64,000 bases of DNA from Octopus vulgaris (lineage: Eukaryota), in NCBI GenBank assembly GCA_951406725.2, contig OX597830.1:38998001-39062000 (forward strand), given 5' to 3'. The notes beneath the pieces were generated by a model. The model saw only the letters and a program-made list of their open reading frames with translations. It ran no database searches and had not been told where the DNA came from. Position numbers and translations under genes: made by a program. Shown piece by piece: positions 1 to 64,000 of the stretch. Position 1 is the stretch's first letter. Each line of letters opens with the position of its first letter.

Positions 1-177
1 TCCCAAACCCATTTAATTCGAGAAGAATAATCCGCAGTTAAACTGAAACAAAAAGAAAGAGTTCGTATAGTAAATACGACTGAAGTAAGTTGTAAACTTC
101 TGACGTTGTAATAAGCTATTTTATCTACTTATTTAACACAATGTACTTTAAAAAATCATTGAAAATTATAGACGAAA

Positions 178-235
<58 letters not shown>

Positions 236-458
236 TTATATTTATGTTTGCATTTTATGTACAGTGTTAACCTAGATTACATAATGAAATACAAAAACAT
301 TATGTACATTAATCTGGTGGGTTACTCCCTGCTTTTATGGAGAACAAATTTAGTTCTCTTAAACAAGAATTATTGATAGTGAAGTCAGAGGTTAAGGCAA
401 TTAAGCCATCGTCGAACTACGAACGATGGGTTAACTGACCATTTATATATATATATAG

Positions 459-539
<81 letters not shown>

Positions 540-641
540 TATATGGGTGTGAGTGTGTGTGTGTTTGTGTGTATATACGTATATGCATATATATATATAT
601 TTATATACAAAGGGATTTGTGTGATTGTGTATAGAAGAACT

Positions 642-1350
642 TATTACTCAAAGAAATTCCAACTCTGTTTTTCACGTTTTATTTATAATCTTCTAATATT
701 AATATAATATATAAAATAATATGGTAAAAAGAAATGAAGTATTAATTGTTTAGACTTATTGAACAAATGAAATATTAAATACATTATTTACAATTGACGG
801 ATACTTGTCCTCATCTTGTTTGTTGTTAACATAACGTTTCGTCTGATATTCCGTCCAGCATTCATCATGTCTTGGGGGAAATCTCGAACCAGTGTTCTCA
901 ATCCTAAGGTACGTACATAATTTCTTATCTCTTAAATATAGAACTGAAATATTAAATGTCCATTTTTATGGAACTATTATACTTTCTAACATTTATGCAA
1001 TCTTCGGTTTCATGTGGTGGTGAGAGTTGTGTTCAGTGGTTTCAACTGTGGTTGACTGGTTAAATTTTGTCCTTTATATACATTTCTGTGGATGAAAGTA
1101 GTAGTTGCTTGGTTATTTTTAGAAATGCCGCCATACCATTTTTCAGTGTTTATTTTTAGAAATGATGACAACAATACATTTTAGAGATTTTTATTTTTTT
1201 CGACATGGGGATAAGACTTTTTAACTTTAAATAAGATTAATTTTTATCATTGTTTATTAAGCTTGGGCTTGAATTTAATTAAGAAAATACTTTTCTCTAT
1301 TAATAGATTCAAACCCAACGTGAAAAACAGAGTTGGAATTCCTTTGAGTA

Positions 1351-1353
<3 letters not shown>
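642..1353. mobile_element. Penelope-like remnant bounded by a 37-bp inverted repeat, with a GIY-YIG C-terminal tail on the minus strand
   Basis: 642-678 tattactcaaagaaattccaactctgtttttcacgtt is the reverse complement of 1317-1353 (1 mismatch). Minus strand ~1248-1303 reads NREKYFL/IKFKPKLNKQ* across one frameshift, like the KETFFIEKYKPRLN end at ~16200-16240. Confidence 0.5.
780..946 (-). mobile_element. Truncated copy of the hammerhead-bearing element at 27178-27556
   Basis: Shares ttgtcctcatct..tttgttgttaac..cgtttcg.ctgata and the terminal acgtacataatt.c.tatctcttaaatatagaactg with the 27.2-kb copy. Minus strand ~826-873 has a degenerate core ATGATGA-A...GAAACGTT. Confidence 0.7.
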
Positions 1354-1388
<35 letters not shown>

Positions 1389-1395
1389 GTATATA

Positions 1396-1473
<78 letters not shown>

Positions 1474-3370
1474 GGTTTCGAAGAAAAAGACTACACGTGG
1501 TATGAATAGGGGAAAAGTAAAAAGAAAATGCACATGAGATATAAAAAATAAAGGCTTTTTTTAAAGAAAAGCAAAGATATATATATTAAATGATTTTAGA
1601 TGGAATTATGAAGTACAAAGATCATTATTATGAATCATTATAGAGATTCAAAGTCATACCAATGTCTTCACCAACGTCAGTCTTCCATCATTTATTCATT
1701 ACTTACTCTATGCATGCATATATGTGTATGTGTTTGTGCGCACACGCTTGCATGCGTGTGTGCGCGTGTGTGTATGTGTGTGTGTGTGGTTGTGTATACA
1801 TAAATCGTAATAAGTATGGGGAAACAGCAATATTCGAATCGATAATTTGCATATATTTTCTTAATAAGATCCGACAGGTTCGACTGCGAATATCGTAGCT
1901 GCTATTGTACGCGTTGTTTAAGATGGATATGTGTTCATAACACTCGGAACTCATCATCTTAAATTTTGCAGTTCACCGTACATATTACGGGTAGAACACA
2001 ACATGCATAAAAGAATAGCACAAATTTGGTAAAATCCGTTCGTATACTTGGGATTCATTAATTTACGCAAACGCTCCACAAACGAAGCATACCAACACTG
2101 TTTAGTCATAGATCTATTTGATAAACCATTAACCATTCTATAGTAAAACATCATTAACATAAATCAACAGCGACTTCGTGATGTTAAGCTTTCAAAAATG
2201 GAAAATATACATTTTAACACACAGTAAATGCCATAAAGTTTCACTAAACATCATTTAGGTTATTTTATCAGTTGTAACATTCTGCGCTGATATTAAACTT
2301 CCGTAAAGCAATTTCAGCAACGTTTAACTCCAAAGCAATGTTTTTAATGGAGCGTTAATATCCTGCTTCTAAAACTGGAAATAGCTGGAAATAAATTAAA
2401 TCTGCAGACAGCACACCCTACGAAGGAATTAAAAATTTGAAACTTTGAAAAACTACAAATTACATTAAAATCTTTGTGTTTTTTTTAATGAAACCACCTG
2501 TCTAGATTAAAAATTTAAACTGGTCAGACATTTCATTTTCATCCATATGTTCAAGTATATTAAATTATATTCTATTATATATAAATCGTGTTAAAATGGA
2601 AGTTCATGTCATTTTTTTAAGAAAGAGTACGGAAATCAGAGCTTCACTAAGTTTAATGATAGAGTACACCTTTAAATAGTTTTATTTGCATTTGGAGAAA
2701 GGAACTCTGAAAAATGAACATATAATGAAATTCAAAAGAAAAATATATGTTTGTGTGTGTATTTGTGTGTATTTGTGTGTGTATATGTGTGTGTGTGTAT
2801 GTATGTGTGTATGTGTGCGTGCATGCTTGTGTATGCCCTTGTATATGTATTTCTTTCTGTGCACATATAGGCATATTCTCATACTGGAAATTATTGTCTA
2901 CTATCTGTAGGCTTGGAAATATTCCTTCGACTTATTATTATATTCAGTTTAATTTTACTTCTGTTATGTTAGTAAATATTACTGATTACTGTAATTTTAC
3001 ATTAGATAAAGTGGTGTTCTGATTTCTGTAATTTTTTTCCATATATCAGCCCCTGATTTAGGAGGTTTATGTGTAAATATGCTACAGATATAATATTGTT
3101 GCTTCAGGAAAAAACTGGCTTTATGTCATCGAATAAACTTTTACAGCTTTCAATGTATGTAAATAAAATATTTCAAGAATTTTAATTTATAATGTGAACA
3201 GATGGCATCGTCTTATAAATATATAATTTAGTGTTGCTTTTTTCTACTACTTAATACATGTGTATGTCTGTGTGGGGATGTGGGAGTTGTATGAGTGGGG
3301 TGTATGTGGGGCTGTGTGGGGTGTATGTGTGGGGATGTGCATATACATATACGTATGTATATGTGTATAC

Positions 3371-3417
<47 letters not shown>

Positions 3418-6400
3418 GGCACGCAAACATTAGCAAAATATTTTAAATGGTCTATTACTACTTCAGATCCAAAAGATGCCACGTTAGACATTTTATAACG
3501 GTCTGAATCTGTCAAAAAGCAATTCAGATATTTGTCATTTTTTTCTTTTTGTCCTCATTTTGGTTTTGTATTTAGTTTTAGCATAAGAAACCACCTCAGA
3601 TAAAGCAGAATATTGTACTTAGGTTTAATGTTTTTTTTACAATTTCTATTACAAATTTGGTTTTATATACCTCAAATGCTTCATGGAGCAGATTATATCA
3701 CTATTTTAAATCTTTTTCATTGATGCTGTTATTAGTGGTAGTCTGGTCGACAACCTTTAATTGATTTGATAAAATCTCTGTAGTAAAGACAATGGTAGTT
3801 GCTATAGAACGCTCAATGTATAATCTTAAGACAAGTCTCGAAATAATTGGAAATTTTCATTTGTTATTCTTCTGTTCTTCCTCATTATTATTTATTTGTA
3901 ATATTCTCAAAATTTTCAATTAACTAGCATTTGAATGGCTAATTTATTCTTTTACTTTGATTCCATTTAGAAACAGAAGCATTCATCTTAGAAGAAATGA
4001 GATTCGCCGATACACCCAATATGTGAGAATTTTATATACCGTCAATAACGAAAGTATCAGCATTTAAGCAAAAGTAATATTTGTACAGGAAATGTACCAG
4101 CATTGTATAACTGTTATCATTAGCATATGTGTCTTGCCGTCATAAAGTTTACGGAACTACAAGGTCAAATTAGTCGTTTGAAAATAGTAATACTTTCCTT
4201 AACTCTTAACATTTTCGAACTTCTTTCAAATTATTGTGCTCGATACGCGTTAAAGTAATTTCCAATCAAATTCAGCTAATTTCACAAAGAAAGTTTCTCT
4301 TCTATAACCTTCTATACTTGTGTGTTCGTAATTGAATATTCATATAAAGTTGCACACTTCCTTTGTAACAAATTTGTATCCGTCTCATTTCAAAACATTA
4401 TAAATCATTGAATTTGTTAAATTGCCAACTCCAACATAAATGATTTTGAATTCATATATGCAGAACATGTCATTGTATGTACACATGACTCTGAAAGTAT
4501 TACACACTTTAGTTTATGTTACTAGTGTTACTTGACTAATTCATTTAGTCTATTAATATATCTTCCCATTCACTTTATGCAAACATAAATGTATTAGCTA
4601 CATATTACAAGAGACTGATGCAGACACTTCTATGTTTAGTTGATCTATATTTTCTAACTTAAATACCTAAAAATAATGTTACATTTCCTTTCATATTTTA
4701 TAGTCATATTAGTAGTAATTTTTAAACCTAGGTCGACAAAATATGCGGACGTTTGAGTACCTTTGTGCAAGATACAAAACCAATGTAAAAGTCAAAAGTA
4801 ATAAATCAAATGGTGATGGACATTGGACAGTCCCTTCCATAAAGTCAATTAAATTATGAGATCCGTATGGGAGCCGAACCTAGGTCGATGTGATTTAATC
4901 AATATAACAAGCATCACAAAATTGTCATTTTAAACCTTTAACAAATATCAAAACAGCTACTCTTTAATCTCGGTAATGACTGTGGACACATTAATACCTT
5001 GGCCTTTTATTCTACTCGTAAATGTATCCGTAGATTAGGCTACAAATCAATTTGCCCGTTATCCCATGGTAAAAGCATAGAAATTCAACTAATTCGCTTA
5101 CGTCATTATTGATAAATTATACACTCTATAATACTCACAGTGGAATTTTTATGCTTTTACTGTTTAGTGAGGCAAAAACATTATTCAACTGTACACGTAT
5201 TTGGTTAACAATCGCTAAAAATATAAAATAGTTTGTAAGAGATTTAGATTTTAGATAATTTTTTTCAAATATAATTCTTCAGAAGAAGGGGTATGGATTC
5301 TTAAATTGATGTTCTAGAAGAGAAAACACGTCTGAAGTTCTTGTGTGTCACTGTTCACGTTATGTTCGTCTCGGTCAGACTTATGTTGCGTTTTTCATAT
5401 AACATACTATGAAGATATTTTCTCATGGGCAAAAACCACTAATCATGCCTGAGATTGGTGTATATACATTAAATATGATAGATACATCATCTCTATTTTA
5501 ATTCTCATACATGAATATATATATATATATATATGAATACGCAAAAAAACACACAAGCTCACACATATATAAACGCACGCACTCACAATATATATGTGTA
5601 AGTATGTACATTTGCAAACATTTATGTGTATGTATAAATATATATGTACGTATATAATGTATATAATATAGCCTGAATAGGATAAACTACCCCTATTTTG
5701 CAGAAAAAATGTGTTGTCTAAATATTATGTCTTATTTTCAGGACTCGCGATATTTGCTTTCTAGAATATTTACAGTTAGATGACTATTCCATAAATGAAT
5801 TTCTTAAACAATATTCTCTATTCACCAGAATGATGAGTCTTTCTAGTTGTGTGGTTAGACTCATTTGGACCTGCAAATAAGAATATTGTTTATGTTTGAA
5901 AACTGGAGTCAGAATATAAAACTAATACCCTTCATACTATGTTATTGATTCTTCTGCATCGACATAACATAAGCAGACTTTTAGGAAATCGCAAAGTTTT
6001 AGTGTGAATAGTTTTAGTTTAACCAGGCGGTTAAAGCGAGATCTGAGGAATCACTGGCGCTCATTCCAAGCATTTATATGAGTTCAACTAACGTAATGAA
6101 ACTCAGTTATGTTTTTTCTGTTTTTATAGGCGTTTTCTGTTTCGATTGTGTGGGGCGTTAGACCGTTGCACTGAATTCCATGCCATGTTCGTTCTAAAAT
6201 TCTGTGCTTTAAGTTCAAATCTTACCAAGGCCAATTTGTTTCTTTCGTCTTATTACGATTAAAAGAAAAACGGATCAAATAAGAATGATAAATTAGTAAA
6301 ACTGAAAGAACGATAGGCGATATGCTTTATGGTATATGTTCCCTCTCTTTGCCTTTCAGTTTAAGTTCCATCATAGGCTTCGATGAATGATAAGCTTAAA

Positions 6401-8349
6401 GTGTCGCCCGCTCAAACATCACCACTGGACAAAGTTGGTCGTCAGGTAACGGTGCTATAAGCATTATCTAGCTTTTCAACTAAGTGTTAACAATCATCTT
6501 AGGTTAAATGTATGGCAGACGCACACAGGAACACTGCTCTTAGGATATAGTTTCAGGTAGCGAGGGTGACGATAAATTTCATCCATCCTCTCACCATTCT
6601 AAGAGACCCTAAGTGTTTGGCTATGATTCCTATTCGAGTCATTTCAAAACCCATTCAATATAAACGAAATAATTTAGAGAAAACCGTATACCATACTATA
6701 AACCTTATACTGATATAATAAACATCCTAATCCATTTAATTTTTCTCTTCTCAGAAGATGTCTATTTGTGAGGGCGGGAGCTGGTAGGAAAGGATGCTTT
6801 TGATCCATCGTATCAAAGCTACGTCTAGCTTCGGCAAATGAAGCAAGGAAAAAATCTTTAAAGTTGTTATTTTTTTTTTGCTCTGAATCCCCACTTCCTC
6901 TGTTTAAAATTTCCTTTGTATCTCTCAGACACAACTATTTTAAGCTTAACATGAAGGAATTATCTGTCTTGCACAGCCAAGTAAGCTGTGCAAGACAGAT
7001 AATTTTCCATGAATCAGTGTTTATTGACCAGTTTTATTTCCCAGTCGTACGCATTTCTCACAATTATTTCAACAAAATCAAAAACGTTAGAAAAATCTAT
7101 GCAGAAATTCATTTGTCAAAATTTATCACTTGTGGGGTCATTGCATCCTAGCTGTATACAGATACCACAAAACCGTACGTAAACATTAGAAATAAAGCAT
7201 TGGAGTGCACTTCAAAGGTAAGTAGATTTACATTTACTTGTGCTGTGTTCAAGTCTACTTCTGACCAATTTGTATTTGACTATTCAGTAGATGTAGCGCG
7301 ATATATTTGTAACCAGTTATTGTAGCTATTAAGACCATGTGAGAACTAATTGAGATAAAGGCGTCCCCTACGTAATTGTAGAATTTTTATCTAGGCATTT
7401 GACATTTATGATCTCAGCAGTCATCATACCCATTGAAAGTGCATGAGTTAAGATAAGTGAAAAGAAACGGCTGATATTTCAAGACTAATGCTCTCTCTAG
7501 CGAAGAGATGGATTTCTCTCACGCCAGATTTCTACTGCTCCTAACGATTTAGAAACTTATCCAAACTTATACATTTTGCTGCGTAAATTGTTTGTACAGG
7601 TCCTAATGACTAGCAGCAACTTCTTTTGACTCCATCTTAAATGTTACTATCTGTATAAAGACAGAAGAGTTTGATAGTGGGAGTATTAGCAGTCTACCCA
7701 CTCCACTATCTGGCTTGTTTTTACAATCTGTAAGATCAACAGAGGATCTATAGCCATTCCCGGTCCTGTTACGCTTATAAAATTACAGCGAAACAAGAAA
7801 AAGAAGTGTGACTCTGACTAAAGAAAAGAAAACGAACCTAAAATATGGTCGAGTTGTGAGATTGTTTTAAAACTTCAAACTTCCATTCCATTCTGAACGG
7901 AAAGAAAATAAACAGCTTTCAAGTTGCCCTCTCGGCAATTTATAATCTAATAAGCATTGCCAATGTTGTGAATACATTGTTCTTTTAAAATTATACACAA
8001 TGGAGGAGAAACAAAATATTCAGAAAAAATATATGTCAGTGTTTTTTCAAGAAGAAAAACAAAATTTTACAAATAAATTTAAAAAAGGAAACGAATAAAA
8101 ACACACAAGTTATCTGTTTATATTTTCAAGCCAGATGATAAATACTAAGTAAATCCAGCTAACATTCCTGTTAATCATAGGAAAGCAAGATAAGAAAATC
8201 AGCTTGGAAATGAAATAAATAGTTGCAAAGAGATTTTGTCAAAAATAAGAAAAAAAATATATATATAATTCACATCCAGGAAACTGAAATTATTCTCCTT
8301 TTTTTCCCTTGTTTTCTTTACAAGAAAAGACAAATATATTCTGTTAATG

Positions 8350-9064
8350 AACAGCATCATCAGTATCATCATTATTCATTGCCATCCACTTTAGCAGCAA
8401 GAAAGCAACAACATTTCCACCAGCAACAGCAGGAACACGGTCAAGTAATAGGCAAGGAAGTGATGTCGTTGATGATGATGATGAGGAACTTCAGAAGAAG
8501 AAGGTGGAGGAGGAGAAAGGAGATGATAAAGATGGAGGTGTCAGTGATGTTAGCATTGTGATGGTGATAGTGGTGATGATGATGATGATCATAATGATGA
8601 TGGAGAGGAAATGGAAGAGAAGGAAGTTGAGGAAGATGATGAATAGGTTGACGATGAATATGACAGTGGTAGGGATGATTATGGTGATGATGATCATCAT
8701 CATCCTCATTATCATCATCATCATCATCACCATAAAAAAAATCACTATCATATCGCTCATATCCTCTTAAGCATTACAAACTTCATCTCTACAACTTAAC
8801 ACCTTCAAAATTTATCTTCGTCTTCATCATCACTTAAGAGGCTACCACTGTCGCTACTAATGACGTCATCTTCATTAGTCATCATTATTCCAAGTAAAAA
8901 TACCATAATGAATATCAAACAGATGACTGTCATAATCCGTTAAGTGGTGGAGATATATATAAATGCAGTAGTATTAGTAGTAGTAGTGAAGCAGCAACAG
9001 CAGTAGTGGTAGTAGTAGTAGTAGTTGTAGTAGTAGTAGTAGTGAAGCAGCAACAGCAGTAGTG

Positions 9065-9133
<69 letters not shown>

Positions 9134-9225
9134 TTGAATGCGATAATCAGTGCATATCACGATGATGATGACGGTGATGTTGGTGAAGAGGAGGACGATG
9201 ACCACCACGATGTTGCTGCTACTCA

Positions 9226-9267
<42 letters not shown>

Positions 9268-9362
9268 CAAAGATGATGATGATAACGACGACGACGACGA
9301 CTATGCTGCAACTGCTGCTGCTGCTGCTGATGATGATGACGATGATGACGATGATAATTACG
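8350..9362. repeat. Compound trinucleotide low-complexity tract (GAT/ATC/TAG/GCT/GAC)
   Basis: Direct reading, e.g. (TAG)n ~9066-9132 and (GAT)n ~9230-9266. Confidence 0.95.
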
Positions 9363-9959
9363 ACACATGGTTATTACAAAACAAACATTTCTCTAATCAC
9401 CAACAGTATACAATTTCCTTATTATATTTTCATATTTATGTCAGCAATTGAAATTATTGAAATAATCTATAATCCACACTGCTGAATATTTCTGGTCGAT
9501 ACGGACTATTACTAGTTTCTCAAATTCCGGATACTAGCCTCAGTAGAAGACTTTATTCCTTCTCTTCGTGCACTATTAGCTCAAACGAGCAAAAGCGCTA
9601 CCGATGAGGCTAAGAATCTAGCGTTTCCGTCTATTTCTTAAATTACATTGGCTATTGTAAAATTTTTAGCCTCCACAATATAATTCCACATTCAATTAGT
9701 AATAGGTGTCCTCGAGTGACTAGTCATTCTAGACCCATATCGTGAACATTACCTTAAAAGCGTTAAAATAGAGTAATATTCTTGTAGTACTTGGAATTGT
9801 TGCTGATTTTTATCAGACCCAGCACACTCCCAACCAAACGCACCTTCGTCAAGTGTCTGAAGTCATGACCATTCTAATCTTTTACTGGAAGTTGTAAAAA
9901 TGCTCCTCTTTTCTCAAGATATGATGTAAATCGACAGAAAATTCCATTCCATAATAATC

Positions 9960-10165
9960 TTCGCTTCAAATAATGGCACAAGGCCAGTACGTTTAGGAGG
10001 TGGTGCTAGTCAATTACATTGACCCCAGTACTCAAATATTACAAAATTTATCGACCCCTGAAAGGGATGAAAGGCAAAGTCGTGCAGCCGAATTTGAATT
10101 CAGAACGTAAAGAGGGACGAAATGCCATAAAGCCCAGCGTGATAACGAGTCTGCCACCTCACCGC
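9960..10165 (-). mobile_element. Degenerate SINE family A (CORE-like)
   Basis: tttatcgacccctgaaagggatgaaaggcaaagtc and aatttgaattcagaacgtaa are reverse-complement matches to the 23900 copy. Confidence 0.75.
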
Positions 10166-11889
10166 CGTAAATCCTGTCCTAATTTTAAAACAACGAAAGA
10201 CATCGCAGTGTATTCCTTGTTTGTTTGTAAAAGATATATACTTGCGTGCGTGTGTTATGTGAAATTGTTTGTGTATATGCATGTGTTTCTACACAGACAT
10301 ATTTTCGTGTAAGCATTAATGTGTATTGTGTCAATGTGTATGTGTAGGTTTTAAAGTAAAGATATTGTAAACTTCAGCAAAATGATCATAGAACACGAGG
10401 AACGGATTACGTTTTAAATTCACATTTCGATATTTCGGATTTCAAAACCCTTATTATGAAAACTCAGCGTTAGATCCTTTAATCTGCAGAAATTAAGTAT
10501 CAAATAATCAAAACCAAAAATGCAAATAATCCAAGCATAATCCTAAGGAGGCACGGGGAAACATAATATTTCTTCAAGAATAACAATAGGTTCCGAAATA
10601 CTTCTAAATTTTTCAAAAGTTGGAATGAAATGGCGAGAGGTATATAGGCGTATGTGTTTACGTGGTGTTATAAATAAGCGTTTATACGTCTATTGACTAC
10701 ATTTTTTCCTTGTTCGTAATTTTTGTGATGCCTTTGGAAACCTAAACCATTATTTTAGACAGTTTCTAGGTGGCATACTTGTAATAGATGTAATACTTGT
10801 ACTAGTTTCCAGACATTTTAAATTATATTTGGTTATTATTCATTATTACAAATAGATGTGGGTGAGAATAAATATACATAAACATGGCCGAATAGATGTA
10901 CGCCTCATGCATTTTCGTATTTCTGGGTGAGATAGTTGCATTTACTGAACATACTAAGCATGTTTACAGTGTGTAAATTATATTGTTAAACAAACATGTA
11001 CTCGGAGTTTGTGTAGATTTTCACTGCCTTACTTTCGACTAACTTAATCTTCTGGCAAAACTCTATCTCTTACCTATCTTACTTCTCTATCACAAATTTT
11101 CCTTCCTTCTTGTCAAATTGTTTTTTTAGCATTTTGTATGTCCTTTTCCACCTTGCCTGGACTATCTTCTTACTACTTGACGGAGTGCAGAGAATCTCCT
11201 TCTGATCGTTGCAATTTAAATGGCCTGGATCACACAGTAAGGTCTACATACCTCACTCTCACTTCATTGCATCCTACTGAATTCCTCTTCCATCTTACCC
11301 ACATCACTCACCACATTACTTACATTCTCCCCCATTCGTAACCACATGAACATACCAGATGCTATTCGCTCTCTGCGAGAGTGTTGTTGCCTACTTAGTT
11401 ACCTATAATCAACTGACTAGCAACTATGCATCTATGACGTGAAGAGACCTCGAAACATGATATTTGTTTTGTAATTTCAGTCGTCGTGATTGACGGAAAT
11501 GCGATGCGCTGAATACTAAAACATAGGAACCCCATTTCAAATATATGAGAGTGAAACTTTGCTACGTGTAGACTGAATTTTTTTCTGCCGTATGCAAAAG
11601 TCCATAAATAGGCATATATATATGCACACACTTAGGCATGACGTCATTATGAATGTATGTGTATGCGCGTGCATATGTACATATTCATACACACACACAC
11701 ACACACATATATATATACGCATATGTACATATATATATGTAGGTATGTATTTATATATATATATGTGTACATATTATATATATATATATAAATATTTATA
11801 CACATATTATATATGTATATGTATATATATTTGTATGTATAATAATATATTTGCATGTATATATATATATATATATATATCAACATGAT

Positions 11890-11925
<36 letters not shown>

Positions 11926-12167
11926 GTATATATGTTTATGTATGTGTATGTGTATGTATATATATATACGTTTACGTTTATATAAATTTGTTAATTTTTT
12001 CAGATTTGTACAAGGATGAGCTTGCCATATTTTTATTTATATATCTTTATATTGATTTCTTCACTTATGCATAAAAGTATGAGGCTAAATATATTTCCCA
12101 CACACACAGCGGTGTAATTCAATCAATATTCACCTCGATATAATGCCTAGGCGTGAGACAGTTTATC

Positions 12168-12179
12168 TTATTATTATTA

Positions 12180-12228
<49 letters not shown>

Positions 12229-12279
12229 TACTACTACTACTACTACTACAACAACAACAACTACTACTACTACTATTAC

Positions 12280-12333
<54 letters not shown>

Positions 12334-12350
12334 CACTACTACAATTACAA
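12168..12350. repeat. Compound microsatellite (ATT)n-(ACT/ACA)n-(AAT)n
   Basis: Direct reading. Confidence 0.95.
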
Positions 12351-13359
12351 CTATTTTATTATATTTCTTCTAGCGCTGCAGAGATCGTTAAAAGGAAATT
12401 GTACAGCTAAAGGAATGGAGAGAAGAAAAAAATAAAAATGTTTAAGAAAAAATATTTATCGATTAATACGTATTTTCTATAGCGTCTTCCCTCTTTTTTT
12501 TCATCCTTTTTTATTATTAAACGAAGAATAAATAATTTGCGAAAGTTAATTTGATTAACCGATTGAATTGTTACCTGAACGGATGATCCTTATTCTTTTC
12601 TCTCTTTCAGCTCCGATGTTTATTTTCAATTATTGTTACCGAAATAAGAAAAAAGGAATGAGAATCGATAAATATTCATAATAAACAATTTCGAGTCATA
12701 TTCTGCTTAAAATTTCTACATAATATATTATTTATTTACTCTTCATTTTCCTTACCACTCTATCGGTTCGTATATGTGTCTATCTGTTTTTCAATCGCAT
12801 ATAAGGTTTTCTTTACACATATACCAAATGATGTACACGCATACACACACGTACACAAATGTATATTATAATATATGCACATACATATTGCTAAATACAC
12901 ATATATGCATATACATGTATGCTTGCGCGCGTGTGTGTGTGTGTGTGCGCATGCGTTTGCTTCCTTGTGTGTGCCGGTGTGCGCAAGTGAGTGTTGCATT
13001 TCCGTAGTCCAGAATCTTGACATTTATATCTGAAGAATTCTCAATACGTTTGTCATCCTTCTTTAAATTTTCCAATATGATTGATTTTTATTTCCTGTAT
13101 ATATAAATTGCTATTTTTTTTCTTTTTGTCTTCTCTGTTTGTTTATTATTGTTTTGTTATTTCTTTAACAATATACCAGTCCGTGTTGGCTTTTAATTAC
13201 TGAATTTTGCACGTTATTCATTTTCTTTTATTTAACGTAATCTAAAACTTTTTCGCTGCTGAAGCTAACATAGAAATTACATTGTAATATCGAGATTAAT
13301 CTCACTTCTCAAATGTATACAACATACAGACATACATAGATACACACACACATACGCAC

Positions 13360-13390
<31 letters not shown>

Positions 13391-14673
13391 GATATGTATG
13401 AATATACATGTATATATGATCTATGGATATATATATATATATACAAATGTATATTGAAATATATATGCGCATATACTTCACACACACACCTATGCATGTG
13501 AATATATGTGTGTGCGCGTGTGTTTGTGTATGTACATGTGTATGTGTGTGGATGTATATGTAAAAGTGAGAGAAAGGGAGAGAGTGAGAATGTGAGAAGG
13601 AATGAAGACCAATTTTTTGAATGCCATTTTCGTAACTCAGTCAAGAGATTTCAAATATTGAATTATGGCGCAGATAAAAACTACACGAATAATTATATTT
13701 GTATATAACTCTAGAATATATTAGTTTCTTTTTTATGGGCCAAATAAGAACTCTGTATTTGTTCATTGTTGAAGCTAGAGTGATTGGTAACAATGGCGCT
13801 CCTGATTTTTCGTTGCCAATGAAATGAAATGACTTCGGCTGTAAGTATAATACAGACTCTATGTTCTCATAGAACTATCTACAGGAAAAAAGAAATAGTT
13901 TTACTCGTCGCGAATTCTTTATATTTTTGGTGATGTAGCAGGTAGGGAATTAAACCATTTTACTACTTTTCGCAAGAGCATTCGTTGAATAATTGAAAAT
14001 ATTCCGCCCGTGATATAATTTATGACGTTACTTCGGTTCGCCAAGATACCTGTATAGGAATGATTGTTACCATATTGAATAGTCTGAAAAGTATTCACTT
14101 TCTTAGCAAGTTCAGATATTCGGGAATTTCTAAAGAATAGCCGTGGTGCCACTGTAATAAAATAACTTTCACGAAAGATTAAAACTTTGGAGAAGTCTCA
14201 TTTCGCTGAGAAAGATTTGTGGTGAATATTTCCTGATATAACTAAATACAATTGGCAATTGTTTGTAGAAGGTAGGAAGATATTGATTGATTTCCTGTCA
14301 GTAGGCTACAAGTAATTTAATTGGAGCTCATTGAATGAAAAACCTCGGCATTTCCTATATATGAATTGAGAACCGACGTTTCTTTTTATAATTAATTAAC
14401 GCTTCAGTCACTCTGCCTTAAGTCCCAAGAGCGAAAGATTAGAAACGAGTAAAAGTTTCACAAATTCAGGCAAACAGAACGTCTTTTTACCAAGTACTTC
14501 CCTCTTTTCCAAATGATTACTTAAATAATTAAATAATTAAGTATTTCTTATAACTTGAATAAGCCCGAATTATATACGTGTATATCCAATATTTGCTGTG
14601 ATCGAGATCAAGTTCAGAAAAGATCATCAATGTTTTAGGGAAAAACAACCCATCCTTTCTCCTCTCTTTCCTT

Positions 14674-14708
14674 AGTTTTGACGAAGGACAGCTGTCCGAA
14701 ACTTCACT
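14674..14708 (+). ncRNA. Degenerate minimal hammerhead motif
   Basis: agt-t-TTGACGA-A-GGAC-agct-GTCC-GAAA-c-TTC-act: 4-bp stem II, C3U core change, weak stems I and III. Confidence 0.5.
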
Positions 14709-15867
14709 CCTACCTCAATAAAGTAATTACATTTACTTCGAACTGATTTCTTTTTTATTTATCTTGTTTACTTTTTCCATCTTTACAACGTTATTTCCAC
14801 GGTCAGTAAATCTAAGGCTATATTATCCAGCACGTTTTTCAATGTTTATGGCTATGATATATGATTTCGGCAACATTTGACTGAAATATATTTTATATGG
14901 AATAATCGTTTAAAGAAATATTCGTTTACTAATTTCATATGCAATAGTGGAATTATAGAATATTTTACTCCAAAACTTGGAGTTGGAGATAGTGCAAGCC
15001 ATCTCGAATTTCACAATAACACAAGTGACTCACATGTTTCGTATAATTTAGAAGAATAAACGTTATAACTATCCTAAGCGGGATTTAGACACTTTGAAGT
15101 CTGTTATATAGTTTCGACACGATTTTTGGAAGTTTCTTATATCTAAAAAGTCGCCCGACTTCTGTCTAGAAAATGTTTATTTTCACTAAAAAGTCCCTAT
15201 TTATTAGTATGGAGCAAAATGAAATATGTTATTCTTAAGTTTCTCTAGAGCAATATCGTAAAACTTTTGTGAAAAATGCTTCTAACCACAAATACAATAC
15301 TAACAGTAGTATAAGTTCAGCGGAATATCTATATCTATTGATCTTAACACTACGTTAATTAGTTTCATATTAGAAGGAATCGATAACAGGAAGAAGAAGA
15401 AGAAAAAAGAAAACATTTGGGGAAATATAAGTTTATATAAATCATTGTCCAATCCACAACATAAAGACGTATATTTTATTCATTAGGTTATAAAATATGC
15501 GAGTTCTTCAACTCTTGGCACGAGATATAACACTTTAGATAAAACTGCAGATAAAACGCTGTCAATATACCGACATTTGTGATACTTTTACCGCTACGTA
15601 ATATTTATGATAGTTTGGACTTAGATTTAAAGACAACAACGTGATAAAACACGTTTAAACTTTCCTCATCAGTGTGCATATCGTCCGTTATAGTAAAGAT
15701 TCATTGGTTTCTTTCCAAAAGTTTATTATCCGGAATCACACTCCTAAAAATATATTCTTGAGATCAATTTTGAAGGGATTTTTCTGAACAGAATACATAC
15801 ATATACACAAACTCATGCGCGTACATACATATATAATGTATGCACGCATGGATATATATATATATCA

Positions 15868-16023
15868 GTCGCCATGATAGATCGTTAGCCACTACACACA
15901 TTATTTTCTCTCCTTGTTTTTTTTCTGTAGAAGAGCGTAGGCTCGAAACGTAAAAAACATTTTTCTATTCCTGAGCGTTATACTAATACATCTGTTTGTT
16001 TTGTACACCACCTGTCTTCGTCT
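15868..16023 (+). mobile_element. Short non-autonomous repeat carrying an A6U hammerhead motif (copy 1)
   Basis: Near-identical in reverse orientation to 37852-38047. Preceded by (TA)n. Confidence 0.8.
15920..15957 (+). ncRNA. Minimal type I hammerhead motif, A6U variant
   Basis: ttttt-CTGTAGA-A-GAGC-gtag-GCTC-GAAA-CG-TA-aaaaa with a palindromic ACGT stem III. Confidence 0.65.
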
Positions 16024-16029
16024 ACTATC

Positions 16030-16276
16030 ACTCAGACGTAGATGCACATTGCATCGACAACAGATTGCATTCCCAGAATATAGAATGATACCTATTAGTG
16101 AGCACATTGAGAAATGCGCAAAGCAACTACTACCACAATTTTTAATCTTTCCATTTTACCAATGTGCTTTCGGATCATCAACACAAATTAGACTAAACAA
16201 GGAAACATTCTTCATTGAAAAGTACAAGCCCAGACTCAACCATCCGAACATACTGATACAGAGAAATTCACATTAA
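16030..16276 (+). pseudogene. Penelope-like GIY-YIG endonuclease C-terminal fragment
   Basis: LRRRCTLHRQQI..PEYR..PISEHIEKC...FLIFPFYQ...RLNKETFFIEKYKPRLN resembles the R..H / H / E..I..PxLN end of Penelope endonucleases. Confidence 0.75.
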
Positions 16277-16408
16277 GGGAAAGGAAAAAAAAATTTTAAG
16301 CGATTATCTCCCTTACACCGGACGAAATCACCCACTACCTCCCCTTATTTAGAACTCTCCGGAACATAAACACAAGAATAACTCTATTCAACATAAATAT
16401 AACGTCAC

Positions 16409-16447
16409 AAGAAATTTGAAAAGCTACACGCGAAACCGGTCTTTCTT
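16409..16447 (+). ncRNA. Minimal hammerhead motif (U3-A8) in the 3' region of the Penelope fragment
   Basis: aagaaa-t-TTGAAAA-GC-tacac-GC-GAAA-CCGG-TC-tttctt, with palindromic ACCGGT and a GUC triplet, ~130 nt after the endonuclease stop. Confidence 0.6.
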
Positions 16448-16571
16448 TTAATTATGTCATTATAAGAGAAAACATTTTTTTTTTTAAATTTTCTAATATT
16501 CTTCAGACATATTGACGCAAATATATATATTTTTTAACATTTAAACCTTCTGTCGTTTTTTCACTCTACTA

Positions 16572-16640
<69 letters not shown>

Positions 16641-16657
16641 CCTATATGTACACACAG

Positions 16658-16699
<42 letters not shown>

Positions 16700-16714
16700 G
16701 TGCGTGTGTGTGTG

Positions 16715-17070
<356 letters not shown>

Positions 17071-17326
17071 GTGTGTGTGTATATAATATATGTATGCGTG
17101 TGTGTGTGTCTGACGACCCCACTAGAGTGGACGCAAGTACTAATATATATGATATATAAAATCTTGTTACATATCAATAAATATCTGTAAATATAAAACC
17201 ATCCAGATTTCAGAGTAGCTCATTTCTCCTAATACATAATACCTGTACATCATCTCCAAACTTTCTAATACATGTATGTATGTATGTATGTATGTATGTA
17301 TGTATGTATGTATGTATGTATGTATG

Positions 17327-17377
<51 letters not shown>

Positions 17378-18239
17378 ATATATATGTATATATCACGTGA
17401 TCATGTGACTAACCACACTATCGGATGTTGTTACACCTCGCTGGTCACAATACGCGTTTGCAATGTTTTAACATTCGACTCAAATTCTTCAAGGCAGTGC
17501 ACCAGTATAGCCGCAATCTGATGAGTGAAACATATTAAAGAAAAGAAGCTGTAAACTGGCAAAATGCGTGATGCGACCGGTCCAGTACCTTACAGCTTAT
17601 CAATGCCTACCATTCGCGCTCTGATTTAATATGCAAATGTATGAATATTTGTATTTTATTAATATCGTGAAGATACAGTAGTTTCTTATAACAAAGAGCG
17701 ACGGGAGAGAGAGGAGAGAAAGAAGAGAGAGTGAGAGAGGGATTCCGTTTCAATATCGTTCGAAATACTTTGATTTCGTTACCGCAGTGCAATGAACGGG
17801 AAGAAATACCAAAATGAATTTTTCCTCCGTTTTCACCTCCTGAATATTTGTTATATTTACCTACGCGACAACTAGTAGCTATGGTGGCGGCATATGTTGA
17901 TGTTCGTTCTCCTCAAATGACACATGATGGAGTAAACGTATGATCCTGAGTGCATCCTTTATTTTGACATAGAGATATATCTAAGACAATAATATTCACC
18001 ACATTCGTTTTAAAAACGGCAGTGTGTAATTTGACCATTACTTCTAATACGTTGATTTATTGTACAAACGATAAACTTATTGTCACAAACTTTACGAGCT
18101 TCAAATTACCATAAAGCTTTCTTTAATTTAGAAAAAAAAGAACACGATAAATTCAGAGGAATGGTTAGGCAACAGTGAGCAAATGAGTGAGGAACCGGAA
18201 AGAAATCTGGTAGATTAATAACACAAAACCAATAGCAAT

Positions 18240-18460
18240 ATTGGTCTCAAATTTTGGCAGAGAGCCAGAAGTTCCGGAAATGCGAATAAATCGATTAATA
18301 TCGACACCAGTACGCAAGGGGAACTTATTTTATTGACGCCTAAATTGAGGAAAGACAAATCCGACCTCGGCAAAATATGAACTCAGATCAGGAAGACGGA
18401 CGAAATGCCGCTAAGCATTCTGCCCAGCGCGGTAATGATTCGGCCAGTATGACCCCTTAC
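18240..18460 (-). mobile_element. Degenerate SINE family A
   Basis: gacctcggc...gaactcag...gacgaaatgccgctaagcatt is the reverse complement of the family A head and core. Confidence 0.75.
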
Positions 18461-18849
18461 AAAATAATAGAAATATTGCGAGGGGAATAGAGATGAAAAG
18501 GATCAGAGTCAAGTCATGAGGAAAAACAAATAACAATCAAGTCATGAAGAAAAACAAATAACTGAAAGAAAAGGCAAGATACCCTTCGCTAATTGAATTA
18601 TTATCGCCGTACCAGATTGAATTTTATATTTGATACTCCAAAGAAGCGAGTAATATTAATTCTTTTGTCTATACATCACACTATTTATTTTCCAAAGAAG
18701 ATAATGTGATTTATATCTATTTATGCTTTATACTTTATTAGTTGGTTTGTATCTCCCTTTCTAGCTATGAAGTGATGCATGTATGCATCAGTATATATAT
18801 GTTTCTCTATGTATCTATGTTTGTATATATATATAATTCCATATATACA

Positions 18850-18901
<52 letters not shown>

Positions 18902-18990
18902 TATAATTATTATTTGAGGGAATAAAATCCAAACTTACAAGGAAAAAGAAGTCAATTTAGAAATACTAATCAAATTCCACACAATATAAT

Positions 18991-19294
18991 ATATATATAA
19001 AATATTAAAAAAAAACCCACCTTTTATCAATTCCAAAGGAATAATTAAATTACACCATCTAGAAAATTACATATAATAAGTTTTAAAAGATATTCTTTTC
19101 TAGATAGTATAGGAATATCCTTCAATGATGAATTCCAAAAGAGTGGTTCAATTTTACCTGTAAGTTAATCCTTACTTTTTAATTGTTATTTTCATTTTAA
19201 CTTTTCTATTATATGTAATTTTCTAGATGGTGTAATTTAATTATTCATTTTAAATTGATAGAAGGTGGCTTTTTTCTAATATTTTATATATATA
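18991..19294. mobile_element. TA-embedded fold-back element (~90-bp arms)
   Basis: aattaaattacaccatctagaaaattacatataat and attatatgtaattttctagatggtgtaatttaatt are reverse complements. Related pieces at ~60170-60460. Confidence 0.8.
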
Positions 19295-19336
19295 AATATA
19301 TGTATGTGTACGTATATATCTATATATGAATGTGTG

Positions 19337-19369
<33 letters not shown>

Positions 19370-19391
19370 ATCATATATATATATATATTTT

Positions 19392-19433
<42 letters not shown>

Positions 19434-19440
19434 ATGTGTG

Positions 19441-19493
<53 letters not shown>

Positions 19494-20447
19494 ACATATA
19501 TACATATATATATATATATATCTGTATACATAGATATGTGTGTGCTTATGTGTGCGTATTGATGGATAGATGGATGGATGGATGGATGGATGGAATATTT
19601 TTTCAGAGGCCCCTCGGTCTTAAGTGAATTCTGATGCAATCTGAAGTACCGGAGTCTGTAACAAGTCTGTATGTTTCTAATTAAAGATGCGTGCAATTTG
19701 AAGTATGTTATATAGTTTAGGCCTAAACACTTTTGCTAACAGAGTAGGAGTTGCCTCAAGTCTCTAAAATGCCATGCTGTGGAATCGAACCCTATTATCG
19801 TGATGCAGAGCAAATGTCTTAACCTTTTGGCTGTACTAGGCTTACTACATCCTTTATATATACACACCCACATGGATATATTCACACCTACATTATCTAC
19901 ATCAAGGATTGATTAATGAAACAACAAACACTCGCAGATGACATGTACATATGTAAATAGACGTAGATATATGCGTATATATATATATGTATATGTGTGT
20001 GTGCGTATGTGTATGTATGCGTGAGTGTGCGTGTGTGCACGCTTGTGTGTTTGTGTGAGTGTGTATGTATGTATTTATAGATAGATACATACATACATAC
20101 ATACATACATACGTATACAGAAAGAGAGAAGCATTAAACAAAAAAAAAACTTGGAGCACATGTAGTTTTCGTGTGGTTTGGCTTTCTCGATTCTGTTTTG
20201 GATGTTTCTGTCAGAAGAGAAACATTAATCATTTATGAAATTTTAAATATTGGTTAAGGATGGTTGAGAACTACATCTCGCTATACCAGTGCTGTGTACC
20301 GTATAAATTTATCATAGTAACAGTCACTCTCTCTATTCTTTCTCCGGTTCTCTCTCTCACACTCACTATATAAATGTGAATATATATATATATGGATATG
20401 TATGAATAAATAAATAAATGGAGTTGAACGAAGATGTTAATAAAATT

Positions 20448-20540
20448 CCTTTACTTTCGACATATGTTTCGAAGACAACATTGTTTTATTCCAAAGGAAT
20501 AAACGGTGTAAGATGCAATCTTCTCATCAGGAAAGAAAGG
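20448..20540 (-). ncRNA. Type I hammerhead ribozyme with a canonical core
   Basis: Minus strand cctttctttc-CTGATGA-GAAGAttgcat...atgttgTCTTC-GAAA-CATATG-TC-gaaagtaaagg. Stem I is 10 bp with a 1-nt bulge. Stem II is ~10 bp plus an inner 8-bp hairpin. Stem III is the palindrome ACATATGT. GUC cleavage is predicted between 20459 and 20458. Confidence 0.85.
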
Positions 20541-20555
20541 GAGCCTCTCTCACCA

Positions 20556-20648
20556 ACAAGACACTTGCCCAAGGTGCCACGCAGTGGGACTAAACCCGGA
20601 GCCCTGTGGTTCGTGAGAAAACTACTTACCACGCAACCACTCCTGCGC

Positions 20649-20649
<1 letters not shown>
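20556..20649 (-). mobile_element. SINE family B tRNA-like head
   Basis: Minus strand ggcgcaggagtggttgcgtgg (A-box-like)...ggtttagtccc (B-box-like)...caccttgggcaagtgtctt matches the head at 49903. Confidence 0.8.
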
Positions 20650-20727
<78 letters not shown>

Positions 20728-22448
20728 GCAGACATACGAAGCTATACATGATAGAATATTCGACTCTTTTCTATCCTTCACCTTTTTCAACCAAATATTT
20801 GCATACTATAATTTATAACATTAAGAAAGCGGCGTGCTTTCTTATATATATATGATATTTGGTTTCCAATTTCCGCATAAGGCCAATATGTGTGTGTGCG
20901 TGTGTATATATTGTGCTCCAGCATGGCAGCAACCTTAGGGCTCAAACGTATAGAAGAATATATATATGAAGTGTAAACAGAAACGTTATGGAACCAACGA
21001 CAGAGCTTCTACACGATATATCAAATTTAGATCAGTTACAGACCAGTACTTCATGAAACGACTGACCGACTGAGCAATGTAATTTTAGACATGATTAGAG
21101 CTGCCAGACATAGACTGCCGTTTCAGACGTGACCAAGGGCAAAGCAACAAAACACATGAACAACAAAAAGATAGAATGCTGGAAACATAGCATACTCCGT
21201 TCAACATCCTCGATTTTCCTTGTATTTCTTTGAATCGAATGGCTGTCTAATTTGCGCCTTTAATTGTACCGTATGATCACAAAATACTGTTCTGTGAGAT
21301 GCTAAGATCAATTCAATCATAACAATAGTTTTCCTTGCCAAACCGGTCTCGTACTTTTAGAAATAAATCAATACATTGTTGAAGGTAATTAAGTTGATGA
21401 TACAATGATGTGACAATAGAGTATTATACATCAAAAGTCTAGAATCTATGTTAGTTAATTGATATGGTTTCACACTTCTGTTGCTATCGTTCATAATATT
21501 ACAGTAAATGAACTTCAATAATTGTTTCTTTCTTTTTTTTCTTATTCCCATTACTGTTTAGTAATCATTGTTTTATTATCGTTTCGAGAACCAAGGTCAC
21601 TAAGAAATACTTGCAAATAAGTATTCCACTATATTCGGAATTATATAGCCTCTGAATAAAGGCTTTATCTCTACCATAATGGGAATAACTAATATATCGT
21701 AAGTAACTCACAATCATTAATAGCCATAGTTGATGTTTAAGAGGTTTGTTTCCAACTTACGTGGTTTTGGGTTCCATACTACCGCGTGTTATATTAGAAA
21801 ATTACATTCTACCATTGTCTCGAGTATACCACAATCTTGTGAAATATTTGCTAAATTGACACTTAACGGAAACTCGTCAGAGTGTAAGTTCTTCCTTTCA
21901 GTTGTAAAAACTACATAAATTCAATTTCACTGGCGAAATACATGCTTCGAAACTCTATTAACCAAGCGCATCAAAAAAGCATAGAACTATTTGATCCAGA
22001 CACGGTCTGTTTCCCATCTCAGCTATTTTTGCCATTATTTGAGTAGTCTCTGCATTTTACATCTTACTTGTCTCATGCCAGCTCGACTCAAACGCTTTCA
22101 ACCCAGTTGCTGTTCTTGTTTCTGTATATTTCGTCGCCCATTTCACTCCAACCCCGTAATTCATTGTAAATTCTAACCCCAACCCTTCCTTCATAAAACG
22201 TCATCCCTTTCTGCAATATATCTCTACACATGTCCTTCCTGTGGCTGTTGATTTACAAGTGCCAAATAGTAGCATTAATCATAATCATGGGACCGTTATA
22301 CAACGATCTGACAGCCATAGCTGCAGACAAGCCACACTAATGAAACAAGACACTGATGCAAGCGTCAGTCAATGTCTAAGATATGAAAATGACTTTCTAA
22401 TGTCTCTGATGCCTGTAGTATTGTCGAGAGTGCTATATTCGTCTGAGC

Positions 22449-22906
22449 CAGCGCTTTTCAAACTTTTTTTGTCGCGATCCATTTTATTTATCTTGCCATC
22501 ACTGAATGCTTATCGATTCAAGAAGAGAGAATGTGTGTATTTGTCAATTTCTAGTGTTGTTGATAACAGCTAGTTATTAAAATTTAACCAAACTTGTTTG
22601 GTAGTTAAGGATTCAAGGTAAAAAGAGAGGGTGAGGGAGCGAGAGACTGCTGATTGCCTTGGTTGGACAAAACCGTTTTGTATATTTATAATAAATTCAT
22701 AATAACATGTACTATTATGTTTTGATTGGAAAAATCTGCCTTGTCATGGGAGAAATCGTTAAAACTAACGATGATTTATGAGCGCTGCGCAACATTTAGA
22801 GTTGTTTATATTCTGCACTTTGCAACCGCTTGCATTTTTTCTTTCCTTTTTTTTTTGTCGCGATTTATTTTAATATATCTCACGACCCACAGTTTGAAAG
22901 ACGCTG
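22449..22906. mobile_element. hAT-type MITE
   Basis: 16-bp TIRs cagcgcttttcaaact and agtttgaaagacgctg (14/16 match). 8-bp TSD gtctgagc / gtctaagc. Confidence 0.85.
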
Positions 22907-23899
22907 GTCTAAGCCGTTAAGAAACTAAAAAATACAGTGAAAGAAAACTACATGTACCCTGGAAATGAAAACAGCATTAGAAATAGTTTAAGTAGCAACT
23001 TTCATCACCCACCTTCAGCTTTCTTATATCCGTAAATATGACAATATCTGGGAATTTTCCTTACATAGCGCAATAGTTTGTGCTAAGTTTTGCGGAATAA
23101 AGTAATCCATATGTTTTGAAATATGCAATAAACTACAACCTTACAATATAAGCTAGCATTCCCACAAGATATGAATATATAAAGAAATAAAAAATGTTTC
23201 AGCTGTTGAAAGCACGGCATAATATTACTTATCGCTCGCTTTGTATTATGTGAATTGCTATTAGGAGAAATTCAGTGGCAACTGCAGCTTCTCATACTGG
23301 TTAGATCGATACGGGTAAAATCTAGACCGAAGATCCACATAAATAACGTGGATGTAGAGGGAAACGGGTGTATGATTCAAATGCTGATAGAACACATAGG
23401 AGAATGAGGTGCGGTGTTAAACCGGGTAGTTTGTTATGCATAACTTCCACAGTACATTTTGAAATTTAAGTACAAACCCAGATGAATAGCGGCTGCAGAT
23501 GGTACTTTTAGTTCCTAGAAATACTATCCAAATCACTGTCTGACCTAACGCCACTTTCTTTAATAACATTTTATCTTATTATGTTTCGCATATCGCGAAA
23601 ATAAGGGTATACATTACATAAAATATATACATAATAAAAAAGTCAGATTCTAGTAAGTGTGATGAAGTGGGTACAGAGAAGGGATCCATAATTTGTGTTG
23701 GCTGCTTTCGGAATTAAATTGATAGGGGGATCCTTAATCTTAAAACTGCAAATTTCAGTGCCGAACATTCATAAACGCTCTGTCATACATATTTTGTCGA
23801 AATTTCAAGTGCCAAATTCTCCTGGATTATCAGCAGAACGGAAATATAAATGATACTTAAAGAATCCAAATTAGAATATTCAATTATATATGTTCCGGA

Positions 23900-24132
23900 A
23901 AGGCGGCGAGCTGGCAGAAACGTTAGCACGCCGGACGAAATGCGTAGCCGTATTTCGTCTGCCGTTACGTTGTGAGTTCAAATTCCGCCGAGGTCGACTT
24001 TGCCTTTCATCCTTTCGGGGTCGGTAAATTAAGTACCAGTTACGGACTGGGGTCGATGTAATCGATTTAATTCGTTTGTCTGTCCTTGTTTGTCCCCTCT
24101 ATGTGTAGCCCCTTGTGGGTAATAAAGAAATA
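23900..24132 (+). mobile_element. Full-length SINE family A (tRNA-derived, CORE-like)
   Basis: Head ggcggcgagctggcagaa, B box gagttcaaattcc, core gcctttcatcctttcggggtcg. 15-bp TSD tatatatgttccgga at 23885-23899 and 24133-24147. Confidence 0.92.
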
Positions 24133-24264
24133 TATATATGTTCCGGAGCTTAAATATATCCCTGTGTCTGTTCATGTGTGTACGTCTGTCTGTGCATGTG
24201 AGTGTGTATGTGTGTATATGTGTGACAGAGTCATTTCAATGTCAGCATGCCATATATATATAAT

Positions 24265-24513
24265 ATTAGGGTAATAAGAATTATAGAAATTATTATTACC
24301 AGTGGACTAGCACAAAAGATAGTCAATAGACTATATATTATTCACATAATAATATCGTGTACATTAGAACACACTAAGAGGCTTCCAAATAGGTAAGCCT
24401 CGTGCTAGAAAAACCAGAAGAAAACTCAAACCACTAATTATGGATAAATTCTCGAAAGGATTGAAAATTAATGTACATGATATTTTTATGTGAATAATAT
24501 ATAGTCTATTGAC
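24265..24513. mobile_element. Fold-back element, same family as 60515-60827
   Basis: Inverted arms 24322-24366 and 24469-24513. Shares taccagtgg.ctagca and caatagactatat with the 60.5-kb copy. Confidence 0.75.
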
Positions 24514-25404
24514 ATTTAATTTTCAATTACTTCGTGGCCATTTGTAAAGCGTACTTCGTGTAGACGAGTAAGGTTTGATTCTGTGGAATATGTATGACTT
24601 GTTTGCAGCACTATAATGTTATTCACTAATTTAATTTTAAATGTTTTACATTAAAATGTGTGAATTATATTTTGTTTGACATCCAGCTGCTTAATTACCA
24701 GCACTGTTTTAACCACACATGAATGCCAAAACCTATACAAGTGCAAAATAGCTAAATGGGATTAGATAAGCTCTGAAATATAAGGATATGTTACATAATA
24801 ACTTGACCACAATGACATTCAAAAGTATAGATACGAAAACATTCCTGGAGTGTCTGGTATATAATCGCCAGATATATAAGCCAAGATAATAATTATCAAG
24901 TCAAGTGTATAATTGTCGTATAGGGCCTCGGAATACATTGCGCTGATAAGCAACACTTTCATGATAGAATAATTGTATGACGTTCTCTCTTGACAATCAG
25001 ATACTAAATTCCATTACAAACTTATTTGATTACAAACTTATATAATTATATGTGACTGAAGTGCAACAATAAGATGGTTTAATATTGCTTACAAAGATAA
25101 CAATGGAGTAACAAGGCTATAATTCCTTTGCAGGATTTACGTAGATATTGAACCAGCATTTATCTCTATTCATTTAATTAGTTTTAGGATCTATGAAAAA
25201 CTTATCCCTGTCAATGACGCTAGTTTATAACATAACCATCAACATACTAAAGACCAGTCTCAGCGAATGCCTCATCTCGTCAAGGCCAGAAGATGGTTCA
25301 GTCTCCAGTGATTACCGATATTCTACAAAGCTCAAGTGAGGTCTTTCATAGAGAAAGACTTTCATATTAAGGATGTTGTTACTGCTGCTGTTACTACTCC
25401 TACT

Positions 25405-25793
25405 TGTGGAGGCGCAATGGCCCAGTGGTTAGGGCAGCGGACTCGCGGTCATAGGATTGCGGTTTCGATTCCCAGACCGGGCGTTGTGAGTGTTTATTGA
25501 GCGAAAACACCTAAAGCTCTACGAGGCTCCGGCAGGGGATGGTGGTGATCCCTGCTGTACTCTTTCACCACAACTTTCTCTCACTCTTACTTCCTGTTTC
25601 TGTTGTACCTGTATTTCAAAGGGCCGGCCTTGTCACTCTCTGTGTCACGCTGAATATCCCCGAGAACCACGTTAAGAGTACACGTGTCTGTGGAGTGCTC
25701 AGCCACTTACACGTTAATTTCACGAGCAGGTTGTTCCGTTGATTCGGATCAACCGGAACCCTCATCGTCGTAATCGACGGAGTGCTTCCATCC
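25405..25793 (+). mobile_element. Full-length SINE family C (tRNA-derived)
   Basis: A box tggcccagtgg, B box ggtttcgattccc. 12-bp TSD actactcctact at 25393-25404 and 25794-25805. Near-identical to 51022-51387. Confidence 0.92.
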
Positions 25794-26703
25794 ACTACTC
25801 CTACTGTTGCGCACACCAAACACATTAGACTGTATGAAGAAAAGAGTCATCCAACTGACTGGCATAAGTCACTCATGGTGTCAAACCAGCTTCTTGCTCA
25901 AATATGGATATCTTCCTCTCTTTGTTTTTTTCTTCCCTAATAAGTTTTGGTACTAGGGACTAGTTGGATATACGTTACCCTCACTGAGGTATTCTCAGCG
26001 TATCAGTCTCTTCTCTCAACATCATTGTACATGTCAAACCTCCAAATCCTGCATTTAACAAAATATCCAGTCCTTCCTCCTTAATGTAACGGTCTTCTGG
26101 AATCCCTTATTTGCTTTTGTTGTTGTTTTTTTCTTTTTGTTTTGGTGTAGTTAATGAGTTGAAAATGTTTCCAAAAACTATTTACAAGATCAATCTCATC
26201 TTTTCAGGAGGACATACAAGTGACAGAGGCACTGCCCCTTTCATTAACACACAACAAGCAAAATTACACTAGATATAGTATTCTACGTACACTTACTAAA
26301 ATATTGAAGGACAAATTGCTGTAATCTAGAATAACTTCATGACTGAAGAGATCTGACATGCTCTTATCTTCTTTCTATGTGTATTTCATATCCGAGAATT
26401 TATTGAGAGTATCGGTGTAATTCTGAGAAGAATATATTTTAGTATTTACTTATGGGTTCAAAGGATGGCTTGGAAAGTATTAGAGATATTTATTCCTGCT
26501 TCGCTTGTTCGACGTCTGGACATCGTCGAAATCAATTTTCCCATTCATCCTTCCGGAATCGGCAAAGAGGCTAATCAAAATAAAGTGTACTGGAAGAATC
26601 ACCGGAGCACGAGCTGGATGCTTTGCAATATTTCTTTCGGCCCTTTGCATTTTCAGTTCAAGTTTTGCTGTAGCCTGGTAATTTGCAGAAATATTATGTT
26701 TTA

Positions 26704-27083
26704 AGGCAGCGAGCTGGCAGAAACGTTAGCACACCGGGCAAAATGCTTAGCGGTATTTCGTCTGCTGTTACGTTCTGAGTTCAAATTCCGCCGAGGTCGA
26801 CTTTGCCTTTCATCCTTTCGGCGTCGATTAAATAAGTACCAGTTACGCACTGGAGTCGATGTAATCGACTTAATCCGTTTGTCTGTCCTTGTTTGTCCAC
26901 TCTGTGTTTAGCCCCTTGTGGTATTTCGTCTGTCTTTACGTTCTGAGTTCAAATTCCGCCGAGGTCGACTTTACCTTTCATCATTTCTGCGGCGATAAAT
27001 TAAGTACCAGTTATGTACTGGAGTCGATCTAATCGGCTGCACCCTCCTTAAAATTTTCACGCTTTGTGTCTAGAGTAGAAAAA
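26704..27083 (+). mobile_element. Composite (core-duplicated) SINE family A
   Basis: Two tandem gttctgagttcaaattccgccgaggtcgacttt cores; same layout as 30854-31231. Confidence 0.88.
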
Positions 27084-27177
27084 AATATCTAGGAATATTT
27101 GTCGATCAATATTTCAAAGTCCAGATTCTATCAGCTATATAATCATTCCCAGAAGCATGACATTTCCACCGTTATTA

Positions 27178-27335
27178 TTATTTACATTATTTACATTATT
27201 TACATTCGAAAAATATTTGTCCTCATCTGATTTGTTGTTAACACACCGTTTCGGCTGATATACCCCCACCCCGCCTTCTTCGTGTGTCTTAGGAAATTTC
27301 GATCCTGGGTTCTCATTTTTAGGTAATTTTCGATG

Positions 27336-27379
<44 letters not shown>

Positions 27380-27556
27380 GTTTAGGTCACTGCTTGGAAT
27401 CCAACTCGGAATCTTAGGGTTTGTAGCCTGCGCTCTTAACCACTACGCCATATGCCCACGGGCATATGGCGTAGTAGTTAGATGAGGACAAATATCCATC
27501 GAATGTAAATAATGTAAATAACGTACATAATTCCTCATCTCTTAAATATAGAACTG
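27178..27556 (-). mobile_element. tRNA-headed element with an (AAT)n linker, a degenerate hammerhead motif and a head-to-head inverted partial copy
   Basis: Minus strand head gggcatatggcgtagtggttaagagcgc...gttggattcc (27381-27457), then (AAT)n, then acac-ACGAAGA-A-GGC...GCC-GAAA-CG-GT-gtgt (~27241-27288). A 21-bp-arm palindrome is centred at 27458-27459. Confidence 0.75.
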
Positions 27557-28275
27557 TATTCACTGTTATGTTAGTTGATTGTGTCATATATCATATATCT
27601 GGTCATAAGGTGGAATAATATAAATCGTTAAAAATCACATCAAGGAAACCATGAACTGTATCATACCGAAATACAAACTCGTAGTTAGAAAGCTTGATAC
27701 TAACACAGAAAGAAATAATCACCTTACTAGCACGAAAACAAACTTAGGAAACACAGAAGTCATTAAACGTAATATGCAATTTTGAATTTAAACATGAAAG
27801 TTGTAAACTGCACTACACCAGACACACATATACGGCTCTTCTTTGTCGAATGACTATGCACTTAAAATAAGGAGCCATTGCTGCTTATTATAATGCAGTA
27901 CATGGATAGAAAAACGATTGATAATTGCCTAAATATCTTTGATATTTGCAAAACGCAATGAATTGTATTGATGCTATAAAAATTTTCTTTTTAATTCTAT
28001 GAATTTTTAAAAAATGACGTAAACAACTTGATCAAAGAGAACAAATTTTTCTGTTTCTATCAGAGTGCTTCTAAGATTTAAAAAAAATGTTGTTTATTTC
28101 ACATAGATTTGAACTTAATATTATTATTCTTATGACATTTTAAAATATTTGCCAAATAGCCCTCTGGCTTCGAACTCTAATATGATTTTTAAAAATATCG
28201 CCGTTGTAATAAATGAAAGGGGAAACAAAGAATCTAATATTTAAAGAGATGGTATACAATAACATTTCAGACAAT

Positions 28276-28600
28276 TATATTAGAAACCAAATTAGTTAAA
28301 ACAATTAGAGAGATATTCAGTGTTTACATATTTACATTAAGAATAAAGAAAAAAAACGTTGGGCTAGAATGACTATCAGAATAGTATAGATTTTTATCTT
28401 ACAAACCAAATTAATTAAAACAATTAGGATTGTTTGGTGTTTACATATTTACATTAAGAATGAAGACAAAAAATAAATTTGGGTTAGATTGAATAGAATA
28501 ATAGTTTAAATTTTTACATTAAAAATCAAACTAATTTAAACAATTACGAGTCTTTTATGTTTTAATATTTACATAAAGAATAAAGATGGTTTGGGTAGCA
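28276..28600. repeat. Degenerate tandem repeat, ~119-bp unit, ~2.7 copies
   Basis: Recurring aaaccaaatta.ttaaaacaattag...tgtttacatatttacattaagaat..ag...ttggg.tag. Confidence 0.8.
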
Positions 28601-28996
28601 CTATTCACAGTACGAAATTAGTAAACATTTTTGGTACACTATCTTTACGCAAAGAACAGTTAATACGAGAATTAAATGGGCTGTGTTCGACATGTGCTAC
28701 AATAATAAATGAAAGGAATATATAAAGGTGGCTCTAATACGTTTGAAAAGCACAATGTGAATTACATACTGCTCTAAATTATATATACATACAATTATAC
28801 ATGCATGCACAAACATATACACATATATATAAATTCATATATATATGTGTGTGTGTGTGTGTCCGTCTGTCTGTCTGTCTGGAATTTCGAATATTCCCAC
28901 GTGGTAAGTTGTAATGCAAAAGATATATATATATATAAAATAAAAGAAGGAAAATGCACACACTTTGTACTGTTTTAATATATTTTATATTGTGTT

Positions 28997-29029
28997 TGTC
29001 GACCAGTTTCGCTTTCACTAATCATGACA
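28997..29029 (-). ncRNA. Minimal hammerhead motif (A3-U8), inverted, upstream of the Penelope RT
   Basis: Minus strand tgtc-ATGATTA-GT-gaaa-GC-GAAA-CTGG-TC-gaca. Confidence 0.55.
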
Positions 29030-29316
29030 TTGAAATCATTGTAATTTCGTATTTTCTTAATACGATTTTAGACCATGTTACGTGTGGAGAAATTTATGAA
29101 TGAATGATTCAAGAAGTAGAAAAATCTAAGGGAAGGTTATTGGTGATCATTATTATTGGACGCAGAGGAGGTAATCATTCATCATTCGTGGGGTAGGGGG
29201 AATAACTGAACATACACAAGAGATGAAATATGTACAGCGATGGGTATGTAATATGCAGAAAACTACGACTCACAAAAGCACTAACTGACGACAACAATGA
29301 AGATGAATCATTGATT

Positions 29317-30540
29317 AAAAACAGAAGTAATTATCTTCCACCTAAAGTGAGAATAAAATACTAGATGACATCTGCAACCGTACCCAAAAGTTCTCAAATG
29401 CCTGCCATAAGTGAAAAATTAATTCAAACCTCAACAATCAAGAATGGATAAATCTAACTGAACTACAAAACGGCAAAGAACTGACAATTAAAGAAGCAGA
29501 CAAAGGAAGTGTTGTAGTCCTGATAGACACAGAACACTACAAAGACCTAGTATTATCCATGCTAGAAAACGATAACTTCTACGAAGAAGTTGTAATCTAT
29601 AAGCGGCAAGAAACAATGAAAAATGTTACATCCCTAATACTTCTACATAGAAAAGGCCTGACAGGAAAAAATAGATTATATCACGAACTTAAAATAACAA
29701 GGTAGTTAATGAAGCCTGCAAACAATCCCCAGGCAAATACGTAAATATCCAAGCGCCAGAGGACTAAAGTTAAGACCCATTATAGCTGGTCCAGCCTGTG
29801 AAACCTACCGCGTGAGAAAATTTCTAGACATCCTTTTGAAACCCTTACTGAAATACATCAAAAGTTTCATTAGAGATAATCTAGACATGCTAGAACACTT
29901 ACCAAAAACAACTAATGAAGTGCAGTTATTGGTTTCCTTCGATGTCATTAATCTTTACAGCGGCATCCCACAGGAATAGAAGCGATAAAATTCTGCTTGG
30001 AAAATACCCCGAAGTACTTCCGGAACGCATAAAGCATGTCTTTTTTATTAAATCTTTAAAATTCATACTTCAGAACAATCTTTTCCTATTTGATGATACC
30101 TACTGTCGTCAAAAATGCGGAATTTTCGATGGGAACGAAGGCAACCCTGTTCTTGCTAAACTAGTAATGGGTTATTCTGAATTCACCATATATGAAGTGT
30201 CATGGCAAAAATATTGCTATGTATTTCACCATTATATAAGACAGAACTAGAAATGATACCTGAATGACTGTTTTATCATGTGGAAGGAGACCGTTGAAAA
30301 ACGTTTGGAATTCAAATGAATACTAAATATAATATAAACCCTAATATTCAATTCATAATGGAATATAGCAAAGAACTGTTCCCCTTATTGGATATTATGA
30401 TGAGAAAAGTCAACAACTAAGTTATAACTGACATTTACCATAGACCAAATGACTCGAAGCAGCATGTCTTGTTTAGCTCATGCCACCTTAAACACATCAA
30501 AAGAAATGTCCCCTTTAATTTAGCAAAAATGGAATTTCAC
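29317..30540 (+). pseudogene. Penelope-like element reverse transcriptase, degraded
   Basis: Across frames: IKEADKGSVVVLID, LRPIIAGPACET, FLDILLKPLLKYIKSFIRDNLD, LVSFDVINLY, FILQNNLFLFDDTYCRQKCGI, YLNDCF (YxDD site), TDIYHRP...FSSCH..HIKRNVPFNLA. Many stops and frameshifts. Confidence 0.9.
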
Positions 30541-30853
30541 AATATATATATATATGTCTGTTGTATGCGTGTGTATGTGCTCGAATGTGTGTGTGCGTGG
30601 GGGGAAAATTAAGTGACAGCTAGTCATTGAAAACATAAGGTTTGTTGTACAGCTGGGATTTGTCACATTTTCTAATTAGACTTTTGCTTTGGAATTAAGC
30701 AATAATGTTGCTAAATCCATTAGGTCGAATTATCGATATTTTCCGAATCTCACTTTCAAATTAATTTGCTGCAATGTCATGCGTCTGGGAATGATTATAT
30801 AGCTGATAGAATCTGGACTTTAAAATATAGATCGACAAATATTCCTAGATATT

Positions 30854-31231
30854 CTTTTCTACTCTAGGCACAAAGGCTGAAAATTTTGAAGAGGATGCAG
30901 CCGATTAGATCACCACTAGTACGCAACTGAAACTTAATTTATCGACGCAGAAAGGATGAAAGGCAAAGTCGACCTCGGCGGATTTTGAACTCAGAACATA
31001 GCGGCAGACGTAATACCTGTTTCTTTACTACCCACAAGGGGCTAAACATAGAGAGGACAAACAAGGACAGACAAACGGATTAAGTCGATCACATCGACCC
31101 CAGCGCGTAACTGGTACTTAATTTATCGACCCCGAAAGGATGAAAAGCAAAGTCGACCTCGGCGGAATTTGAACTCAGAACGGCTACGCATTTCGCCCGG
31201 CGTGCTAACTTTGATGCCAGCTCGCCACCTT
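30854..31231 (-). mobile_element. Composite SINE family A with TSD
   Basis: 17-bp TSD aaatattcctagatatt at 30837-30853 and 31232-31248. Confidence 0.92.
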
Positions 31232-31499
31232 AAATATTCCTAGATATTACCAAAGAGATGCAGATCAATATGTATAACATTTCAGTTAAACAAAAATCAT
31301 TAATTAACACAAATAAGCCCTCGGCGGAAGCGAATCTCCCTAACGACACAATATCAGTTTTTACAAGCGCTTAAAGTTTGATCCACTAAAGAAACATTGA
31401 ACATTAAAATCTTTCGCGAGTATCTGAGATCATTTAGTAATAGGTTTGCAAATATATTAGTCGAAAGCATAAAACAATGAAAATTCACAGTGTTACAAG

Positions 31500-32300
31500 A
31501 TATGTAATACTCACTATAATTTCACAAACAGTATATTGTATGATCCTGATACACTCGTGTGATATAATGGATTCATACATCATCAAAACTCATAACATAG
31601 ACGTCAAAATATATCACACATAACAACAAATTCATAGTAGGGCTATATCGCAATAATACCAGAAGGAAACACTCACTAATATGAAATCATACCTATGAAA
31701 ACACAGAGGCCATCAAAAGTTATATGCAATTTTCAGTTTAAACATGAAAATTGTAAATGGAATTAAATCGGACGCACATATACACTTCTTTCTCGTTGGT
31801 TGACTATGTATTTAAACTAAGAATTATTGCATCACGTTATAATACCGTATATAAAACGAAATTTTATTGAAAAATATTTGTTGATATCATAGCAAATATA
31901 AATTTGCTAGATTTAAAAAGAAAAGTCAATTAGAACAAAAACAGAACATCTACTAAAACCAACGTCGAAGAACAAATTAAAGACACATATATAGCATAAC
32001 TAGAGGTATGTTATATTTTGAAACCTGCCATAATATTCCGTTGTATAAATTTGAATATAGATTTGGAACCCGGCCATAATAATAAATATAGATTTGAAAA
32101 TTTTATCACTTATAGAATTATCTCGGAAATTTATTGCAGCTTACAGCAGGACATATCGACTGTAAGCCATATCAATAATTAAATTTGAAAATGAGATTTT
32201 GAAGCTTCTAAAGCGACAGCCTAAGGAATTTTCAAAACACATGCATGGGGCTACAATGGAAATATGACAAACTCAATAATATCGAAGACCATATTTTAAC
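31500..32300 (-). pseudogene. Possible decayed rhodopsin-class GPCR
   Basis: SNLIIDMAYSRYVLL (MAYSRY at 32153-32170, DRY-like) and CMNPLY (31562-31579, NPxxY-like) lie ~590 nt apart with hydrophobic stretches and many stops. A diverged direct copy lies at ~27570-27920. Confidence 0.3.
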
Positions 32301-32549
32301 GTTATTGAATCTATCGATGTCGAGTCGTTGTGCTTGCACTGTACGCAACTTTCAGTTTAGTTCCAGTTGAGTGATTCATCCGTAATGATGTCGTTGAAGA
32401 CTGAGTAGGTCTAAACATCTATACATATATATTGGTGTGTGTGTGTGGGGGGGGGTATGTGTGTGTGGGGGGTTATGTGTGTGTGTGTGTGTGTATGTGT
32501 GTATGTGTGTGTGTGTGTGTGTGTGTAAGTGCGTGTATATATATTGTTT

Positions 32550-32952
32550 TATTCTTTCACTGCTTTCAGTCATTTGACTGTGGCCATGCTAGAACAACGC
32601 CTTGAAGTGTTTTAGTGGAAGAAATCGACCCCAGGACCTATTCTGTGTATGCATAGTACTTATACTATTGGTGTCTTGTGGCGAACCGCTAAGTTACGGG
32701 AACGTAATTACACCAATAATGGCGAAGCATAAGCAGAAACACAAAGACACTTATATATGTGTGTGAGCGTGTGTGTGTGACTGTGTGTGCGCGCGCGTGT
32801 ATACAACGAGCTTCTTTCAGTTTCCGTCTACCAAAATCCACTTGCAAGGCTTTGTTCGGTCCGTAGTTAGAATAGAAGACATATATTAAAGGTGCCACTC
32901 AGTGGATGTGAACGCGGAGACACGTGGTTGGAAAGCAAGCTTCTTAACAGGC

Positions 32953-32953
<1 letters not shown>
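32550..32953 (-). mobile_element. SINE family B
   Basis: tttcagtcatttgactgtggccatgct tail and cttctttcagtttccgtctaccaaaatcc core are reverse complements of the 49903-50390 copy. Confidence 0.85.
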
Positions 32954-32992
<39 letters not shown>

Positions 32993-33086
32993 TATATGTG
33001 TGTGCATATGTATGAATATATATATATATATATAGACATATAAGGAGAAACAGGGAGAAAGAGCATGAGAGATAGATTTAGGCAGA

Positions 33087-33137
<51 letters not shown>

Positions 33138-33918
33138 GTGTATGTATACACTCTATGCAAACTACATACGCGCGCAGACACACACATCACTGATTGAATG
33201 TACGTGACGTATGTTTTTATGAAAGTGAATTTTTCTTATATATAAATGTTAAGCGATATTTGGGTGAGCTTTGAAGTTTGAAAATGAAATAAAATGCTGG
33301 ATTCATTTTATTATTTCTATTTAATCTTAATATTATACAATATTTAGCCTCAGTATGTTTCCTTATCTAACATACACTCCACTACTTGATTGTGTATTTA
33401 TTTAAAATTTATGTTTACTTATAATATGATTTATATACCGTTAAAATTTATCTACAAATTTGCGTACTATATAGTAATAGAATACTAAGATTATTTCAAC
33501 TACATTACTGGTGATCGTTCTTTAGTTATGCGTATAGACTGTAATAGCCGCATTGCTTACCTAAATACTCTTATAAGTTATAGGATACGCAATGACGATT
33601 AATAGAATAAAAGTTTTTCTTCTGGTTCCTACGGCATTGAAGTTTTATAAATTTTAAACAATTAGATGTACATATGAAGATACGAATGTATAAATTCTTG
33701 CATGAATGCTTGTATATATATATATACAGACAGACATAACATGCATACATGCATGTATATATATATATATATGTGTGTGGGGGTGGGTGTATATATATAT
33801 ATATATACTCAATCGAAACATGAACAAGCAAAAATTTAAAAAAAACGCGAGGACGTGGAATAAGTACGCTCAGGAATGGAAAGAAAAAAATATATATAGA
33901 TATATATGTAAGTCTATG

Positions 33919-34034
<116 letters not shown>

Positions 34035-34580
34035 TATGTATGTATGTGTATGTATAGGGACATATATATACACATAAATACAAATGTGCACATAAATGCG
34101 TACATATATAAATGCATGTCTGTATCTATGAAGTTATGAATATGTACGTATACAGATGGGTGTACATGTGTAAATATATATCGTTTTATATGTAAACATG
34201 AATACGTGCGATCCTGCGTGGAATTATTTATACATTTTCTTTGTACCTTATGCTTACTTATGGAAATAAAGTTTTAGTGAGCTCTTCCTGATAGCGAATG
34301 TAATGACAAATTAAATTCATTTCTTTCTTTATTTTGTATCTTGTATTAAGGTATTAGTTATATAGCCAGAGTCTAAATCACACTAAATTCTGTGCACTCC
34401 ACCATTGTGTGAATAAACGCACGCGTGCACACACACCAGCACACACACACCAGCGCACACACATTCTCACAAACACACACAGACACACATACAAACGCAC
34501 AATGTGTATACATACATATTACACACATAGATATACATATATATACATACATACATACAAACATATATATATACATATAT

Positions 34581-34674
34581 ATTGTCATTACCAGAAAACC
34601 AGGAACTTCTAAGTGTAGTAACTTACCATTGGCTCTGCCGCTAACTTTGTGAAAGATGTATATCAAGAATATAC

Positions 34675-34758
<84 letters not shown>

Positions 34759-34920
34759 TGATAAGTTTTATCGATGATTTCTAAAAGCTTACAAAATGTA
34801 CTTAATAAAACAGATATTTTAAGTTCTAAAATTCTTGATATACATCTTTTACGAAGTTAGCCGCAGTTCGAATGGAAAGTTGCTATACTTAAAAACTCCT
34901 GGTTTTCCGGTAATGACAAT
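34581..34920. mobile_element. Fold-back element with 90-bp arms around a (TA)n tract
   Basis: 34581-34670 (attgtcattacc...gatgtatatcaagaat) is the imperfect reverse complement of 34831-34920. Confidence 0.8.
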
Positions 34921-35380
34921 AAACTTTGAAATTTTATTTCATAAAACAGACCTGTATGTTCAATTCTAAAGCTCTTGTAATTTTCACAACGTTAAGAGTA
35001 ACACGATTGGTTAAATTGATACACTTAAATTCTATAGATTTCCGAACAAATTTTACTATAATACAATATTTCGATTTCCCAACAATGACTTAGAAATATG
35101 TAAGGGCTATGCTATAGCAAACGGCGTGTAAATACATGCGTGGCACAATCTTTTCCTTGTGCGTGCCGTCTGTAACCACAAATGTAAACATTGTTATAAT
35201 TATTTGTTTGAGTTCTAACCATGTACAATAGTTGTATTCTTTTCACATCTATAATGCATTTACGCATACGATTTACTGGTAACTACTAGATATGAGCCAT
35301 AAACTGCTCATTATAGCGCATTTTAAGAAATATATTTTAATATATATTTTAATATAAATTTTAATATATTTTATAAGTAA

Positions 35381-35909
35381 CTAGCAGTATCGCCCGGCGT
35401 TGCTCGGGTTTGTAAGGGAAATAACTATAAAAGCATTTTTAGAGAGTTATAGCAAAAAAATGCATTAAAAATGGAATAAAAAATGATGATTTTTTTTTTA
35501 AATCGTTGACTCAGTGTCTTCAATCCATGAAGTCGTTGTTCTAAAAGAACGCTGGTCTCCTTGACAACGCTTTACGACGTTGATTTCCTTACACTCCCTT
35601 CCCCACAGCTTCACGAGGGAGGGAAGAAGGGGGAGAAGCAAACAGGTGCAGGTGTGACCATGGACGCCAACTCCGCCGCCATCGACACACGAAAAAATAT
35701 GCATTAAAATGGAATAAAAAATGATGTTAAATTATTTTTAAAATCGTAGACTCATCGTAGACGCGCGCTAATACTCAGACGGGCTCGATATGAATCACGA
35801 CTATAAGATACCCGAATTTGGTTAAACTGCACCGCAAAATGTGGGAGTAGTTAGGAATCTAAATCGAAGGGGACAGACACTCACACAACTACAGTTTTAT
35901 ATATATAGA
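35381..35909 (-). mobile_element. Complete non-autonomous Helitron
   Basis: Minus strand A|TCTATATATATAAAA 5' end, 3' hairpin cccgagcaacgccggg followed by CTAG|T. Internal ~60-bp direct repeat at ~35455 and ~35693. Confidence 0.85.
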
Positions 35910-36021
35910 TTTCATTATATGCAACTGAAACAAGCTATTGCGACATATGTGTATCTATTTATCGATCTATTATTCTGTCTGTCAATCAATCTATCTATTT
36001 ATCTCTCGCTATCCCTCTCTT

Positions 36022-36088
<67 letters not shown>

Positions 36089-36667
36089 ATATATATATAG
36101 AAGCGGCGCAGCTTGACTGAAACTGAAACATTGCCATGAGGTTGGCAAGTAAAATTTTTACAACACCCTCACGGCTGCACTTTATGAAAATAAGCAAAAT
36201 ATTATCCTCTAAAAGTTAAAATGTCCCCATTTACTATCATGAAGCGGAGTGTTGATTGGCATACATGATTCACAACAACGGTCATGTTGGGGTTAGATCT
36301 AACCGCAAGGCTTTTTCTGTTTTTGTCTTTCGTTGCTTACGCATTGCAACAATTGTAGACCAAACATTTCCTCAAAAATGCAAAAGCTATATTTATTAAA
36401 TTTATCATAAAATTTCCCTTTTATTTTCCATTTACAATTTGCATAATTCCTACTCTTCTTTGAAGCGATATTGGTGAAACATTTAATAATGTATGATGTT
36501 CATTTATTTAACAAATAAAAGCTAGAACTCTCTGCATTGAATCAATTTACGATTACGGCTTCTGTGCCTAATTATTTAGAACTTCCTCTATCTAGCTAGC
36601 TAGCTAGCAAGACGAACAGACAGAGTTCATTATTATCCACGCAGGGCTGAACACAGATGAGACAGTA

Positions 36668-37261
36668 CTAGATAATGGGTGCGATGTACGCATTCGCCAC
36701 CTCAACCCGACCTTTTAGAGATAGCTTCTCAGCCCATTGCTGGGTGAGAGTCGCCACCCTACTCGTTATCTCTTCCCTGTTCTTCTCCATTTGGAGGTCT
36801 GGAGCGCACCTGATCCCGAGCAGTTTAAGTGGTTCGTTGGTCCAGTCCCCCACGATGGAGACACTGTTAGACGGCATAGGCTTGCTTCTTCAGGTGCCGA
36901 GCCGCAAGCCCACTGGCTTTCCCGGATTAATTTTCGCTCCCGTTACCTACGAGTTCGATATGCCTGTAGCTCGACACTATGACAGTGACATCGTCCGCGT
37001 ATGCAGACACGCTCCTCCCACATCCCAGTTTTCGCGGGATGCTCCTATGCTTTCGATTGAACCAAATTGATCAGCACCCCACTCAAGCCAGATTCCTTAA
37101 CTACAGTGTCTATGATGTAGTGCATCAGATGAAGGTTGTCATGGATACTTCTGCCCGGCACGTCGCATGTTTGCACTTTGTCCGTTAGTTTTTCGATGAC
37201 AACCTCTCGGCTAGCAACTTGACCAAAATTCTCATAACTGCGTTGAACAGAATATATACAC

Positions 37262-37315
<54 letters not shown>

Positions 37316-37536
37316 CTGTATTTATGTATAGAAACAAGACATTACCAACGGTGCAAATAACATAAAAAAAACGAGAGAAAATAGAAAACTGGGGATACTC
37401 CCGTTTTGCTGCCAGTTGCAGTAGACTGTTGCAAAGACTTCTTCAAACAAGTCTGGCATTTGACAATAAAGCTCGTAGGGCAGAGCATCCAAGCCCAGCG
37501 ACTTTTCTCTCGTGCAGCCTGCCATCGCATTCCGTA
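36668..37536 (-). pseudogene. L1/Tx1-clade LINE reverse transcriptase fragments
   Basis: KSLGLDALPYELY...WQQNGSIP (37391-37536), then PGRSIHDNLHL...LINLVQSKA, SVSAYADDVTV, LKLLGI, KLSLKGRVEVAN (36668-37250). Interrupted by a duplicated segment. Confidence 0.88.
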
Positions 37537-37601
37537 CACACACTCACACACACACACGCACACACACACACATATATATACATATATACATATATATACA
37601 C

Positions 37602-37651
<50 letters not shown>

Positions 37652-37791
37652 CTGTATTTATGTATAGAAACAAGACATTACCAACGGTGCAAATAACATA
37701 AAATAAACGAGAGAAAATAGAAAACTGGACAAGTAAACAGAGAAAGCCCCCTTGCCGGCTGTCTATCTACTCCTCATTTCGATCATTCAAC

Positions 37792-37844
<53 letters not shown>

Positions 37845-37851
37845 TATATAG

Positions 37852-38046
37852 GGAGAGTTTACGAAAAAAAGAAGACGAAGACAGGTGGTGTACAAAACAA
37901 ACAGATGAATTAGTATAATGCTCAGGAATAGAAAATGTCTTTTACGTTTCGAGCCTACGCGCTTCTACAGAAAGGGACACAGAAACAACAAAGAGAGAAA
38001 AAAAGGAGAGAAAAATGTTTGTGGTGGCTAGCGATCTATCATAGCG

Positions 38047-38047
<1 letters not shown>
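37852..38047 (-). mobile_element. Short repeat with A6U hammerhead motif (copy 2), inserted in (TA)n
   Basis: Motif 37939-37974 minus: cttt-CTGTAGA-A-GCGC-gtag-GCTC-GAAA-CG-TA-aaag. (TA)n on both sides. Confidence 0.8.
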
Positions 38048-38122
<75 letters not shown>

Positions 38123-38169
38123 ATATGTATATATGTATATATATATACATATATGTATATATGCATATG

Positions 38170-38235
<66 letters not shown>

Positions 38236-38418
38236 AGTATGTAATATTGCACGTTGAAGGTTAAATAAGTCTACACGCGTTTTTAGTTTCTACGTTATTT
38301 GAAGATCGTACATGTTTGTTATATGGTATTTCTGAAACTGTGACACGTTGTGTGTTATAATAAATTATATGTATATATATGTACCTGTTTGTATTGGTTG
38401 TTTTATTGCATACATACC

Positions 38419-38502
<84 letters not shown>

Positions 38503-40827
38503 GAAAATGATATTTGTTTGTTCGAACTGGTTATATAGAAATTGTTTTGTGTATCATTGAGAAGTCTTCGAAATCCGAATTCTCATGTGTCGTTTATATA
38601 ACAGGCATATGCTTTCAATCGATACCACCATATATTTCCTAAGAGAGAGAGAGAGAGAGAAAAAAAAAAGGTAAAAATGAATGTTTGTACGTCACCCACA
38701 CTTAGTTGAAGTAAATTAAATTGAGATTCTCTCGTTTTCTGACTTTCTGGCAAAAAGCCCTCATATTGTCTCTATCCAGTCGTGTTAACTCTAATGAAAT
38801 CCAAAATCAAAATAGAGCTACAATATTTGTACGGAAGCCAAATGTACACCAGAAATTATTTAAGGAGTTTATTTGGCTTATTTTCAATGCATCTTAAACG
38901 TCCGAACAGAAGTTTAGAAACAAATGGAAACTTTTCGTAGTTAGTTTGTTATAAATTTCATTTTCCTGCAACATGACTTATTACACTTGTGATGCAATAT
39001 ACTTCTGTCAGGTCGCATATAAATTGAATACTCACGTATCGCTGTGTAATGAATGAGTTCCTCCTTACACATAGAAAGTGTGTGGTTAATAAAGAATACA
39101 TTTCATAGTATCTTGGTGTCCATATCTGAGAGTAAAGGTTGAATATCGAGCTAACTAATTTCCTCTGTTCTCTTTCGACCGTTACAATAGATTTTGACTT
39201 TCATGACACCATTTAAAGCAATATTGCTTTGTTTTCCTCTGGAGTTAATAGTATATCTTCCGATAGTGTAATGTAGTAAATTCATTTCCAGACAAAATTC
39301 ATTTTGAATGCTGGCTGCGTACCTTGCCGGAAGAAACTCGTTCACATATAAATTACATATATTTTACAAATTTATTTAATGACTGGGCGCTTAAAATCTT
39401 TTTTACACCCTTCTTTGTATGAGTTCAGTTCCTTAAGTCTCAGATACTTTAACATAAAAAAATTTCTTTATGTATAGCCAGCGTTGCATTCGATAATGAT
39501 TTCGAAAACAGATTTTTGTTAAAACAGTATAGTAATTACTGAAAAGGATATACATTGTACCTGAATAGTACAATTTTAAGTTTCGTTCCAGAAGTTGGCT
39601 CTCTTATTACTGAGCAAATATGATGTTTACGTGTTCCATATATCACATACATTGATTTATTCACACTGGCAAAAGTTCAAATTAGATAGCTAGATAATAT
39701 TTTCAGTTGAATTAACCTCAGTATATTACTTATATATTAATATCATCGACTACGTAAGAATGAAATTTCAGACACTGGCAGATTTGCAATTCAGGGCAAT
39801 CTCCGACAGCAATGGACACTATACGAGCATGAGTGCTTAGTAGTAGCTGTCAACAATGGTTTCTTCCCGGGGTAAATGTCAAAGGAAATTAGAGACATTC
39901 CTGAGTAAAGGTTGAAATATTTTTCACTGATCTCATTTATGAAATTCTACTGTCTTTAATAATAACATAATAATCACCGTATGTTATAAGCTATAGACAC
40001 CTTTTTTCGTTGTGAAAATTTGAACTATTATGAATTAAATAAGATTACGCTTCGGTAGCAAAGTTAGATCTCTATACAAGAATCAGAATGCTTTCATAAT
40101 TTACAACCTTAGACCTCCTACTCTTTCGCATACACCAACGTCTTCAGGTATAAAAAAATAATCAATATCTTACAAATCAGGAGAAAGTTTGGTATGTCAG
40201 TAATAACTGTAAATTCCAACAGAAAAGAATTTAATTTCGTGTATTATAGTAATTCCGTTGTCAATTATTAAAGCTTGCAATTAGTCTGTCTTTGTAATTT
40301 ATGTAATGTGGCAATCTGTTATTACGTTCGAAGATTACCAGTGTAGCACCTTTTGTATAATATTTCAGTTCTCGATTGAAGTAATGAGGTAATAATTCAT
40401 GTGAAAACACTAACAATATTTTCATTTATATTCATTCACTTCACCCATATTTCAATGATGGTAAATAATGATGGACTGGTATAAACTTTATTAATTACCC
40501 ATCATATCGTATGTATTTATATATTTATTTGGAATTAGTAAAAGCCAGCGTGTTATTGGTATATTTATTTATATACATATATATACATGTATATATACTT
40601 GTATGAGCGCCTATATATGTATATATATGAGCATCTATGTGCGATACGTGTGTGAAGAACGTTTTGTACATGTATGCATATATGTACTTATTACATCTAG
40701 TATATCTTTTGCTTCAAATCTAGTTTGCTTCAAATCTGGTTTAAATCATATCGAGAGTACGTTTCATACTTGGAAAATTTATCTCTCTCTCTCTTTCTCC
40801 CCCTCCCCCTCTCTCTCGTTATATATG

Positions 40828-40894
<67 letters not shown>

Positions 40895-41489
40895 CGAGAG
40901 AGAGCGAGTGAGAGATATAAATATAGATAGATAGATATATAATTACTTATTCTTTTATTGTAATTAAGTTAATATAATCCATTTGGAATGTGTATACTGT
41001 TTCCTCGCAACAAAAATGGGTTTTGATTTTGCTTTTATGCATGACAACAAATTTATATCCGGAATACATATTTTGGGTTAGTGACGGTTTTAAAATTCAT
41101 ATATGTGAGAGTGCAACAAGTTGTTAGGTAAGAACCTAAAAATTACTGATTAGTACCAAATTCCCTACAGTTTTAAAAGAAAATTCTCATTCCCTTAAGA
41201 ACGACTTTCTGCCTTCTCTCTCGTATTAACTGTTCCAATATGGGTTCCAGAAATATAAAACAACGGGGAAATAAAGGTGCAAACGTAATAGATAGATTTT
41301 TTTTTTCAATCATGAGCTATTTTCATATTCAATAGCTATGACAAGAACTCTATGTGTGTATGGGTGCCTGTGTGGTGCAAACAGAACGAAAAGCTTATAT
41401 TGCATGTATGTTTTGTTTTATGTATGCATTCACATGCATATAGTTGCATGTCGAAACATGTTCATATATATTTAAATGATAATCTTCAG

Positions 41490-42060
41490 GATTTTTACGG
41501 TTCCATTGATAAATTGGAACTGTGTCTTCGAATTAGTTTCCTCCTTTCAGGTTTTGAGAAGCCTAATTTCTCGAGATTGGTATTTAGGCTGCGTGTTACT
41601 TATCCCAAGGCCCTAATAATTACAACTATAAACCTACACTTCTAATCTGGATAGAGTATCTACAGATTTCTCAGTAGTTCAATGTAGGTATTCACTTTTC
41701 CACTGATCTTCAGCTTTATGTTAACATCTGCTGGGCAACTAATCTCCACAACTGTACACAGTTTCTCTTTTCTATCCCAAATCATTATATCAAGTCTCCT
41801 GTGCTTACATTTTAATGAGCTTTTCCCTGGGACATTCCACCAGTACTCCTTTTTATTATGAGTGGCTATGGCCTCCACCATAATATGGATTCTTATTTCT
41901 TTGTCCTTGGGGCTATCCTTCCAACGGCTTTCATTATAGAGTGTCCTAGCTACAACACCATGCCGAATCGGCAAATAAAACCGTGATGATATTTTCGGAT
42001 AACTGCCTATGATGTGGGAGATATCTTCGGTCTTAACTCCACAAAGTGTCCTTCCGTTGT
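41490..42060 (-). pseudogene. C-terminal fragment of an RLE-type non-LTR retrotransposon (R4/NeSL-like)
   Basis: Degenerate zinc knuckle CG..EDISHIIG, RH motif (IRHGVVA), RRLDIMIWD...VEISCP (PD..E nuclease core), K..Y..L, and ALG further downstream. Confidence 0.85.
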
Positions 42061-42129
42061 CCCATTTTACTGCTTTTCCTGCATCTCTATCCCTTTTGTG
42101 CATCAAGTATTTAGTTCCTCTATGTATGC

Positions 42130-42162
<33 letters not shown>

Positions 42163-42949
42163 TGTATGTATGTATGTATGTATGTATGTATGTATGTGTG
42201 TGTGTATGTATTTAAATATATGCGAATATATATACATAGAGAGCTATTACCCCCTATTATGCCGATGATGTACAGGACATAAGAAGTGAGGTTCATACGT
42301 TTCATAGGTAACTATGTTAAATTTAACTGGTGTAATTATTCCAAAAATATTGTAAGAAAACTTTTAGCGCTTCCGCTTTTTACGTTCTTGTGTATAGATT
42401 AACTGTGAAGCTTTCCAATTGTACAAACAACTGCAGTAGAATTTTATTAACTTAATTTTGGACCAATTGTATGTATTTAAGTAACAGTTTACATTCAAAT
42501 TTATTCTGAAATACGAAAATACACAGCATCGTATATTACCCCAGTACCCAACACACATCATGTTTCTATTTTGGCATCGTAGTTTTTCCGGATCATTACA
42601 GATGAGGTAAAACGTTGTGACTGAAGGTGAAAATATTCCCGGGTAGTTAAGGATATATTATGAACCGTCCTAAACCATGTCACACAGGAGAAAGCACTAC
42701 GGGTTAAATTTTTAAGATATCATGTAGATCACTTCTTCGAGCAGTACTTCTGATTATTTTCCAAACATTTAAAATGATTGCTTAAATTAAATATTAGGAA
42801 ATTATTTAAACACAAATTTTAGATATAACGTTCGAGTGATACTTTACTTTTATTGGAGCTTGAAAGCTTCACAAACACAACGTATTCAATAAAATCGAAG
42901 AGCATCCACGCGAGTGATCTTCCTGCTAGGAATGTCAGCCGTATCTCCA

Positions 42950-43745
42950 TCCAAATGTGTGAACGTGTCATGAAATTTGTTCGAAAACAATTGTTCGAGA
43001 ACAGTTATTCGAAAACAGAAATATTAATGTTTCTCAATCTCTCTAAAGGAGACTATGCGACAATACTGGATATTAATATTTATCGCCAAGCTAACATGGC
43101 AGTTCAGTAAAATAGAACGAATGTTGCTGTTGATTAGCTGCAAGAGGCCATCCCCTCTAGCTATCTATGAGACACACATATCTGCCGTATTTCTATTTTT
43201 GAAAACCAGTGGATGTATTCTACTGAATATAGGTAAATAAACCTTCGAACAGACGGTCAGCAGAGACGCCTGCTGGGTTCGACTACTCCACATTGATAAG
43301 AGGCAAATACCTTGAAACTAGTCTGTGGATGTTGAACCAGCAAAGGGCAGCTGCTGACCTCCCCTGTTCGAAGATTGTAATGGACACAGGTTTGTATGTC
43401 ACATAGCTAGCTAGAGGCGATGGCCCCTTGGAGTTAATCAACGGCAACACCCGTCCTATTTTCCTGGACTGCAATGTTATCTTTGCGATAACTATCAATA
43501 TTCGGAAGCAATTATGCGAAAAACAGTTATTTGAAATTAATATCATTTGTATACCTAATTTTTAGTTTTATCATTTATGTTTAAATAAATGTTTTAAAAA
43601 ATTAGAATAATTAACATTTCGTATAATTGTCCTTTTGAATAATTTTCATTCATACAATTTTCAATTCGAACAAATGATTTTTGAATAAGTGCTTTCGAAT
43701 AATTGTTTTCGAACAATTATTTTCGAACAATGTTCACATAATCTG
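42950..43745. mobile_element. Fold-back DNA element with long inverted repeats and ttcgaa-containing subterminal tandem units
   Basis: ~43065-43205 is inverted against ~43368-43505. Outer arms carry ~15-bp units such as ttcgaaaacaattg and aattgttttcgaa. Confidence 0.7.
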
Positions 43746-45966
43746 TGCGGAAGGTATCTTGAAACAACGGATTTTGTAATGTAGACCACGATTTATTAGA
43801 ACTAAACGAAGAATTATATGACAGTTCATCATTCGCATTATGTAGAGAAGCTGACGTGAGGCTGAACAACGATAACAACGAGACAGTCTATTCACTTCAA
43901 CGCCATCAATCAAATAGTTATGGAGATTAATGAATATTGTATTACAAAATAATCATGTTCTGCTTATGGTACCTCATGGTACCTATTTATTTATAGATGC
44001 AAGGAATTAGGTTGAATCCAAATCCAGAACTCCAAATGGTAGTAGAAGAATATGGTGCATCGAACTAACCCGTAGTTGTTTCAACTACGTATACACGAAG
44101 CTAGATTCGAGAAAAAATATCCGAACGAGTTAGGATAACTTTATTATTCCTTGAAGAACAAAAATATATGATAGAAAATTATATGTTTTCTTATGTTTTT
44201 TTCTTATGGTAGATACAATAAGCAATTTCATTATCAGTAAAATATGTTATTTACTAATTATAGCAACACGCAAGTGCTGCAAATAAATATAAATAATCTG
44301 CAGAAACGGAACAAGTCCGCTTTCTATCTGATTGTAATAATCAAACATAATGTACAGTATATTATTAGAACCATCAGTATGTAGATCGGTGTCGCGACAA
44401 AATTAATAAAACGTATCAATATGTCACGAACCAAAAATTCGCATGGAAGATTGGTTGGCACAAAAACGAAGAAAATTAAGAAAAAGTGGTTTGCCAAATG
44501 CTAGGTCCCATTTCCAACGCACAAATTTTCATTCGTGCTATATATGAACAAATATTTTTAGAATTTTCAATCTATTATTATTCGTTTTGTTGTACCACAA
44601 CATTCCTCCCCCCGCACCCCGAAAAGAGATGGTTATTTCTTGCTACGCTCATCGTTTAACTTAAAGCTGATATGACGTTCAGGAAAACTTGACTATCTTC
44701 TAGTCGACGCTCACACATTTTGAAATACTTCTCAAAAACTTTAGCCAAGATTTTAAGTTATTTCTAGTTAAAGCAAAACTAGTATTCTAAAATACTTGTC
44801 CGAAAAAATCAGTAATGTTTTAATCTAGATATCTCTTCTGCATTCAAAGCTATATATTGTTTTGCAAAATTTTCCACAATTGAAGTTACATAAATCTAAC
44901 CATTTCTTAGGAGGTGAGTATTGTACCGTTCCATATATTAATGCAATGCAACACATTTGTATAAAATTAATACAATTAATAGAATATAATTAATTGCGTT
45001 GCTTATTCACTTCGGAAATCATGAATGATAAGTCATTCGCAACAGCATTCGAAATAAGAATATGAAGAAGCATTACTGCATTTACATATGATTGATTCCA
45101 GTACTCAACCGTCTGTGATTCAGCTGTTTAAAGGCTATATTCCATGACTTTACAGAAGGGTTACATCCTAATGTTTGGTACATGATTCAAAGATATCAAG
45201 GCTGGTAACATTGGCTCCTCAATTGAAGAGAACATCTCTGCAGCAAAGATGAATAATTGATTAATTATAATTACTTTATCGATCTCTTTTATGAAAGGGT
45301 AAATTCATGAGCAGATAATGAATGGTAATGTATAAGTGTGTCTACATACACCAGTATAAATATATTCACATGCATGTACACACAAACACACATATATACA
45401 CACGTACGCACGAGCGCGCATACACACATATATAGTTCTTGTCTACGAGAATGATACTTTGGTGTACAGCCTGTTTCCGGTCGTCTCAAATAACGCTGGC
45501 CGACCGGAATGTAAACCTGTTCCGTCTGAAATATGAATGTAGTTCTATATATGTTCAATGCATTATAGCTAATATACCTTTATAGCTCGGTGCCTTCTTA
45601 GAACAATAAATAGGATGGTGTTAAAAGTTATTGTTGTTGCGATCGTCGATGTATCAAGCATGCATGCGATGATCAAATGTCAATATCGTTGTTAGTATCT
45701 TCCTCATGCCGTAGGATAAGTGGGGTATTTGCAGAAACGTGCGATACTCCTTTCAAGTAAGGGTTTGTGGTCCAGACTACTACGCCCTTTTAATAAGTAA
45801 CAACCGTAACTAACGTTGGTCTTGTATGATGGAATATCAGCAAAGAAACGAACAGCTCTGCAAAGAATATTGGCACTTTGTTTAATAGGCTTATTATTAA
45901 ATACTACACGTATTCACACCGACCTTAGATTCCTGGCATAATTTTTAATTTCAATAACAAATACAC

Positions 45967-46003
<37 letters not shown>

Positions 46004-46444
46004 TACACACAAACACACATCTTTTCTCTCTCTCTCTCTCTCTCTCCTACATACACCTGCACACGTTCTTTATATCTTTCTCTCTCACTCACACACACAC
46101 TGGCACACACACATTAACAGTACACTGAGAAAACGTCTAAAAATTTGCTCTTCCAACCATACGCGGAATGAGAATACACTAAAATACATTTGAAATGTTT
46201 TTGATGTTTTATATTGGAGATATTTGGTACCCAGTCAATTCATTATTTTGGAGTCTTTATTTAAAATGAAATACAATGGACTGTACAGACGTAAAGTAAA
46301 TCAACTTTTATGTACATTTACAAAATTCTTACTACAATTAAGAACAATTGACATTATTCCTAATAGCTCAATCACAAATATACACCTGGAACCACATCAC
46401 CTTTTATAGGCAATGAATATATAGGCAATATTTCAATCAGCAGT

Positions 46445-46660
46445 GACCGGCGAACTGGCTGAACCGTTGGCACGCCGGACAAAATAGCGGCATTTCGATC
46501 GCCTGTATGTTCTGAGTTCAAATTCCGCCGAGGTCGACTTCAACTTTCATCCTTTCGGGGTCGATAAAGTACGTACCAGTTAAACACTGGGGAAGATGTA
46601 ATCGACTTAACCCCTTCTCTTGAAACTGCTGGCCTTGTACCAAAATCTGAAACCAATAGT
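46445..46660 (+). mobile_element. SINE family A
   Basis: Core gttctgagttcaaattccgccgaggtcgac...catcctttcggggtcgataaa. Confidence 0.88.
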
Positions 46661-47550
46661 TCACTCACAAGAACTTTTTTTCTCTTCATACAACTTCAGC
46701 CCTCCACAAACTTCTTAATCACACGTTTATAACATTACATTTTTCTGCTATTTCAATTATGCCTTATGAAACCAGTCAACTTCTGTTACCGCTATTAAAT
46801 TACCCGTATTTATTGCACCTGCCATCACTACAGTATGAACCTAATTTTCAGGGCATTTGTTAGAATTACGCATATTCATACAATAGTACCATATAAAGTC
46901 CTTCCACCCCTTCCACCCCTTCCACCGCTTCCATCACCCATCTATCATTGTTTTCTCCTTGTCTTCTTTCACTCTCATCCATCTCATATAAATAAAACCA
47001 ATGTTTAATAGAATAACAAATAAACGAATTACATTAAAAATATAAAGCATATTTATATACGGCTATCACATCCTTATAATGCTCACCTGCCAAGCCCAAA
47101 TTAAACAGGAAATAAAAGGATTACATATTTGTGTAGCTAGAAATATTTAGACTATATAAACACAACACCGGCCTCTCCAGGATTGCATGATTTAATTACA
47201 GATGTTGACATTTTAATTTTGGCATCGCGTACCCATCTTACTTTCAATGAAATTCTTAAATTACTTCCCATTAACAACCTAGCCTTTGCATCATAACAAC
47301 TAATGGAATTCGTCGCTGCTTTTTAAATGATGCATATTTTCACAGTATCATATAACCTTATTCATCTCCAACTGCCCGCCTTTACCAACTATTCTTTTGC
47401 TTTCACATACACACGTAAACACGTGTAATTTCATATCAAAGATATGTATGTGTAATAATCTTATCCCCAGATATGCCAGTGTCTCTCTATTCATCTATCT
47501 CACTCTCCCACTCTCGCTCTCTGATGATGATGATGATGATGATATATGTA

Positions 47551-47600
47551 CTGGCAGAGATACCCGGCGTCGCCCGGGTTAAAGAGAATAATGAAATTTT
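47551..47600 (-). mobile_element. Helitron 3' end (upstream extent uncertain)
   Basis: actggcagagatacccggcgtcgcccggg matches the hairpin and CTAG-like ends at 35381 and 55558. Confidence 0.6.
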
Positions 47601-49902
47601 AAAATGCCGTCTGGATTACGTAGGTCTCAACTGCGAGTAGCTGAGATATTAACCTTCTACAGTAATAACTCTCCAGCCCATGCAATCATGGAACATAGAT
47701 GCTAAGTGTAATGGTAAAAGAGCGTTTTCAACTCATATATGTATATATTCAAAAACACGTTTTGTCTTACTTATTTCGTAACCAAAAAACAGGTACAGAT
47801 TATAAACAACGAAAAGCCGATCTTGATAATTCATTTGACAAATGTAGTAGAGAGACAATCCGATGATAAACCTAACCCTGGTTCTTAAAAGTTTGCATGA
47901 ATCCTGGCTCGGATAAATCTATTGTGGCTCCAAATGATTCATCTATAGTGCAGTGTTGTATTGTCTGATATGGTTTTGGAAGTGCTTGGTATCTTGGTCA
48001 GTTGATGACAACAATCTCTGCAATCGAGCGACCGCAGACCGATACTTTTATAGCATAGCTTGATTTATGTTAATACTTATATAATTCAAAGGTGGAGATT
48101 GTTCAGTTCTATGGCAGTAAGGGTGACAATGCTACACGAGTATTACTTGCTTAAAAGAAGAATCACGACCTTCACAACATCTTTTTTACTGTTTAAATGT
48201 CATAATACATTTGATTAAGCAGTTTACAGTAGGAGATTCGAGAAAAATTCACTCAACTACGTGACATTCACTTGGAGATAATAAAACTATCGTTATCAAA
48301 GAATCGCTAAAAATGCATCAAAGAAAATACCCAGTGAAACATGCAAACACTTCATCAACTTTATTTGATAATCGGATGACACAGCAAACAATTTGAAACA
48401 CATTTTTGCATATATAGTACAAATCCCTGGCAAAAATGTTTTAAAATCGAAGTTTATTGCAGAGGAAAATTGATTTATTCAGGTTGAAATACTACAATAT
48501 AGTTTATAACGCCGAATATAAAGCTTGATAGAAAAAAGAATGATTAAACATTTATTCTGATTTTATTTACCCCATGTGTTTAGGTTTGCTTAAATGAGAC
48601 GTGTTTCATTTATAATGTAATATAAATTATAATTCAGACTCGACTTGCAGCAGTGAGCATTTTCTTCATTAGTTGCCCACACGAAATTCCAGCTGTTTTC
48701 TCCCCTCACGAGAATATCATTCCCTCCTGTGTCACGGAGCGGCATTTTAGTTTCCAGTCGAGACTAAAGCTTACTTTACTCTCTTCTTATTTATGAAACT
48801 ACCACATCAAAAACTAGTAACATCTGAAAAAATGCCTACAAATGAGCAGCTATTTTACTTTACTTCTTCGTAATTTAATATTTATTTGTCATGTCATATC
48901 CATGATTAAGCAGCCCCCGCTTCTACCTGAAGTTTATGAAAACACTGGTCAACCACGCTGAATTACTTTGGAAATTGTTACCAAATTGTAACTAGCATTC
49001 CTTCAACAAATCTAGCAAAACTGAATGGTAAAACACATAGATCAGAGTGAGTAAGGAGAATCACTAGTCACCTGCTTCTGAGAAAGATATGAAAATGTTT
49101 GGGCTTATATTTACGTTTCAAAATTATTTCCAATTTAGCGATCTCGCAATGCAAGCTAAGTCCTGTATTGTTGAATTATAGAGAATACCCCACCTTGATT
49201 TAAGAGAGAGCTTTCTCGGTAAACTAACGAAATTATCCATCTCTCTATTGGTCCTGCTCTACGAATTTAGAATCATAAATATTTCGCCGATTTTTTGGTA
49301 ATGCATGCTAGTTTCCTTTTAAAAACTGTTCTAATAAAATCAATTCATAGTTTTTGAGATTATAGAATAAAATGAATCAAAAGTATGAGATCACCATTAC
49401 TCTGCCTTCAACGCTTGTATACGTGGCACAGAAACGTGTATACAATTCTCTAATAATTTACTATTTTTGTGCATAGAAAGTTACAGTGGCAATTTGGCGT
49501 TAATTTCCGAACAGAAACTAAACATTATCACATCTGGTCGTCATCGATTTTTTTTTTGTATTCTCTTCTATTCCAAATAAGTAATTTCAAAATGATATTT
49601 ATATTTATATCGAAATTCAATCAAAAGCAAGCAGTACATTTTTTATTTGCATTCAATTGTCCGATTCTTTTTTCAGATATTTCAGTTGAACTCCATATAA
49701 CCAAGGCTTAACAACAGAGATACTCTAATACATATATAGTTTAATATATACTTACACAAGACGACGAGCTTGTATAAACGTCAGCACGCCGGGCGAAATG
49801 CTCAGCGGTATTGTTAAGAATAACATATTTAACAGAAATATTTTTTCTATTAATAGATTATTTCTATTTCACTGATATCTCCAGTCATGCAAATTTTTTG
49901 TG

Positions 49903-50066
49903 TAGGCGTGGCTGTGAGCTAACAAGCTTGCTTCTCAACCATATAGTTTCAGGTTCAGTCCCAATGCGTTGCACCTTGGGCAGGTGTGTTCTGCTGTAGC
50001 CTCAGGTCAGCCCAAAACCTTGTGAGCGGATTTGGTAGACGGAAACTGAAAGAAGCCCGTCGTGTG

Positions 50067-50100
<34 letters not shown>

Positions 50101-50390
50101 TGTATATATATCTATATATATATGTGCGTGTATGTATATATATATATATATACATACATATATATTGTGCGTGTTTGTGGCTGTGTTTCTTTGTGTCTGT
50201 TCCCCACCAGCGCTTGACAACGGGTGCTGGATTCTTGAAGTCCCCATAACTTAGTGGTTCAAAAAACGAAATTAATAGAATAAGTACTAGACTTAAAAGA
50301 AAGTCCCAGAGTCGAATTCTTCGACTAAAAAAACCTTCAATACTGTGCCCCAGCATGGCCGCAGTCAAATAACTGAAACATGTAAAAGAA
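49903..50390 (+). mobile_element. Full-length SINE family B with an internal microsatellite
   Basis: B-box-like ggttcagtccc, caccttgggcag, ggatttggtagacggaaactgaaagaagcccgtcg, tail ccagcatggccgcagtcaaataactgaaac. Confidence 0.88.
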
Positions 50391-51021
50391 GAAGGAAATA
50401 CTAATTTGAGAATTGAACACAAAAAATATTTCCCTTCGAAGCGAGCAAACAATTCCAAAATCACTGGATATTTAGTTTCAAGTTGATTGGATGTAGAACA
50501 CTTCTTAGAACAAGTAATTATGGAATATATTAATTGTATGTTTCAACTTTTACCCTTTCATATTTTGTCGTATAAAATCAAACTTGAAAATATGCAATGA
50601 CTAAGTTTCTTACCAACTATACAACTAAATATGTTTATCCAAGCAGCTTCTCTGGGAAAGATTTAAATTTATTCAAGTAAATTCAGTAATGTGATAGAAA
50701 TAGACCCATACTACTTGATCAAAAGCTTTGAAAAATATTTATAACGGCATAAGCCCAAAAATTATTTAGTAACTATATTAAGTAAGCAATATTTAAATCT
50801 ATCGACCTCTTAATTATCAGGCAGCGAGGGATTGATTGTTGAATAAAAATCTATTTAAAATATAGAGTGTAATTAACTTTACTCATCTATAAATCATAAG
50901 ATGGTTAAAGACGTAAGTGAAACTGATATATATATATATAGTATATATTTAATCAATTAAGAAACTGTATTTTTATCTTTATATTGATCAGCAAGAAAGG
51001 ACAAAGTATGTTTAGTTATAT

Positions 51022-51387
51022 GAAGCACTCCGTTGGTTACGACGATGAGGGTTCCGGTTGATCCGAATCAACGGAACAGCCTGCTCGTGAAATTAATGTG
51101 TAAGTGGCTGAGCACTCCACATACACGTGTACCCTTAACGTAGTTCTCGGAGATATTCAGCGTGACACAGAGAGTGACAAGGCCGGCCCCTTGAAATACA
51201 GGTACAACAGAAACAGGAAGTAAGAGTGAGAGAAAGTTGTGGTGAAAGAGTACAGCAGGGATCACCACCATCCCCTACCGGAGCCTCGTGGAGCTTTTTA
51301 GGTGTTTTCACAACGCCCGGTCTGGGAATCGAAACCGCGATCCTATGACCGCCGCGAGTCCGCTGCCCTAACCACTGGGCCATTGCA
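51022..51387 (-). mobile_element. Full-length SINE family C
   Basis: Reverse complement of 25405-25793. 11-bp TSD tttagttatat at 51011-51021 and 51388-51398. Confidence 0.92.
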
Positions 51388-51496
51388 TTTAGTTATATAA
51401 GCAGGGTAGAAACACAAGTGTTAATTAAATTTAAAGTTTTTAGTCGGCTATTCTTCACTCTGTAGATTTCTCGTTGCCGCAAATATAGATGATTTA

Positions 51497-51622
51497 ATGT
51501 TGGTTTCAAACTTTGGCTCAAATACAGCAACTTCGGGGGAGTGGGTAAATCGATCAACTGGTACTTATTTTATCCTCCCACACAAGAATGAAAGGTAAAG
51601 CCTGCATCGACGGAATTCGAAC
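51497..51622 (-). mobile_element. Degenerate SINE family A 3' part
   Basis: ttggtttcaaactttgg...aactggtacttattttatc...gaatgaaagg. Confidence 0.65.
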
Positions 51623-52519
51623 TACTTTGTTGACCATTTTTTGTGTCATGTTTCAATTTTGCTTGTTAAAGTTAGCATATTTAGCTGCATGCTTAAGCTA
51701 GTTATTATCTTCTCTTTTTTTTTTATTCAATATCAACTTATTTCGACCACCAATGAGATGAGGGGAGTACTCTGCAACAGATTCTATAAAATGAAATATT
51801 TGAAAAAGAGAAATTTATATGCACAGACACACACACAATCATACTATCTCACAAACATATATTTTTAAACCCTTTATACTTTTCCCTAAATCCAAGTTCA
51901 AAGCGGGTTAGGAAAAATCACTCCACCATGGAATAGCATTTACAACAGTAACACTTAGATGTCTCCATATTTGTCACAAATATTTGTTTTTTATTTAAAA
52001 AAAACACAACCAATAACATTAAAAGTAATGGAAAAAAGAAAACAATCACCGATCCTGAATATGTGCTCAGGGACAAAATACATGTGTAATTCAAAATATC
52101 AGCATTGGCCATGATGAAATCTGCACTAGCATAATCGTTCTATTTTGCATACTAGCATTTCGGAAAAATGCGAAGAACTCATTCTTTCTATCAAAGACAC
52201 CGTAAAACAACAAACAAGTACAAACGTTGAAATGTGTACGCTGGGGAGTTGGCCAGCGATTCTGGCATGCCTAAGCCCGCACTCAGCGGAAAATATGATC
52301 TGGTAGAGTGTCAGAGTGTAAAAATTGTATTTATAAGCTGAGGGGGCAAGACATGGAGGGATTAAGGTTAGAGTTATTGACGTTAACTGAACAGCTTATT
52401 CGAACAACTTGACCTCACTCGTTGACCTCGTTTTATATTATCATATTGTGGACAGATGTTCATATGTACATGCAAGTATAGATAAATATAAATAAATAAA
52501 TAAATGTCCCTCTAGCATT

Positions 52520-52692
52520 ACTTGACGACTGATGCTGGTGTGTTTATGTCCCAGTCACGGTTCGGCAAAAGAGACGAATAGAATAAGTACTGGGCTTACA
52601 ACAAATAAGTCCCGGGGTCGATTTGCTCGACTAAAGGCGGTGCTGGATCATGGCCGCTGTCAAATGACTGAAACAAGTAAAACAGTAAAAGA
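52520..52692 (+). mobile_element. SINE family B 3' half
   Basis: gctggtgtgttt...taagtactgggctta...gtcgatttgctcgactaaaggcggtgct...gtcaaatgactgaaacaagtaaaa. Confidence 0.85.
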
Positions 52693-52693
52693 G

Positions 52694-52782
<89 letters not shown>

Positions 52783-52960
52783 TGTATGTGTATGTATGTA
52801 TGTATGTATGTATGTATGTATGTATGTATGTATGCTTGTATGTATGTATGTATGTATGTATGTATGTATGTGCGTATGTATATAAAGGATGGGGTAGAAA
52901 TAGCATAGAAGTAAGTCTAAGATATTTCAATTTATGAGGGAATTTAGTTATGTAAAGAAA

Positions 52961-52998
52961 ATATTACCGGTTTCGATGTATCTCATTTTATCAAATAT
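52961..52998 (-). ncRNA. Minimal hammerhead motif (U3-A8), degenerate
   Basis: Minus strand atat-TTGATAA-aATG-agata-CATc-GAAA-CCGG-TA-atat. The 10.1-11.1 pair is mismatched. Confidence 0.45.
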
Positions 52999-54549
52999 CA
53001 GTAAAAGTTTATAAAGAATTGAAGTTAAAATAGTTTATCTTCTGTCTGGGGGTCAAGAACATGTCTAAATATATATAAATATATATGTGTGTTTGTGTGT
53101 GTGTATGTGTGTGTGAGTGTGTGTTTGTCTGTGTGTATAAATACATAAATACAAACATCAGGGCATCCATACATATATGCATACACTTATATTTATATAG
53201 TGTTTATTGTAATTATATTATATGCAATATTTGAATGATTCTCCCGCGTGGGGGTATAATTATCATCATTACAAATATCAATATTCGTTTTTGATATATA
53301 ATTTAAGACAAACTTCACCGTACTAAATTATTTCTTTAAGGAGATAGGGAAATATTTCAACTAACAATTTATACTATAAAGAGTTTCAAATATATTCACG
53401 ATTTTTTCTATGTCAGTGACACTACAGGATGTAGAATTCCATTTAATTACAATTGTAAAAGTTCATATTTGGTGAATGTTTTTAAAATGATTATTTAGCT
53501 AATAAATCTTTGAAGTTGTACTAGACCACTTATGAGTACATACATAAATCTATGCGGATTCATAACTGAATTTTATTTAGACACGCTATGAAATTATTAT
53601 ACAGGAAGACACATTTTCGCAGCAAGACTCACCACCATAAATTTGCTTTGCACAGCAGTAGAAAATCGATAAACAAGGCGACTAATCTTTAAATAACCTA
53701 TCCGTTACTAAGGGTAATAAATAGAATAATATTCTTGATTTATTAGTTTCTGGTTTCAAAGCAAATTTAATTTTACATGAAATACACACATATTTACATA
53801 TATGTGAGCTAGTGTCTTGAGTATGAATGTGTGAGTGTTTGTGTATGTAAGTGCATACGCACGTTTGTTAAATTTTAATAAGTAGAGTTCAAATGTTTAA
53901 CTGTCGGCTACCACTGGTATCTTGTAAAAAAGGAATGTGGCTGAGTGTAGTTTATATATATATATGTCACATTCTTTAGGTGTGGATCAATAATAAATCA
54001 TACATTTTCAATAATAACATATACTATTATTAATTATTTCTAATTGTGCAAATGCTGTCTACGACTGGTTTCCGGAAACATCGAAACGATATGATGGGTC
54101 TATATTTATTTCATATTCTTCAGATATGGCTCAATATCAAATCAAAATAAATTTGCAGTATGACAAGATATCTCTTTAATGAAACGTGCTTCGTCACACA
54201 TTTCGTAAATCTCATTTCCAAAGAGATTTAACCAAATAAACATGTGGCGTATTTCTGCATTTATTGGGTGAGATCAGAGGATGTAAGTTAATCATATACC
54301 CACTACAAGGGCTACATACGTCCAGATGAAACTAGTGGTAGTCTGTATATAATTACCTTGTATTCATTTCCAATTACATATTTTACCCTTCACCAAATGC
54401 ACTCGATGTTTATTGGTTTAAATAAGAGAAAAAGCATAAACGTACATATATACATGCATACACCAACGCCATCACCTCCTACTAGCTACGACCAAAGCAA
54501 TCAGAGCTGCAAAATGCCCAATGCTTTTATTATTCATCATGCATTAATG

Positions 54550-55238
54550 TGCAGGAAACTCCTTGCGTTTGTGGATACAGAGAGGTTCACTGTGGGCACT
54601 GAGATGAATCGCAGGAATTCTCAAGTGATTGCATATAACCCTTCTGACGTTCCGTGTTTGAAACTAAGAATCCTGCCTCTGTGATGGTATTTGGAGCCAT
54701 GGCAAGTGATGGAAGTGTCATGGGTCCATATTTTATTGTGTCTGGCTTGAAGATCGGTGCAAAGGAGTATTTGAACATCCCGAAGAACTCTCTGTTACCT
54801 TGGATGGAGCAGAAGTTTAAACTTAACAATGTGTTGCTTATCCAAGATTCTGCACCAAGCCATGACTCACAAGTAACACAGGCCCTCAATGGTGAGAAGG
54901 TGCCATTTTTTGTGAGGGGCAACATCTTGCCTGGTAATAACTCAGATCTTAGCCTTCTTGATTACTTTTTATGTGGAATATTTCAAGCAAAGACCAATGC
55001 TTCACCACACTTGAGTGTCAAAAGTTTGAAGACCTGCATCACTGTGGAAACTGCAAATACATTTTGTTGTTGTGTGGAGGGAATAATTGACCAAAAGGGG
55101 GCAGCCATATTGAGTGATAAATGTTTGTGTCGTAAACAATGTTACATTAAAATTGTATCTGTCTACTACCAATATTTTAGTATTTGTAACCAGTTTTATA
55201 CATTGTAAACATTTTCTCAATTTATCTGCCCGAACCTG
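54550..55238 (+). mobile_element. maT-like (DD37D) Tc1/mariner transposase remnant with its right end
   Basis: AFVDTERFTV (first D, other frame), VMVFG, QDSAPSH...SDLSLLDYF with 37 residues between the second and third D. Ends ...gcccgaacctg|TA in (TA)n. Confidence 0.88.
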
Positions 55239-55379
<141 letters not shown>

Positions 55380-55557
55380 GTGTGTATGTGTGCTTGTGTG
55401 TGTGTGTGAATACAATTATGTGCTTTGGCTGCAGCATCATGGTGTTTTAGCTCTTGTTTCTAGTAATGTAGGTGTTTAAACACTCTTAGTCATATTTAAT
55501 GAAAATTATAGTTTTCATTTTCGGTAACACATTGCACACCACTGCCTATATTAATTA

Positions 55558-57400
55558 CTAGCAGTACAGACCGGCGTTGCTCGGGTTTGTTTTTCAGTTG
55601 CGCTTAAAACGGCAGACTTTGATGTCGCGTTAACAAAGTTTTGACATAGTTTCAATCTAAGAATAAAAGTATAGTGTGGCGAAGCTCGAGTTTGCTCTGA
55701 ATGTACTGCAACTGTGTAATGCCGACTTCAATTGTTGGTATTGTTGGTTAATATTCCTTCTATTAACATTATGGAGAAAAAACATTACCCGTAGATTTAA
55801 AGCAAAATTAAACTCAAGTTTCGAACTGCACTGAAAATATGTTAAGAAGTGAACACTGTAACAGTATTCATTAAGAAAAAGTACAGGAAACTCCAAAACC
55901 TTAATAAGAACAGTTTGTGGTTACAAAAACACAAAACAAAATGTTATTTTGAAGCCAAACGAGTGGGCAACATGAATCGTGGTTGTACCTGTAAAATGAA
56001 TAAAATCGACTATTTTACATCACGTATAACTAAAAGAAATCTGTAAAATCAAAATATATCCATTGAAGGTTTGACATGAACATCGTAGATAGTAACAGCG
56101 TGCAGATCGCACAACTGCTACGACTGCCATACCCACAAATAAGAATCACTTAAACCAACAAAAATAATCGGCGTAGAATTCATCTTCACCGAAAAGCTAC
56201 AGCTGCACGAGCTGCATGGGAACGATGCTCAGCATGAGCTACTCTAAGAAAGTGTTTCGAGTTCAGTGTGAACTTCATCAGAGTAATGAACGAAGCATAA
56301 ACGTTACATCTTTTGTTGCCCGAGATACCAAACAGAAGACCGCAGCTCCAATGATGGAGAATATTAATCATGTACAAAATAACTTTATGTACAGTATTAT
56401 AAGGACACTGATTTAGCGTTGGTCATTCAAGAAAGTTTCACATCATCGTGACTTTACTGCTCTCGAAATACCTTGCTTATTGGCCCTGTACTGAGAAACA
56501 CCCCCAGTAGATTGGATCTGTTATCTGCTGTCTCTGCAGCTCTGGCAGATGCAGTAGAAGCAGCGTCTCTTCTCAGACGCAGCTCACGTTGAGCATCGTT
56601 CTCTGCAGCTCTGGCAAATGCCGTAGAGGCAGCGTTTCTACTCAGACGTAGTTCACGTTGAACATCGTTCTCAGCAGCGCTCGTACAGCTGCAGCCTTTC
56701 GGTCTAAACGAAGTTTATGCCGATTATTTGTATAGTATTACTTGTATAGTGCAAAAGATAAATTTTTAGACAGCCGTAGATAAGTTGGTATATTTTTTTT
56801 TAGCTAACAGCAGCTATAATATGTTGCAGCATACAAAGGCAGTGCAGTCCAAATGACTAAGCAAAATGTTCTTTCGTACACTTAAAAAATCGATTGAAAT
56901 TGCTGAATTGTACTCAACGCTGTAGCAGTTGACGACCTTGAAAATTAGTGCATCCACGCAGCGAACATTACTCCTCTGCATTGGATCAGCTGATCCGTCG
57001 TTCGCTCAAAACCAATGACTTCACAAAAAAATTATTTTCGAGCCTTTAGAATTGGAATTTGCATTATGTAGCTTGTTATTCTCTTAAAGTGAACATTTTT
57101 ATGGTTCAAATACACTGAAAAATGGTGATAAAGCAGTCAAAAAAAATCTTTAAAAACTGAGATTTTCATAGATAAAAAGCACTTTTTTGATGTAAATAAT
57201 TTTTAGTTTTAACATGGTCCCATTTGAATTATTTCTTCTACGGAATAAAGAGCAAGCCTTCTCTTCTATCATACTCTCAATTTTGGTCAATTTGCGCCAA
57301 AGGGTCTCGGAGAAGATAGTATTAGTTGAAGGCTACCAACCCTGCCACACACACACATACACACACACACACACAGACAACTTCAGTTATATATATATAT
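55558..57400 (-). mobile_element. Helitron deletion derivative
   Basis: 3' CTAG|T plus hairpin (ctagcagtacagaccggcgttgctcggg). The 5' region acagacaacttcagttatata resembles the 35381 copy. Contains a coding remnant. Confidence 0.75.
56531..56680 (-). repeat. 69-bp tandem repeat encoding 23-aa STPR-like units
   Basis: ENDVQRELRLSRNAASTAFARAA-ENDAQRELRLRRDAASTASARAA-ET. Confidence 0.75.
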
Positions 57401-57416
57401 ATATAAATATATATAT

Positions 57417-57494
<78 letters not shown>

Positions 57495-58774
57495 GTATAT
57501 ATATATACAAATATATATACAGAGAAAGAGAGAGACAGAGAGAGGGAGAGGGAGAGAGAGAAAACTACATATACCGCACTGTATTTCATTTGTAGTTATT
57601 AAGACGTGTGTTCTTTTGTTATCTACTTATCATGATCCAAATCATATCTGCAGAAATGTTAAGTATGTTCTCATCAATTTACAATATTTCGCATTACAAT
57701 ATTTGATTTCTCACAGCTATAAAGCAGTGAGATATTAAAAACACCAAGAAATCGAAACTGATGTTGTATGGCTTTCACATAAGTTACAGTCGAGAGATAT
57801 CCTTCATACGTCATTTCTGTGAAATAATTACATAAGCTGTATAAATATAGTTTGGTTAATTATCCTTGCATTTCAACCAAAAATCAATATAACTTACATG
57901 TCAGCCAGAAATCAATTCGATTTGGCCATTAATCGTTACTGCTTATTAACTATATTAATTAGGATAATTTGTTAATTAATTAGTTTATAATTATGACAGA
58001 AATATTAAAAGATATAGTTCATATACAGGTTCAGGTAAGGCGATGGGTCTGTTCGTGTGTGTGTGTGTAAGTGTGCGTGTGTGTGTATAAGTGCGCATGT
58101 GTGTGTGATTTAATATACACGATACTAAAATTTCGATGCCACTATTATAATATTTATATGATCTTGTATAGTGTAACATTTAAATTATTATCAAACAAAC
58201 ATTAAAACTTATTTAGAGATTGTTTGCCAGATAATACAGGGCCTGCTATATAAGCATGTTCCACTACTGCATTATCCGACATGAAAGTTACAATAGTTCG
58301 CATTTAAACCCTGCGCTATATATTTCTCACTTGAATGGTCGCTTTTTTTTTTTTTGGTGTCATCAAAACGGAACAACATGCGATGTATCTATATACATAC
58401 ATGCGTGCATGTAGACATACACAGTAATATATATGTCTTATTGATGGTGGCTGTATGGAAAGAAAGCAACGGTACTGCGGTATTCGCTTTCAAAAGGCAT
58501 TTCTTATAGATGTATATTGCTGAAAAGCAAAGAAATTTCTGCAGCAAGAAATGAAAAGTGCTTGAGAGTAGCAATGGAATTGTCTAGATCACCATAACTA
58601 GATAAATTAGAAGAAAACTCCTCTCTTTTGTTCCACATACATACATGCTTGCATGCATGCATCCGTCCATCCATCCATCCATCCATCCATACATACATAC
58701 ATACATACATACATACATACATACATACATACATACATACATACATACATACATACATACATACATACATACAT

Positions 58775-58990
58775 AGTTTATTGGTTGAAGTATTCGGCTC
58801 ATGATCGTAAGGACGCCAGTTCGATGCTGCCGGCGCATTGTTTTGTTGAGTAAGATATTTCATTTCACGTTGTTGCAGTTCACTCAGCTGCCAAAAGTGA
58901 GTAGCGCCGGTATTTCAAAGGGCCAGTCTTGTCACATTCTATGTCACGCTGAATCTCCCTGACAAATACATTATGGTTACGTGTGTCAAA
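58775..58990 (+). mobile_element. Diverged SINE related to family C
   Basis: gtatttcaaagggcc..cttgtcac..tct.tgtcacgctgaat.tccc is shared with the 25610-25660 region; tRNA-like head with gttcgatgc. Confidence 0.7.
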
Positions 58991-59463
58991 GTATTTTATA
59001 TTACAAACAGGCTGTATTCGTAGTCTTTCCCCTGTATTTGTAGTCTTTCTCCTTTATAATTTCCTTTCTTCCCTTATTTTCTCTCTATCTTCTCTCAGTC
59101 GCTCTCTCTCCCTTTCTACTCTGCCTGCTGCTGACTCGTGACGCGTGGCCAGTTTTTCATTCTCACTGTCTGCCCAGCGGTTCATCCAAAACAAAAAGAA
59201 CATTCTCTATCTTGGTATTTACTGTTGTCTATATCCTTCAGGATTTTTCTAAGCGTTACCCACCACTTTGTCTATCGTCTTAAATTACAATTTCTTTTAC
59301 TTTCGTTTGTTCAATTTGAGTCATTTTGTTTGTTTGAGGCCTGATTCTCTGCATCTTTCGCACGTACCATCAACATGGGAAACCCCCAAGTCTTATCATT
59401 ATGGGTGCGAAATTGAGCATTGCCATTCTGGTTGATAACAGCTGAAGAATTAGGGACCTTCTG

Positions 59464-59523
<60 letters not shown>

Positions 59524-59621
59524 GGTTTTTATCTCTAGTTGTTTATTTACAACGCATTATATATATACGTACGTGTGTATGTGTGTTTGTGCATACACAT
59601 AGCATGTATAAATATATATAT

Positions 59622-59760
59622 ATTTCTTTACTACCCACAAGGGGCTAAACACAGAGGGGACAAACAAGGACAAACAGTCCCGGGGTCGATTTGCTCGACT
59701 AAAGGCGGTGCTCCAGCATGGCCGCAGTCAAATGACTGAAACAAGTAAAAGAGAGTAAAA
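59622..59760. mobile_element. Chimera of an inverted family A tail and a family B tail within (TA)n
   Basis: tttctttactacccacaaggggctaaac (A tail, minus) is joined to gtcgatttgctcgactaaaggcggtgctccagcatgg (B tail, plus). Confidence 0.75.
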
Positions 59761-59889
59761 AAAGAGTATAGATACATGTATATATATATATATATATATG
59801 TATGTGTATATATATATGTGTATATATATATATATGTTATATATATATGTGTATATATATATATATATATACACACATATATATATATA

Positions 59890-59934
<45 letters not shown>

Positions 59935-60094
59935 AACCAAGATTCTTGTTGCTTTTTTCTTGGATATAATCACCCCACATAATTTTATAGTTAATACCAT
60001 AAAGAATTCTGGTGCATCTAAGTTAAGTACCATATTCATTTGAATTCATTTGCATCTTAATTGTTTTGCTGAAATATATATATGTATTTATATA

Positions 60095-60166
<72 letters not shown>

Positions 60167-60245
60167 ATAATAAATATTAGGGAATAAATCCAAATTTACA
60201 GGGAAAAATCATATATATAGTGGTATTGTCTCGAATTATATTATA

Positions 60246-60302
<57 letters not shown>

Positions 60303-60461
60303 CCAAACATATACGTTTTATTTATTATTTTGCACATTACTTAAACATCGTTATGTGTTTTATCTTATATTTAATTTTTCTATAATATGTAATTTTTCTA
60401 AATGGTATAATTTAATTTTTCATTATTGAATTGATAAAAGGTGTTTTTGTTTCTAATTTAT

Positions 60462-60512
<51 letters not shown>

Positions 60513-60514
60513 AA

Positions 60515-60827
60515 AAATATAAAGGGTAGGAAAATTATAGAATTTTTTCTACCAGTGGCCTAGCATGCAGAAAATAATCAATAGACTATATATTATTCAT
60601 ATAAAATTAGTGTGAATTCAAACACATAAGCGCTGACCTGCCACAACACCTAGCATTCTAGGAGGACCAGTCAAAATCCAAAGCACCGTTAGAGTTAATT
60701 TCGAAGGGAATGAAAAACACATTTAAATGTACACTAATTTATTATGAATAAATTGGCTATTGACTATTATCTGCATGCCAGGCCACTAGTAGAAACAATT
60801 GCTATAATTTTCCTACCTTTTATATTT
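60515..60827. mobile_element. Fold-back element with ~100-bp arms
   Basis: aaatataaagggtaggaaaattatag...tggcctagcatgcag is inverted against ctgcatgccaggcca...ctataattttcctaccttttatattt. Confidence 0.82.
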
Positions 60828-60887
60828 ATCCTAATATGATTTTAGTAATTTTGAAGTAAGTATATATATATAAATATATAAATATAT

Positions 60888-60963
<76 letters not shown>

Positions 60964-60964
<1 letters not shown>

Positions 60965-61154
60965 GTTCAAATGTATAGGAAATGAAAGGCGAAGCCAGGT
61001 GTAGGAACAAGCAAGTGTATTAGTTTGGCGCTCGGAAAAAATGGAAAAGGCTTTACGTTTCGAGCCTACGCTTTTCAACAGAAAGGAATAATAGGAAATA
61101 AATAAAGATAATGAAGGAAAAAACGTGTTTCGTTCAGTGATACAATATGGCGAT
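60964..61154 (-). mobile_element. Diverged repeat with A6U hammerhead motif (copy 3), in (TA)n
   Basis: Motif 61051-61085 minus: cttt-CTGTTGA-A-AAGC-gtag-GCTC-GAAA-CG-TA-aag. Confidence 0.72.
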
Positions 61155-61168
61155 ACATATATATATAT

Positions 61169-61214
<46 letters not shown>

Positions 61215-61729
61215 AAATATGTATATGTTTGTGTGCGAGTGTGCACCCGCCCAGGTGTGTGTGTATGTGTGTGTTCAGACTACATTTTTTGCGATCGTGT
61301 CATGGAATCTGCTAGTACATTCTATTGCATTTGAAGTAGTATGACTGGTTGTAGAGTTGAATATCTCTTTCATCTAAATAAAACCAGGTCACTAATTAAG
61401 ATAGGAAGATGTTAAAAAAACTGAGATGTTCCGACATCTTATTGAGTATTAATGGAAATAGTTTCATATAAAATTTGAATATGATTTATATAGACACAAG
61501 TCATCAAAAGATGTTACTGGCGCTACTATTTTATTTACAGTTGGCAACGAAAAGAAATTACTTTTTATTTTATTATAATAAATAAAGAAATGAAAGAACC
61601 ATATTAATTCATTTTATTTTACTCTTACACAAAAGTTATCTCGGTTTAAGTCGCAATAGACTTTAAAGGACATTTCTCTCTTTTATTTCTTTCTTTCCCA
61701 ACATCCATACTTACCTACTCACGTATATG

Positions 61730-61772
<43 letters not shown>

Positions 61773-61823
61773 ATATATATATATATATACACACACCTAT
61801 ACGTATATATGTATATATCTATA

Positions 61824-61884
<61 letters not shown>

Positions 61885-61892
<8 letters not shown>

Positions 61893-62066
61893 TTAGGGTA
61901 TCTAAGAGATACCGCGACGCTGGAAATAGCAGCCAAAACCTGACTCTAAAAGCACGTTAAATGTTCATACAGCACCAGCTGTATGAACATTTAATGTGGT
62001 TTTCAAGTCACGTTTTGGCTGCTATTTCCAACGTGGCGGTATCTCATAGATACCCTTAATTATAAT
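61885..62066. repeat. Long imperfect palindrome (~89-bp arms, 4-nt loop)
   Basis: ...ttaaatgttcatacagc-acca-gctgtatgaacatttaa..., extending out to attataatt.agggtatct / agataccct.aattataat. Confidence 0.92.
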
Positions 62067-62150
62067 TTTAATAATAATTATTACTTTTGAAGGTTTCTAT
62101 TCCCATTCTAGCCATACATTGATAAGATCGATATTTAAATTAACGATCTT

Positions 62151-62335
<185 letters not shown>

Positions 62336-62740
62336 AGACAGACATATATGTACACACATATATGTATAGTTATACTTATATACATATGCTGTTTACTTCA
62401 ATTACTTTATGCCAAAATTCATCATTGTTCTCTTATTGAGTATACATTACAATCGTAAAACAGGACCAGAAATGAAGTTAGAAAGCTTATATCTTTTTTA
62501 ATGAATGATCCGATACATCTCAACAAAAGAAATCTATATTCATATCAATAAATGCAAGAGAAAAAAATTGAGTTCTGAATAATTATTTGAAAATCATCTG
62601 AAAATATATTATCCGCGTTGCGTGTTATTGTCGTTTTCATCTGAAATTGTATGCAATATTTACACGGAAATTTTCTAGATTAATATATCCAGATGAAAGA
62701 GAATCTCAAATGCTACAAGTAGAAATAAACTTTTTCAGGC

Positions 62741-62805
<65 letters not shown>

Positions 62806-63689
62806 CATACATATATACATACATATATATAGTGACTAGTGTGCCAATAATAGACATTCACACACATATGTACGCAAAACGAGGCAAGAAGACACACACA
62901 CATTTATATATATATATATTTATATTGGTTTAATATACATTAATTTCCGACACAAATATTGATAAAAGTTTTAAATTATAGAAAAGTGTATGTTTGTGTC
63001 TATGAGTGTGTGTGTGTGTGCGTGTGTGTGTTCACGCCCGCTTGTGTGTGTGTGTGTGTGTGTCTTTGTGTACGTCTTTGATGCTTGTGGTACGAACTCT
63101 TTGTGTATGCTTTTGTAATTTGTCGTTTTGGTAAAAAAAAAAAACCCATAGAATTAGTACCAGAATAAAAATATAGGTACAGTGGTTGTTTGTTTGTCTC
63201 TGTCAGACCCTAGTATGCCTGAAGTTCAATGAGTCTATCAAGTAAAATTATAAAGTCATATATGTACGGATGTACGTACGCATGTATCTGTGTAATTATA
63301 ATGGCTTTCTTTCCACGACATTCTTATCTCCATCCTCATTACAGTGAGTGGAGAACCATAAACTTACGCATCGTCTCGACAAATTTCTGAATGCGGCTGT
63401 AGTCTTCTTCTTCCAATCAGGACTCACGCCATTAGCCACAAAGAATAATCTCTAATTCGAGCCAACTCTAAGCTACTAAGAATGCGTGTGGCAACTTGAA
63501 TATCCACCCACCACAGGCGATAGACTGGCAATTGCACGGGTGCGAAAGCTACGTTGTTATCCTCATTCCGTAAACGGTGGCTTTTAACGGGTGAAGAGCT
63601 GAACCATGCTGGGGTACAGAGGATTCGCAATCTAGACTAGGGTCTGAAAGTTTATCACACCATAGTGGGTTACACCATGGTTCTTCTGC

Positions 63690-63884
63690 TTTGGGACAGA
63701 AGCAGGAAGAAAGAGCGAGAGAAAGTTTTGATGGAAGAGTACAGTGGGATTCAACACCATCCCTCGCTAGAGCCTTGTGGAGCTTAGGTGTTTTTGCTCA
63801 ATAAACACTCACAATGCCCGGTCTGGGAATCGAAACCGCGTTCTTACGACCGCGAGTCCGCTGCCCTAACCACTGGGCCATTGT
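63690..63884 (-). mobile_element. SINE family C, 5' half
   Basis: gggaatcgaaaccgcg...gagtccgctgccctaaccactgggccattg is the reverse complement of the family C head. Confidence 0.88.
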
Positions 63885-64000
63885 TGTTGTACATTCGGTC
63901 TGACGTTCTCCAGTCCCGTATCCAATATCGGCCTGTATTTCACTCTCAACCTCTCTCCTTTCCAATTGTCTCTTTCGATGTCGGCTCTGATATTTTATAC

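Follow-up and report, generated by a model that had tools for sequence, protein, structure and literature searches.

Type I hammerhead ribozymes have been described in the pseudo-LTRs (pLTRs) of Penelope-like elements, where the accessible sections of the report place them, with a small palindromic helix III, in a repeat after the open reading frame for reverse transcriptase (RT) and endonuclease, mostly as single truncated motifs or opposite-strand pairs (Cervera and de la Pena, 2014; PMC4209133). For Neptune-type Penelope-like elements, the available text of two papers gives an RT with a C-terminal GIY-YIG-type endonuclease, 5' truncation with inverted partners, an optional 3' extension and TA microsatellites as targets (Arkhipova et al., 2013, PMC3846280; Craig et al., 2021, PMC8557442). 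In Schistosoma, the repeats called Sm-alpha and Sj-alpha join a Pol III-type head to a type I hammerhead, and Sm-alpha is described, in the parts at hand, as multicopy, often tandem and transcribed (PMC6765202; PMC2770079). Metazoan non-LTR retrozymes are likewise reported, in the portions available, as short non-coding repeats with a type I hammerhead of Penelope origin, arranged in tandem with at least two hammerheads (PMC7761336; bioRxiv 10.64898/2026.07.22.740005). From octopus, tRNA-derived SINEs are on record (Ohshima and Okada, 1994, as cited in the accessible part of PMC4758252).

The locus considered here places a SINE head directly before a hammerhead, both on the minus strand of the window, i.e., the whole 64-kb stretch of Octopus vulgaris DNA that was analysed (Table 1). 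The initial annotation had offered two readings of this arrangement, a chance SINE/pLTR junction or a compact self-cleaving Pol III cassette; the former gained support, while the latter failed at the level of a repeat family. The hammerhead is best explained as the ribozyme of a Penelope pLTR, carried by a 167-nt truncated copy that inserted at a TA-rich site beside an older SINE head and was joined to it via the shared sequence TGTCTT. A probability of roughly 0.8 is given to this reading. The meeting of the two pieces was probably due to chance, and judged by genome comparison 20649-20397 does not appear to be a family-level Pol III cassette.

Table 1. Features of the SINE-Penelope locus (window positions).
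Feature	Position	Strand	Remarks
SINE head; the opening 92 nt of an abundant A/B-box-like SINE	20558-20649	-	stops where the family body would begin
A-box-like motif	20629-20639	-	read against the Pol III consensus; off the family majority at 20636 and 20633
T4 run, possible early Pol III terminator	20618-20621	-	created by two bases that depart from the family majority
B-box-like motif with C-to-T at 20592	20587-20596	-	from comparison with the majority
6-nt microhomology TGTCTT, common to SINE and Penelope-like element	20558-20563	-	junction
5'-truncated pseudo-LTR / 3' end of Penelope-like element	20397-20563	-	167 nt; -33 to +133 from CUGAUGA; 97-99% identity to other copies
Hammerhead stem I, 5' strand	20540-20531	-	10 bp with 20458-20448, one bulged U
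Hammerhead CUGAUGA core	20530-20524	-	sequence reading
Hammerhead stem II region	20523-20471	-	53 nt; inner hairpin of 8 bp at 20503-20485
Hammerhead GAAA core	20470-20467	-	sequence reading
Palindrome ACAUAUGU (stem III / loop 3)	20467-20460	-	predicted dimer helix; stem III = 2 bp
Hammerhead GUC triplet	ends at 20459	-	predicted cut 20459/20458
Hammerhead stem I, 3' strand	20458-20448	-	pairs with 20540-20531
Second T4 run	20442-20445	-	13 nt past the cut site; Penelope family sequence; also in other copies
TA-rich run, 3' end of Penelope piece	20381-20396	.	presumed target

The hammerhead motif is real. Read from the sequence, 20540-20448 form a type I hammerhead with the full core, as CUGANGA, GAAA and an NUH triplet follow one another in order and the ends close stem I. 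A type I hammerhead descriptor finds this one site in the 64-kb window and none in 30 locally dinucleotide-shuffled windows. The core bases, the 10-bp stem I, the long stem II with its inner hairpin and the palindromic stem III that the initial annotation had listed were all recovered, and the cut site that it had predicted agrees with the layout of the motif. The word "canonical" was too strong, since stem II holds 53 nt and Rfam scans of the window left the hammerhead model unmatched at E values up to 1 and up to 10, returning microsatellite noise only. This miss is likely due to the long stem II.

The ribozyme travels with a Penelope-like element, which supports the earlier pointer to dimeric hammerheads of the Penelope type. 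In the 2.8-Gb assembly, which is rich in TA microsatellites, the query 20556-20405 gave 2,491 candidates, and among the best 40 scored the top identity was 97-99%. A 28-nt hammerhead motif has 978 genome matches at up to one mismatch (reversed control: 0), and the family appears to number about a thousand copies. At 29 other top loci, homology with the window ends at or inside 20563, and in none of them does a SINE head abut it. In all eight long loci (L106-L113), which were chosen for long open frames and show RT motifs in the longer ones, the same hammerhead piece lies about 250-300 nt past an RT-endonuclease ORF. Going upstream from the hammerhead, the copies have a 3' region in common and, beyond it, an ORF. 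Sequence comparison thus assigns 20563-20397 to a Penelope pLTR, part of a Penelope-like element and not of the SINE.

The protein of the long copies is recognized with varying success. Its look-alikes in the Atlas are of RT type (0.96), with RVT_1 in 16-46% of the members of several clusters, and those of its C-terminal part comprise unnamed clusters and one cluster with 11% GIY-YIG members (0.94). Pfam left the RT unmatched on the long-copy ORFs and gave only a weak GIY-YIG match (E 0.045), and a PDB sequence search did not recognize the RT of the long copies. An unnamed RT-endonuclease protein of 705 aa aligns piecewise over RT, thumb and endonuclease at 26-44% identity, and two named homologues of the element's protein come from Octopus species.

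Copies of the family are commonly truncated at their 5' ends and precisely bounded at their 3' ends. In a set of 30 pattern-picked copies (the first 30 exact matches among those listed), 15 have an inverted 5' partner, two are in tandem, nine abut foreign flank and four run off the reference end. In ten of the 30, the start lies no more than 75 nt upstream of the core; the window copy, spanning -33 to +133, is an ordinary short truncation. The 3' ends fall at +132/133 or +282 from the core, with TA after, in 55 of 59 entries, not all of them independent, as some are the two arms of one insertion and L017 is identical to L079. In 50 of the 58 copy entries, a TA run comes after the 3' end. The same anatomy is given for Penelope-like elements in the accessible parts of PMC8557442 and PMC3846280. 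The family's two fixed 3' ends are separated by about 149 nt, each lying well 3' of the predicted cut. Ends past the cut mean that inserted copies hold sequence that a cleaved linear RNA would lose, which would fit an uncleaved, circular or multimeric template. Fragments of further retroelements also occur beside Penelope copies at three loci, namely L015 (minus-strand frame at about 2853-3152), L016 (1-762) and L022 (199-468), and two of them look GIY-YIG-like by eye.

Folded in isolation, the hammerhead forms stem I with a probability of 0.98-1.0 and stem II with a probability of 0.71. The palindrome ACAUAUGU is computed to form a self-duplex at -7.0 kcal/mol, against +2.4 kcal/mol as a hairpin, and its core GAAACATATGTC is intact in 21 of the 30 pattern-picked copies. 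Such a weak stem III is described for motifs thought to act as dimers, and low activity in vitro is given for related Penelope hammerheads, in the available text of PMC4209133. In a transcript running from the head to the second T4 run, the hammerhead fold is predicted to lie 7.0 kcal/mol above the best fold, and the pairing probability of stems I and II is at most 0.01. The native contexts of six family copies put the hammerhead fold 1.6-7.7 kcal/mol above the best one (4-8 in four of the six); since most native contexts share the unfavourable fold, it is not specific to the window locus. For the Penelope sequence at 20563-20523, pairing with stem I and the core is predicted, and in most of the copies tested this would yield another, inactive fold. 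This alternative might be a switch or a mere folding artefact.

Over 29 copies, 97.7% of the stem cells are paired. Two-sided stem changes within the family amount to 0 of 30 pairs, without excess over shuffles, in a set whose 5' 28 nt were fixed by the search pattern. Hammerheads at other loci retrieved from the genome retain both the core and a palindrome of 8 nt as stem III on unrelated stems, and this retention across families speaks for the fold as a selected design. Seven descriptor matches lie outside the family, in six loci (L007, L086, L109, L113, L135 and L150), of which four have a long stem II and several an 8-nt palindromic stem III. L113 holds an inverted hammerhead pair, and L150 a minimal hammerhead form. 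The hammerheads of these six loci probably belong to other Penelope families.

The other half of the junction comes from a far more numerous repeat, as a 12-mer of the SINE family has 160,561 genome matches. Twenty-nine other SINE copies examined match over the head, after which nearly all of them run into a common body past TGTCTT. The best other head is 93% identical (among the best 40 scored of 750 candidates), and a 38-nt stretch of the head has no other match in the genome at up to three mismatches. As to a possible tRNA origin of the head, ARAGORN found no tRNA genes in five loci, and the Rfam scan left the tRNA model unmatched; the A/B-box-like motifs were seen by eye. The T4 run noted earlier inside the head is indeed present, at 20621-20618. 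Its T at 20621 occurs in three, and its T at 20618 in one, of 19 unselected SINE copies. The B-box position of 20592 is C in all 19 of these copies and in all seven of the nearest subfamily. This C is critical for TFIIIC binding, and a T4 run can terminate Pol III transcription. Against the majority of the nearest subfamily (seven copies), the head differs at seven of 92 positions, one of them a 3:4 split, and the Penelope piece has one to two private changes in 161, a contrast with a Fisher p of 0.004-0.013 from small samples. SINE copies of the head's family often adjoin TA.

Further repeats lie elsewhere in the window, where the repeat search was dominated by microsatellites. Two further copies of the head's SINE, both diverged, lie at 49904-50069 and 32889-32953. 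Dispersed repeats in both orientations, with 84-92% identity, were observed at 23900-24130, 26700-27164 and 30773-31234, and likewise at 25414-25788, 51022-51386 and 63696-63883. By eye, the open frames at 41663-42211 (minus strand) and 54648-55205 (plus strand) resemble pieces of a non-LTR element and of a DNA transposase.

At the junction itself, homology to the SINE extends to 20558 and that to the Penelope element begins at 20563, an overlap of 6 nt. The spacer of about 15 nt that the initial annotation had placed between head and ribozyme does not exist; those nucleotides are Penelope sequence. Junction-pattern searches of the genome found the exact head-hammerhead junction only once in 2.8 Gb. 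A second match with two mismatches (L032) proved to be a SINE with an internal deletion and without a hammerhead. Recurrence was seen only in another form. A wider pattern gave four more sites on a single contig, C29 (L116-L119), which have a spacing just above 60 nt and in which the head is followed by a TA run and then by Penelope sequence from about -45 to the +282-type end. Because these sites have one junction and share kilobases of flank at 95-99%, they represent one event multiplied by segmental duplication. In the C29 copies, the B box is intact, stem I is weakened and stem II contains a T4 run.

On C29, the SINE is interrupted about 10 nt or less from where it is in the window, and both breaks lie near the same TA-containing site, a coincidence slightly beyond uniform chance and a point against the preferred reading. 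Under a roughly uniform distribution, a head motif no more than 60 nt upstream of a hammerhead would be expected in 0.17 cases if 3 of 30 copies have nearby foreign flank, and in 1.7 cases at most. By this rough estimate, with the prompting case left aside, one further head-hammerhead event is unremarkable. SINE heads that end in (TA)n at this very spot are found at 71 exact sites; 12 of the 30 inspected have no BLAST match to the SINE remainder in the next 900 nt, and in none of the 30 does the Penelope family follow. A head-(TA)n site would be a ready target, and it would explain why the SINE remainder is missing downstream of the window copy.

In other runs, under three organism labels (A, B and C), contigs link the unique downstream flank to the 3' end of the Penelope piece with 0-4 differences, and they reach 33 nt into the element in X2, X5 and X6 and 28 nt in X4. 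With the 3' junction present in other runs, the insertion is not private to the assembly. Among the contigs listed, from seven distinct runs, none bridges the SINE-Penelope 5' junction. Apparent empty-allele joints in the contigs derived from other SINE copies with AT-rich sides of 20-25 nt. As no empty allele was found in the contigs of other runs, the order of events is read from divergence alone. Two runs guessed to be RNA contain sequence of the Penelope family, in a form that cannot be assigned to the window locus.

Taken together, the preferred reading would proceed as follows. The endonuclease of the element would nick a (TA)n tract, cDNA synthesis would begin at the +133 end and stop early, and the cDNA end would anneal to the SINE at TGTCTT. 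The joining would remove only a few bases if the head already ended in (TA)n, or the SINE body if it did not. A precedent is given in the accessible text of PMC3846280, in which one rotifer Penelope copy was joined at its 5' end by microhomology and without target duplication. In the octopus family, overlaps of 4-9 nt occur in only 5 of 29 inverted junction entries, so microhomology joining would be a minority route. In the parent element, going by the literature, the ribozyme would cut a precursor RNA past GUC as a dimer via its palindromic stem III. At the window locus, the damaged promoter, the T4 run ahead of the ribozyme, the lack of a partner hammerhead in the window and a predicted competing hairpin make it likely that the ribozyme is a passenger.

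Other routes to the same arrangement have to be weighed. The head is complete to its first base, the SINE remainder is missing downstream and TA/TG microsatellites flank the entire unit on both sides, all of which would be accounted for by a chimeric retrotranscript, in which RT starts at +133 and switches at TGTCTT to SINE RNA, and head and hammerhead insert jointly in one microsatellite. Capture of host DNA by Penelope elements has been reported as well (PMC3846280, in the part available). Against this route, the divergence of the head is several times that of the Penelope piece, and the head lacks a close sibling. Its altered B box and T4 run, if already there, would have made it a poor source of template, and SINE copies of the family often stand beside TA anyway. 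Joint insertion is therefore unlikely. The 6-nt microhomology could also mark a later deletion. A complete SINE would first have adjoined a longer Penelope copy, and microhomology-mediated repair at TGTCTT would then have excised the body of the former and the upstream part of the latter. Microhomology deletions are common in Penelope copies, according to the accessible text of PMC3846280. A truncation up to 75 nt upstream of the core is, however, normal for the family, as in the ten copies counted above, and a second event is unneeded. This route, which is quite unlikely, would in any case leave the same non-functional junction.

A different type of explanation grants the unit a function. As in Sm-alpha of Schistosoma, the head might drive an RNA of about 190 nt that the hammerhead trims at 20459. 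The layout is suitable, with the head leading into an intact core and a T4 run 13 nt past the cut; the one private change in the ribozyme (20482) falls on an unpaired position, and the locus is common to three organism labels. Against this stand the single copy, the C-to-T change in the B box and the early T4, and stem III needs a partner hammerhead, of which the 64-kb window has none. The fold energy and the near-absence of stem I/II pairing in the long transcript also count against it, although they are not specific to this locus. Active function at this single site is the least probable of the explanations considered, and its family-level version, the headline reading of the initial annotation, is contradicted by a junction unique in the genome, a ribozyme carried by a Penelope-like element, a mutated B box and the T4 run in the head. 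A related scenario is that an Sm-alpha-like unit was born twice, with head and Penelope hammerhead meeting at the same TA-containing spot in the window and on C29, and with a Pol III-driven self-trimming RNA mobilized by the Penelope RT and endonuclease rather than by a LINE. This scenario is highly improbable; if correct, it would document how the joining of a Pol III head with a ribozyme can give rise to a new mobile family. The insertion of a truncated pLTR beside an older SINE head remains the preferred reading.

The junction in itself matters little: hammerheads in Penelope pLTRs are already on record, and a SINE of 160,000 copies should meet one of them once by chance. Of some value is the observation that the genome contains roughly a thousand hammerheads which have a 53-nt stem II and are missed by Rfam, plus further families built on the same plan. 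The literature searched, with passages of PMC8557442 and PMC13282606, holds no description of octopus hammerheads in its accessible parts; subscription papers, Repbase and supplements lay outside the search, and the octopus family may already be listed in Repbase or in paper supplements.

Of the described systems, Sm-alpha and Sj-alpha resemble the window locus in the order of their parts, a Pol III-type head and then a type I hammerhead. Unlike the multicopy Sm-alpha, the window combines pieces of two families at one locus; there is no multicopy unit, and the promoter is not intact and contains an internal T4 run (comparison with the available portions of PMC6765202 and PMC2770079). Retrozymes share with the window piece its short, non-coding form and a type I hammerhead of Penelope origin. 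They are repeats in tandem, whereas the window has one truncated pLTR at the element's normal 3' end, with a single hammerhead in 64 kb and no second copy found in the window by BLAST (PMC7761336; bioRxiv 10.64898/2026.07.22.740005, as accessible). The pLTR hammerheads in the available text of PMC4209133 agree with the window motif in topology and in the small palindromic helix III, and with its family in placement after the RT-endonuclease ORF and in a dispersal mostly as single truncated motifs or opposite-strand pairs. They differ in the helices: here stem I measures 10 bp and the region of stem II, which holds an inner hairpin, spans 53 nt, against 4-5 bp and 7-8 bp in Schistosoma, and the window hammerhead keeps G10.1-C11.1 and lacks the extra unpaired base before stem II.

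The octopus family is like Neptune-type elements in its RT and C-terminal GIY-YIG-type endonuclease, its 5' truncation with inverted partners, its optional 3' extension and its TA targets, although the extension measures about 149 nt compared with 30-40 nt in the Neptune type (PMC8557442; PMC3846280, accessible sections). The cysteine-rich linker given there as a Neptune mark is absent from all eight long copies, which have an Asn-rich stretch with one cysteine between RT thumb and endonuclease, while the nearest full-length homologues, the unnamed proteins P0003 and P0004, carry it. Since this defining linker is absent, membership of the family in the Neptune clade is not claimed. In the accessible part of PMC8557442, the linker is proposed to mediate microsatellite targeting in Neptune elements. 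A family that ends in (TA)n without a cysteine-rich linker thus offers a natural test of the linker-targeting idea.
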